Origin: Trichoplax adhaerens
Lineage: Eukaryota > Animalia > Placozoa
Reading direction: 5' to 3'
Assembly: GCF_000150275.1 (NCBI RefSeq)
Contig: NW_002060955.1
Location: 850,287 to 914,286, forward strand
DNA: 64,000 nt
The notes below the pieces were generated by a model. That model was not told where the DNA came from. It searched no databases and saw nothing but the letters and a program-made list of their open reading frames with translations. Shown piece by piece: positions 1 through 64,000 of the stretch (its first letter is position 1; each line of letters begins with the position of its first letter). Both the position numbers and the translations under genes were made by a program.

Positions 1-355
1 TAATTTTAGCTACTGCTCCCTTAATGCAGACAACAGTATTTACGAACATAGACATGTAATGACTAATACAGAATAGTCAGATTACGATATGTCCTATCAC
101 GGAACATTTCCATGATAATTTACAGTCTACTATAAGTAAATTACAATCACAATGATTGGAACTGTAAGCAGATGATTTGCATTCCCTATTAGAACTATTA
201 ATTTCAGTATGTGTATAAGTGTCACTGTCATAAAAAGTCAGTGCTATATTAAAATACAGTATATCCAAATTAGAAGTTAACTAAATAAGGATAGTCTAAC
301 AGAATTATCCTAACATAGTTATTTCTACTGTAATACAGTATTTAACACTGTAACA
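1..355 (-). mobile_element. LTR family B, partial copy running off the window start (U3 end at 355)
   Basis: Reverse complement of 653-1007 with only a handful of substitutions; ends ...AACACTGTAACA (TGTTACAG on the - strand); same family as the TSD-flanked solo LTR at 15018-15644. Confidence 0.85.
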
Positions 356-652
356 CTATACTATTGCAGTATTCTGTTATTTAAAACAATTCCTTATAAT
401 ATTTTATGATGCAGAGATACAAGTTGTGATAGTTGATGGAAAGTGAAAAGAAATTGTTAATATTTTATAATAGCGTACTTAAAATGAAATATTTTTAATG
501 ATAAAACTAGTAGATTGATGATAGATAAATGACCAAACGAGAATACTTTACAATTTTCAACACTGTCTTTATGGCAAAACAAGTAACGGAATCGTTCTGT
601 TAAAATTATACTATTCTAAAAGAGCCCATTATCGGATATTAAAGAGTGTTAT

Positions 653-1213
653 TGTTACAGTGTTAAATACTGTATTACAGTAGAAATAACTATGTTAGGA
701 TAATTCTGTTAGACTATCCTTATTTAGTTAACTTCTAATTTGGATATACTGTGTTTTGATATAGCACTGACTTTTTATGACAGTGACACTTATACACATA
801 CTGAAATTAATAGTTCTAATAGGGAATGCAAATCATCTGCTTACAGTTCGAATCATTGTGATTGTAATTCACTTATGGTAGACTGTAAATTATCATGGAA
901 ATGTTCCGTGATAGGACATATCGTAATCTGACTATTCTGTATTAGTCATTACATGTCTATGTTCGTAAATACTGTTGTCTGCATTAAGGGAGCAGTAGCT
1001 AAAATTAATATCTAATTCAGTAAATGATTCTAATGTTAATTGTATTAACTATGACTCATGAACTATTGAGGAATAGTATATAAATGCAGTATATCGTGAA
1101 ATAAAGAAGAATTGTCCAACTTAGTGTTTAACGTAAAATACGAGGCGTTTAAGTCTTTGTGTAGTCTGCTAGTAGAGCAAAAGTGTTTGTGATAGTGCAG
1201 ATATCGTTCCTTG
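653..1213 (+). mobile_element. LTR family B copy, 3' end lost in the gap
   Basis: Starts TGTTACAG; TATATAAA near 1077 followed by AATAAA near 1100; colinear with 15018-15574 up to the N run. Confidence 0.85.
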
Positions 1214-2084
1214 NNNNNNNNNNNNNNNNNNNNNNNNNNNNNNNNNNNNNNNNNNNNNNNNNNNNNNNNNNNNNNNNNNNNNNNNNNNNNNNNNNNNNNN
1301 NNNNNNNNNNNNNNNNNNNNNNNNNNNNNNNNNNNNNNNNNNNNNNNNNNNNNNNNNNNNNNNNNNNNNNNNNNNNNNNNNNNNNNNNNNNNNNNNNNNN
1401 NNNNNNNNCCTTAGTATTTTTTCATATTACTGAAGAAAAATCTGATATCAAATATATCTTGGATCAAAAATATGCTTTGTTAGTGATAGACTAATTAAAG
1501 TGGGAATTGAAAAATCGCATAACTTTGTTTCAGGATGTACCGATTTTAGCATTAGCAACTAATAACTAAAAATTGCATTTTATTAACAAATACACTATGG
1601 CTCAACAAAAATTAACCATCCATCTATTCTGCATTTAATATATCTATTAACAGCAGCAGTCAATTACTAGTGATGAACAGGAAGAATAAAATGTAATTTA
1701 CATTCTTTGTAATATTCTGATATAGGCCCTTATTACGGATAATAAATAGATACTTAATTAGACACAAATCATTCACATTAGAATATCCGTAAAATGAACT
1801 AGAAGTAGGCAACATCGAACTGCCTAAATATTATCGAAAACTACCATAGAATTAGGCAGTTCACTTCATTGTTAGCGTATTCACAAATTCCAGACTATAA
1901 GAATGAAATCTTGGCGTATATATTATCAACGGAGGATGTTATTGAATCCTTTAGCCCAGAAACGCAATTAGTTGCCTTGCTATCTGAACAATTAAGCATT
2001 ATTTTGATGGATCTTTATAAATAAATGTAATATTTCAAATGGAATTCTCTCACCATTTAAATCTTTTCAATTCTCAGTCAAGTA

Positions 2085-2881
2085 ATAACTTAAATTTCTA
2101 CGAATATTGCAATTGCAGTCTATTTCCTGACTAAGAATTATTATTCTGTAGTCTCAGGATATATCAATACAGGATTGAAAAATCACTGTTGTGTAAATAA
2201 AGACACTCATTCAATAGTCATATATTTCTAGCATGAAATCGTTAATCGATTTTTCAACAAGCACTATCGATAGTTAGGCTTCTGTTGAAAGTCGGCTTAA
2301 GTAACCTACTCCACCATAATTGTAATTATGATAACCATCCATCAAATACTTGGCGCAATAGTATTTAGAAACATTGCAATTGCAGCTTATTTCCTGGCTA
2401 ATATACCCAATTCTATAGTCTTAAGATATCGCAATACAAGATTGAAATATCATTGCGATACAAAAAAGGACACTTACACAATAGTCAGATATTATAACAT
2501 GAAATCGGCTATCGATGTTTGTAAGCAAACATTATCGATAGTTTGGTTTCTGTTAAAAATTGGTTTTAATCGTAATAATGATGATTACCCATCTTAGATT
2601 TCGCGCAATAACATTTGTACATATTGCAATTGCAGCTAATTCCTGGATTTTACATTCATGGCCGCAATTTAGTCTCAGGATATAGAAATACAAAATTGAA
2701 AATTCGCTGCGGCACAAATAATGAAACTTACTCAATAGTCAGATATTATAAAATGAAATCGGCAATCGATGTTTTTAAACAAGCATTATCGACAGTTTGG
2801 CTTCTGTTCAAAGTCAGTTGTGAGTAGTCTACTAGGCTGTAATTGTAATAGTGATGATTGTCCAGTAAATATTTCGCGCAA
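2085..2881. repeat. Three diverged tandem copies of a ~250-275 bp unit overlapping the 3' end of the fucosyltransferase CDS
   Basis: Recurrent blocks ATTGCAATTGCAG (about 2106, 2373, 2623), AATAGTCA..ATGAAATCG..ATCGAT (about 2213, 2480, 2736) and GCGCAA unit ends (about 2358, 2608, 2881). Confidence 0.85.
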
Positions 2882-5221
2882 CTTTGATGGAAATTGCCAA
2901 ATTTTTTCAAGCGCATGGAATATCCATAATACATCTTATTTGATTTGGATACTACTTTACAGGAATCAATAAAGTCTCCGGAATGCAGATCAAGATCAGT
3001 TTGCTTCTGACTAGGACAGCTTTTGGTAGCTTGCATGATGGACGGACTTTGATTCGCTGAAGTTTGACCAAAGGTATGATAGCCAACATCGAGCGATGTA
3101 TAATGTTGATTTCGTGTTGTATCGTAAAGAACTTCATGTAATTCGTAAGCTAATCCACCAACATTTGATGACATTGTGACAACAAGATAATCGCATTCTG
3201 CTAAGAGAAAAACATCTCGTAGAAAATACTTTAAATGTTTTGCAGAATATCTAGAGCTATAGGTACCAGCAGTGAGTTGTTCTATAGGAGGATGTAGAAA
3301 CGTGTAATTTCGATAGGTTTCTTTTATAGGTTTTATTAACGTAGGATCATCAGTAGTAATAAAAACCCTTTTGGTTTGAATATCCAATCCAGTTTTTGTT
3401 AAGTTATTAAAAAATTGATCTACTTTCGTCATATATTCATCGATAGGAAACATTTTAGCTTCAAATTTTTTATCGGTACGTCTAATATGGACCCCTACAA
3501 TAGGCGATTGAAAGCCCAGATCTGCCTTTGATTTGCTAATAAATTGCCTAACTTGCTTAGCGGGTCGAATAATATATTGCGCTAATATTCCTATCCACCA
3601 AGCCATTGGATTATGCTTAAATTGAACTACCTTGTAAAAGATATCAGTCGGCATGGCATAGTGTGAAATCCTCGGTAAAGCTCCTACTTTCTCCAACAAA
3701 TTCCCTGGAGATTGGATTTTAATAATTCTTGGAGCTGCAATACTTTCATTTCCATCAAATGCTTTTGACCATAATACGGCCAATTTTTTATCCTTAACAC
3801 TTAATTGGCATCTTGAAATTGGCTTAAAGAGATCTTTATATCTCCTAACTCCGTGTCTACTGATAAAATTGCGTAAATAGGACCAATGGTGTAAGTCAAT
3901 TAGCATTGTGCGATTAATGGAATAGGCATAAATTAAGCAATAAACCCAATGGTGGAGAGTCGATCCCATACCCGCTTTTCTACCATCACATAGGACCATT
4001 TTTGCATTGAAACAGTCTTTTGGATTCTGTAAATAATTCAAACGATGTCGAATAACTTTGACGATCTGTAAACATTTTTTAGTCTACAATTAGCCAAAGT
4101 AAAATAAATTAGTAATCACCTTTACCCTCACGTAACAATATTGAAGGGTAAGTGGTACAAAAGAATAATTATAATTTGTAACTTAAATCAATAATCTTAT
4201 AATCTTACATGGTGGTCTATGGAAGCTAGTGTTGGCATTCTATAGCGATTAGCGGAGTCTGTTGAGGTATAGAAAATAGCCATTTTATCTAGATTAGATA
4301 TTGCTAGGATGTATTATTACGAGTCTAGATTTACACAATAATTGTAATACAAGAATTTTGGGCCTATATTAACTAGGACAGTTATAATAGAATTTAACGT
4401 TCTAATGAAACGATATTAATTGCTAGTAGCAAGCTGAAAAACTAACAAACTGCTAATTCTATAATGTTATTTCAATAAATAAATTACATTGAACACGGTA
4501 GGCAACAATTACTTTAAGTACCCTATAAGTAGTATTGAAAGAAGCATTTCTTTTGTATCTTCTACTCAGATTTCTCACATGTTCTAGTGGAAAAGTTTTA
4601 AACATCTATAGGTTTTTGTTAAGTTATATTCTCTACTTTATACTATTTGAACGCTAAGCTATTGTTGAAAACTCTTTCAATAAATTGAATAAACGTCGTT
4701 TGGACTTAACGAGTACGAGAATGAAAGCAAATTTAAACTTTAAATTTTTAGGCGCGAAGTACGCAGTTAGATAACCTATTTTAATGACCTAACGAAATTA
4801 TTGTACTGATTATGTATTTCTTAATATCTTTAAGTCGTGCTCAGAGTAGTAGGTAAAGGTAAGGCAATGACAAACTTATAGCTTTTCTTTACCGTCATCA
4901 ACCATGATTTAACTACAATACTACAGCTACTAAGGAAGTAATTTCCGTTTGCAGCTTTAGCTAGTAATTGGTAAGGAGAGTGATGAGATTCTACCTCAGT
5001 AATATATATATATACATAACAGATTATGAACAGTAATAAAACTTACCGATAGAATAACTTGTATTCCAAGGGAATAAAGGTATGTAAGTTAAATGAATTG
5101 ATGCTACATTAAGCTGATAAAATAGATATGAAATAGCACTAGCTGACACCAATAACACACAGAAAAGGGCCCACGTTCTGTTCCATCGTTGACTGTCCGC
5201 TAGTATCGCCATCTTTATCAT
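2746..5221 (-). CDS. FUT8: Alpha-(1,6)-fucosyltransferase-like (GT23) type II membrane protein, ~530 aa; exons 5221-5047, 4288-4209, 4083-2746
   Basis: Motifs YLQNPKDC, G+GS.LHH.VYCL..AY..NRT, IVGVHIRRTDK, RVFITTDD, DYLVVTMSSNV..LAYEL and a degenerate SH3-like tail match FUT8. Exon 1 encodes a hydrophobic anchor; GT-AG junctions join in frame. FUT8-like paralogue, orthology not established. Confidence 0.88.
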
Positions 5222-6583
5222 CAAATGTTAATAAATAGCTTGGCTAGCAGCAAATTTGAAATTACTGAGCCAACTAATGGTCATTTTTTTCAACTAAATT
5301 AATAGCTAAGTCAAGCAATTAACATTCAAAACGCATCTATGCTAGAAAGAAACTGCTTCTACTGAAAAAATACATTATTATATGGTTTTACAAGACCCTA
5401 ACCGATGATTATCGCACAGTGCCTAAAATCGTAGATTGAAAGTATAGCTTAGCTAAGACCCAGACTATAGTGTTTACGACTTGATACTAGTCAATGTGTG
5501 TAAGAGTTTGTTAAGATACCGTAAATAATTACGACCTATTTAATTAACTGTAAGTATATAAGAATATTAACTAAGATCTAGACTATAGCATTTGCGACTT
5601 ACTAGCGAAAGGGTGCAAGTAATTATTCATATGAATAATTATTAACAATTTCATCAATTATAAATATATTCATAAATTGTATTATGTTATTCAAGAGTTC
5701 ATATATTTAATCCTACCATGTGTACGGGCTTTGTTTTGATACTGTATCCTGTAACATTATTGAGCACTTGGGTAACAGCATAACACTTTATACAGAATCT
5801 TCCTGTCAAACCAAGAATGATCTAATGGTAAACTTTAACTCGTATTAAGACGGAAAGAGGCTATATTGCTAATATATTCGAAATCGAACACCTCCAGATT
5901 TGATAGCATACGATATCTTATACTGGAAATATTCAGTTAAATATTCTGATGGAATGATTCAAGCTCTCAGTATTATATATTTTAGACCGTGAAATAGGCC
6001 GATACATTCAATATTATACTCCTTAAAACCAGTCATTAAATGTTCTTACACTATAAATCTTTAGAATATGGTAATTTAAGATTTATTAACAAGTATGCAA
6101 CCTGTATATTATGCTTGTTGAAAAGCATTTATGTTCATTCGTTATAATGGATTTAAAGATAATGCAAGATAGTAATCCTAATAATAGATGAATTAGTCGG
6201 AATTTAAGAGAGCTCGTTAAGTATTTGATTGTAAAAACTAATGATGGTTGATATCGTACACCTTGAAACCGGTAGTAATCCATGGTGGAAAATTATCAAT
6301 AGAATAATTTAAGAGTCCATGTCGCGATAACAAATCATAGTATATAAATTGTTACAGTAGTTGATTAATTGATATCAGTTTATGCTATGCATAGATTATT
6401 AAAAACCTGCTGCTTTATTTCAGTTGCTGTAGCTGCTTATAGAATAGGAATACATGTTATGCTACAATGATATGATTAGCATATCCCAGAGGTGTTATTG
6501 AGTTATCGTGCTTACTTCGAAAACGCTAACTAAAGGTTATAATTCTTAGCGATAGCTTCTCAGGATTAATTCCTCTTAGGTTC

Positions 6584-7703
6584 TGTCACGATTTCACTTC
6601 TGCGACAAGATAACGTACAGTAAAAGTCTATAAGTAGCTACTAACTTAAAACGCCCTTTTACTGAACGTTAAACACACACACAGAAAAGGCTGTAAAGAT
6701 GAAACTTTTATTAGCAAAGATACTGTAGAGACTTGATACTACATCATTTATGTTTATCACAAGTATTTTGTTAGTGCGTTGTGAACATTTATTTTAGTCG
6801 TTTTAAGTAGGTTATTAATGGAGGCGGTACGTGTAAATGATAAAATTAGTATATTGAGTATTATAATTATTATTGTTGCTTTCAAAAGACTACGGTTAAC
6901 ACATTAGCTGTAAATAAGGATTCATTAGAATTCCTTGAATTGATTGGTTTTGTAATCTAACACTGTTAACTAACTCGTTTATCTATTTGACTTATACTAA
7001 TTTCTGTTTTGAAGCCTCATAGTAAGCCTTTGAGGAAAGTAACGAATATTTGCTTTCATTGATAGTGTGCACGAAGGTTGTAGTGCCACAACTATAAAAG
7101 AAAGTGGCAGATTACTGCAATTTTAATCTTATTTTGTTTGATTTCATTAATCAACAACCTTAATAAACTATAGTATTTTTTTTATCCCTTTGGAGTGATC
7201 TCGCTGTGAGACCGTCAAGCACCCTGATCTCAATCAACTGACTGTTGAAGAAGGCAATTGTTTATAGTAGAATTGGGCAAATTCTATAGATATATCTACA
7301 ACTTTTTACCACTACATTCAACTCAAATGTTCCCGTTTATATAGGAATCGTCTAATTTGTAAACAACAACAGTATTATGATACCTTACTAGGAGAAACTT
7401 CTCGAACTGAGATGTTCCACACATAGCTTTTCTATTAGTATGTATTTTGAATCTCTTACTCATACTTAATCTTAATCTAAGCTTGTCGGTTGTCTGATTC
7501 AACTATCATCAACTAGAACTTGAATCATCTTACTACGATCTATTACATATTAACAATCGATATCAAATACATAATGAACTATTACAAACAACATCCACGT
7601 TAAGGTATTACTTATCTTACCTAGCACTACAAATATGGATATTCTCCATACTAGCTACTACTGTACTTATTAATTATCCTAATGACAAGGCAACACTGTA
7701 ACA
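6584..7703 (-). mobile_element. Solo LTR family C, interrupted by a ~560 bp insert and hit at its terminus by another LTR
   Basis: 6584-6690 and 7255-7703 are reverse-complement homologues of 27097-27645; TGTCAC...GTAACA ends; left flank GGTTC (6579-6583) is recovered on the right when the 7705-8319 insert is removed. Confidence 0.8.
6692..7250 (+). mobile_element. Insertion inside the family C LTR, possibly another solo LTR
   Basis: Absent from the 27097 copy; flanked by AAGGC (6687-6691 and 7251-7255); starts TGT and has TATAAAA near 7093 then AATAAA near 7162, but the right end is not ACA. Confidence 0.5.
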
Positions 7704-7704
7704 G

Positions 7705-8319
7705 TGTTACGGAGCCATGCTCCGAAATATTAATTGCTATGTTAATTAAAATATCTCATTTAAATTATTCTTTGCTCCAATAGCTTATTAGATATTAATG
7801 TTTATTAATAAGTACTTGTTATTGTCAAGGTATGAGAAAGTTCAATATTGTTGACGTGTCGGAGCTAACACGTTTAATCGGTAAACGTTAATTAATAACA
7901 TCTTAAGTGTAAGGTCAATTACTTTGCAGAGCCTTGATGCTTTAGTTGCTATACTTGGATATGTATACTGTACAGTGTAAGCCGCTATGTTAAGAATATT
8001 CAGAAGTGCACCATCGGCGTTGGTCGAGACTATAAAAAGCCGAGCACTAGCTTAGCTGCTCAGTTCCAGTTAGTCGCTTGCAGGATCTTTTGAATATTAT
8101 TGCTAAGAATATTCTTACGTTTTTCTTTAGCACATTTTACGACTAAGTTTAACGAAAGTAAAGTGAAGTATTTAAACCTATTACTCATTAGTAGCTTATT
8201 TGTGTAGCTGAGAGTTAGTTCAGCTATGACAGGTCCAGTCCCTAAGTTAGTTAGGAACACGAGTACTAGTGAAGAAAGTGTTTAAGACCCGGTTCTTGTT
8301 ACAAAGGAGATTTGTAACA
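7705..8319 (+). mobile_element. Solo LTR family D (615 bp)
   Basis: TGTTAC...GTAACA termini, flanks AACAG/AACAA (4 of 5 match), TATAAAA near 8031, terminal hairpin TGTTACAAA-GGAGA-TTTGTAACA. Confidence 0.75.
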
Positions 8320-9735
8320 AACAAGTTCTTAGATTAGTAGGTACAGTTATCTTGATGAAAGTTAGTTACTGCTTACGATTAACTACGAATCCTGCTAAGT
8401 TTGCAATGACAGGATTGAGAAAGTTAAACCATTAAACGCTGCATACTGTTGTACTACCCCAGATATGCCAAATGCTACCGTTGATATAAGATTATCACGC
8501 ACACCTTACACTATATTATTCATTCACTAATTCAGGAAAGTTTCAATATTAAGGATTAAGTATAAAATGAAAATTATTTGCACGATTAAGTAACTAAGAG
8601 GTGGCAACTTAAGCTATAATAAGTAACTAAAGTAAATTGTATGTATTGATCAGGAAAGTTGCCTTGAAAGTAAAAGCGTATCATCAATAACAATATCAGT
8701 ATAGAAGCAAGTATTAGAACAGCCTTTCTAATGTACAGTGAGGAGCAAGATAGATTTACAAAATCGATGAAGGAAAATATGACCATTTCACGTTATTTCT
8801 TAGTACAGTTATGATACAATAAGTAGACGGTATATCACGTAGCTTGCGTAGCATATTGATACGAACATGTTGGAAAGATCTGAACGTATCAAAGATACTT
8901 CCATCCATTAGGTATATATTTCGCCATGATGTAACTTTTAGATAATACAAGATTTTGATTAAACCGTAAGGGCTTACTATCACATTTTATTTACCAATTT
9001 ACCGATTATACATATCTCTATATAACTTGATATAGATGCACAATCTGTTGGTGAGGCTAAATTATTATTAATTGATGCTCATTGAGAAATACAATTATAG
9101 TATAGTATTGATTTTCATTGTCTAGTTCTAAATGCAGCAATTTATGCAGGTGGTAAGTAATAAACATTAGTGTTGTATATATAATTAGTAATAGATTAAA
9201 TACGATATCTTAACCATAAAGGCATAAATAAAAGGAAACACTATATATGTACGCATATGATGATTGTATGGTAGTGCTTGTAATATAGTAGGTGATAACA
9301 TTCTAAAAGGCGGACTGATAAGTTACTAATTGCAGTGCGAAGTATAAACTGTAATCGTATCGAGATGCAACCTCGTGTAGCTATAAATACCGATTAACTA
9401 ATAATAAAATGCGGTTATCAATCTTACTCACGGAGTGAACTTATTATTGAAGAACATAACAATTAGATTTTAAGATTATTGCTGTATGCAAATTTCTTTA
9501 ACGTAAAACGATAGGTTATTATTTCCATCATTGATTTAACATCTATAACAGTATTTTTTAGACTACACAGCAGTATTAAATTGGGGCGAACGTATTTCTA
9601 TATACTGATGAACATCTTTCCACTCACAATCGTAACGTTAGATAATCCTATGATATGGATCAGATTATGGCATAATCATGCATTATTTCAGATGTCTTCT
9701 GTCTATTACAGATTTTGGATGATTATTTCAGTGTA

Positions 9736-12700
9736 TCATCTTCTCGCTGCCTTTAATTCACAATTTTCTGCCATTAATTTTTGAAGCTGTTTCTTGAGAT
9801 CTTCTATCAATTTATCCTTCTAAAATTTAAATAATAATTTCAATAATCGTGTTTCATAGATAAATTATAATAAAAAAAATATCCGAACGAGTATGCAAAG
9901 AAAACTACTGTTACTGATCAACATTTTGTTAACAACTTGCTTCTTTGCATATGGCTATTGATTAAATATAGATTAATACCTGATCATCTGAGAAATTAGG
10001 GGTGTTTTCTTCTAATGGTAGAATGGTGATCTCCGATGTCTGAGAACGTAAATCAGCATTCCTAGCATGGATTAATTTGCTCTGCATAGTATTTGTGAAT
10101 AGTTTTTCATCAGGTGCAACTTTCAGACGCATCATCTAATTACGAAAAGATACAAATAATCGATTAAATAACTTTAATCGATATCACAAATAGTATTAAC
10201 GACAAAAATTGGCATGGCATGCGATTGTAGTAAGCAAAATCTTATAGCTAATTAGCAGAGTTTTTAAGGTTAAATAAATGCAGTGAGAGTAATTTGATAA
10301 AATCTCTAGAACAACTCATGCATGGTCTTGCAGCTGATTTATGCAGAATAAAATCATTAGTAGAATTTAAAATTACCTTAGGGATAAAGACGATGCATAA
10401 AACCGAAGTTACGCAAAGCAGCGACATGCCAGAAAAGAGCATATAGCTTAAATCAACATTAGTTGATGTGATGAAGCTAATAGCAACAGAAATCATGCTG
10501 AGGATAGTAACTTGGTAGATGCATACGGCAATATATTGTGAATCATTGAGAGCTTCAATAGCCACACGACGAGTTGCAAATGCCAAATAAGCTCCAAAAA
10601 GCATCAATAAGCCTTTATAGCTATAAATAACTGCAAGCCATAATATGGAATGAGTGCTTGTGCATGTGTACTGAATAATTTCTTTGCCACGATACGAAGT
10701 GCCTGCGATCTAAAATTTTTAAGAATTTTATTCATATAGAATTTATGGCCATAAGACATGCAGTTTTATGCTGATATAAGGTTATGATATAACATAAGCA
10801 AGTATTTAAAACTATACCTTACCGTTATAGGCTCATAAACGAAACTAGTCTGTTGTTTAAGCTTATATGGATCAACTAATAGCCAAATTAATAATATTGC
10901 AACATCAATCAACACCAACTGCATTACAGCACGAATTAGAGACCCATCTCTAATAATCTGAATGAAATAAACAAATAGTAGACGAAGAAGATGGTTAATT
11001 AGTTAATCATAATGTATGAATGCCATGATATATCATAAATATAAACCAAAACGCCATATACTGATAATTACAATTTAAAATATAGCTAATAGCCCTCTGT
11101 TTTATGTAACGAAAATAACCATTAAACATCATACACACTATCATAATGCTTCTTGCGATCCAAATGTTTATTAAATTTCGCAAACTAAAGTGCAAACTTT
11201 ACAGTAAGCAGTAACCTAATTTGCTGATAGTATAAATTTTAGTGCCTAAGTAGCTACAGCAATACGTACTATTTTCCTTCCAGTTTTATTATTAAAAATT
11301 CTATAAACTCGCCAAGTCTTAACAAATAATGATCCAAATGCAATGGTAAATCCAATGCAAAGAAACCATACTCTCATGGCATAAATGATCGGCAGGTTAA
11401 CTGATGCCATAAAATTAGTATCCACACCAAATAGGATGATTGCCACATAGCATATAATGCAACCAATTGTTAATAAATTATTTATGTTGGGACTTGACAT
11501 TTTAATAAACCTATCCATATTAAATAACATACATATCAAATTACTTTCATTTAGCTATATGGCTATGAAATTATTTGAAAATTTCTTTACGCTTCGTTAC
11601 TTATTATAATTAAAAGTATTGAAATCGTACCCAATAAGTATGCAAATAATCTCCTATTACAGCTTTAGATACTGTAGTATTCAACTCAATTCAAGTTCAA
11701 TTCTAATCTTGATTTAAACTCAAATTAACGAAAGTTATAATAATTTTATACCTATGCTTGCGTTTGACAATATTAAAACCAAGACATATTAGGGCCAAGC
11801 AAATTCCCAAGATACAGAGAGATGCTATTGTTGCAAAAGCTGAGCTTGAAATTTGAATGGCTATTATTGCATGAGGTATTATTACAGCTGGTGCGTGGCC
11901 ATCTGATTTTGATACAGCAATATGATTATAGTATAAATGCATGTGTTACATAAATGGTAATGGCAGGTGTTTGTCTGTCATGAAAATTATTCCTCATTAT
12001 AGCTCTTTTAATTACTATTACACATTTTAATAAACATATTAATGAAGTTTACAAATAATATCACATTAAAACTTAAGATTATGAAATTACAAGAATTATC
12101 AAAAAATTAACCTGGCCAAGAAAGCGCTGAATGGTTAAATGTAGCGGAAGAATTACTTGCTGTAAATTGACCAACTACAACAGATTGATTGTAATCCTGA
12201 CCAATATCTACAAAGTATTTTAATCGATAGATTTAATCGAATAGTTTTTTTCCTGCAAATACATTTAATCATAACTCTAAATTGTAAATTCCGTTAACAT
12301 AATTGATATTTTCTGCAGTCTTGTATTTTTCACACCTTGATATTGAATATAGTAAAAATCCGATATTCGATATTTATTTTGCATGTTGAATTTTCCCTAG
12401 ATTTTAAGGGTTAGATATTTCCAAACTTATCAATTAATTTACTATTGCTTTTATTGAATTGCAACCTTCTACATAATAGATGCAAGAATCCATTTTCGGT
12501 AAACTATGGTTTGCATGCTCTATTTCAATTCGATATGCATACTGTATACTTAAACATGAAGTAGTATCGATAATTAATTGCTCGAATTAAGTTATACCAA
12601 ACATACCGTCACTCCTTGAAATTTTAAATTCGATAATTGATTTTTTAATTCCTTCACTAAAGGAATAAATTGCTGTGTATCGTAGTAAGTTTGTGCAGTA

Positions 12701-15700
12701 GCGTTTTTGAACAGGTTTTTATAGGGAATTCTGCTTAAGGCTTTCCTAAATGCTACTGCAAATGCCCACATCGAATCATAGCAATAGCTGTAGTAGGCAT
12801 TAGATGTTGCTTTGCCATAACTCTTTAGAAATCGGCTGTGAAATTGTTTACCAGTCTATATCAGAAAAAAGTAATGCTTTCTGAGTCTTCTTTGAAATCA
12901 TAAATAATACTGCCTAGACTTTAGCAGTAATAATGAAACCGCTATTTCTAGGTCCATCAAGGATAGCTGCTGGATTATTCTGCTTTACCAACTACAGCAT
13001 TAACTCGTGTATACTGGTAAATCTAAAGTAAGGTATGTTTCTATATAAAAGAAATACGAGTATGTACTTTGGCCGCAATTATGCGACCTCTTATAGTAGT
13101 TCTTAATACCTAATAATTGAAATTTCAATTTTTAGCCATAACTAATTCTCGATCAAATATCTGCATCTATTTTCCGATGAGTAACTTCTTGTGAATATGA
13201 TAATATTATAGCGTAATTAGTATTTTTAATGATATCACCTCAGACTCTTAACAATTTACCGTAACTTTGTCGTGCTATTTTCTGGGGATTAATGGCAGTT
13301 GATCATAACTGATGCTTTACATGATATCAAAATTCATTGCTTATTTTGAAATAAGGTAAATTTAACTAAATGAACCAAATCTATTCTTAAAATCTTTAGA
13401 TCTTTCTACACTAAATTAGTATTATACGCTTATAAGAAGCTAATTTACTACCACTTACTGTATACTTGATAATGTTACAACATTAAAGTCTGACAAGTCC
13501 ATCTATGACGGGCCTTAATTCAAATGCAAATTTTCGCTAATATCAAATCTATATTTTGACGCATTTTACCTGTTTGCTAATGCTAATTCGATCACTCTGA
13601 TCAAAATTAGGTACTTTAACAGCAAAGGCGTTATTTAATGAAGATAAAACGTCATCTTCTGTGCAATTTAATCCGAATCGACTTGCATGCACTTCAACAT
13701 CTTGCCACCAATTTTTTTCTCCAAAATAGGGTATTATCCAAACATATTGACTTCCATATAAATTATATTTCGTTGCCTAAGAATTGTTATTAAAGCTTAA
13801 ATCTAGTGCTGTCTTGATGAGTAATAATTAAATTCTAATAATGCAGTGTAAATCTGTTTTATAAAATTGTAGATTGTTAAGAGACAGGAATAGCCCAAAC
13901 TTGCAGCATAAATTGAGAGTGCGCTTTGAAATCTACTTTACGGTAAGCTGATTGATATTCCTATGTAGATATTATTAAAATTTAGCACATTTATACACAT
14001 TAAACACAGTGTGTTCCTGTTCAATTTACTACGTCAGTATTGAATTAATCGATTCCTACAAATAGTTTAACAAAAATATATTAGGTTAGTCTACTAAGCT
14101 ATATCGTATAAACTTAGAATCTGTACTCGCAACCTTAACATCCTTCGAGGAAATAAATTCAGTCTAGTTAAACTAGTTGGGAATTACTATTTTAGTCCAA
14201 CTGATCCTAAATTAAGGATTGTTAACATATCAACTGTTGCCCACTAATATTACAGTCAAGGAGACCGTAAATATTGTTGACGTATAAGCATATATAGAAT
14301 GTAACATGGCAATAATGTACAAATTAAGAAAATTTACTTTCGTAATAAGATAAATTGCCTTCTCTTCAAGGCTGAACAATCTATACTAGCAAGAAATAGA
14401 ATTCTCAGTTGAAGTAAATAGTGTTAACTTACTGCACATAATAATACCGCTGTAAGGTTCGCATCCGCAAATACCGTAAATAGACTTCGTGTTTCTTTCT
14501 TAATAGTATAAAAGTAGAATAATTTAGCACACCAATAACAACCTGCATTAATCCAACATGGTATTAGATTGCACCAAGGTAACAATTTTAAGGCATTACT
14601 GATAGCAATATTGCAAGCTTATATGTACATTAAACTTTATCATCTCATCTTGTCCTTAATGACAACTTAAAATGATCAACAAAACTACTAGAATAGGCTT
14701 TAAAATACCATAAAGTTTAAATCGAAACGGCTATATACCTGTATCTGCTCCATTGCATGAGACATCATAGGGGGATGAGATACACTCATAGATCTATAAT
14801 AGTATCCATCACGCTTACCCAAATCTTTCAAATAGGTAGAAGTCTAAAACAGATAAAGCATTGCTATATCAAATAATTACATAGTTAAGGGCCAAATTTC
14901 ATCGAGCCCAGTGTGCCCTTTCAAGCATTTAGAAATTAGATGGTACAAGTAATCAGTTTCTACTCTCATCAAGGCTACTTAAATTAATATGACATGATAC
15001 TAAGGTAATTAAAGAATTGTGACAGCGTTATATACTGTATTAGTGTAGAAATATCCATGTTAGGATAATTTTGTTAGCCTATCCTTATTTAGTTAACTTC
15101 TAATTTGGATATACTGTGTTTTAATATAGCGCTGACTTTATGCGACAGTGATATCTACATATACTGAAATTACTAATTATATTAGGGAATGCGAATTATC
15201 TACTTACAGTTCGAATCATTGTGATTGTAACTTACTTATGGTAGATTGTAAATTATCGTGGAAATGTTTCGTGATAAGACATATCGTAATCTGATTATTC
15301 TGTATTAGTCATTAGACGTCTATGTTGGTAAATACTGTTGTCTGCATTAGGGAGCAGTAGCTACAATTAGTATCTAATTCAGTGAATGATTCCAAAGTTA
15401 TTCGTACTAACTATGACTCAAGAACTATTGAGGAAGAGTATATAAACGCAATATATCGTGTAATAAAGTCAATTGTTAAAGTTAGTGTTTAACGTAAAAT
15501 ACGAGGCGTCTAAGTCTTTGTGTAGTCTGCTAGCAGAGCAAAAGTGTTTCTGATAGTGCAGATATCGTTCCTTGATACGTAGTTCAAGAAATTGACTTAT
15601 TGATCCTACATTACGTTATCTAGTTGCAAAGCTGTTTTGTGAGAAGAATCTAATTAATAGTAAACGCACAGCCGTATCTAAATCTATCAGATAAAATTTA

Positions 15701-18700
15701 AATTTTTTGCTTATAATTGAATAAAAGATGCCAAGTTGAGGTTATTTCCATTACAGTCATTTCAATGGCGTGGGTTCGAATCCCACCGCTGCAAGCGAAT
15801 ATATTACGAGCTAGGAATAGCCCTAACTAGCAACAAGGATTGAGAAGTGATTTCTTTCCTTAACTACTATTACTTGGAATACCAGACAATTGGTATTCCA
15901 AAGCCGATAGGGTTTAACGTAGGGAGACCTTCAAGGCTTCCTAGAAAATCACAATCTAATTTATAGTCGGCGAACTCGCCGTGTATATAGGTTTTGGACC
16001 GAAAGCCAGTTTAGCTACACAAGTCACCTCGTCAATTAGAAATTAACCAAATTAATGCCCTAAAGAGATTCTATCTATATATTACATGTCTCCATCTAAA
16101 ATAATCAATGCTTATTAATAGTTTAACAGATACATATAAAACTATCCTATTAAGACATTTCTACTAAACTTAGGAATTGTACTTTGAACCTTAGCAACTT
16201 GGAGGTGATAGATATTATCCAGTTTAGCTGGTAGGCAATTACTATTCTAGTCTATGTAATCCTAAATTAAGGATATCACTATAATTACAATTAAGGAGGC
16301 CCTAAAACATATATAGAACGTAACATAGAAATAAAGTACACGTACGAATATTACTTTCGTGGCAATTGGTCATTAATGTATATGACAAGATTAAAAGATT
16401 ATGGTCAATGCTCACCTTGTGGAAACTTCCTTCAGAAAGTATCGTACCTGTAGTCCAGTTAAAGTACTTGAACATAGCATAATAGGCTAGCGCTACACCA
16501 CGAATTGATCTATAAGTGTTGAATAAGTACCTATATTTTGAGCTATCAACTTCAAGACTTGGCACTGAATAAGAAAACTAAACAAGTAAAATAGCAAATC
16601 ATTAGAATTGTTAATTATCGTATCCGGTCATAAGTTAACAAATGCGATATATCTAACTAATATGTCATTTATTGTTGATACTGTTAACCAATAAATTTTA
16701 AGGAACAGACATCAAACCATTTTGTTATCTTTCGTATTGAAGTAAGCAAAAATCTTTTCTTTATCAATTGTTATCGGCTGATGATATATCTTATACCAGT
16801 TGTGTGATTATTACCTGCATTACGTTGTAGAACGCAGCGGCTTCCGCCACATAAGTAATAGCTGCCGGCGACCTTGGTCCTAATATTGCGACTTGAAGTT
16901 TATCACTGAATAGAAGATGAAGAGCCCCTTTCAATGTTAACGGACCATTTGACTAAAAGAAAAATTCCACTTTAGTTACTATTTACGATATGTACTGCAT
17001 AATATCTAAAGTTATAAATAAATTACGAAAATATTATTTCAGCATAAGTTTACTTATATAAATAGCAGAATACTAAACTCTAATTTAATGTAGGATCTGG
17101 ATGATGAAGAATTTCAGATATAAAATCAAAATCAGGAATATGCATTACTGTGTTGTAAGTCACATCAGTTCTTAACAGCTATACAGTGATCTTTTTGACT
17201 CTGAATATCATTAAATATACATATAGACTTGACGAAGTCTATTCTCTTATCTAGGTTACAGAATCTATCAGATTCATTCATATCTAACTCAAGGTTTCAT
17301 CTACAGGATTGTTACGAGCATTGTAATCCAAATAGTGTCTACTAACAAGCAAAGCCGAGGTATTTTTAAGTTATGACGAAATATTTAATCTGCGCAGACA
17401 TTATGCAATAAGGTAAGGCTGGTTGATTCCGGTACACTAATAATATGATAATATGACTTATTACATGAACGAGAGATGTCTTTCTATAAGATATGAAATT
17501 AATTTGCTATATTTCTATATTTATAAGTCTATTTAGTATAATTCTTGCCTTCATTATAATCTATAAGCTATCATCTACGACGCAATTTATCTAGCATTGA
17601 AAATCAACCAAGCTATGAATATATCTAGATACCAGATATTGAATAGATCTAATTTGATTAATTCTTATAATTTTATAATTATCAGATATTCAACGGTTGT
17701 GCAAAATATCTGATCAAAAAATATATCAATCTGTTCAGTATGATTGCGATAATGAATATCAAGATTATAGACAGTAGCTTTTTAATTTCATATACAGATA
17801 TTTGTTATAAATACGCGTTGGTGTTAGGGTTGAACGATGAAATTATTGCTATACCTTACGAAGATTGACGTCTGACAAGTTAATATGGCTAAATAAATAT
17901 AGTTTCCTTACTTTCAATGAAAATTGATACTATGCTCGTTGCAATTGTTAAAGTAATTATAAGTTCAGTACACCAAGGACATTTGAAATAGCTGGCTTAT
18001 CATGCTGTACCTACGATAAGTTTAATAATTGTAAGCAGGCCATCGGAAGAAGTCATAGAAATGATAAAATCGAGATCAATGATTTTAATGAATTTAATCA
18101 AATTGGCATCTGTTTATAATTAAACCAGTGATATATCAAAGGAACGTAATTGGATGGTAAGCCTCGGTAATTAACTGCAAATTGACACTTAATTAGATTA
18201 TCACAATTATTCTCTCTGTGACTGTTTGTTTTTATTGACATATTTCCTGATTTATTTCTACTAGTAAGCTATGTCTATTTGCTAGTTCATTTATAGCAAT
18301 AGTAATTTCCATGAATACAATGTGTATACAAAGAAGGTTTAGATTGTATCCAGTACTGGCACGGCAACATCACGAAAATGCCATGAAAATAGACGATTGA
18401 GACTTTTTAATGTTTTAATTTCAATGCAGGCTCATTAATTTTTAAACTAGATATGTTTACAGTATCGTACTGGAAATTAATAGATGATTTACTGTTATTT
18501 TCACTATTTTCAAATTAATGCTCACTGCCATATCCAGCCATATTAACAATTTTAAATTATTTTTGTCACATCGGAACATCATCGTTCCAATATATTACAG
18601 AATCTTTCGTCAAGAAATAGATAGTCGATGATGTAAATTGCTGTATGCAGTATAGACGAAAAAGTAATATTCACGATTTAATTTTAATTTTTTAACTATC

Positions 18701-21700
18701 TCTAGTTGTATACGTATATATTCTCAAATTATTTCGCTATGTACTCAATACAAATTAAGATTCTGGGATAGCAATCTCTAAAAGATATTCAATTAGGCTG
18801 CGATAATGGTTAAAAAGATTTCACTTTCAATAGAACTCTCATATTATAAATTTTAAATTTAATTATTAGAGCTAGCTAACAATTGTAGTGGATCTTACAT
18901 GTTACAATACCATCTAATTTATGCAAAACTTAAAAGATGCACTTTTATATTATTCAATTTAATGGAAAAAGTTACTTCCTATTTATTGTCTCATTCGAGA
19001 AGTGGCATTGGCTATCTCTTTTGTAAGAGAATATTTAATTAAAAAATATAGAAATGTTATGTGAATAACTTTATAAGTGGATTCTGCCTTTACAATTCAT
19101 GTAAATGGCATCCTAATAGTATTATTTCTGATTCATCATCTCTAAAATGAATCTCCAATCTTAAAATGGTAAAAATAAAGATTAAAATTTAGTTTACGCT
19201 CATGAAAGGCCCATAGCGATGTACAGAAATTAAATTTGCATATAGCGTATGTAATTTATGGATCTGTCTACTAAATTTATCTAAAATATCAAAACTGGAT
19301 ACCGTATATGCAATTAGGTAGATATTCTGCCCAGGGGTAATCTGTAACAAAAAGGTTCTTTGATAAACAACTGAAACAATTACAAATTAAATTTACGTAC
19401 GATCACAATCTTGATAGATTATTAATTTGTTCTCTACGCATTTTTAAGATTTAGCCTGAACATCATAACAGAAGTAGTTTAGACATTGGCAATATAATCT
19501 ACACCTATCTCGCATCGATGTGACCGATATCAATCTATGTTTGGGTCCTACCGATACGCTAAATTCTCTACCAAATACGCGAAGGTAAATGTCAAAATAA
19601 TTTATTGATAATTACAATTTGCTCTTTTATAGATTAATAAACAGGCAAAGAAATTTGTCTAGGGCGATACCTAGAACTATTTCCAAAAAACTGTTCAGTC
19701 TAAAACTAAAAAATATCGTAATAATCTCCAGCTGTAAAGTTTTGCTTTCGTTTCGTATTGTAGTTGTATATCTATATCGCTAATGAATGATTAACTGAAT
19801 TATTGATATTAGGCAATTTTTTGTTTAGCAATTAAATAAAGACCATATTTCAAAGGTTAGCATCTAGAGGAGGACTAGCAATAATGAAGGGCAATTGCAA
19901 TATTCTTGATATACATCATTTCAATTTTATTNNNNNNNNNNNNNNNNNNNNNNNNNNNNNNNNNNNNNNNNNNNNNNNNNNTTGATTTCTTTTTTGGATT
20001 TATTGACACACTAATCAGTGTCTACATATCACTTTTATCGTCTTATTGTAATATGAATTACTATTGATATACGAGTATGATTAAACAATCCAAATTCAAT
20101 TAGAGGAATAGAAATGCTACTGTTACGGTAGTCAAAGAAAGTAGAGTAGGTAGCTTCTGGTCAAGAATGAAATTAAACTATTTTATAATTGTATTGGCAT
20201 GTTGTAGCTTGTAATTCTAATAACGTTGTGACACATTTTGGCATTAGCCCATGGAAAAACAGAATGATTAAAAAAGGAAGTTATACGATTAATGGCGATA
20301 AATATCCAATTTTAGTTATGACCTAATTGTTTCACGTTGTCTTGATAATTCCAATTTAAGATCTTAGCAACGATTCTAAAATGCGCACGGCACATTAGCG
20401 AACGTGGCATCGATTAAATTATCAAAAACAGCATGATAAACATTATGATGGTTAAGAAAATTTTAGTCTTGGACACAATTTAATTTCAATGTGGTCTATT
20501 TTCCGATTTTCTATTATTTACCTTGAGAACGAGTAAACTAATAAATCATAATCTAAAGTACATTTATCCTTGATCGAAAGTTCTTTAAATGCTGAAAGAT
20601 GTTGAATTCCCATGCAAAAGAAGTAGACTGTTTTTTGTTAATTAAGAATATAGCAATAGTTGAATATTCTTATAACAATCCTTGGGAAATATACTGAAAT
20701 CTCAATTATCTCTGAATAATATCGGCCAAAAATAAGAAGCCTCAGAAGATAAATGACTTTCTTACTATTTAGTCACTTTGTTCATTTCTTAGTGTATTAG
20801 GTTGTCACAACCCTCACTTGTGGCAAAGGAAAGTAAAGAACTCTAGTGTAGTTACTTAAAACTTGGGCTATTTCTCCCAGTACTTTCAGTTTCTATGAGA
20901 GAAGTATTTGAGAACTCGATTTCTCGGCTGATCTCCACAGACAACTGACTAATTATTACACTATTCTTCACGATATGAGTCTTACCGTTTCTTGAGCAAT
21001 TACTTACTTTATTCTATAAACACACGCGNNNNNNNNNNNNNNNNNNNNNNNNNNNNNNNNNNNNNNNNNNNNNNNNNNCAAATACTAAATGACAGGTGTG
21101 AAGTCAGAACAAATTCCATCTTGGATCATGTTATATTTAAAAGCAACCAGCTTTTTGACTATTCAACTTAATAGATGCTATAACAGATGTAATTGAATTT
21201 CTTTTTTGGATTTATTGACACACTAATCAGTGTCTACATATCACTTTTATCGTCTTATTGTAATATGAATTACTATTGATATACGAGTATGATTAAACAA
21301 TCCAAATTCAATTAGAGGAATAGAATAGAAATGCTACTGTTACGGTAGTCAAAGAAAGTAGAGTAGGTAGCTTCTGGTCAAGAATGAAATTAAACTATTT
21401 TATAATTGTATTGGCATGTTGTAGCTTGTAATTCTAATAACGTTGTGACACATTTTGGCATTAGCCCATGGAAATACAGGATGATTAAAAAAAGGAAGTT
21501 ATACGATTAATGGCGATAAATATCCAATTTTAGTTATGACCTAATTGTTTCACGTTGTCTTGATAATTCCAATTTAAGATCTTAGCAACGATTCTAAAAT
21601 GTGCAAGGCACATTAGCGAACGTAGCATCGATTAAATTATCAGAGACAGCATGATAAACATTATGATGGTTAAGAAAATTTTAGTCTTGGACACAATTTA

Positions 21701-23242
21701 ATTTCAATGTGGTCTATTTTCCGATTTTCTATTATTTACCTTGAGAACGAGTAAACTAACAAATCATAATCTAAAGTACTTTTATCCTTTATCGAAAGTT
21801 CTTTAAATGCTGAAAGATGTTGAATTCCCATGTAAAAGAAGTAGACTGTTTTTTGTTAATAGGAATATAGCAATAGTTGAATATTCTCATAACAATCCTT
21901 GGGAAATATACTGAAAATCTCAATTATCTCTGAGTAATATCGGCCAAAAATAAGAAGCCTCAGAAGATAAATGACTTTCTTACTATTTAGTCACTTTGTT
22001 CATTTCTTAGTGTATTAGGTATGATTTATTCAAATTCTATTTACTTCCTACTTCTTTCTTAAAGACTATAAATTAACTCTATACTGTATCATTACTTGGT
22101 AGATCTCATAAAAATGATGATAGTTGACAAGATGAAGTTATTTCTAAGTTAGACTTCCTATTAAACCACTTATAGATTTTTTCCATTACCCAAGCTCTAT
22201 TTCTCAATTTATCATTATCTATTCCAAGATAGATTGACTTCATTTTTACCATCTTATAGCTATCGTAAGTTAATGCAGATTCTTTCTACAAAATTGGTAC
22301 AATTTACGTATAGCGAATAAAATGCTTTCATCTTAACGTAGTTCAGCCTCAAGTGTAGTATCTGTTTTACAAATCATTCCGAAACAAATAATTTCTCGCC
22401 TTTTGTCCTATTTTATCATCAACTGTCTACGTTTCTTTTTACATTTTAAAAATTTATTTCTTGGTAGTTGCTGGCATCAGTAACCGATACCGTTGAGGAA
22501 TGTTTGTTGCACAGTCTTAAATATATTTCCTAGCGTATACTTAATAGAAGTGTTCAAGTTCCATAGATACTTTGCTTAAATATTCTTTTCTGTCAAGATA
22601 TAAACTTCAAATTTTTATACTGTTAGACAGCCATATGAGCTAATATTAAGGATTCCAGAATTAATTGATCGTAACTATTGCAACTGGAGAAAAGCGCAAT
22701 GCAAAGAGAACTCTTGCATAATTATTTTATCAAATTTCGACGGAAAATAGTTTAGATTAACACTTTCGAGGTGCAATGTACGAATAAGGAATGCAAATGC
22801 AAATTGTTTCCATTCAAATACATTACCATTTATAAACTAGACTTAAAGACTAAAATAATTTCTAAGTATTTTTAGTTAGTTAAGAAATGACAACACCGTA
22901 AGTGTTACCATATGGGAATTCTTATCACGGCTAGGATTAGAATGTCTACCGAAATAACTAAAAAATGCTGCAAAATATGTAAAGTATCAATGCTCGGACT
23001 GTGTTTACTAAACCATAATTGAAACTTACATAAGCTTCGATAGGTGTAAGGAAGAATGTAACCATTGGCAGCATGGACAGATCATTATTAATATCTTGGA
23101 CTGCCATCTCTGCTGCTAATTTGCTTTCAGGGTCACTTTTAGGAAATAAACCAATAATTCCTAGCTCAATTTTATCAAGAGCACAGCAGGAAGGGCTCAT
23201 AGCAAGAACCATCATTACTGAGACCAAAATTACTCTCAACAT
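9736..23242 (-). CDS. GABA-B-receptor-like class C GPCR, ~798 aa, 15 exons: 23242-23030, 16952-16815, 16577-16416, 14843-14739, 14498-14433, 13776-13570, 12855-12607, 12396-12336, 12207-12112, 11902-11752, 11510-11270, 10957-10823, 10709-10377, 10135-9980, 9819-9736
   Basis: Signal peptide; Venus flytrap motifs (AAEMAVQDINNDLSMLP, VAEAAAFYN, LYGSQYVWII, YDSMWAFA, FQGVTG); no Cys-rich domain; 7TM motifs IKMSSPNINN, FGSLFVKTWRVYRIF, YKGLLMLFGAYLAF.TR.V.I.ALNDS, FIPK; C-terminal coiled coil. Exons sum to 2397 nt in frame with GT-AG junctions. Confidence 0.9.
14090..14345 (+). repeat. Diverged intronic direct repeat, copy 1
   Basis: Shares CCTAAATTAAGGAT, ATTACA.T.AAGGAG.CC, ATATATAGAA.GTAACAT and TTACTTTCGT in order with 16160-16362. 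Confidence 0.65.
15018..15644 (+). mobile_element. Solo LTR family B (627 bp) in GPCR intron 3
   Basis: TGTGACAG...TGTGAGA termini, perfect TSD AGAAT (15013-15017, 15645-15649), TATATAAA then AATAAA; homologous to 1-355 and 653-1213. Confidence 0.9.
15754..15794 (+). pseudogene. 3'-half fragment of a tRNA-Leu (variable arm, T arm, 3' acceptor strand)
   Basis: CAGTCATTTCAATGGCGTGGGTTCGAATCCCACCGCTGCAA resembles the 3' half of eukaryotic tRNA-Leu(AAG/TAG) with an intact B box; no recognisable D arm, anticodon arm or 5' acceptor strand upstream. Confidence 0.75.
16160..16362 (+). repeat. Diverged intronic direct repeat, copy 2
   Basis: Homologous to 14090-14345. Confidence 0.65.
19982..20802 (+). 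repeat. Near-identical ~820 bp duplicate of 21193-22020, probably the alternative haplotype
   Basis: Colinear with scattered SNPs and small indels; lies on a small contig between two 50-N gaps. Confidence 0.85.
20803..21028 (-). mobile_element. U5 end of an LTR (family E) running into a gap
   Basis: Begins TGTCACAACCCTCACTTGTGGCA (terminal hairpin) exactly where the duplicate diverges from 22020; AATAAA on the - strand near 21008. Confidence 0.7.
21193..22020 (+). repeat. Second copy of the ~820 bp duplicate (empty insertion site)
   Basis: Matches 19982-20802 and continues TATTAGGT|ATGATT without the LTR. Confidence 0.85.
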
Positions 23243-24943
23243 GGTTATAAAATAGCAAAGTAGTAGCAATCAACACTTTCTAAAACCGAATTTTGACGTT
23301 ATTTTTTATGAAGTAGCAAGCTAAATAGCTTATGCTGCAACTAATTTGTTGAGAAAATGAATAAAATGGTCTTTTTACATTTGTTTATTAATTAACGGTC
23401 TTAAAAGGAAGGGCATGATAAGAATAGACTATTCAATAGCGCAATGAAAGGGAGCTGGCTGCTACTTAACTTATCTTGTCATTGTTGAGGACAACGCATT
23501 ATAAGTGATAATTAATATCTGACCGATGTTATTCTAGGCGTAGCTATTCAATATGTGGCAAGATATTTGGACCAATAGGATTGATTATTTCCATAATATG
23601 TTATTTATGTGTCATTTCATGATTAGAAATATTTGAATCGCCGTGTTGTATAAGCTTAAATTGTTATACTTACTAAAGTATTTAATAATTAGGAATGGCT
23701 TTTTGTTCTTGTGGACTTTATTAATCAATTATCACACGTGAATGCATAATGAACATAATCTATGATTAATTAATCAATGTATCATGGCCATTTTTAAAAT
23801 ATAAATAGGTTACTGAAATTTGCTATATTAAATGTTACCTATTGCTTGATATTATGATGCATCTGAATGATATATTTGTTGGCATTTCTGCTCAATTGTC
23901 GATTGACTGTGACTTATATAAAATTATTCACAGCTATTGTTTGCTTTTAAAACCAATACTCAGCAAAAGTGCGATGAATGGATTTCTTTATTTCTGATCA
24001 ATTTTAGGATAGTAACTTGCCGATCAAAGTTGCTCAAATGATCAAAGACTTGCAGATGAAGCAATTGAATCTATACTACAATCGTGGCAGGAAAGGATTT
24101 TGGGGTATACGCATAGATGTTCCTTTAGTGCTTTATCAGCATATATTTCTTANNNNNNNNNNNNNNNNNNNNNNNNNNNNNNNNNNNNNNNNNNNNNNNN
24201 NNNNNNNNNNNNNNNNNNNNNNNNNNNNNNNNNNNNNNNNNNNNNNNNNNNNNNNNNNNNNNNNNNNNNNNNNNNNNNNNNNNNNNNNNNNNNNNNNNNN
24301 NNNNNNNNNNNNNNNNNNNNNNNNNNNNNNNNNNNNNNNNNNNNNNNNNNNNNNNNNNNNNNNNNNNNNNNNNNNNNNNNNNNNNNNNNNNNNNNNNNNN
24401 NNNNNNNNNNNNNNNNNNNNNNNNNNNNNNNNNNNNNNNNNNNNNNNNNNNNNNNNNNNNNNNNNNNNNNNNNNNNNNNNNNNNNNNNNNNNNNNNNNNN
24501 NNNNNNNNNNNNNNNNNNNNNNNNNNNNNNNNNNNNNNNNNNNNNNNNNNNNNNNNNNNNNNNNNNNNNNNNNNNNNNNNNNNNNNNNNNNNNNNNNNNN
24601 NNNNNNNNNNNNNNNNNNNNNNNNNNNNNNNNNNNNNNNNNNNNNNNNNNNNNNNNNNNNNNNNNNNNNNNNNNNNNNNNNNNNNNNNNNNNNNNNNNNN
24701 NNNNNNNNNNNNNNNNNNNNNNNNNNNNNNNNNNNNNNNNNNNNNNNNNNNNNNNNNNNNNNNNNNNNNNNNNNNNNNNNNNNNNNNNNNNNNNNNNNNN
24801 NNNNNNNNNNNNNNNNNNNNNNNNNNNNNNNNNNNNNNNNNNNNNNNNNNNNNNNNNNNNNNNNNNNNNNNNNNNNNNNNNNNNNNNNNNNNNNNNNNNN
24901 NNNNNNNNNNNNNNNNNNNNNNNNNNNNNNNNNNNNNNGATTC

Positions 24944-25370
24944 TGTCACGGTACGAACTAATGTAAAGAAATAGCTATCTAAATTTGGCGAATATAATAT
25001 AGTGATAATATATTACAACTAGTTACTTATAAAAGGAATTACTCTAATTATAAATGTGTTACAGTAAATTTAATTATGTGCTGTAATGTGCACTAAAATG
25101 ATTCTGTGAATGGACATATTGTAGTCCGACTGTGAAAAACTAGTTAGTAGATGTTCTCACCTAAGTATTTTTATAAGATGACTTGTGAATGTTAGCTGCT
25201 GTAGAAGGGTGTATAAGCTCATCAGATAGTTGAATTAAGTAGTTCTCAATTGTCTAGTTGAGTTTAACGTAGAATCAAAGGCGTCTAAATTCTTGTGAGT
25301 AGGGATACTGAATTCGCAGATTTTAGAGATTTGTTTTACGTTATCCTTGTCACGAAGCTGGTTTGTGACA
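24944..25370 (+). mobile_element. Solo LTR family A (427 bp)
   Basis: TGTCACGG...TTTGTGACA; reverse complement of the 25730 and 28943 copies; ATTC on both sides (4 bp only; left flank is next to a gap). Confidence 0.9.
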
Positions 25371-25729
25371 ATTCTTAGTAAGATTCTACTAATGCCAGAT
25401 TGAATCAGACTAACTGTTATATAGAATAGCTTGTTACATAATTAAACCGATAATTGAAGATGGAATAATTCATCCCATTGCCAAATTATGAATTTTATAA
25501 GTTGCAGAACAGATACTATTTATTGTCTACCTCTGTTTCATCGGAGAATTTCAAGGTTATGTTCTCGGGATAAAATACTCGTCAATAACATAAAAATGCT
25601 CAAAGTCAATGCTATTACTCGTACACTTTTAAGGGTTCGATTTGATGAACTTGTTTACGTAAAATTGTATAAAATAGAATAATGGAATAGCTGAATATTT
25701 TAATTAGAATACGAGTATTAACATCCAAG

Positions 25730-26163
25730 TGTCACAAACCAACTTCGTGACAAGTATAACGTAAAACAAATCCCTAAATTACTATAGTCTCCGGGATTCA
25801 GTATCCCTACTTACAAGAATTTAGACGCCTTTGATTCTACGTTAAAACAACTATACAATTGAGAACTGCTTTATTCAACTATCTGACGGGTTTATATACC
25901 CTTCTACAGCAGCTAACATTCACAAGTCATCTTATAATAATACTTGGGTGAGAACATCTACTAACTAGTTTTTCACAGTCGGACTACAATATGTTCATTC
26001 ACAGAATCATTTCAGCACACATTACAGCACAGCAATAAATTTACTGTAACACATTTATAATTAGAGTAATTCCTATTGTAAGTAACTAGTTGTATATAAT
26101 ATCACTATACTATATTAACCAAATTTAGATAGCTATTTCTTCACGGTAGTTCGTACCGTGACA
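25730..26163 (-). mobile_element. Solo LTR family A (434 bp)
   Basis: TGTCAC...GTGACA termini, TSD CCAAG (25725-25729, 26164-26168); TATATAAA followed by AATAAA on the - strand sets the orientation. Confidence 0.95.
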
Positions 26164-26476
26164 CCAAGATACAGTATTAACGTATCAAGATCTTGATGCG
26201 TTCATTAACGGCAAAATTTTAGACTGCTTCTAAAAATAGGACATGGATTCTAGAAAACATATTTCATTAGTTGTTGTCAAATGGGTTGCAATATTAATCA
26301 TTTCGATCCACAGACACCTTCAGCTAATTCAGCTTAACCAATAATAACTTTCATATTCTATTTATGCAGTCTATAGCCCAATATAATTATGCCACTTTTT
26401 ATTAATAATTTTACCAGATAACGCCTATTTTGGCTATGTTGACCAACAATGCTGTAATCTCATGCATTAAACCTAC

Positions 26477-26744
26477 TACCCTTCTACAGCAGCTAACATT
26501 CACAAGTCATCTTATAAAAATACTTAGGTGAGAACATCTACTAACTAGTTTTTCACAGTCGGACTACAATACGTCCATTCACAGAATCATTTCAGTACAC
26601 ATTACAGCACAGCATTAAATTTACTGTAACACATTTATAATTAGAGTAATTCCTATTGTAAGGAACTAGATGTAATATATTATCACTATATTATATTAAC
26701 CAAATTTAGATAGCTATTTCTTCACGGTAGTTCGTACCGTGACA
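26477..26744 (-). mobile_element. Truncated LTR family A (U3 portion only)
   Basis: Near-identical to about 25897-26163; ends TTCGTACCGTGACA; R/U5 missing, no TSD seen. Confidence 0.9.
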
Positions 26745-27096
26745 GGGTGATACTGTATTGCAGTCCCAAGCTTAATCTTCTTTTTCAAGCCAAGGTATCA
26801 AGGTGGTGCTAGCATTTATTGAAGGATATACTGTATCAATAGTACACACGACAATAAATAGCATTCTAGCCGTGATGCTTTTACCATGCTTAGGTATCGT
26901 CAAAATTAGATCAAACTATGTCAGTAAAGGAAGAGCAATATAAACAATCCATACAGTGTATTAAAGATTTCAACGCCGGCAAATAACTTGGTAACTTGAC
27001 GTATATGCGTGTATGTACAGTAAATTATATTAACACCGCTAAGATAGAGTGGATATTCCTACTAAAAGAACGAATTAGTATAATAAAACAGAGTTA

Positions 27097-27645
27097 TATT
27101 ACGGGGCTATCTTACCGTTAGGATATTTAGCAGTGCATTAGTAGCTAATACGGAAAATATCCATATTTGTAGTGCTAGGTAAGATAAGTAATGGCTTAAC
27201 GTTGATATTATTGTGATATTTTATTACATATTTGATATTGATTCTTATTAAGTGTAGATAGTAGTAAAATGATTCAATTTCTAGCTAATGATAGTTGGAC
27301 TAGACAACATACATGCTTAGATTAAGATTAAGTATGAGTAATAGGTTAAAAATATTTACTGATAGAAAAGTTATATAAGGAACATCTCAGTTCGAGACAG
27401 CCATCCTTGAAAGGTATAATTGTAATGCTGTTGTCATTTTAAAAATTAGACGCTTCCAATGTAAACGAGAATATTTGAGTTGAGCTGTATTGTAAAAAGT
27501 TGTAGATGTGTCTATGCTAATAAAATTTCTATCTTTACGGTACCTTGCTATGTGTGTTTAAAGTTTAGTAAAAGAGCGTTTAAGTCAGTCGTTACTAATA
27601 GTCTTTTACTTTATATTTCTTTGTCGCAAAGTTTAAAATGTGACA
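27097..27645 (+). mobile_element. Solo LTR family C (549 bp)
   Basis: TATTACGG (decayed TGTTAC)...TGTGACA, TSD AGTTA (27092-27096, 27646-27650); homologous to 6584-7703 in the opposite orientation. Confidence 0.85.
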
Positions 27646-28942
27646 AGTTAATAAGAAGTTGTATATTGTTCTTATTATATTATTTTTGAGGCATTTAATC
27701 ACAAATACTAGTAACATTTTTCATAGATACCTGTACTAGGATACCTAGAGGATGATATTCCTAAAACATATCGTATGCAGTAATGACAGAATGTCTCGTT
27801 AAAATTCCTTACTAGGCCTTAACTATTATGCTAAGATACTTAAGATTATACGCGATTACATAATATATTCTGTCTAAGTTATGTTACATTGGCCATTTCA
27901 ATTACTTCTTATTGTGAATATTAAATATATCTACCTTTAACGATGAAATACTGTATCATTAACAAAAAGGTTATAAAGTGAAAATGATTATAAAAAGTTT
28001 TGATATTAATTCGATCCACGAAGCTATTTTTCAGTTATTTAATTAAGCAATTTCAAGCAACATATTATATAAGATTTCTCAGTATATCTCAGTTTATATC
28101 AAGTCAAATGAAATAACCTGAAATAAAAATTTTGTTATTATTTCTTGTTCACTATCTAAGCAAGAATTTATTAATTTGTAAATAAATGACCAGTAACAAC
28201 GGCAAAGATCTGACAAAATGGACAATTAGTCAACAATATATAAGTTATCCATTATTTTATATTCACCATCAGAATTCTCCAAAAATGTTAATTATTGAAT
28301 TATAGACAATTACTGACAGTAGAAACTAGAATAACTTCAACAATGTAATATTGTACTGCAGCATAATGATAAATGTAATATGCCAAGAAATTTTAAACCA
28401 ATTTAGCGTATTTCGACGGTGTCGAAGATCGCCGTTAAGTATAAATACGTTATATTGATCGTATACAGTGATAGCTAGCTGTAAAGTTATAGCCTATGAA
28501 ACAAATTAGTATTTCAGCAAGAACAAGTGAATCAGTTAGACACCGGATTTATATGACAGCTTGAAGTTCAGATCAAGTTCTAATCATGATTGGCTCGTGT
28601 TATATGCGTGTTCTACCGCTTCTTTAAATTAGAACATAAAGTGATATGAATTAAGGCCCAAGAATATACGACAACTGTGCCGTTTATTAGTATTAATTTT
28701 CACGTATATATAGATACTGGTACGTTATATAGTTGCTCGTGGATATAGATAGAAGGTATAAGAGCGAGTTACTTTTCGCAATAAAGAGAATTCGCTATTC
28801 TATCCTTTATGCGTCAAGTCTATATCATATTTGCTGCAAAACTGAAGGAAAAAATTCATAGTTGTCACGGGAATTAATGTTGATAAGTATTTGGAGATAG
28901 TAGGAGAACCAGAAATATCTACTGTGTATCTTATTAATTATT

Positions 28943-29378
28943 TGTCACAAACCAGCTTCGTGACAAGGATAACGTAAAACAAATCTCTACATTACTATAG
29001 TCTCCGGGATTCAGTATCCCTACTCACAAGAATTTAGACGCCTTTGATTCTACGTTAAACTCAACTAGACAATTGAGAACTGCTTTATTCAACTATCTGA
29101 CGGGCTTATACACCCTTCTACAGCAGCTAACATTCACAAGTCATCTTAAAAAAATACTTAAGTGAGAACATCTACTAACTAATTCTTCACAGTCGGACTA
29201 CAATATGTCCATTCACAGAATCATTTTAGTGCACATTACAACACAGCATTAAATTTACTGTAACACATTTATAATTAGAGTAATTCCTATTGTAAGTAAC
29301 TAGTTGTAATATATTATCACTATAATATATTAACTAAATTTAGATAGCTATTTCTTTACGGTAATTCGTACCGTGACA
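28943..29378 (-). mobile_element. Solo LTR family A (436 bp)
   Basis: TGTCAC...GTGACA, TSD TTATT (28938-28942, 29379-29383). Confidence 0.95.
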
Positions 29379-32265
29379 TTATTACAACTAGTTCTAATAT
29401 CACCCTCAGTGATATCTTTAGATTTTCACTTTAACTTGCTTTCTAAAATCAACAGAGATGGAGAATATTAAAAGTCATAGGTCGACTTATTCAAGACTTG
29501 GATAAGGAGAACGTAGAGAAAAGAAAGCCAGGATAGTTTATAACATCATCTTCAGCAGGGCAAATAAGCAGTAAAGCTCTTTCAAATAATTTAATGCGGA
29601 CAGTATCTTTATTCAATCATATCATTTTCGGATCGAAATCGTTAAAGTATCGGTATTCCAAAGCTCATACAGTCGTATTCTCATCATGATATAGGAAACA
29701 GTCTACTTGCTATCTATTCTATGATTTACTCGATTACAAATAATAGGCGAACCGTGGATAAATAAGTTGATCAATTGCAGTTTACTATTATAATATTACA
29801 GCTATTCTCAACTGCTATAATTTTTATGTCGTTGCTCTAATTCTTCTATCTATTTAATGAGTAACTTAATTCCGTTTTCCTTGACTTAACTTTATTATAA
29901 TGATGTTATTGTTCATCGGATTGAGACATAAAGATTTTTTTTAAATTAAATACGATCTTCCTATATTTCTATATTTCTAATACTTATTTTAGCTTAGTAT
30001 TTATGTCAATTAAAGATAAAATCGAATGAAATTACTTTGATTGTTCCTAGCAGATGTAGACTATTCCAATAATATCGCCATTGTTCTAGTTGTCTTCTTG
30101 AAAGCTAAAAGTAGTAGTCAAAGAAATTGGTTGTATATGTAATAATCGCATTATTGAGCACATGATCAATTTGACGCTTATGATATTTATTATTAGACAC
30201 AGTGGTGCATTCCGAGTCGGACATAAAAAAATAACTATATTTTAATGAATTGGCTGCTTTAACTTAAAGATTATAATGGAGAATATGACAAGGATTTATA
30301 TTTATGACAATTTGAATCAACTTGCTCATTTAGTCGTCAAATATTCTGTTACTGAGGCAGAAACATATATGCATATATACTTTAAGATATTTTTGAAATT
30401 AATTACGGTTCATCTATTTGAAAGTTTAAATTAATACATTGACTATAAATAATAAGAAGCCTTGCTTTAGCTTTTTCGTAAAGTAATTTGGACTAACAGG
30501 TATATTTGATAAATATAAACTAAGCCATTTTGATAATTGGGGTATTTCATAAAGTTTCCAGAGTAACACTTTTAAGATAAGGCATAAAAAGGGTTGGTAA
30601 TAAAAACAGAAAGGCTGAAATATAAATATTTAACTTTCTCAAGGTATTATTTCTTAATAATTTCTTGAGCGTTTAGTCAAATATACTAAATCTTGAAATT
30701 ATTACCTCATAAGATCAAAACTGAACTGATAGAAAAAATTATATGCATTTTTATTTTTTCCTACAGGTATTTTGTCATAGTGTTGTTTTTTGTTTCTAAG
30801 ACCATCAGTGATTACCTTTAAAGATAATATGGCCACTGTTGTGTGTAAAATTTAACAAAATTATGTTATTAAAACTATACTAAATTTTGTAGTTGGTTCT
30901 AGAGGACGTACTGTATATGTATAAAATCTGAAATTTCGTATCATCTTCTCTTCTTACGTAACTTAAACTGTTTAGTTGAATCTAAATCAAAGAAATGATA
31001 TAGTATATGATACTAAGATCTATTAAATTATTCATACTGCAATCAAGAAATAATTAACCGTTAAGCTTTTGTAATACTACAGTAGCTGATATAGGTGAGT
31101 GATGCCAATTTTATCATAGAGAACAGTAAAAGCTCCACATTATGAAACCCAATATGACTTTATCGTGACATAAAACTGAGACAAGTTAGTACGTCGAATT
31201 ACTTGAGCTACAATTAAGGTATAACAAATTAAATGTCTTGACTTTTAATCCCGATAAAAACTACGCGCTAGACTGCCGGCTAGGAGCACGTGTTACTTAT
31301 AAACAGGCTTGGTACTCATTCCATTAACAATTTTCTGGCACTGCAAAACTGTTCAAACTTAATCCAGCTGACAAGGCAACTTGCATCCTGTGAATAACGA
31401 TAATCTTGTCGGAGTTATAAAGAAAGTCAGAGATCCTTTTATTAAATCGCTATATTAATTTCAAGCCAAATCACTAAGAAGGGGAGCTTCTTGCAGTGAT
31501 TTTCACTTTAGTCTTGATCAAATAAGAAAGGTTCTAGTCATTAATGCTCAATTCTGCATCCTCTATCAATAAATATAAGGGCGACGACTCCCAGTAGTAT
31601 CCATTACGAATTTAACTTGGATAGAATACAGACATCAGTTTAGGCTAACATTTGCAATTAATACTCGTATACAGTTATCATCATTGGTTGATTACTTCAA
31701 AGATCAAGCTCTGTATGTGTTGCTAATGTAGCAATCTTAACAATTCTTTGGCTTTATTTGCAACTTCAGAAGCAAGGGTAACGAAAGTGGGTGAGGTTCG
31801 CATAAGGTAGAAAGATCGCTATAAGATCAATAGATCATCATAAAATGCTGGTAATTAATTTTGTCTTGATTTTCAACTGATAAATAAAGATTATCATATA
31901 ATTTTAAGTTAACTCCGTGATTATTCCGTAATGTGAAAACCGCTATGGTAGATCAAGTTAAGGAACAGAACCATCGATAAAATTTCTACAATTCCATTTA
32001 TGTTTTGATCAAATCATCCGTGACTCAACGAAATTGACTAATGGAACAGATTAGAATTACATTCCCAGAATATAAAATATCTATACGCATTCATAACACC
32101 TATAATTACCTATATTTATAGCTATTATGAGATGAAAGTTAGAGCTGGTTGAGTCCCCAAAAATGCAGACAATAATTATAATTAATTAGTCTAAGTGATG
32201 ATATTTTTGAAAATAAATGACGATATCAATTTCCGCGCCGTAGTCACTCGATCTGCTAAAGCTAC

Positions 32266-32847
32266 TGTCACAATCACAAACCAAACTCGCGGTGAAGATA
32301 ACCTAAAACAAATCTCTAAATTACTATAGTTTCCGGGATTCAGTATCCCTTAACTAGAACTATTTCACAAGAATTTAGACACCTTTGCTTCTACGTTTGA
32401 CAACTATAGAACTCTTCTTTTATACAATTATCTGCGAAGCTTAAATACCCCTTCAGCTACAGCTATCATGCATTTGTTATACCAGTCCATGAAATTTACT
32501 TCATATTTGATAGCTAAATTAATACAGAAATTGTTCATAATCTTAAATATGTACTGAATGATTCTAGGTAATTAGATTACAGTAGTGCATACACAGAATT
32601 ATTTATAGTATCACCTATAATTGAATATCTTCAGGATATTCATCATAAGCGTTACAAGACATAACACTATAATCAATTAACATTAGTTTCCGTATGAGAA
32701 CTCTTACTACAGTACAGCATAATTTACTGTAACAAAATAAAAACTACCGTAGTTACTGTAAGTCATTATTATTTATCTTTATACAGTATATAAATTTTAA
32801 CCACTAAACTTAGTCATTTACGCTTTACGGTGGTTTGTACCACGAAA
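32266..32847 (-). mobile_element. Older, longer solo LTR related to family A (582 bp)
   Basis: Shares AAAACAAATCTCTAAATTACTATAGT.TCCGGGATTCAGTATCCCT and the TTTACGGT..TT.GTAC end with family A; different middle; TSD GCTAC (32261-32265, 32848-32852). Confidence 0.85.
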
Positions 32848-35376
32848 GCTACGCATTTAACAGATAGAAGACAATCCCGAATTTTCACCTTTACTTATTT
32901 TGTTCCCATCTATGATTGCTTTAAAGCCAATATCTGGTATCAACAAGCAAATATATCATTGGCTATCACAATTCGTAATGAATAAGGATAGCTCATTTGA
33001 AGATATTTTTTTAGTAGCTGATTCATCTATAGCCAATATTACTGGATAGTTTGGATCTAAAAGTAGCACTTACGGTAATTTAGTTATTCTTATGCCTACA
33101 GTATGATATAATAGCTTAAATAATATAATATAATGTAAAAGAGGACAACAGAATAATTCGATGTAAGCCAGATTTTATAAATAATATCCGGTTTATTCGA
33201 AATAGGATAAGTTGCTAATAGAATATGGTAAATTTATTTCAACTTTCAATGTCCTATCACTTTAAAAGAGTGAAGCCTAACACAATATTTTTACTTAGGC
33301 TGCGTTTACTTTTATACAAATCTAATGCAAGGTAAGAGAATCAATATAGCTAGGCTATAAAGCGGATTACTTTTCAAGAAATAATACTTTTATTAGATGT
33401 TTTTATGAGGATAGTTTAATTTAGTTTTTTATATTCTGGTTTCACTCAGGATTAGCATAATAAGTGATACTTGCTTTCTTATTTTAAAATTAGATAGTAA
33501 AGACAGGGAACAAACACAAGCAAATAAGCAGTGGATGCATTAATTTGCCTAAAATTGATCGATTAAGATTAATGTTTGAATGTAGGGAATTTAAAGTAAC
33601 AATGCTACCAGTAGCTTTTCTGCGGTATCTTATTCCATTATAACGTATACCAAAATTGTGCTAACGGTAGTAGCCGTTAAAGTAGTTGAAAAATCTTTGC
33701 AATCGCATTTGGCTACGTACCAAAATCTATAGCAGTATAAATATAGTAACATAACGGTAAATATTATAAATATTCTCTATTTTGATTATTGAAGATTAAA
33801 AATTCTTAACTGATGCTTAAAATAAATTATAAGTATGAGTAACTGGTTGTAGAAGTACTATAAACAGATAATAAAAGATGGCTGAAATTATACTATTAAT
33901 TCTTAGTTAGCGATATCTTTAGGTCTATACGGCCCTTCATATCATAAATCCACCTAAATTATGCGGAGAAATCAAACATTTATTGCTGATAATAATCGGT
34001 TGAAGCTACAACCGGCAATTTGTTAGCTATTCACTAAGCGAACACTAAAAATTTAAATAAAAAATTGAATAGAGTGGCTATCATGATAGGTACATTTTCC
34101 ATTATAACCATCACCATTATCTATTAAAATTTTCGACGACATTGGAAATTAATTGAAAGCCTAATAAATAACTTAAATCAATAGAAATATACATTATTGT
34201 TCTGTTTTAGCTATTAACCACGTGATTGGTCACTCTTGATTAATATTTTACTAAGCAGGTGGATGTGAATTTATTTGTTTATTGTTTTGTCCAATACGTA
34301 TTAGCTTAGATCTACCCTATTGTTTCTCTTATTCGGTTGCTTCCTTATTCCAAATATACTCAACTTCGATTCAGACGTTTGATGCTGTCAATATATCACA
34401 GTCTAATCTTGGATTAGAATTTAAAGTCATCACCTAGTATTGCATTAGCAAATATTACATGACGAATCTGATCGTGATAAGCTTTGTAATACCAATTTTA
34501 TGCATATGCAAAAAGATCTCAAAATATTATCTCGCTCGTAAAGTTTTATTAAGTGCACTAGGTAAGAAAATTGATATTTGAAAATGATTATACTCTGTAT
34601 AGTTTTACATTGATGCTAATAATAATCTTGTTGCAAATAAATAAACTAGACATCGAAAATTTACCATATTTTTACATTGCACATATAGATATTGATTTTT
34701 CTTGCGTGATGACTATTAGTGGATGATAGCAATAATATCAATATCGCTTAATGCTATCTACCCAAATATTAATTACTCTACATCAAGCAAGTAATATGGA
34801 ACTCCGATTATTTTATTGGTAATGGATAGCAACACATTATAATGATCATATCTTCCAAAGTAGTTATGTAGCTAACTGAATTATAAATGAATTTTTCTCA
34901 TTGTAATTTTTTTTTGGGACATTAATTGACTTTAACTTTGACTAAATTTTACCCAATTTTGCTAAAATACCTTCACAATATATCCTTCATAAATTAATTT
35001 GCATTATTTTTTGTTATGTGTTATGCGTATGTGTTTAGAAAGTCGAACAGAAATGTTAATAAGGTAGCTCTACGTCATTTCAAATCTGCAGTAAAGAGAC
35101 GAAAGTGGCTCTCAATTCATTATTTTAATATTTAAACTTTTTAATGTTTCATTTTTTTACTTACGCAAATTGATATTAATCTACGATCAGCAGCCATGCT
35201 TATATTAACATTCTTAAATTATTCTAATAATTTTGTCAGCATTATCATTGCCCGAACAGCATAGATTCACTTATCCATTACACTAATAAGATTTCTCCTT
35301 TTTTATCTTACTATAAATTGGTTTATCAGGCTATTAGCAGAAAGAATTACAAGCATTTGTTTAAATAGTTTTACCA

Positions 35377-38300
35377 ATGGGCTGCTTAGTAAGTAAAGAT
35401 GAAAGAGCCGCAGCAGAACGAAGTAAAATAATTGATAAAAATTTGAAAGCCTCCGGCGATGTATCAGCTAAAGAAGTAAAATTGCTTCTGTTAGGTACTA
35501 AATTGATGATGTTCTTGCTTTTATCATGCTTTATTAAATCGTTATATAGTAATCATAATAACTTATTACCATCCAGTTTAAACAAGATACTTTAGTACTG
35601 TAAGAAAATTTAACTATTTGAGCGAAAACAGCACGACAATAATAAATAGAATATTATCTATAAAATACGAACAAAATCATTAAAATTGTTTCAATAACTA
35701 GCATTGTGAAACAGCCCGTTTAAAAAAAAATAACACCAAAAGCGGTAAAATTGTTTTATAGATAGATTTTACTAAAGGATATGTATGTGATGATTAGTGA
35801 TAAATTTGATAACTAATTGGCAATATCATTAAGACTCATAAGTGAATATTGTTGAAGCTACCCAACCCATAATCTTATTTAAACTGATTCATTTACTATC
35901 CAAAAAACGGATAAAACAAGATTTGAACGAAGCTAATTAAGTAAATCTATTTTTTACTTCTTGCACTTTCACAATCCAATCATTATACTTATAACTATCT
36001 ATCTGGATCAAATTTTTATTGACTTGATATGTTTCTCGTTATTTTAAAATATCATACGGTGTATCAAGGATAATTAAGATTCTGTTATCTGTAAAATACT
36101 AGCAGTAACATTTTATATAATTAGTAAAGTTTAAGATATTCTGCTGGTTGCCATGGAAATATCAGTTTCCGAAATGAATATAAATGAATATTAATACTTG
36201 CATATGTACTTGGAATTTTATCATTATTTAAATAGATGATCCCTATCAAATATAAAGATTTAATCATCCTATATAATTACGTTGTTTGTAAGAATACTAG
36301 TCCTGATATTTTACTTAAAACTTTAATAGTTTTGGGAGCAAAGTTAGTGCTGGCTACAAAGTATTCCATGGTGAAATGCATTACAATTTTCATAAAACTT
36401 ATTCTTCGTGTCCGGTAGCAAATAATTAGTATTATTCACAGATATGCCAATTACGATATTGTCCTTGATGCGCTGATAATTTACAATAATTACTGCAGTG
36501 ACATGCTGTATAAATTTATAGTCTTATTTTTTTTATGTTATGTGTTTTTTGGCACTACAGTTAAGAAAGTTTTATATTTTAATTAACAAACTTCTTAAGT
36601 TATATTATACGTAGCAAGAATCTTATTTCACTAACAGAAAAGTATACACTGTAAGCTTGATTAAGTCTAATTAAGTCCAACTTTTATGATATCCGGCGAT
36701 TACAATTTCTATCATTAATGTATATGTCCACATATAGCCCACAATTATGCATTAAAAAAGCATACAATATGTAAATGTATATATACTTGCTAAACCTGCA
36801 CATCTAGATAGCACACTAAGGTATTATTCTTGATAAATTAATTTCTTTTAAATAAATTTAAAATGTAAGAGTTTAATGTTGACTTAAAAAGATGTATAAT
36901 GCAACTTCATAAAGCATAGTGCACAAAAGAAAATAGTTATGTGGAGGCGTAAACATTGCAATTGCTAACTTGAAGTTTTACTCCTTCGGCAATGTTGCCT
37001 AAATAGTAAAGTACGGTCAAGTAATCGAACCTTAGAATTAAGAAAAGTATATAAAGATGATGACGATTGTATGAAATTTATTTGATATACAATAATGACG
37101 AGAGGCCATAATACCGATAGGTTTTTACAGGATAAGATTTCGATTCTGTCATAATGTAGGCGTATAATTGGTGTATCTTCATTTAGGTAGATTCGAATTA
37201 TTTATGTTATAGAAAATAAAAATTTGCTCATTCTTCTCCTTCCATCCTTGCAAATACGTTATAACACAATAATATCTAAAATCCGGATTTTATTTTAAAC
37301 CTTAATTTTAAAAGTTAAGTGTTGTAAAATGCAATAGATCATTAAATCGGTTACCAGCATGCATTTTATTACACTTTTTTTTAATTGATGGTATTAATAT
37401 TGCTATCAATTTATCTATTGTTGAAATTTTAAAGTAACGAAAGTGCCCCTAAATCATTCTAAAGACTCTAATTATTACGTGGATATCACAATACCGTATT
37501 GAAATCGTTGATCATGAATATTATTTCCATTAAGATTTCCATTGTATCTGCCAGAAACTAAATATTTTCTATTATTTTCTAGGATAAAATTAATAGTGAA
37601 TTTAACTAATTTAGTGCTTCATCCTCGAAAATGAATGCATTTCCTATCAAATATTTTCGTAAATAAAAATGTGTTTCTACAAGATGATATAATTCATGTA
37701 TTGTATCTTGTATAATGTAAAAGACTTTAGTCTATTTAACTATCAAATAAGTTTAATTACTATGTAGCTGTCAATCATCTTCAGAACCCAAGATGATACA
37801 GCTACATGTATAAATAATTCAACTGAAATAATTATTCAATATAGAATAAATCTTTAACATTCATAACTAAATCATATTTTATACTTAAACCTTATTTATA
37901 ATTTTGTCTAATGAAGGTGCTGGAGAATCGGGTAAAAGCACTATCGTTAAGCAAATGAGGTAATAATTACCGTTTATGTTAAGATGCAATTAAAAGTCGT
38001 TTTATAACTCTTAAACAGTACTAGGTTATATCTAATGAGAGTTAATATAAAAAATATGACAATGGCGAAACTGCAATTACCTTATTATGTATATACGTTC
38101 ATATATTAAATAATCAACGATACATAGACCAGTATTTCTTTTCTGGTTGTCATGAACTGTTATTTGGGTTCGGTCCATCAGCCAACCATGACAGTAGCCA
38201 TAGCGGCTATCATCTAGTCATTACTTTTGTAGTATTCTTTCTGTAGAAAGTATTTCATATTCTGCAACATAGCGAATTTATTAATCGCAATATGTCATTA

Positions 38301-41300
38301 TTTGTGTGACATCCAATAAATTACGTTACTGATTTATTGTTTAAAAATAGAATAATCCATGAAAAAGGCTACAGTGAACAGGATTGCGTGCAATACAGGC
38401 CAGTCGTCTATAATAATACTGTTCAATCGTTGGCGACAATTATTCGAGCTTGCGGTCCCTTAGGTATACCGTTTGAAAATCCATCACTTAAGGTATAACC
38501 AATTTTATGTTCATATATCTTGTAATAATTATTCTATAATCATTCTGTAAGCTTCTATAAAATTATCGTCATTCTTTGAAATACGGATTTATAAGTAATT
38601 CAAGGCATAAAGTTAAATGCTGCTGTTTTTATTTATTGTACTATTACTGGGTTAAAAATATTTCGGTAGAGCTAGGAAATAATTCTATGCTACAATTATT
38701 GATTAAATATACCGGCTTAGCTTATAAATTTCTTGATTCGTTTCTAGCTTTACATTTAAAAGAAACTACTCAGTAACTTAACAAAAGTGACAGATAATTT
38801 TATATATACGATGCATTTCACGACAGTAATTATTTTAGTTGATGGAAATTAAATAAAATAAAGAATATGCATACATTTATTTTGATACTGTTCTTTATCA
38901 ATTAATTATCAACACTCTAACCAGAAAATTTCTTATTAAAGAGCTTTATTGTTATATAGTAATTTTTTTATTTCCTTACTGATATTAATTTATACAGTAC
39001 TAACCTTAACATGTTTATCAATTACAATATTTCTTTTAGTGCTATTAACAGGTATCAAGTCCAATTAGATAGGATACCTAGGAATAAATAATAAATATGA
39101 CAAATTTGAAGCTTATGCATCGATATTTGTCTTTAAATCCTTTCCTTATACTTCATTCGGTTTGCAATAGGATTTATCTAAGGAATATTTTAGTATGATT
39201 GAACGCCAAGGCGACAGTGTTGAACTAAGTAAAAAATTACTGACTCTTATGAAGACTATTTGGGCGGATAATGGAATCCAAGAGTCTTTCAAGCGATCTA
39301 GGGAATACCAGTTGAATGATTCTGCAGGATAGTAAGTTCTAAACTCTCTATATTTTTATGAAATGAACATTCGTAAATCTCATTGAAAATTGTGCCCGGT
39401 TTTTTCTATGACGATATCGCCATGCTTAATATATAAATTAAGAAATATGCGTAAATATGACTAATCTCTTGGTATTTTATCCACGAAAAAGATTAGATTA
39501 ATTGTCTTTTACGACATGTTCATGCTTTTTAGCAACTAGATTAATTAAGTTGATTGATTTGATGAATACTTGCAATATAATTTAGTTATTTGAATGATAT
39601 CGATCGCCTGGGAACGTCAAATTATATTCCGACCCAACAAGACGTATTAAGGACAAGAGTGAAAACAACCGGAATTGTAGAGACACAATTTTCTTTCAGG
39701 GATTTTCGTTTTAAGTAATTACTTTTCCAAACGATCATAGTAGATTACTTAACCTAGTCAATTTGCTTTTTCTAAGAAGCAATTAGAGATTGTAATAGTT
39801 ATATAATCCACTGATAAGCATGCTCTTGTTTCCGTAATACTGTTATCAGTTTTTACTCAATACTATACTTTATGGTATTTACGATGTTTTTTTCATAAAT
39901 ATTATCATAGTCATTAACAATATGCAAATAATTTAGAATGGTAGATGTTGGAGGCCAGCGAAGCGAACGGAAAAAGTGGATTCATTGTTTTGAAGGTGTA
40001 ACAGCCATAATATTTTGTGTTTCATTGAGCGCATATGATTTAAAACTGGCGGAAGATGAAGAAATGGTAAGTTAAATTTACAAGTAGAGTTACAAATATT
40101 TAACTTATAACGAGAGATTGGAACACTGACATTATTCAGAGCTTGATCGATAATTATTTTCTATAGTATTAGCCTAGAAGCTTTCTTTAATCGTCACGAT
40201 ATTACTGAAAATTTAATTTCAGATCATGTAATCAGGTCATATCGGATCAGTTGATATAGTCAATTTGATCGTGTATATCAAGAATTGCCGTATCTATAAG
40301 TTTATAAAGGCTGAGATAATTTTCTGTGTTTACTACAGCTACTATAGTTTAAGACCACGATTTATCTTTTAAACATCATGCGTTGATGAAATAAATTTTC
40401 GACCTTAGCTATTATGTAAATATAATTGCAATGTTGTTTTTCTATACTACATTATCTAAAGTACGAAGTAGTAAATACACACCGTAAATATTATTTATGC
40501 CCTTAAGCCTATTAAATGAAAAATAATAAATCATTTGCGTGAAAATTGACCGTCCATTATAATGATTGAAGATGCTATAATAATACTCTTGTACTCATAC
40601 GCAAGGCATAAATGATTCTTTTTTATGATAAAAGTATGAACAATTGGAGTAAAAGATACAACACATATACGTATACCGTAGAATAATAGTTATTTTAGGC
40701 TTAGATACAACTGCCAATTCGGAGAGATTTTTCAATAAATTAGATACTAAGATTAGTATCGTAACTTGATAGGGTTATAGCACTTTCTAATTTCTATACT
40801 GTAAAAGTGCAATATTGTACGATTAGCTTATAATACCACAGTCCAAGGTAATATTTTACTGTAGATTATTTATTTCGCATTAACAATGTATGAAATTTAT
40901 ATTTTAGATTATTCAAAGATGTATATCAATAATACGCGTAGTTTTGTTGATTTTTCAATATTATACCGATAAAAGTATACTCATTTATTGTATTACATTG
41001 GTAGGATATTGATTTCAGGGAGGGTTTAGGCTTTCATTGAATTAAAATATGCTGAAGCGATTTGGAAAGATTAACTTTCTTCATAATCTTCAATTCTTTT
41101 TGCTGTATCTTACTGTCGTGTTCAGCCTACGATACCTAAACCATTGCATAATTCCACATATAATTTATAGCTGATTTACTTGACTACAATCAGAGTTAGT
41201 GTTGTTTGAGTGGTACTTTGTGGATTATTTGCTAAAAATTTGTACTGCCAAAAAGATTGTAATCATTATGAAGTAAAAGGCACTCTACCATTTAGTAATT

Positions 41301-42612
41301 TCTTGAAAGATTTAAATGTGCTCTATCCTTTTTTAAGAGAAGTTGGTAACAGTGAGATTTAATAGTTAAGGTGTCGATATATATATATATATATATCAAG
41401 TATTGTAGATTTCTTAATCTACAAAACAGGTATATGAATGTCACCGATAGATAAGCTAATAGGCTATCGATTAGATCTAGCTGTTAGGTTATTATTACGT
41501 TGTCAATATCAATTTAAACCATATGATACTCATCGAAGTGATTTATTATCTTTGCATTATTAGAATCGTATGGTTGAAAGTATGCGGCTATTTGATTCAA
41601 TTTGCAACAATCAATTCTTTGAAGAAACTTCAATAATCTTATTTTTGAACAAGAAAGATCTGTTTCAGCAAAAGATAGCTGTATCTCCACTAACATTATG
41701 CTTTCCTGAATACAGTGGTACAGTATTAACTATGTTAGATTAAATGTATACCTATCTTTATTTTATTTCATTTAGACTTGATTACAATGTTAATCAAAGT
41801 GTTTGGATCGCCATAATTGTGGGTTGAGGAAATTCTGAGCGTTGCAAATAATAATTACTTTTATAAGTTAATACACGTAAATACTGTCTGTAGCTGTATA
41901 CACTCATTATATATCAATCCGGTAATCTTTACTTGACTTCAATCAGTTTATAATACCGTATGGCAGCAGCTATAATATAATCACGAAATATTAATTTAAT
42001 ATTTAGTATTGGTATTGGATAAACTACAGATTTAAGATATTGCATAGTCAAATTCTTAAATTGGAGTTTAATCGTTTATGCCTCACTACTAAATATGATG
42101 CAAAGATACTATACCGTATTAATGATAAATTTTATTTTAAATTACTGCATTCTGATTTTATACTTTATTAAAAGTTTCAAATGTAGCAAATAAATTGTTT
42201 AATAGCAGCATAGCCGGCAATAGAGTTTGCTATATTGGATATTTTACATCCGTAGTTGCCGTTATGCGTGAATTGTATCGTAACTTGCGCTTCAATTTGC
42301 TTAATCTGTTTATCTTCTAAAAGAAAGGAGAATTATTTGCTACGGGACTTTATTTATTTGATGATACGATGTAAATTATCATCAATTGGGGCATAATATT
42401 AACGGTATTCGTAACTTTTAGGTGCTAATAATTATCAGGAAGCGTCTTCGTACATTCAGACTGTTTTTGAAGATCTAAACAGAAAGAAAGAATCTAAAGA
42501 AATTTATACCCATTTCACTTGTGCTACTGATACGGACAATATTCAATTTGTATTTGATGCAGTAACCGATGTTATTATCAAGAATAACCTGAAAGATTGT
42601 GGCCTATTTTAA
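35377..42612 (+). CDS. GNAI: G protein alpha-i family subunit, divergent paralogue, 355 aa; exons 35377-35494, 37917-37959, 38351-38492, 39171-39331, 39586-39714, 39937-40066, 41564-41717, 42422-42612
   Basis: MGC N-terminus, [39 protein letters not shown]-terminus [10 protein letters not shown]; eight exons (118/43/142/161/129/130/154/191 nt) in frame with GT-AG junctions. Confidence 0.95.
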
Positions 42613-45034
42613 CAATTAGCAAGAAATTCTGATACTACAATGGCATTCATTTCAAATAGGACTAGTACTCATTTGTAAAGATTCGAACTAATCTATAAGC
42701 TAACAGTGAGTTTTTGTTATTAATATCGAATACAGTACCTACGCGTACATACTTTTCTTTATTTTATGATAGCTGATAATTATAGATAATTCATTATTAT
42801 CCATCGAATTATAACTTATGATCAATCAGATACATTACGATTTGATTTGGCTCACTTTAAACTACCTCATGTTGGTATACAATTTGATTTTACGATCGGA
42901 AATTGTTTTTACGTATTGTTCATACATCCTGGTGGTTACATCTGGAGTATGGACGGCATCAAGTGAATTTGTAGTATTTAACTTTAATGTAGAATGGCTA
43001 TAAACAAGCACTTGAAAGTAGAATAAACGTATTGCTTTTACCACACTAATGGGAATAGTATGAAATACTAGTTAGTCATAATTTCTATGTTGGGCTACGT
43101 CGCATAAATTGGATGGTACAATAATTGATTTCTTCTTTACAAATTAATTATGCTAGCCGTTTTCATTGTATTATTATTCTTTTTTTCTGATCTTCAATTT
43201 TATTAATGCTTGTAAGCTAATACTGCGGTAAGTGTTGCCATTTATCTCGCGAAATACGCATAGATTATTGAAGTAACAATTATGATGCAAATAATACGTT
43301 GGTTATTTAATATAGAGCAAGTTGTTCACTTTGCTGCCATGAGCAATAAATTGATATCCATGACATTAAGATTTGAAGGATAAAAGTGTGAACATGTAGG
43401 AAGATAATAAAGCGTGGTATAGCTGTAGATGATGTTAAGATGAAAATAGAAGGGATCCACTGTTGCTGGTCATTAACATATTCGTATCGTAGTGGTTGAC
43501 TATTCTTTACAAATAATGATTGATCTACAGCATAATAACGAGGTGTTTCTTCGCTTACCATGACCTTGTCCGTGGTGTAAATTAAGAATCCTGTGATAAT
43601 CTAGATGATAATGTTGGCGAAAGTTGTTGGTAGTCTTTGACCTACAATAGTGGTTAAATAGCTGATATAAATAAGGACTAATTTGTCTAAGGTAGCAAGC
43701 TAAAATCAGATTTATTGAGATTCAAGTCAAACAAGCTTGCCTATTCTTTAGCTTACTATTCCACTGTAAGTTCGGCAAGTAAAGTAATCCTATCGTACCG
43801 TCAGCAGGTGTCAATTTGCTTTCATCACCCATCAGTAGATTAACTAATTCATTTTCATCTACTAAACGATACAGTTTATTGCATTAGGCTTGTTTAACAA
43901 TGCATCAAGTCCCAAATATAAATTCCATTTCAATCGCTTTCTGCTAGCTGTAGCCGTGTTCATCAGTTGTTGTAGCGTTACCGCAAATTTACGCATCCGT
44001 CATTTCATTTTTCATTGATGGAAGGAAACAATTTGCTTCCATAGGAGACTATATGATATCTAGAGTGATGTTCTAGTTTTATCCATAGTCTATAGAAGGA
44101 TAGAGGAATCAGTTGTGTCTACCCGCGTATAATAGCAGTGGCAGTAAATGGACTTATAGCAGCGCGACTGCAGAGTGATATCCATTTTTTTGGTGAGGGC
44201 CGGTGGGGGGGGGGGGGAATCTGAATTTGTCCTTGTACATTGTACAATTAATGATACAGTTGACGAATTGCTCTGAACCTTCAAGTTAGTAAAGTACTGT
44301 ACTAATATAAAGTACCGTTTTTAAGCGGCGAAATATTTTTTCTATCTTATTTATTTATTTACTTAATTTAGATTCTTCCCTGGAGCTGTGGTACCAGCAG
44401 TGAAGGGAGTGCCAAAATAGATCACTGACTATACACGATACACAGTAGAGTGGTGTGAGGCAGTTTGCTTTGTAGTTGCCAATATTCAGCTGAAATGATT
44501 CTACACATTCTTGATTATCCTCCTCTACTCTATACTAGTACCACCGTAAAACGAGTAAAATGAGTTTGTAGGATAATTGACGCAAGATATGGAGTGCCAG
44601 CAAACTGCCGCTCATTACAGTGTAAGGGAATTGATGTGGTAGCCGATGGCATTCACACTATTTCAGTAGTACTTGATATGTGTGCTGTTCTATGCTTCAC
44701 TTCCAAGTTGTGTATAATTGTCACAAACCAACTTCGTGACAAGTATAACGTAAAAACAAATCTCTAAATTACTATAGTCTCCGGGATTCAGTATCCCTAC
44801 TTACAAGAATTTAGACGCCTTTGATTCTACGTTAAAACAACTATACAATTGAGAACTGCTTTATTCAACTATCTGACGGGTTTATATACCCTTCTACAGC
44901 AGCTAACATTCACAAGTCATCTTATAATAATACTTGAGTGAGAACATCTACTAACTAGTTTTTCACAGTCGGACTACAATATGTCCATTCACAGAATTTG
45001 GGCCTGAGTTCTCGACACTTGGTTCCTCTTTCGG

Positions 45035-45052
45035 ATCCCACCGCTGCCACCA
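45035..45052 (-). promoter_or_regulatory. Primer-binding site for tRNA-Leu
   Basis: The - strand reads TGGTGGCAGCGGTGGGAT, complementary to the 3' 18 nt (including CCA) of tRNA-Leu; 13 nt are identical to the tRNA fragment at 15780-15792. Confidence 0.9.
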
Positions 45053-45162
45053 ATTTAGGCCCGAATTTTGTGAAAATTTGGTAGAAATTGGAATCCGTGT
45101 GGGGAATCCAGCAATATTGCGTTAGTATATTAAATTTTATAAAAGCTATTACACTGATTAGA

Positions 45163-46104
45163 ATGTCTGAAACCACGCCGAAGACCAATTTGCGCAGTCT
45201 TACGAACGAGGAAGAAAGCCGGCTAGAGGAGCTGGAAAACTTTTCAGACGAACAATTAAAAAGTATGGCTAAAGGTTTAGGCATACATATCGGAAATTCA
45301 AAAACCGCTACTTTGGCTAGGAAAATTTTACAGAAAGACACTGAAAAAGCCGAAGCATTTCTTGGTGCAAGTGCACAGCCTCGTACTGAACCAAGGCCTG
45401 AAGAAAATGTTTCTCAAGGGCGAGAACAAACACTGGAGCGAATCCTAAGCCAAATGGTACTACTACAACAACAATTATTGAATAATCAAAATAGACGGGA
45501 TTATTTGGAAATAAATATTCCACCACTCCCGGAAGACAAAGATGTAGATAACTGGTTGCACATGTTTGAGAAGACAGCAACAGTCAATCGATGGCCGAGA
45601 CATGAGTGGGGAGCTCGTTTAGGACCCTTATTAACTGGTGCAGCTCTCGAAGCATTCAGGGAACTGACGTTGGACGAGCAGGAGGATTTTGATCATGTAA
45701 GGCAGATAATCCTTCAGGCTTATGTAATTTCATCAGATGTGTTCTGTAGGAAATTCTTTACGCTACGAAGAAAAGATGAGCAATCTTTCAGTGAATTTGG
45801 AAGAAAGAGAATGCATTACTTGAAGCAATGGATAGCAACAAGTAGCAAGTCTGTGGAAGATACTGTCATAATGGAAATCCAATATCAGGAATGGGCTCGA
45901 GCAAAGAACTTTGCTCTGTTAACATATGTGCAAGTGAGACAGCCGCAGAGCTGGAAAGAACTGATGTTAGCAGTCGATCAATTTGAAGCACAGAAAAGAG
46001 ACTCCGTAGCACCTAACATTGGCAAAGGGCGACAAATTGGAAAGGATAAGAAGGCTTCCACACTAGAATATGAAGAGGAACCTGTGAAGTCTAAATTCTT
46101 GTAA
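45163..46104 (+). CDS. Ty3/Gypsy (Gmr1/SCAN-related) Gag capsid protein, 313 aa, C-terminally truncated
   Basis: Uninterrupted ORF with FEKTA..NRWP...W...L.PLLTG.ALEAF..L.....DF..V...IL.AY......F.RKF pattern; no zinc knuckle; the last codons and TAA stop come from the LTR fragment. Confidence 0.85.
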   Translation: MSETTPKTNLRSLTNEEESRLEELENFSDEQLKSMAKGLGIHIGNSKTATLARKILQKDTEKAEAFLGASAQPRTEPRPEENVSQGREQTLERILSQMVLLQQQLLNNQNRRDYLEINIPPLPEDKDVDNWLHMFEKTATVNRWPRHEWGARLGPLLTGAALEAFRELTLDEQEDFDHVRQIILQAYVISSDVFCRKFFTLRRKDEQSFSEFGRKRMHYLKQWIATSSKSVEDTVIMEIQYQEWARAKNFALLTYVQVRQPQSWKELMLAVDQFEAQKRDSVAPNIGKGRQIGKDKKASTLEYEEEPVKSKFL

Positions 46105-46819
46105 GTAGGGATACTGAATCCCGGAGACTATAGTAATTTAGAGATTTGTTTTTACGTTATACTTGTCACGAAGTTGGTTTGTGACAATAATGTACCCTAT
46201 AAGTGTGTCCATTGTACAAGGGACTACTACCGGTAGGATTATTATTTTAAAAGCAGTATATAAGCAAATTATTTTCTGACAGCATACTGCTGTACTGTCT
46301 CTGATTCCTGGTCTGTATGGTCATGGCATTGAATAAAGACAGTGGAAGCGCATGCTGCGCGTGATAATGCAATCTACTTTTGGTTGTGGCGTTACTCTAA
46401 TGCAATGGTCTAGTGTCAATGATGGTCATTCTAATCACTTCACTTCTACCAGTAGAGTATTGGGTATTTGCTAGTAATTTGTCAGGAAGAAAGTTGTCGT
46501 ATAGCAGCACAGTCCTCTCCGTCTTGATCATGGGATAGAATTGCTGTGCTCGATTTCTCTTTCTATGCGTTGCTATGGTTTTAGATTTGGCTTTTTGAAA
46601 GCCTATTGGCACAAAGTACTTACAAGACAGGTGCATTAGTGCTGTGCTTCTTGATACTACTACTACTACTGTCTACCGTCCTTTTCTTTTTTTTCTTGGA
46701 CTGTTATCCTCCTCCTTCTTTGGAAAACCTTACTCTCGGCATGGGGTAGTGCACAGTCTGACTCAGATTGCGACAACGGAGTCTGCACACCAGTGTTACC
46801 ATGGTGTTACACTGTTGAC

Positions 46820-49005
46820 ACTGCAGTACCAGTATACAGTACACTATACAGCGTATGAAAAAGAGTTTTTTTCTAAGTACAGTACAGTACAATGTCCAGT
46901 AGTACCGTACCGTACTGTACTGTACAGTACAGTGTAGTGTACAGTAGTTTTGAAAATACTGTACTGTACCGTTGTAAGACTGTACACTGTACAGTACAGT
47001 ACTGTCGATCAGTACTGTAGTTTTGAAAATACTGTACAGTACAGTACTGTACCGTAGTTGCGTATATTCTTGTAGAAAAAACATGCTGTACAGTACTGTG
47101 TACAGTATCATTAATAATATCGTGGTGAGTTTAGCTGGAGAAGTTTGAATGGTAGAGAAAAGACTTTGGCGTGTCAATTCATAGCGTACTCGTACAGTAG
47201 AACATGCTGACATGAAAAAAAATGAGAAAAATCTGTATACTGAACATTGAGTGTACAGTACAATCGCAGCGACCACGATTTTTGTCGATCGTTGTGCACT
47301 ACGGTAGATTGAAAAGGAATCGAGTGTACAGTACGGTACTGTCCAATGTCCATTGAGTGTACTGTACTGTACTGTGCAATCGCTGCTAACACGACTTCTG
47401 TCGATCGTCGTGCACTACTGTACAGTGTACAGTACTGTACTGTACGCTAGATTGAAAAAGGAATGGCGTGTACAGTGTACAGTACGGTCCAGCGTAGTAC
47501 ATTGTACTGTACTGTACAGTATTATGCTCGTCGTGAAAGCGTAGGTACTGTAGGGAGGGCGTTCCCGTTCTGCTACAGCCGCACAATGGAACGTCCTTAT
47601 TTGTTTGTCTTTCACCGGGCCCGAATACTACAATTGTGATGATGTAGCGCACAATGTGCAATGTGTACAGTACAGCATTGTACACTGTACAGTGTACAGT
47701 ACTGGCTGTATGGCATACAATCGATGGTCATGTTCATAATATCGGCATTCAAGCCCACTTACAGTACAGTATTGACTATTGTACAGTACACTGTACAGTA
47801 CAGACTGTATGGCATACTGTAGAATCGAGGGTCATGTTCATAATCGGCATTCAAGCACAGTTACAGTACAGACAGTACGGTACAGTACAGTATTGATTGT
47901 TGTGCTGTACACTGTACACTGTACAGTACAGTACGGTGGACCAGAAGGCTCAGACAATGTCCGCTGTTGTTGTCCAGTACTATACCGGTGCACCGTATCG
48001 TACTGTACAGAAAAAGCTTGTTTGCTTTTTGCTAGCGTACAATACAGTGCAATGTGTACAGTACTGTACACTGTACAGTATGGCATACTGTACAGGGAGA
48101 TGCGGGAAATTTCGAATTTATGGTACCAACGTACTGTACCAACAGAAAGTGGTCCTGGTCCTGTAGTACTGTACACTATACTGTACTCAGTGTACTGTAC
48201 TGTACTGCACAGACTGTGTAACTAACCATGCATATCCCCCGTTATTAATAATGCACTACGTAACGACATGTAACAGTACTGTACTGTACTGTATACATAA
48301 GTCTCATTTGTACTGTAGCGGAAACGCTCTTCAGAAGAAGAGTAAGAAGCATAGGGGCAAAATTGCTAAACGACTAAATGACTTCCTTACTTTCTTGCCA
48401 CTCTCGGTACCGAAGCGCCGTCATCGGTATGATAACGATAATACTGTACTGTACAGTGTACAGTACTGCACCGTAGTGCTGTAGATCATACTGTGTAACT
48501 TTGCAGTTTGCACGTAATTTCGAAATTTCCCGTATCTCCCAGTACAATCGAGGGTCATGTTCATAATCGGTATTCAAGCACACTTCTTCAATAACAGTAC
48601 AGTACAGTACAGTATTGATTCTTGTACTGTACTGTACAATGCCCACTGTTGTTGTCCAGTACTATACCGGTCGACCGTATCGTACGCACGGTCGACCAAT
48701 TGGCTTCTTTGCTTTATTCTACAGTACAATGTAGTGCGTGACTGTACTGTACTGTAGGTGCAGTGGCATTGTTCTGCCTACAGTACTCTACTGTAGCAGT
48801 CGTCACCATGACCTACTGTACAGTGTACAGTACAGTACTGTACACTGGTCAAATCAACATGCACTCTGCTGTCCATTGGTCAAGTACAGTACAGTACACT
48901 ACAGTACCATCGTGCTGGCTCAATACAGTACTGTACAGTACAGTACAGTACTGTATTTGGCTTGTGGTCCATGGACACTGAGTAGACTGTACTGTAGACT
49001 GTAGC
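46820..49005. repeat. Low-complexity TACAG/CTGTA (GTAC-palindrome) domain with internal direct and inverted duplications
   Basis: Very dense TACAGTA/TACTGTA/TGTACA/AGTACT words in both orientations, interleaved with duplicated 20-60 bp unique blocks. Confidence 0.9.
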
Positions 49006-49213
49006 GCAATGTATTCGCTTCGGCGTAGTCAACGACTGTAGAAAAGAAAGCTTTACAGTGTGATAGTGTGTTACTAGCAAACATTAGGCAAAAGTCATTT
49101 CTTTTATTTTTTAGTCGTTCTTCGACTTTGCCTTGTCATCGTCATCGATTATTCCACTCCATCTTATTCACATTCATTCATACTTTACTGGATAGAAACT
49201 CGGAAAACCGACA

Positions 49214-56842
<7,629 letters not shown>

Positions 56843-59253
56843 GGGCCTGACTTTATCAGCTTGTAAGTATATGTTGTGTATAATTTTGATATAACTTGCT
56901 TTGACTAGGAAATGTTAATACTAGTAGTGGTTTATTGGATAATATTTTATTGCTCTTGTATGAATAAACCATTTTAATTGTTTTTCGTACTCGAATTTTT
57001 CTTTCTAGGATTTTGGAAAAAGGTACCTTCTTAGTGGTAATGATGTATTACAAATTATTAATAGATCATTCATTGCAATGATTCGCTTAGTGTTAATCCA
57101 TTATTTGAACTTCCAACTGTGAAGAATTTCGTAAAACCAAATTTTATGATTCTTTTCAGTTGCGCAATCACAATTTGTCGAAGTAATTAATAGTCGTAAT
57201 ATAATCACTGATAAATTATATTGAGCATGTGTACTAATATATACGTAGTAATCTCTACGGCGAGCTGACGTTTAAATTCTATAGTGTCTAGTTGATTGCA
57301 TGACAAATTTTAATTGTCATCAGAAGATTGATGTAAAAAGAAAGCAGTATCTTTATCTTGACTGTATTTGAAGCTATAAGCGGTATCTTATCCTCGATAC
57401 CGGCATCGATGTCTTCTGTCACTTTCGTTCTTGCAAGAAATTTTATTTGGCCACATGATTGCTAATAACAGTTACGTTTCTCATTGGTTATTTCAAATAA
57501 TTATGATCGTTATCCACTTGGATTGCTTTTAGTTATTGCTACCATTAATTACAGTAATTATAATTTTATTAATATAAATACAGTATCCGTGCCATAGTTA
57601 TCTGTATATTGCACTCTTTGTTTTATATGATTGAAATTCCTTTTCAGTCCGATGTTATGGAGGACCGTTACTATGTAAGCTTCAGTTACGGCTTAACGAA
57701 GCAGACAGAAATTAGATCTCGAGAAATTATTGCTGTGTTCTTTGCTTAGATGTCAGTAATCTTAATTACCTAGTTTATAGTAATGAAGGAGTCACATGCT
57801 CTACTTACATTATATCTTTACGCTCTCTACTAATGAACCTATTAATTGTTATCATTGCTATCAAATTAAAATGCTGCTAAATATACAGTAGTGAGTATAC
57901 GATTAACGAACCTTTTAATAATATTATTAATAGGAACCATCAAGGTTTCGTTTTGCTTTTTCCACATGCAATAACTTTGTCAGATCCCTCTAAATAAACT
58001 CATATTGACAACCAAATTTTTCACGTGGTACAGCTTATTTGTCTTTAAATCGAACGTATTTCATTTTTATATATGAAACTCTGAAATTATTAGCAATCGT
58101 GCTCATTCTCAAGTAGTATTAATATTTAATTGTACTTTGACAGTTTTCTTTATTCACTGGTTACCTAATTCTCAAGTTAATGCCAAGCAATTAACTTGGT
58201 TTTAGCAGATTACTATATAAATACCTAGTTCTTATAAGTAACGAATAAAAGACTATGCATGATACAAGTACCTGTGAATATTCCTCCCAATTTATATGTT
58301 AAAAAAAATTTTGTATATCGGGTACTTTACGGTAGTCCGTTAATTTGTTTATAATGGTATTTTGAATACTGCGATTTGACTTTTGCTACTAACGATGTAA
58401 CGGGCTTACAGCGTTTAATTAGTGATCGCGAGATAGATAGTTTAATTTAGATTAAATCTTTATCGCCTTAATAGGAATACGGCTTGATTAGTAATTGAAT
58501 AAACTAATTATAATCTTGAAGTTATTATATAATAATAACCAAAAGTGAGCACCGAAATTTCACCTCTAGACGGCTGAAGATCAAAAATTATAATGTGAAA
58601 TATTTAATGATGTGTTATCAGTGTTAATTAACATTATTCTGTTACGATAGCGAAAAGCTACAATGAATGAATATACCTACAGTGTCTTGCGAGATACAAT
58701 TAGTTTGAAGGGCATACCATTGTCAAAACAAATGATATTGTTTGCATACACTTACAGCAATTACAGCGTCATTTTTAACTATGTGACTAGAGCAAAAAAA
58801 TAGCCTACTATTAATAAGAGGGAATATGACTTATCTGTTTATTGTAAAGCTGTATCTAATGGCAACAGAAAGAACTAATAAGCACTCTGTTAAAGTACGT
58901 TCCAATTCTGTTAATAATTACTAGGTAGTCAAGAAAAAAGATTAAGTTTTAAATTTTTCGCAGGAGTTGTTTTACTAAATTTCATTTTTTCTATTTTTTA
59001 ACAGATAAGTGTTTAAGCGTTAATGGTATCGGAACATAAATTTACATAATTTATAGCTAACAGTATGGATAATACATAGTAATAAAATGAATTAATAATA
59101 ATGATACTAAATTTCAATGTATTGCTAGTATATAGGAAAATTATAATCTTTTCACTTATAAGCTTATAATTTATCCATACACTATCTGTACAAAATGGCA
59201 GTCACTTTATACAAAAACAGGCAAGCTAAATAATTAAATTTTTTTAACTGAAG

Positions 59254-62200
59254 CTATTCCTCTGGTTTTCTCTTATTTCGATTCATGTATACGTACAATT
59301 CTACCGCATTATCGCCTTCAGCATTCGTACGCCCCTCAAAATCTAATGAACGCGAATATAAGGATAATTTTTTGGTCATAAAAGCCGACAGAAGTGTTCT
59401 TTTATCTGTTTGTTCTTCCATTGGTTTCTCTTCTGCTTCTGTAAAAACGAAATTACCTACTATGTAACTCATAGACAAGTATCTAATTTTTTAATAAAAT
59501 TAATGGAAGTCGTCAGGTTACCTGTAACCTTCACTTTCTTTAGCGGTTGAATTTCGTGATCGTCACTTTCGTTCCCATTTCTTGGCGGATCTTCCTCTCT
59601 AATTGGAGATTGATTGTCTACAGATATATTAGGTGTAGTATTTCCTTGATTTTGTTGTTCTTCAAGTGTATCATCTCTGGATTAATGTTTCAGGAATTTT
59701 TACGATTATAAACATTAGATGAACGACAGAAAAGCAACTTTACTTAATTAAAGAATTAAAAACTAACAATTGTGTTGCTTCCTTGCCGTCTACATCCATG
59801 GCTACACTTGCATCTAAATAGGGTCAAAGCGATAACCAGGAATTTAAGAGTTATAGCGAAAACAAATGCTATCGTGAATCATACCGGCATCAACAGCTCC
59901 ATTATCTTCAGGAATGTAATTATCGGGCGAAGAGGAATTTGCTGCTCTTTTCAAATCCAGAAAGTGGCTATAGATCTGAAATATTACGCATTTCGAAATT
60001 TATTCACGTTACGATCACGATATTAATTCAATCTAAGGGCTGAATCATTTATTATATTCGATTGTATTATCTCATACTTTGTAGTGCATAGCAGAATTAG
60101 AACTCTGCAATTCTAGTACAGATTCTAATTCGTTCAACAGCTGTCGAGATTGCTCTTCTCTAAAAAAGGACTCGAATAGATATTACTAGTGTAGGCTATA
60201 CAATTATGATGTATTGAAGAAACTTAAATACCGTTTAGTTCCTTTAGTTCTTGAACCTCCGTAATATGAACTGCGGTTTTCATTCATACTGGTCTTATCC
60301 GATAATTCTGTTAGAATCTAGAGTAAAATCAGAAGGTAGCTATTGGTTTTCCAATAACAGAAGAGAGTTGCGCTGTCATATCGTATTTGTGTACGAGAAT
60401 TAGCACCTTTATACACTCATCTACGGTTTCTTCATCTAATTTCTTCCAACATAAATATTCTGGAAGCCGATCGAGTTCCTATCATAATAACAACTACATT
60501 AATGATTTCTTCATTGATATCATTTAGATACCATTGATAGAATTTATGTTTATTACATTTGTCCATTCAGTGCCAAACATAGTGGAATTACTCATTGTCA
60601 TCGGCCAGTATCGAGTAAATCTATCCATACAATCCAGAGCTGTACAAAGTTGATATAAAATATGATCAAAGACGATAATTTAGAACACACAGTTAATTCC
60701 TATATAATGTTACTATTTCGTTACGATAAAGCAATAAAGAAGATTAAATCGTATATTGCTACCAGCGTCAATCGGCAAGATTTCCGTAGACTTATTCTGA
60801 GTTATAGGTGCTAAGCGACAGTCTTTCATAAGTTCACCAAAATCCTGAAGAAGATTGAACGGAAACTGTAGCCAAACTCTCTATGATGAGACTAGTAGAT
60901 AATTAAGTTCTACTAACATTAATTCTGTAGTCCGTTACTCGGCCACCAGAACCTTCGCTGATTGAAGGAGGATCCTCCAGAGGCGAGCGAGATATTGATA
61001 ACGTATGAACAAATATATCACCTTGACGAACAAAATTGTGTTCATGGTAAGAAAATATGGATTCTATTCAAAGTTGAGGCTAATTATAAACGATAATATA
61101 CCTTCACTGTCGCAATCATCTTGTCTTTTATGGCCTACTAAGAGATGAGATATAACAGATTTATGGCTGGTTTTTTTCGGTTGCTCCAAAGCAACAGTAC
61201 GTCCTAGATTCAAGAAGAAACAATTAGCATTTACTGTAATAAATCTTTGTGATTATGTAAAATGAGCAACTCTATTCACAAATAGATGTTGCGATGACGT
61301 TTAAAGTCAATCTATATGAAGCCAAGAAGAAGCGAAATATTACCCGAAAGAAGGAAATTCATTAAGCAAATGGTAGGTCGACTGCTTGGCTGATAGTGCA
61401 TCAATAAATTTATTATGAACGTTAGCTTGTAAATTGAGCATGGTATGAAGACATAACACTTTATCGCTTAATTGATTACCTCAACAGGTGTAATACGGCT
61501 CATGCTAGTACAAAATTGTGATTCAGATACTGTAATAAACGTAGCTGACGGATTAATAACAGAAAATATAAACCACGGATATATATATGACCTACGTGGA
61601 TTAGATGCTTGTTTGGGTGTACACCATTTTAAGACAACTGAAGCTTTGTTATTCCTTTTCAGAGTAAAAGGGTCTACAACATCTAAGAAAGAGATGTATC
61701 ATTGTCATAGAAAAATATCTAGAATAAATAAAAACCATCTATCGTTGTCAAACTATAGAAGTTACCGTAATCTTCAGAAGACGTCTGTAGGCTGTCATGA
61801 ATTGCGGAGGGATGTAGTAATTGAACATCATAATTTGATGAAGTTCCAGTACTTTGCTCTTCCTATTACAGAAAAGTGATTTTCTGAGTTAAAGAGGTTT
61901 TACCGTAGATCTGATCTAATTAGAGAGGACCTAATGAAATCAATCGTTTGGGTTACCTTCATTGGTATGCCAGTGACGGTGGTAATTTTGAGATCATAAT
62001 GTAATTGTGACATGATGTTCATTTTTTCGATCATTTCCGGACCAGAAATGGCATAAACACTAATTCGAATTCGCGAATGTACCTAACATGAATAGATACA
62101 GTTAACATTGCAAACTTGGGTAATACGAGTATAATTTGAAAGTATGGCTAAGGTTGTACACCCAGTTACTGCAAAGTATAGGATATAAAATCCATTAAAA

Positions 62201-63831
62201 TGAAGGGAGAATTTAAAAAAAAAGCTGTAGCAAGACCATATTGTAATACTAAATAGCGCTACTTCTACATATTCCAATTAAGTGATAACACGATAAAGCC
62301 TAAGCGTCATTAAGAAGTTATTACAATAGTATGAAAGCAATTATCGCACTCTTGTCATTGAAAAACCGCACAGAGACTTACTAGTTTGTCGATTCCGAGT
62401 GATTGTTCCAGTTGAGAGGTGATATCAGCATAAACCGGTTGCAAATGTACAAAGACTACATCCAGAAATTTGATGTTGATAATGCTGTATGTAAACGTTA
62501 TAAATATCATACGCATTAAGCCATGAAAATTGATTGCATGGACTAAAATACTCAACAACTTACTCGTGCGTAGACATCGTGTTAATGTCCTCAACAGCTT
62601 TGATAATGTCTGCAATGAATGACTTAATGACCATAGTGCTAAATCATACATGATAGCAAAAGAAATAGATATTAGCGTTCTTCATCAGTTACGAATACTA
62701 CTCATTTAGAACCATTTCAAAGTTATGATTATAATATAGTTGCCAAACATACTGCTACAGAGTAGATATGAAGATAGTGGTAAAAAAGTATGTTAATTAC
62801 CTTTTGTAGGACGAGATGCAAATAATTCTACGAACACCATTGTCACGGGAATATTTATCATATGATGTTGATAGAGGCTTAGAGAATTCATGGATGGATT
62901 CAGTAAGAGCAGCTTGGAGATCATGACTATCAAATTGGCTTTCAGTATTGCTACTATAGCGAACGTTGGCGAAATTCTCATACAACTGTTGTCATTATGT
63001 TTAGGAATCAAGAATGAATTATTACCAGGTATACGGGTACAATTTGTGTACATAAAAATTGATACAGATTATTCAAATTTTAATTTAAATGCCTGATTTG
63101 ATCATACTATATTATTAAGATGATGACCCTTTGAATTATTGCTAAGACCTACATTTATTTAGTATATGTGTTTAACTTTACTTTATCATAAGAGCTTCTA
63201 AGTCACCACATGCACTGTATATTGTACAAAGATGGACAGTAAGGTAGCAAGTCAATTTCCATTTGAAAAGGTGACAAGTTTCATTCAAAAATGAGCATAT
63301 AGTTGAGCTTAGTTGAACATATGAATAAGCAGCTATGATACATTAATTATTGGGACTGCCTAGAAAGAAAAATACCTTCATGATACTACTTCGGCCCAAA
63401 TTGTTATCCATGGCATCGAAAGTTTTTGATTTATTTCCGATAACTTTAATTAGAATCTATTAAGACACAAATATTATACCAGTTAAAGATACAACCAACG
63501 TAGTTTTAACGAATTCCAAGTTGTCTTGTAGCCTCATAGGAGAAAGACGGTATTGACAGTGTTTGACAGCTCAGCTCATTTGTCATTGCTGTAGCTAAAT
63601 ACTAACAAGGTATTATTAACAGCTAATTTATAGAGTGTGTGATTGATTACTTTTGCAATTTGATCAAACAATTTCAAAGTAGCCTTTTAAATTAAAAAGA
63701 AGATGTAGAGATCTGTCTACGCACCGGATATTTGGTAGAATAGATATCAAATGCGATACGAAAGTATTCGATCGCTCCTTCAGTGGCACAGGTCCATAAA
63801 GATTTCTCCAATTTGAATGTGTTTCCTTTAC
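59254..63831 (-). CDS. INTS13: Integrator complex subunit 13 (asunder), multi-exon; first exon(s) not identified and probably beyond the window
   Basis: Exon translations [22 protein letters not shown] (63831-63725), [77 protein letters not shown] and the tail LDFEGR...VELY match INTS13 motifs in order; not every internal junction was mapped. Confidence 0.9.
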
Positions 63832-64000
63832 CTAATATTATTGCATATACGTATATAAGCATGTGTTGATAGTTCGTCTTTATTGGCCTAGTGTTATCTT
63901 TTAGTCTTTCTGTGTAGATGCTTAATTGATAGGCCAACAATATCATCACAACAATCAACATTATAAGATAGTGCATGGTGTCGCTTGATCATGTCCACAA

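Follow-up and report, generated by a model that had tools for sequence, protein, structure and literature searches.

The window, a 64,000-nucleotide stretch of the Trichoplax adhaerens genome, contains a 1468-bp unit at positions 44719-46186 that is built from parts of a long terminal repeat (LTR) retrotransposon of the family referred to here as family A. From left to right, the unit and its borders consist of the following features.

44714-44718: left copy of the target site duplication (TSD), ATAAT; empty-site contigs join 44713 to 46187, and the five letters fit either side
44719-44816, minus strand: left terminal inverted repeat (TIR), the terminal 98 nt at the U5 end (...GTGACA) of the family A LTR in reverse complement, an exact inverted match to 46089-46186
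44719-44997, minus strand: LTR part of the left arm, LTR 157-434 (3' part of U3, R and U5)
44860-44865: AATAAA, within the LTR part of the left arm
44882-44888: TATATAA, within the U3 part of the left arm
44988-45074: quasi-palindrome, a 19/23 inverted repeat (44988-45010 and 45052-45074) with a 41-nt loop holding the primer binding site (PBS)
44998-45034, minus strand: leader of the left arm in reverse complement, the ~37 nt nearest the PBS on its downstream side
45035-45052, minus strand: tRNA-Leu PBS, 18 nt, in reverse complement
45053-45056: switch point, comprising the AT spacer, one U5 base (T on the plus strand) and one extra T
45057-45162, plus strand: leader of the right arm, starting ~33 nt downstream of the expected PBS position
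45163-46104, plus strand: intact gag open reading frame (ORF) of 313 aa
46089-46186, plus strand: right TIR, LTR 338-434 (U5 end), fused directly to gag
46187-46191: right copy of the TSD, ATAAT, placed from the empty site and from reading the sequence

The two 98-nt termini (44719-44816 and 46089-46186) are both the U5 end of the LTR and form a perfect inverted pair, in agreement with an earlier note on this DNA, which had described two mirror-image U5 ends on 98-bp TIRs. Both are complete to the final U5 base, and when the flanks are included (44714-44816 and 46089-46191) the inverted arms match over 103 nt at 99% identity. A five-A variant in the termini had been taken as private to the unit, which was incorrect: the solo LTR at C1414:3837027 carries the same 98 nt with 100% identity. 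The whole LTR part of the left arm (44719-44997) showed 98.6% identity in BLAST to the solo LTR at 25730-26163. On the plus strand, the parts are ordered as in a minus strand read from 5' to 3' (U5-R-U3, leader and PBS, all in reverse complement), followed by a copy in plus polarity; the polarity turns forward after 45056. The promoter of the left arm, if any, is directed leftwards, away from the interior. A sense promoter for gag, direct LTRs, a polypurine tract (PPT) and pol are all missing from the unit. The left deletion joint (44997/44998), where leader meets LTR 157, lies inside a 10/12 similarity between leader and LTR, and the microhomology proposed for this joint is thus present. At the right deletion joint (46088/46089), where gag meets LTR 338, microhomology amounts to 1 nt at most.

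The gag is the sole ORF of the unit, which is missing the CCHC knuckle, PR, IN and RT. Its C-terminus is completed by the LTR, which supplies the final five codons and the stop. Alignment to gag-CCHC paralogues indicated that it stops ~25 residues short of the expected CCHC knuckle; identity to gag paralogues was 38-54%. A Pfam search with gag gave no significant family and a word-indexed protein search gave no match, and relatives were found by an exhaustive protein search, which returned about 2900 database proteins. The long homologues have the architecture CA/SCAN-CCHC-IN-RT-RNaseH, and within the same genome the gag is homologous to that of gag-CCHC-PR-IN-RT elements (C1162).

The family A LTR is 434 bp long (TGTCAC...GTGACA) and occurs in ~400 copies in the genome, the solo LTRs being 97-99% similar. 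We inspected 36 of the LTR copies, including same-orientation pairs 3-7 kb apart, and 30 of them were flanked by their own perfect 5-bp TSD, equal in length to the duplication at the unit. All 36 were separate copies, with internal sequence neither between nor beside them, and no full-length family A element was present in the assembly. Five family A copies lie inside an 8-kb part of the window, and the genome list of copies includes several close inverted pairs. A second inverted LTR pair was observed at window positions 1-1007, with its outer ends lost in assembly gaps.

The PBS at 45035-45052 reads TGGTGGCAGCGGTGGGAT in reverse complement, a sequence that matches the tRNA-Leu(AAG) and tRNA-Leu(TAG) genes of the same genome by complementarity to their 3' end with CCA added. 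The PBS pattern also follows a U5 end at 10 other LTR loci, where the LTR end precedes the spacer, and the unit is the only PBS locus without an LTR beyond the AT spacer. A family A LTR adjoins the PBS 15-mer at one locus only, the truncated relic L032. The native order of U5 end, AT, PBS and leader was confirmed in this relic and in three sister families, and the initial 24 nt of the left arm leader are identical to the relic sequence. In a contig of run X2, the first 39 nt of the leader continue straight into the stretch beginning at 45057; the right arm leader was also compared with the leaders of the sister families. The native order of the leader is known only from the 24-nt relic, the sister families and one X2 contig.

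Measured against this order, the orientation switches at the U5/PBS border, as had been proposed; the PBS is preserved, as are the AT spacer and a single base of U5. The U5/PBS border is where minus-strand DNA ends in retroviral reverse transcription. The centre of the unit reads reverse-complemented PBS, AT, T and forward leader, and contains neither an LTR end nor ATAAT. The T at 45056 is templated by neither side of the switch. Three Watson-Crick and two G.T pairs can form between AATTT at 45052-45056 and GAGTT at 45006-45010. The 19/23 inverted repeat described around the PBS is indeed present (its left half is partly LTR sequence) and is the sole such match outside a microsatellite in 34 kb, and the central hairpin had a z score of -2.6, beating 197 of 200 shuffles.

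The ATAAT repeats at the two borders had been read as a TSD, and empty alleles confirmed it. Contigs of four public runs carry the empty site with a single ATAAT and omit exactly 1473 bases (1468 + 5). Since the empty site retains one ATAAT, the 5-bp duplication is real; the chance of a 5/5 TSD match is 0.0018. The unit is therefore polymorphic for presence and absence, and it was heterozygous in two samples. Two of the samples with the empty site contain contigs of low depth that are 90-95% identical to gag. Contigs of runs X2 and X3 extend across the left flank (44633-44744), an X3 contig is collinear with 45026-46133, and 1.1-kb contigs of both runs span the right deletion joint, all with zero differences; these pieces cover the left flank, the centre, gag and the right joint, and exclude the left deletion joint (44997/44998). 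In run X2, a 2025 sample, the segment 45006-45056 (~50 bp with the PBS) appeared inverted relative to the window. Two sources were considered for this odd contig, an inversion of the whole interior via the 98-bp TIRs and the integration of a dimer made of two identical snap-back strands, and both were rejected, since neither would create its new internal junction. No tRNA gene that might have served as an integration target lies within the window.

The interior of the unit (44998-46088) was searched at the DNA level against the whole assembly (105.6 Mb), which returned its own locus and a 47-bp PBS-leader relic only. The read depth of gag corresponds to one haploid copy. The earlier note had allowed for either a one-off event or a propagating family; as the interior has no second copy in the genome, the former holds and the latter does not. 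The unit is a dead-on-arrival single insertion, not a propagating TIR family, and it is incapable of being copied again.

The best reading of the unit is an aberrant cDNA with two U5 ends that was inserted in one integrase event. The exact empty site, the TSD of family length and the intact U5 termini favour a single insertion event. The palindromic U5-to-U5 insertion put forward earlier is upheld in part, namely in its LTR parts, its two U5 ends, its single entry with a TSD and its switch at the border. The fuller account traces the unit to a single round in which reverse transcription of a Gmr1-like Ty3/gypsy element (family A, tRNA-Leu primed) went wrong, snap-back or re-priming included; in our estimate this account has an even chance of being correct. 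In such a round, the minus-strand cDNA would be completed to its natural stop at the U5/PBS border. The second strand transfer would then be skipped, and the 3' end (...CCAATT) would re-prime ~40 nt upstream on minus-strand DNA, either on its own strand (snap-back) or on a co-packaged copy. Synthesis would proceed in reversed polarity through leader and gag to U5, yielding a DNA with a U5 terminus (...GTGACA) at either end, which the integrase of the element could insert in one concerted event with the 5-bp duplication usual for the family. Two internal deletions, one from leader to LTR 157 (at the 10/12 microhomology) and one from gag to LTR 338, would bring the product to 1468 bp, and they may have arisen through template jumps during synthesis or through later slippage.

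The anatomy, the position of the border, the TSD with its empty site, the single copy and the polymorphism are established by the data, whereas the snap-back, the part played by the integrase and the time at which the deletions occurred are inferred. That the switch leaves the PBS and the AT spacer in place, together with a single base of U5, favours the end of the minus strand as its position, and the 5-nt pairing, the hairpin score and the unique 19/23 repeat at the same place favour snap-back. Snap-back of a finished minus strand is the most economical origin, though not a proven one, and several points count against it. A fully self-copied hairpin has one open end, so that a duplex with two U5 ends needs an extra step. 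The untemplated T at 45056 does not suit snap-back, and the inverted segment 45006-45056 in run X2 is not predicted by it. Furthermore, the left arm retains LTR 157-337, which is absent from the right arm, and the right arm retains gag, which is absent from the left; because the present arms are not mutual copies, snap-back needs two further independent deletions. An intramolecular snap-back giving a full palindrome that was later trimmed in both arms, as the earlier note had envisaged, is one possible course; the arms carry different deletions. In several respects, an intermolecular strand switch or a pair of cDNAs accounts for the unit just as well.

A single concerted integration of two incomplete cDNAs, each with one U5 end and with the inner ends sealed head to head by host end-joining, is a somewhat unlikely origin that nevertheless deserves serious consideration. 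One molecule would have ended at the PBS border, and the other would have been broken 33 nt into the leader. Two such cDNAs explain the TSD, the empty site and the intact U5 termini as well as snap-back does, and they explain the differing arm deletions at once. The inner junction, where clean homology is slight or absent and one base is untemplated, also resembles end-joining. In-vitro concerted integration assays routinely use two donors, both with U5 ends, which likewise counts for two cDNAs. However, two defective molecules, each with a large internal deletion, would be needed in one integration complex, and it is unclear how the PBS end of the left molecule became double-stranded without a PPT. 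The 5-nt pairing and the central quasi-palindrome would, moreover, be a coincidence.

A rearrangement at the DNA level after ordinary integration is improbable. It might have begun with a double insertion of family A elements in opposite orientation into the same ATAAT, the centre being deleted later, or with one normal insertion scrambled by replication template switches at the TGTCAC ends or at microhomologies. The strong clustering of family A insertions (five in 8 kb, with close inverted pairs genome-wide) speaks for such a route, as do the TGTCAC that starts both LTR ends, the microhomology at the left deletion joint, and the inverted LTR-element tandems that have been ascribed to double insertion in Drosophila (PMC5932611). 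However, among several thousand positions, a chance break at the centre would have had to hit the U5/PBS border to within one base, and the centre retains neither the target motif nor an LTR terminus. An identical 5-bp target would have to be hit twice, and three or four separate breakpoints would be required.

We give very little credence to a mobile non-autonomous TIR element, moved as DNA by an integrase-like transposase and belonging to or founding a propagating family. The 98-bp TIRs, TGTCA termini and 5-bp TSD do match the ranges of Ginger/TDD elements (PMC2836005), but the interior occurs once in 105.6 Mb, gag has the depth of one haploid copy, no transposase is encoded, and the TIRs are plain family A U5, common to ~400 solo LTRs. 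An artefact of the reference assembly, which nearby assembly gaps and the repeat termini might suggest, is scarcely credible: contigs assembled in independent studies agree with the window at every base across the left flank junction, the centre, gag and the right deletion joint, and the same contig sets show the alternative empty allele.

Read as an aberrant two-U5 cDNA, the unit offers a clean record of a reverse-transcription accident, for which the flanks, the empty allele, the exact switch base and the normal architecture of the family are all available. It implies that the integrase of an LTR element can insert DNA with two U5 ends in vivo. It also bears on the open question, raised for Ginger, of a possible origin of integrase-type TIR transposons from gypsy elements (PMC2836005), since it shows that the required TIR end structure can arise in one step. 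That the unit represents a natural first step from LTR retrotransposon to integrase-type TIR DNA element, or survived by virtue of its inverted ends, or both, is a decidedly long shot; if true, an event of this kind that also took an integrase gene with it could turn a gypsy element directly into a Ginger-like transposon. Recombination to a solo LTR is impossible between inverted LTR ends, so the architecture may explain why this is the sole surviving internal sequence of a family of ~400 copies. The 98-bp inverted ends could also yield hairpin RNA against family A. Transposable elements in this compact genome have been described as inactive (PMC2871265, PMC6057997). These statements are qualified by family A, whose ~400 copies, 97-99% similar solo LTRs and present/absent insertion point to activity recent enough to still segregate. 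The wider importance of the unit is limited, because it is a single defective copy that shows no sign of function.

Among known systems, the unit shares most of its parts with Gmr1-like Ty3/gypsy elements, which have a PR-IN-RT pol order and a SCAN-like capsid domain in gag: the TG...CA LTR ends, the 5-bp TSD, the tRNA-Leu PBS 2 nt after U5 and a homologous gag. It differs from them in that its LTR pieces are inverted and both are U5, and in that it has no 5' LTR, PPT, zinc knuckle or pol. The two direct LTRs of a canonical LTR element, with outer U3 and U5 ends, are not found either, and the PBS lies on the strand opposite to gag, detached from any LTR end.

Self-primed, snap-back minus-strand cDNA is known from HIV-1 strong-stop DNA in vitro, where the 3' end at the end of the template folds onto a short complementary stretch and is extended, giving an inverted duplication. 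In the unit, by contrast, the stop would be the end of the full minus strand at the PBS, not strong-stop, and the product is integrated in the germ line with a TSD. No described U5/U5 or snap-back-derived integrated LTR element was found in the literature searched, which covered few subscription journals; because most such journals lay outside it, the missing precedent is weak evidence of novelty.

The Rover element of Drosophila forms inverted LTR retrotransposon tandems by double insertion (PMC5932611), which, like the unit, place two inverted element copies at one site. These tandems, however, keep complete termini and the target motif at the centre, whereas in the unit the PBS border meets leader at the centre, and one TSD surrounds the whole. 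The centre of a double insertion may have been deleted at a later time.

Ginger1 and Ginger2/TDD are cut-and-paste transposons with TIRs of 40-270 bp, TGTNR termini and a 4-5-bp TSD, and are evolutionarily linked to gypsy integrase (PMC2836005). The ends of the unit (98-bp TIR, TGTCA, 5-bp TSD) fall within this description. In contrast to Ginger/TDD, it has no transposase gene and no other copies, its TIRs are LTR U5, and its interior is leader and gag.

A DIRS-type element (tyrosine recombinase, internal complementary region, no TSD) was also considered and rejected: the unit has a TSD and no recombinase ORF, and its termini are ordinary U5 ends, which also occur in solo LTRs with TSDs.

TR-GAG elements encode gag only; they multiply, and they possess direct LTRs together with a PBS and a PPT. 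The unit resembles them in that gag is its sole coding capacity, but it differs from TRIM, LARD and TR-GAG elements alike, which have direct LTRs and dispersed copies, in being a single copy with inverted arms and no PPT.

The unit at 44719-46186 spans 1468 bp in AT-rich animal sequence. The outermost 98 nt at its two ends are exact inverted copies of each other and correspond to the U5 end of the 434-bp LTR (TGTCAC...GTGACA) of family A. Read on the + strand, the unit is composed as follows.

44719-44997: LTR 157-434, reverse complement
44998-45034: leader, 37 nt, reverse complement
45035-45052: primer binding site (PBS), 18 nt, reverse complement
45053-45056: AT, then T, then T
45057-45162: leader, forward
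45163-46104: gag ORF, 313 codons, intact
46089-46186: LTR 338-434

The TATA and poly(A) signals in the left arm are directed outwards. The unit lacks a PPT and pol, and gag has no sense promoter ahead of it; the unit is therefore unable to retrotranspose again.

The earlier note had traced these parts to an LTR retroelement, and this origin was confirmed by the PBS, by related loci and by gag. The PBS is complementary to the 3' ends of the genome's own tRNA-Leu(AAG) and tRNA-Leu(TAG) genes. L032, a truncated relic of family A located on a different contig, has an LTR ending in GACA followed by AT, the PBS and a 24-nt stretch that matches the leader of the window exactly, an order that establishes which end of the family A LTR is U5. 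All 10 other loci with the same PBS, from several LTR families, read ...GT(G/A)ACA, 1-4 nt, PBS, and at three of them an ~100-nt leader leads on into gag paralogues. Paralogues of the unit's gag showed 38-54% identity, one of them sitting in an element ordered gag-CCHC-PR-IN-RT. About 2900 database proteins are related to this gag, and the long ones have the Gmr1-like gypsy order: SCAN-like capsid, CCHC, IN, RT and RNase H. Alignments indicated that the window's gag stops about 25 residues short of the expected zinc knuckle. The Pfam SCAN domain of distant homologues lies within the part aligning to the unit's gag. The element that contains one of the paralogues (G000:C1162; L048, minus strand 7960-1792) encodes gag, CCHC, protease, integrase and reverse transcriptase, with integrase ahead of RT as in Gmr1-like elements. 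An intact gag-only ORF of 347 aa, 37% identical to the window's gag, was also observed at G000:C1400:684339-685382 (minus strand). It is preceded by an LTR-like end and by a sequence that nearly matches the Leu PBS (TGTTGG in place of TGGTGG), is followed by ~200-bp tandem repeats, and lacks an LTR pair; this may be a second surviving or co-opted gag.

We searched the 105.6-Mb assembly (1414 contigs) for further copies. The unit's interior was single except for a 47-nt relic, and its read depth corresponded to one haploid copy; of the two possibilities raised earlier, a one-off event thus stood and a propagating family did not. The family A U5 end had 408 genome matches, whereas a reversed-pattern control never matched, and many family A copies were 97-99% alike. 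None of the 36 family A copies inspected, including same-orientation pairs 3-7 kb apart, had internal sequence adjoining the LTR, indicating that the assembly holds no full-length family A element. The unit is the sole surviving internal sequence of family A in the assembly. Its interior probably survived because inverted ends cannot delete the sequence between them, unlike direct LTRs, which recombine to solo LTRs. The solo-to-complete ratio of family A is extreme, and the published description of this genome is that its transposable elements are inactive. Five LTR copies or fragments of this family occur in an 8-kb part of the window (24943-32350).

24943-25371, + strand: family A LTR
25730-26163, - strand: family A LTR
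26478-26745, - strand: family A LTR, partial
28945-29378, - strand: family A LTR
32274-32350: family A LTR fragment

Genome-wide, several pairs of copies lie close together, at spacings of 100 bp to 2.7 kb, with their U5 ends turned inwards, and together with the clustering they suggest a strong local insertion preference. The window contains no tRNA genes. Another LTR family (start TGTTAC...) is represented by two inverted copies, 98% identical, at 1-358 and 650-1007. Their U3 ends face each other over 291 bp; assembly gaps have removed their outer (U5) ends, and the pair may be a second U5-outward structure or two separate insertions. A third copy (15016-15574) is 87-94% identical.

Contigs from four public runs in three studies were compared with 44400-46500. 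All four runs yielded a contig joining 44713 to 46187, skipping 1473 bases (1468 + 5), and five letters fit on either side. These contigs represent the empty site, which has a single ATAAT and bears out the 5-bp target-site duplication (TSD) proposed around the whole unit. A perfect TSD of the same length flanked 30 of the 36 inspected family A LTR copies, and a 5/5 match by chance has a probability of 0.0018. The filled left junction (44633-44744) was also present, with zero differences, in runs X2 and X3, which carry different organism labels; the filled junction and the empty allele had similar depths, indicating that both samples are heterozygous. X12 and X13 showed the empty allele only, at full flank depth. 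Excision was set aside as the source of the empty site, since several nearby bases differ between the empty and filled haplotypes. A 1108-nt contig of X3, collinear with 45026-46133 with zero differences, confirmed the unit's centre and right deletion joint. X12 and X13 also contained low-depth contigs 90-95% identical to gag (45144-46015); somewhere in these samples there is a diverged relative, which may be a surviving family A-like element. Immediately right of the insertion lies a 2-kb field of ACAGT/CTGTA microsatellite (46820-49005), followed from 49214 by the N-terminal exon (MGC...KLLLLG) of a G-alpha (i/o-like) gene; the insertion is thereby placed about 3 kb upstream of the gene.

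At its inner end, the left arm keeps the PBS together with the AT spacer and a single base of U5. The U5/PBS border is the exact end point of a completed minus-strand cDNA. On the + strand, the left arm follows the 5'-to-3' order of a minus strand and gives way to leader and gag copied in plus polarity. Read from the sequence, three Watson-Crick and two G.T pairs are possible between the switch bases AATTT (45052-45056) and GAGTT (45006-45010). The 19/23 quasi-palindrome around the switch was significant, though 10 nt of its left half are LTR sequence introduced by the left deletion. Because polarity switches at the minus-strand end point and the switch bases can pair, we favour an origin in which a finished minus strand would have re-primed on minus-strand DNA, its own or a co-packaged copy, and the two-U5 molecule would have integrated in one concerted event. 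In their present form neither arm is a copy of the other, and re-priming therefore needs two extra deletions; one deletion joint lies at a 10/12 microhomology, and the other shows hardly any. If end joining had sealed two incomplete cDNAs, the unequal arms would be accounted for more simply, but the central pairing would be left to chance. A further point against re-priming is that a fully self-copied hairpin has a single open end, requiring an extra step to give a two-ended duplex. At the DNA level, a double insertion in inverted orientation (PMC5932611) with later deletions, or a normal copy scrambled by template switches, would make the central break at the U5/PBS border a coincidence.

Run X2 (2025), whose coded organism label is that of most runs containing this stretch, pointed to a different orientation of the PBS segment. 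Its 1095-nt gag contig, at filled-allele depth, had zero differences across 45063-46118 but its first 39 nt matched 45038-45000 on the minus strand, the two stretches having six letters (AGGCCC) in common at the joint; the forward-order leader leads directly into gag. The contig start is also the point of k-mer divergence from the L032 relic. The simplest reading, from the one junction seen, is that an ~50-bp PBS-containing segment within 45000-45063, lying between short inverted repeats, is inverted in X2 relative to the reference and X3, with the crossover within GGGCCT/AGGCCC. It may represent a recent inversion at the quasi-palindrome or a mosaic; the PBS-border junction is kept in either orientation isomer.

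We class the unit as an aberrant retroelement integration product. Its parts come from a Gmr1-like gypsy family, yet it does not have the architecture that defines LTR elements in their integrated state. Identity as a TRIM or TR-GAG element was rejected, and a DIRS-like element was ruled out by the TSD and the lack of a recombinase. No natural U5/U5 insertion of this kind was described in the searchable literature, the coverage of which is incomplete. A single dead copy carries limited weight. The unit shares with the Ginger/TDD transposons the length of its TIRs, the TGTNR ends and the TSD (PMC2836005), but has neither a transposase nor other copies. It provides a very clean record of an event relevant to how integrase-type TIR elements could arise.
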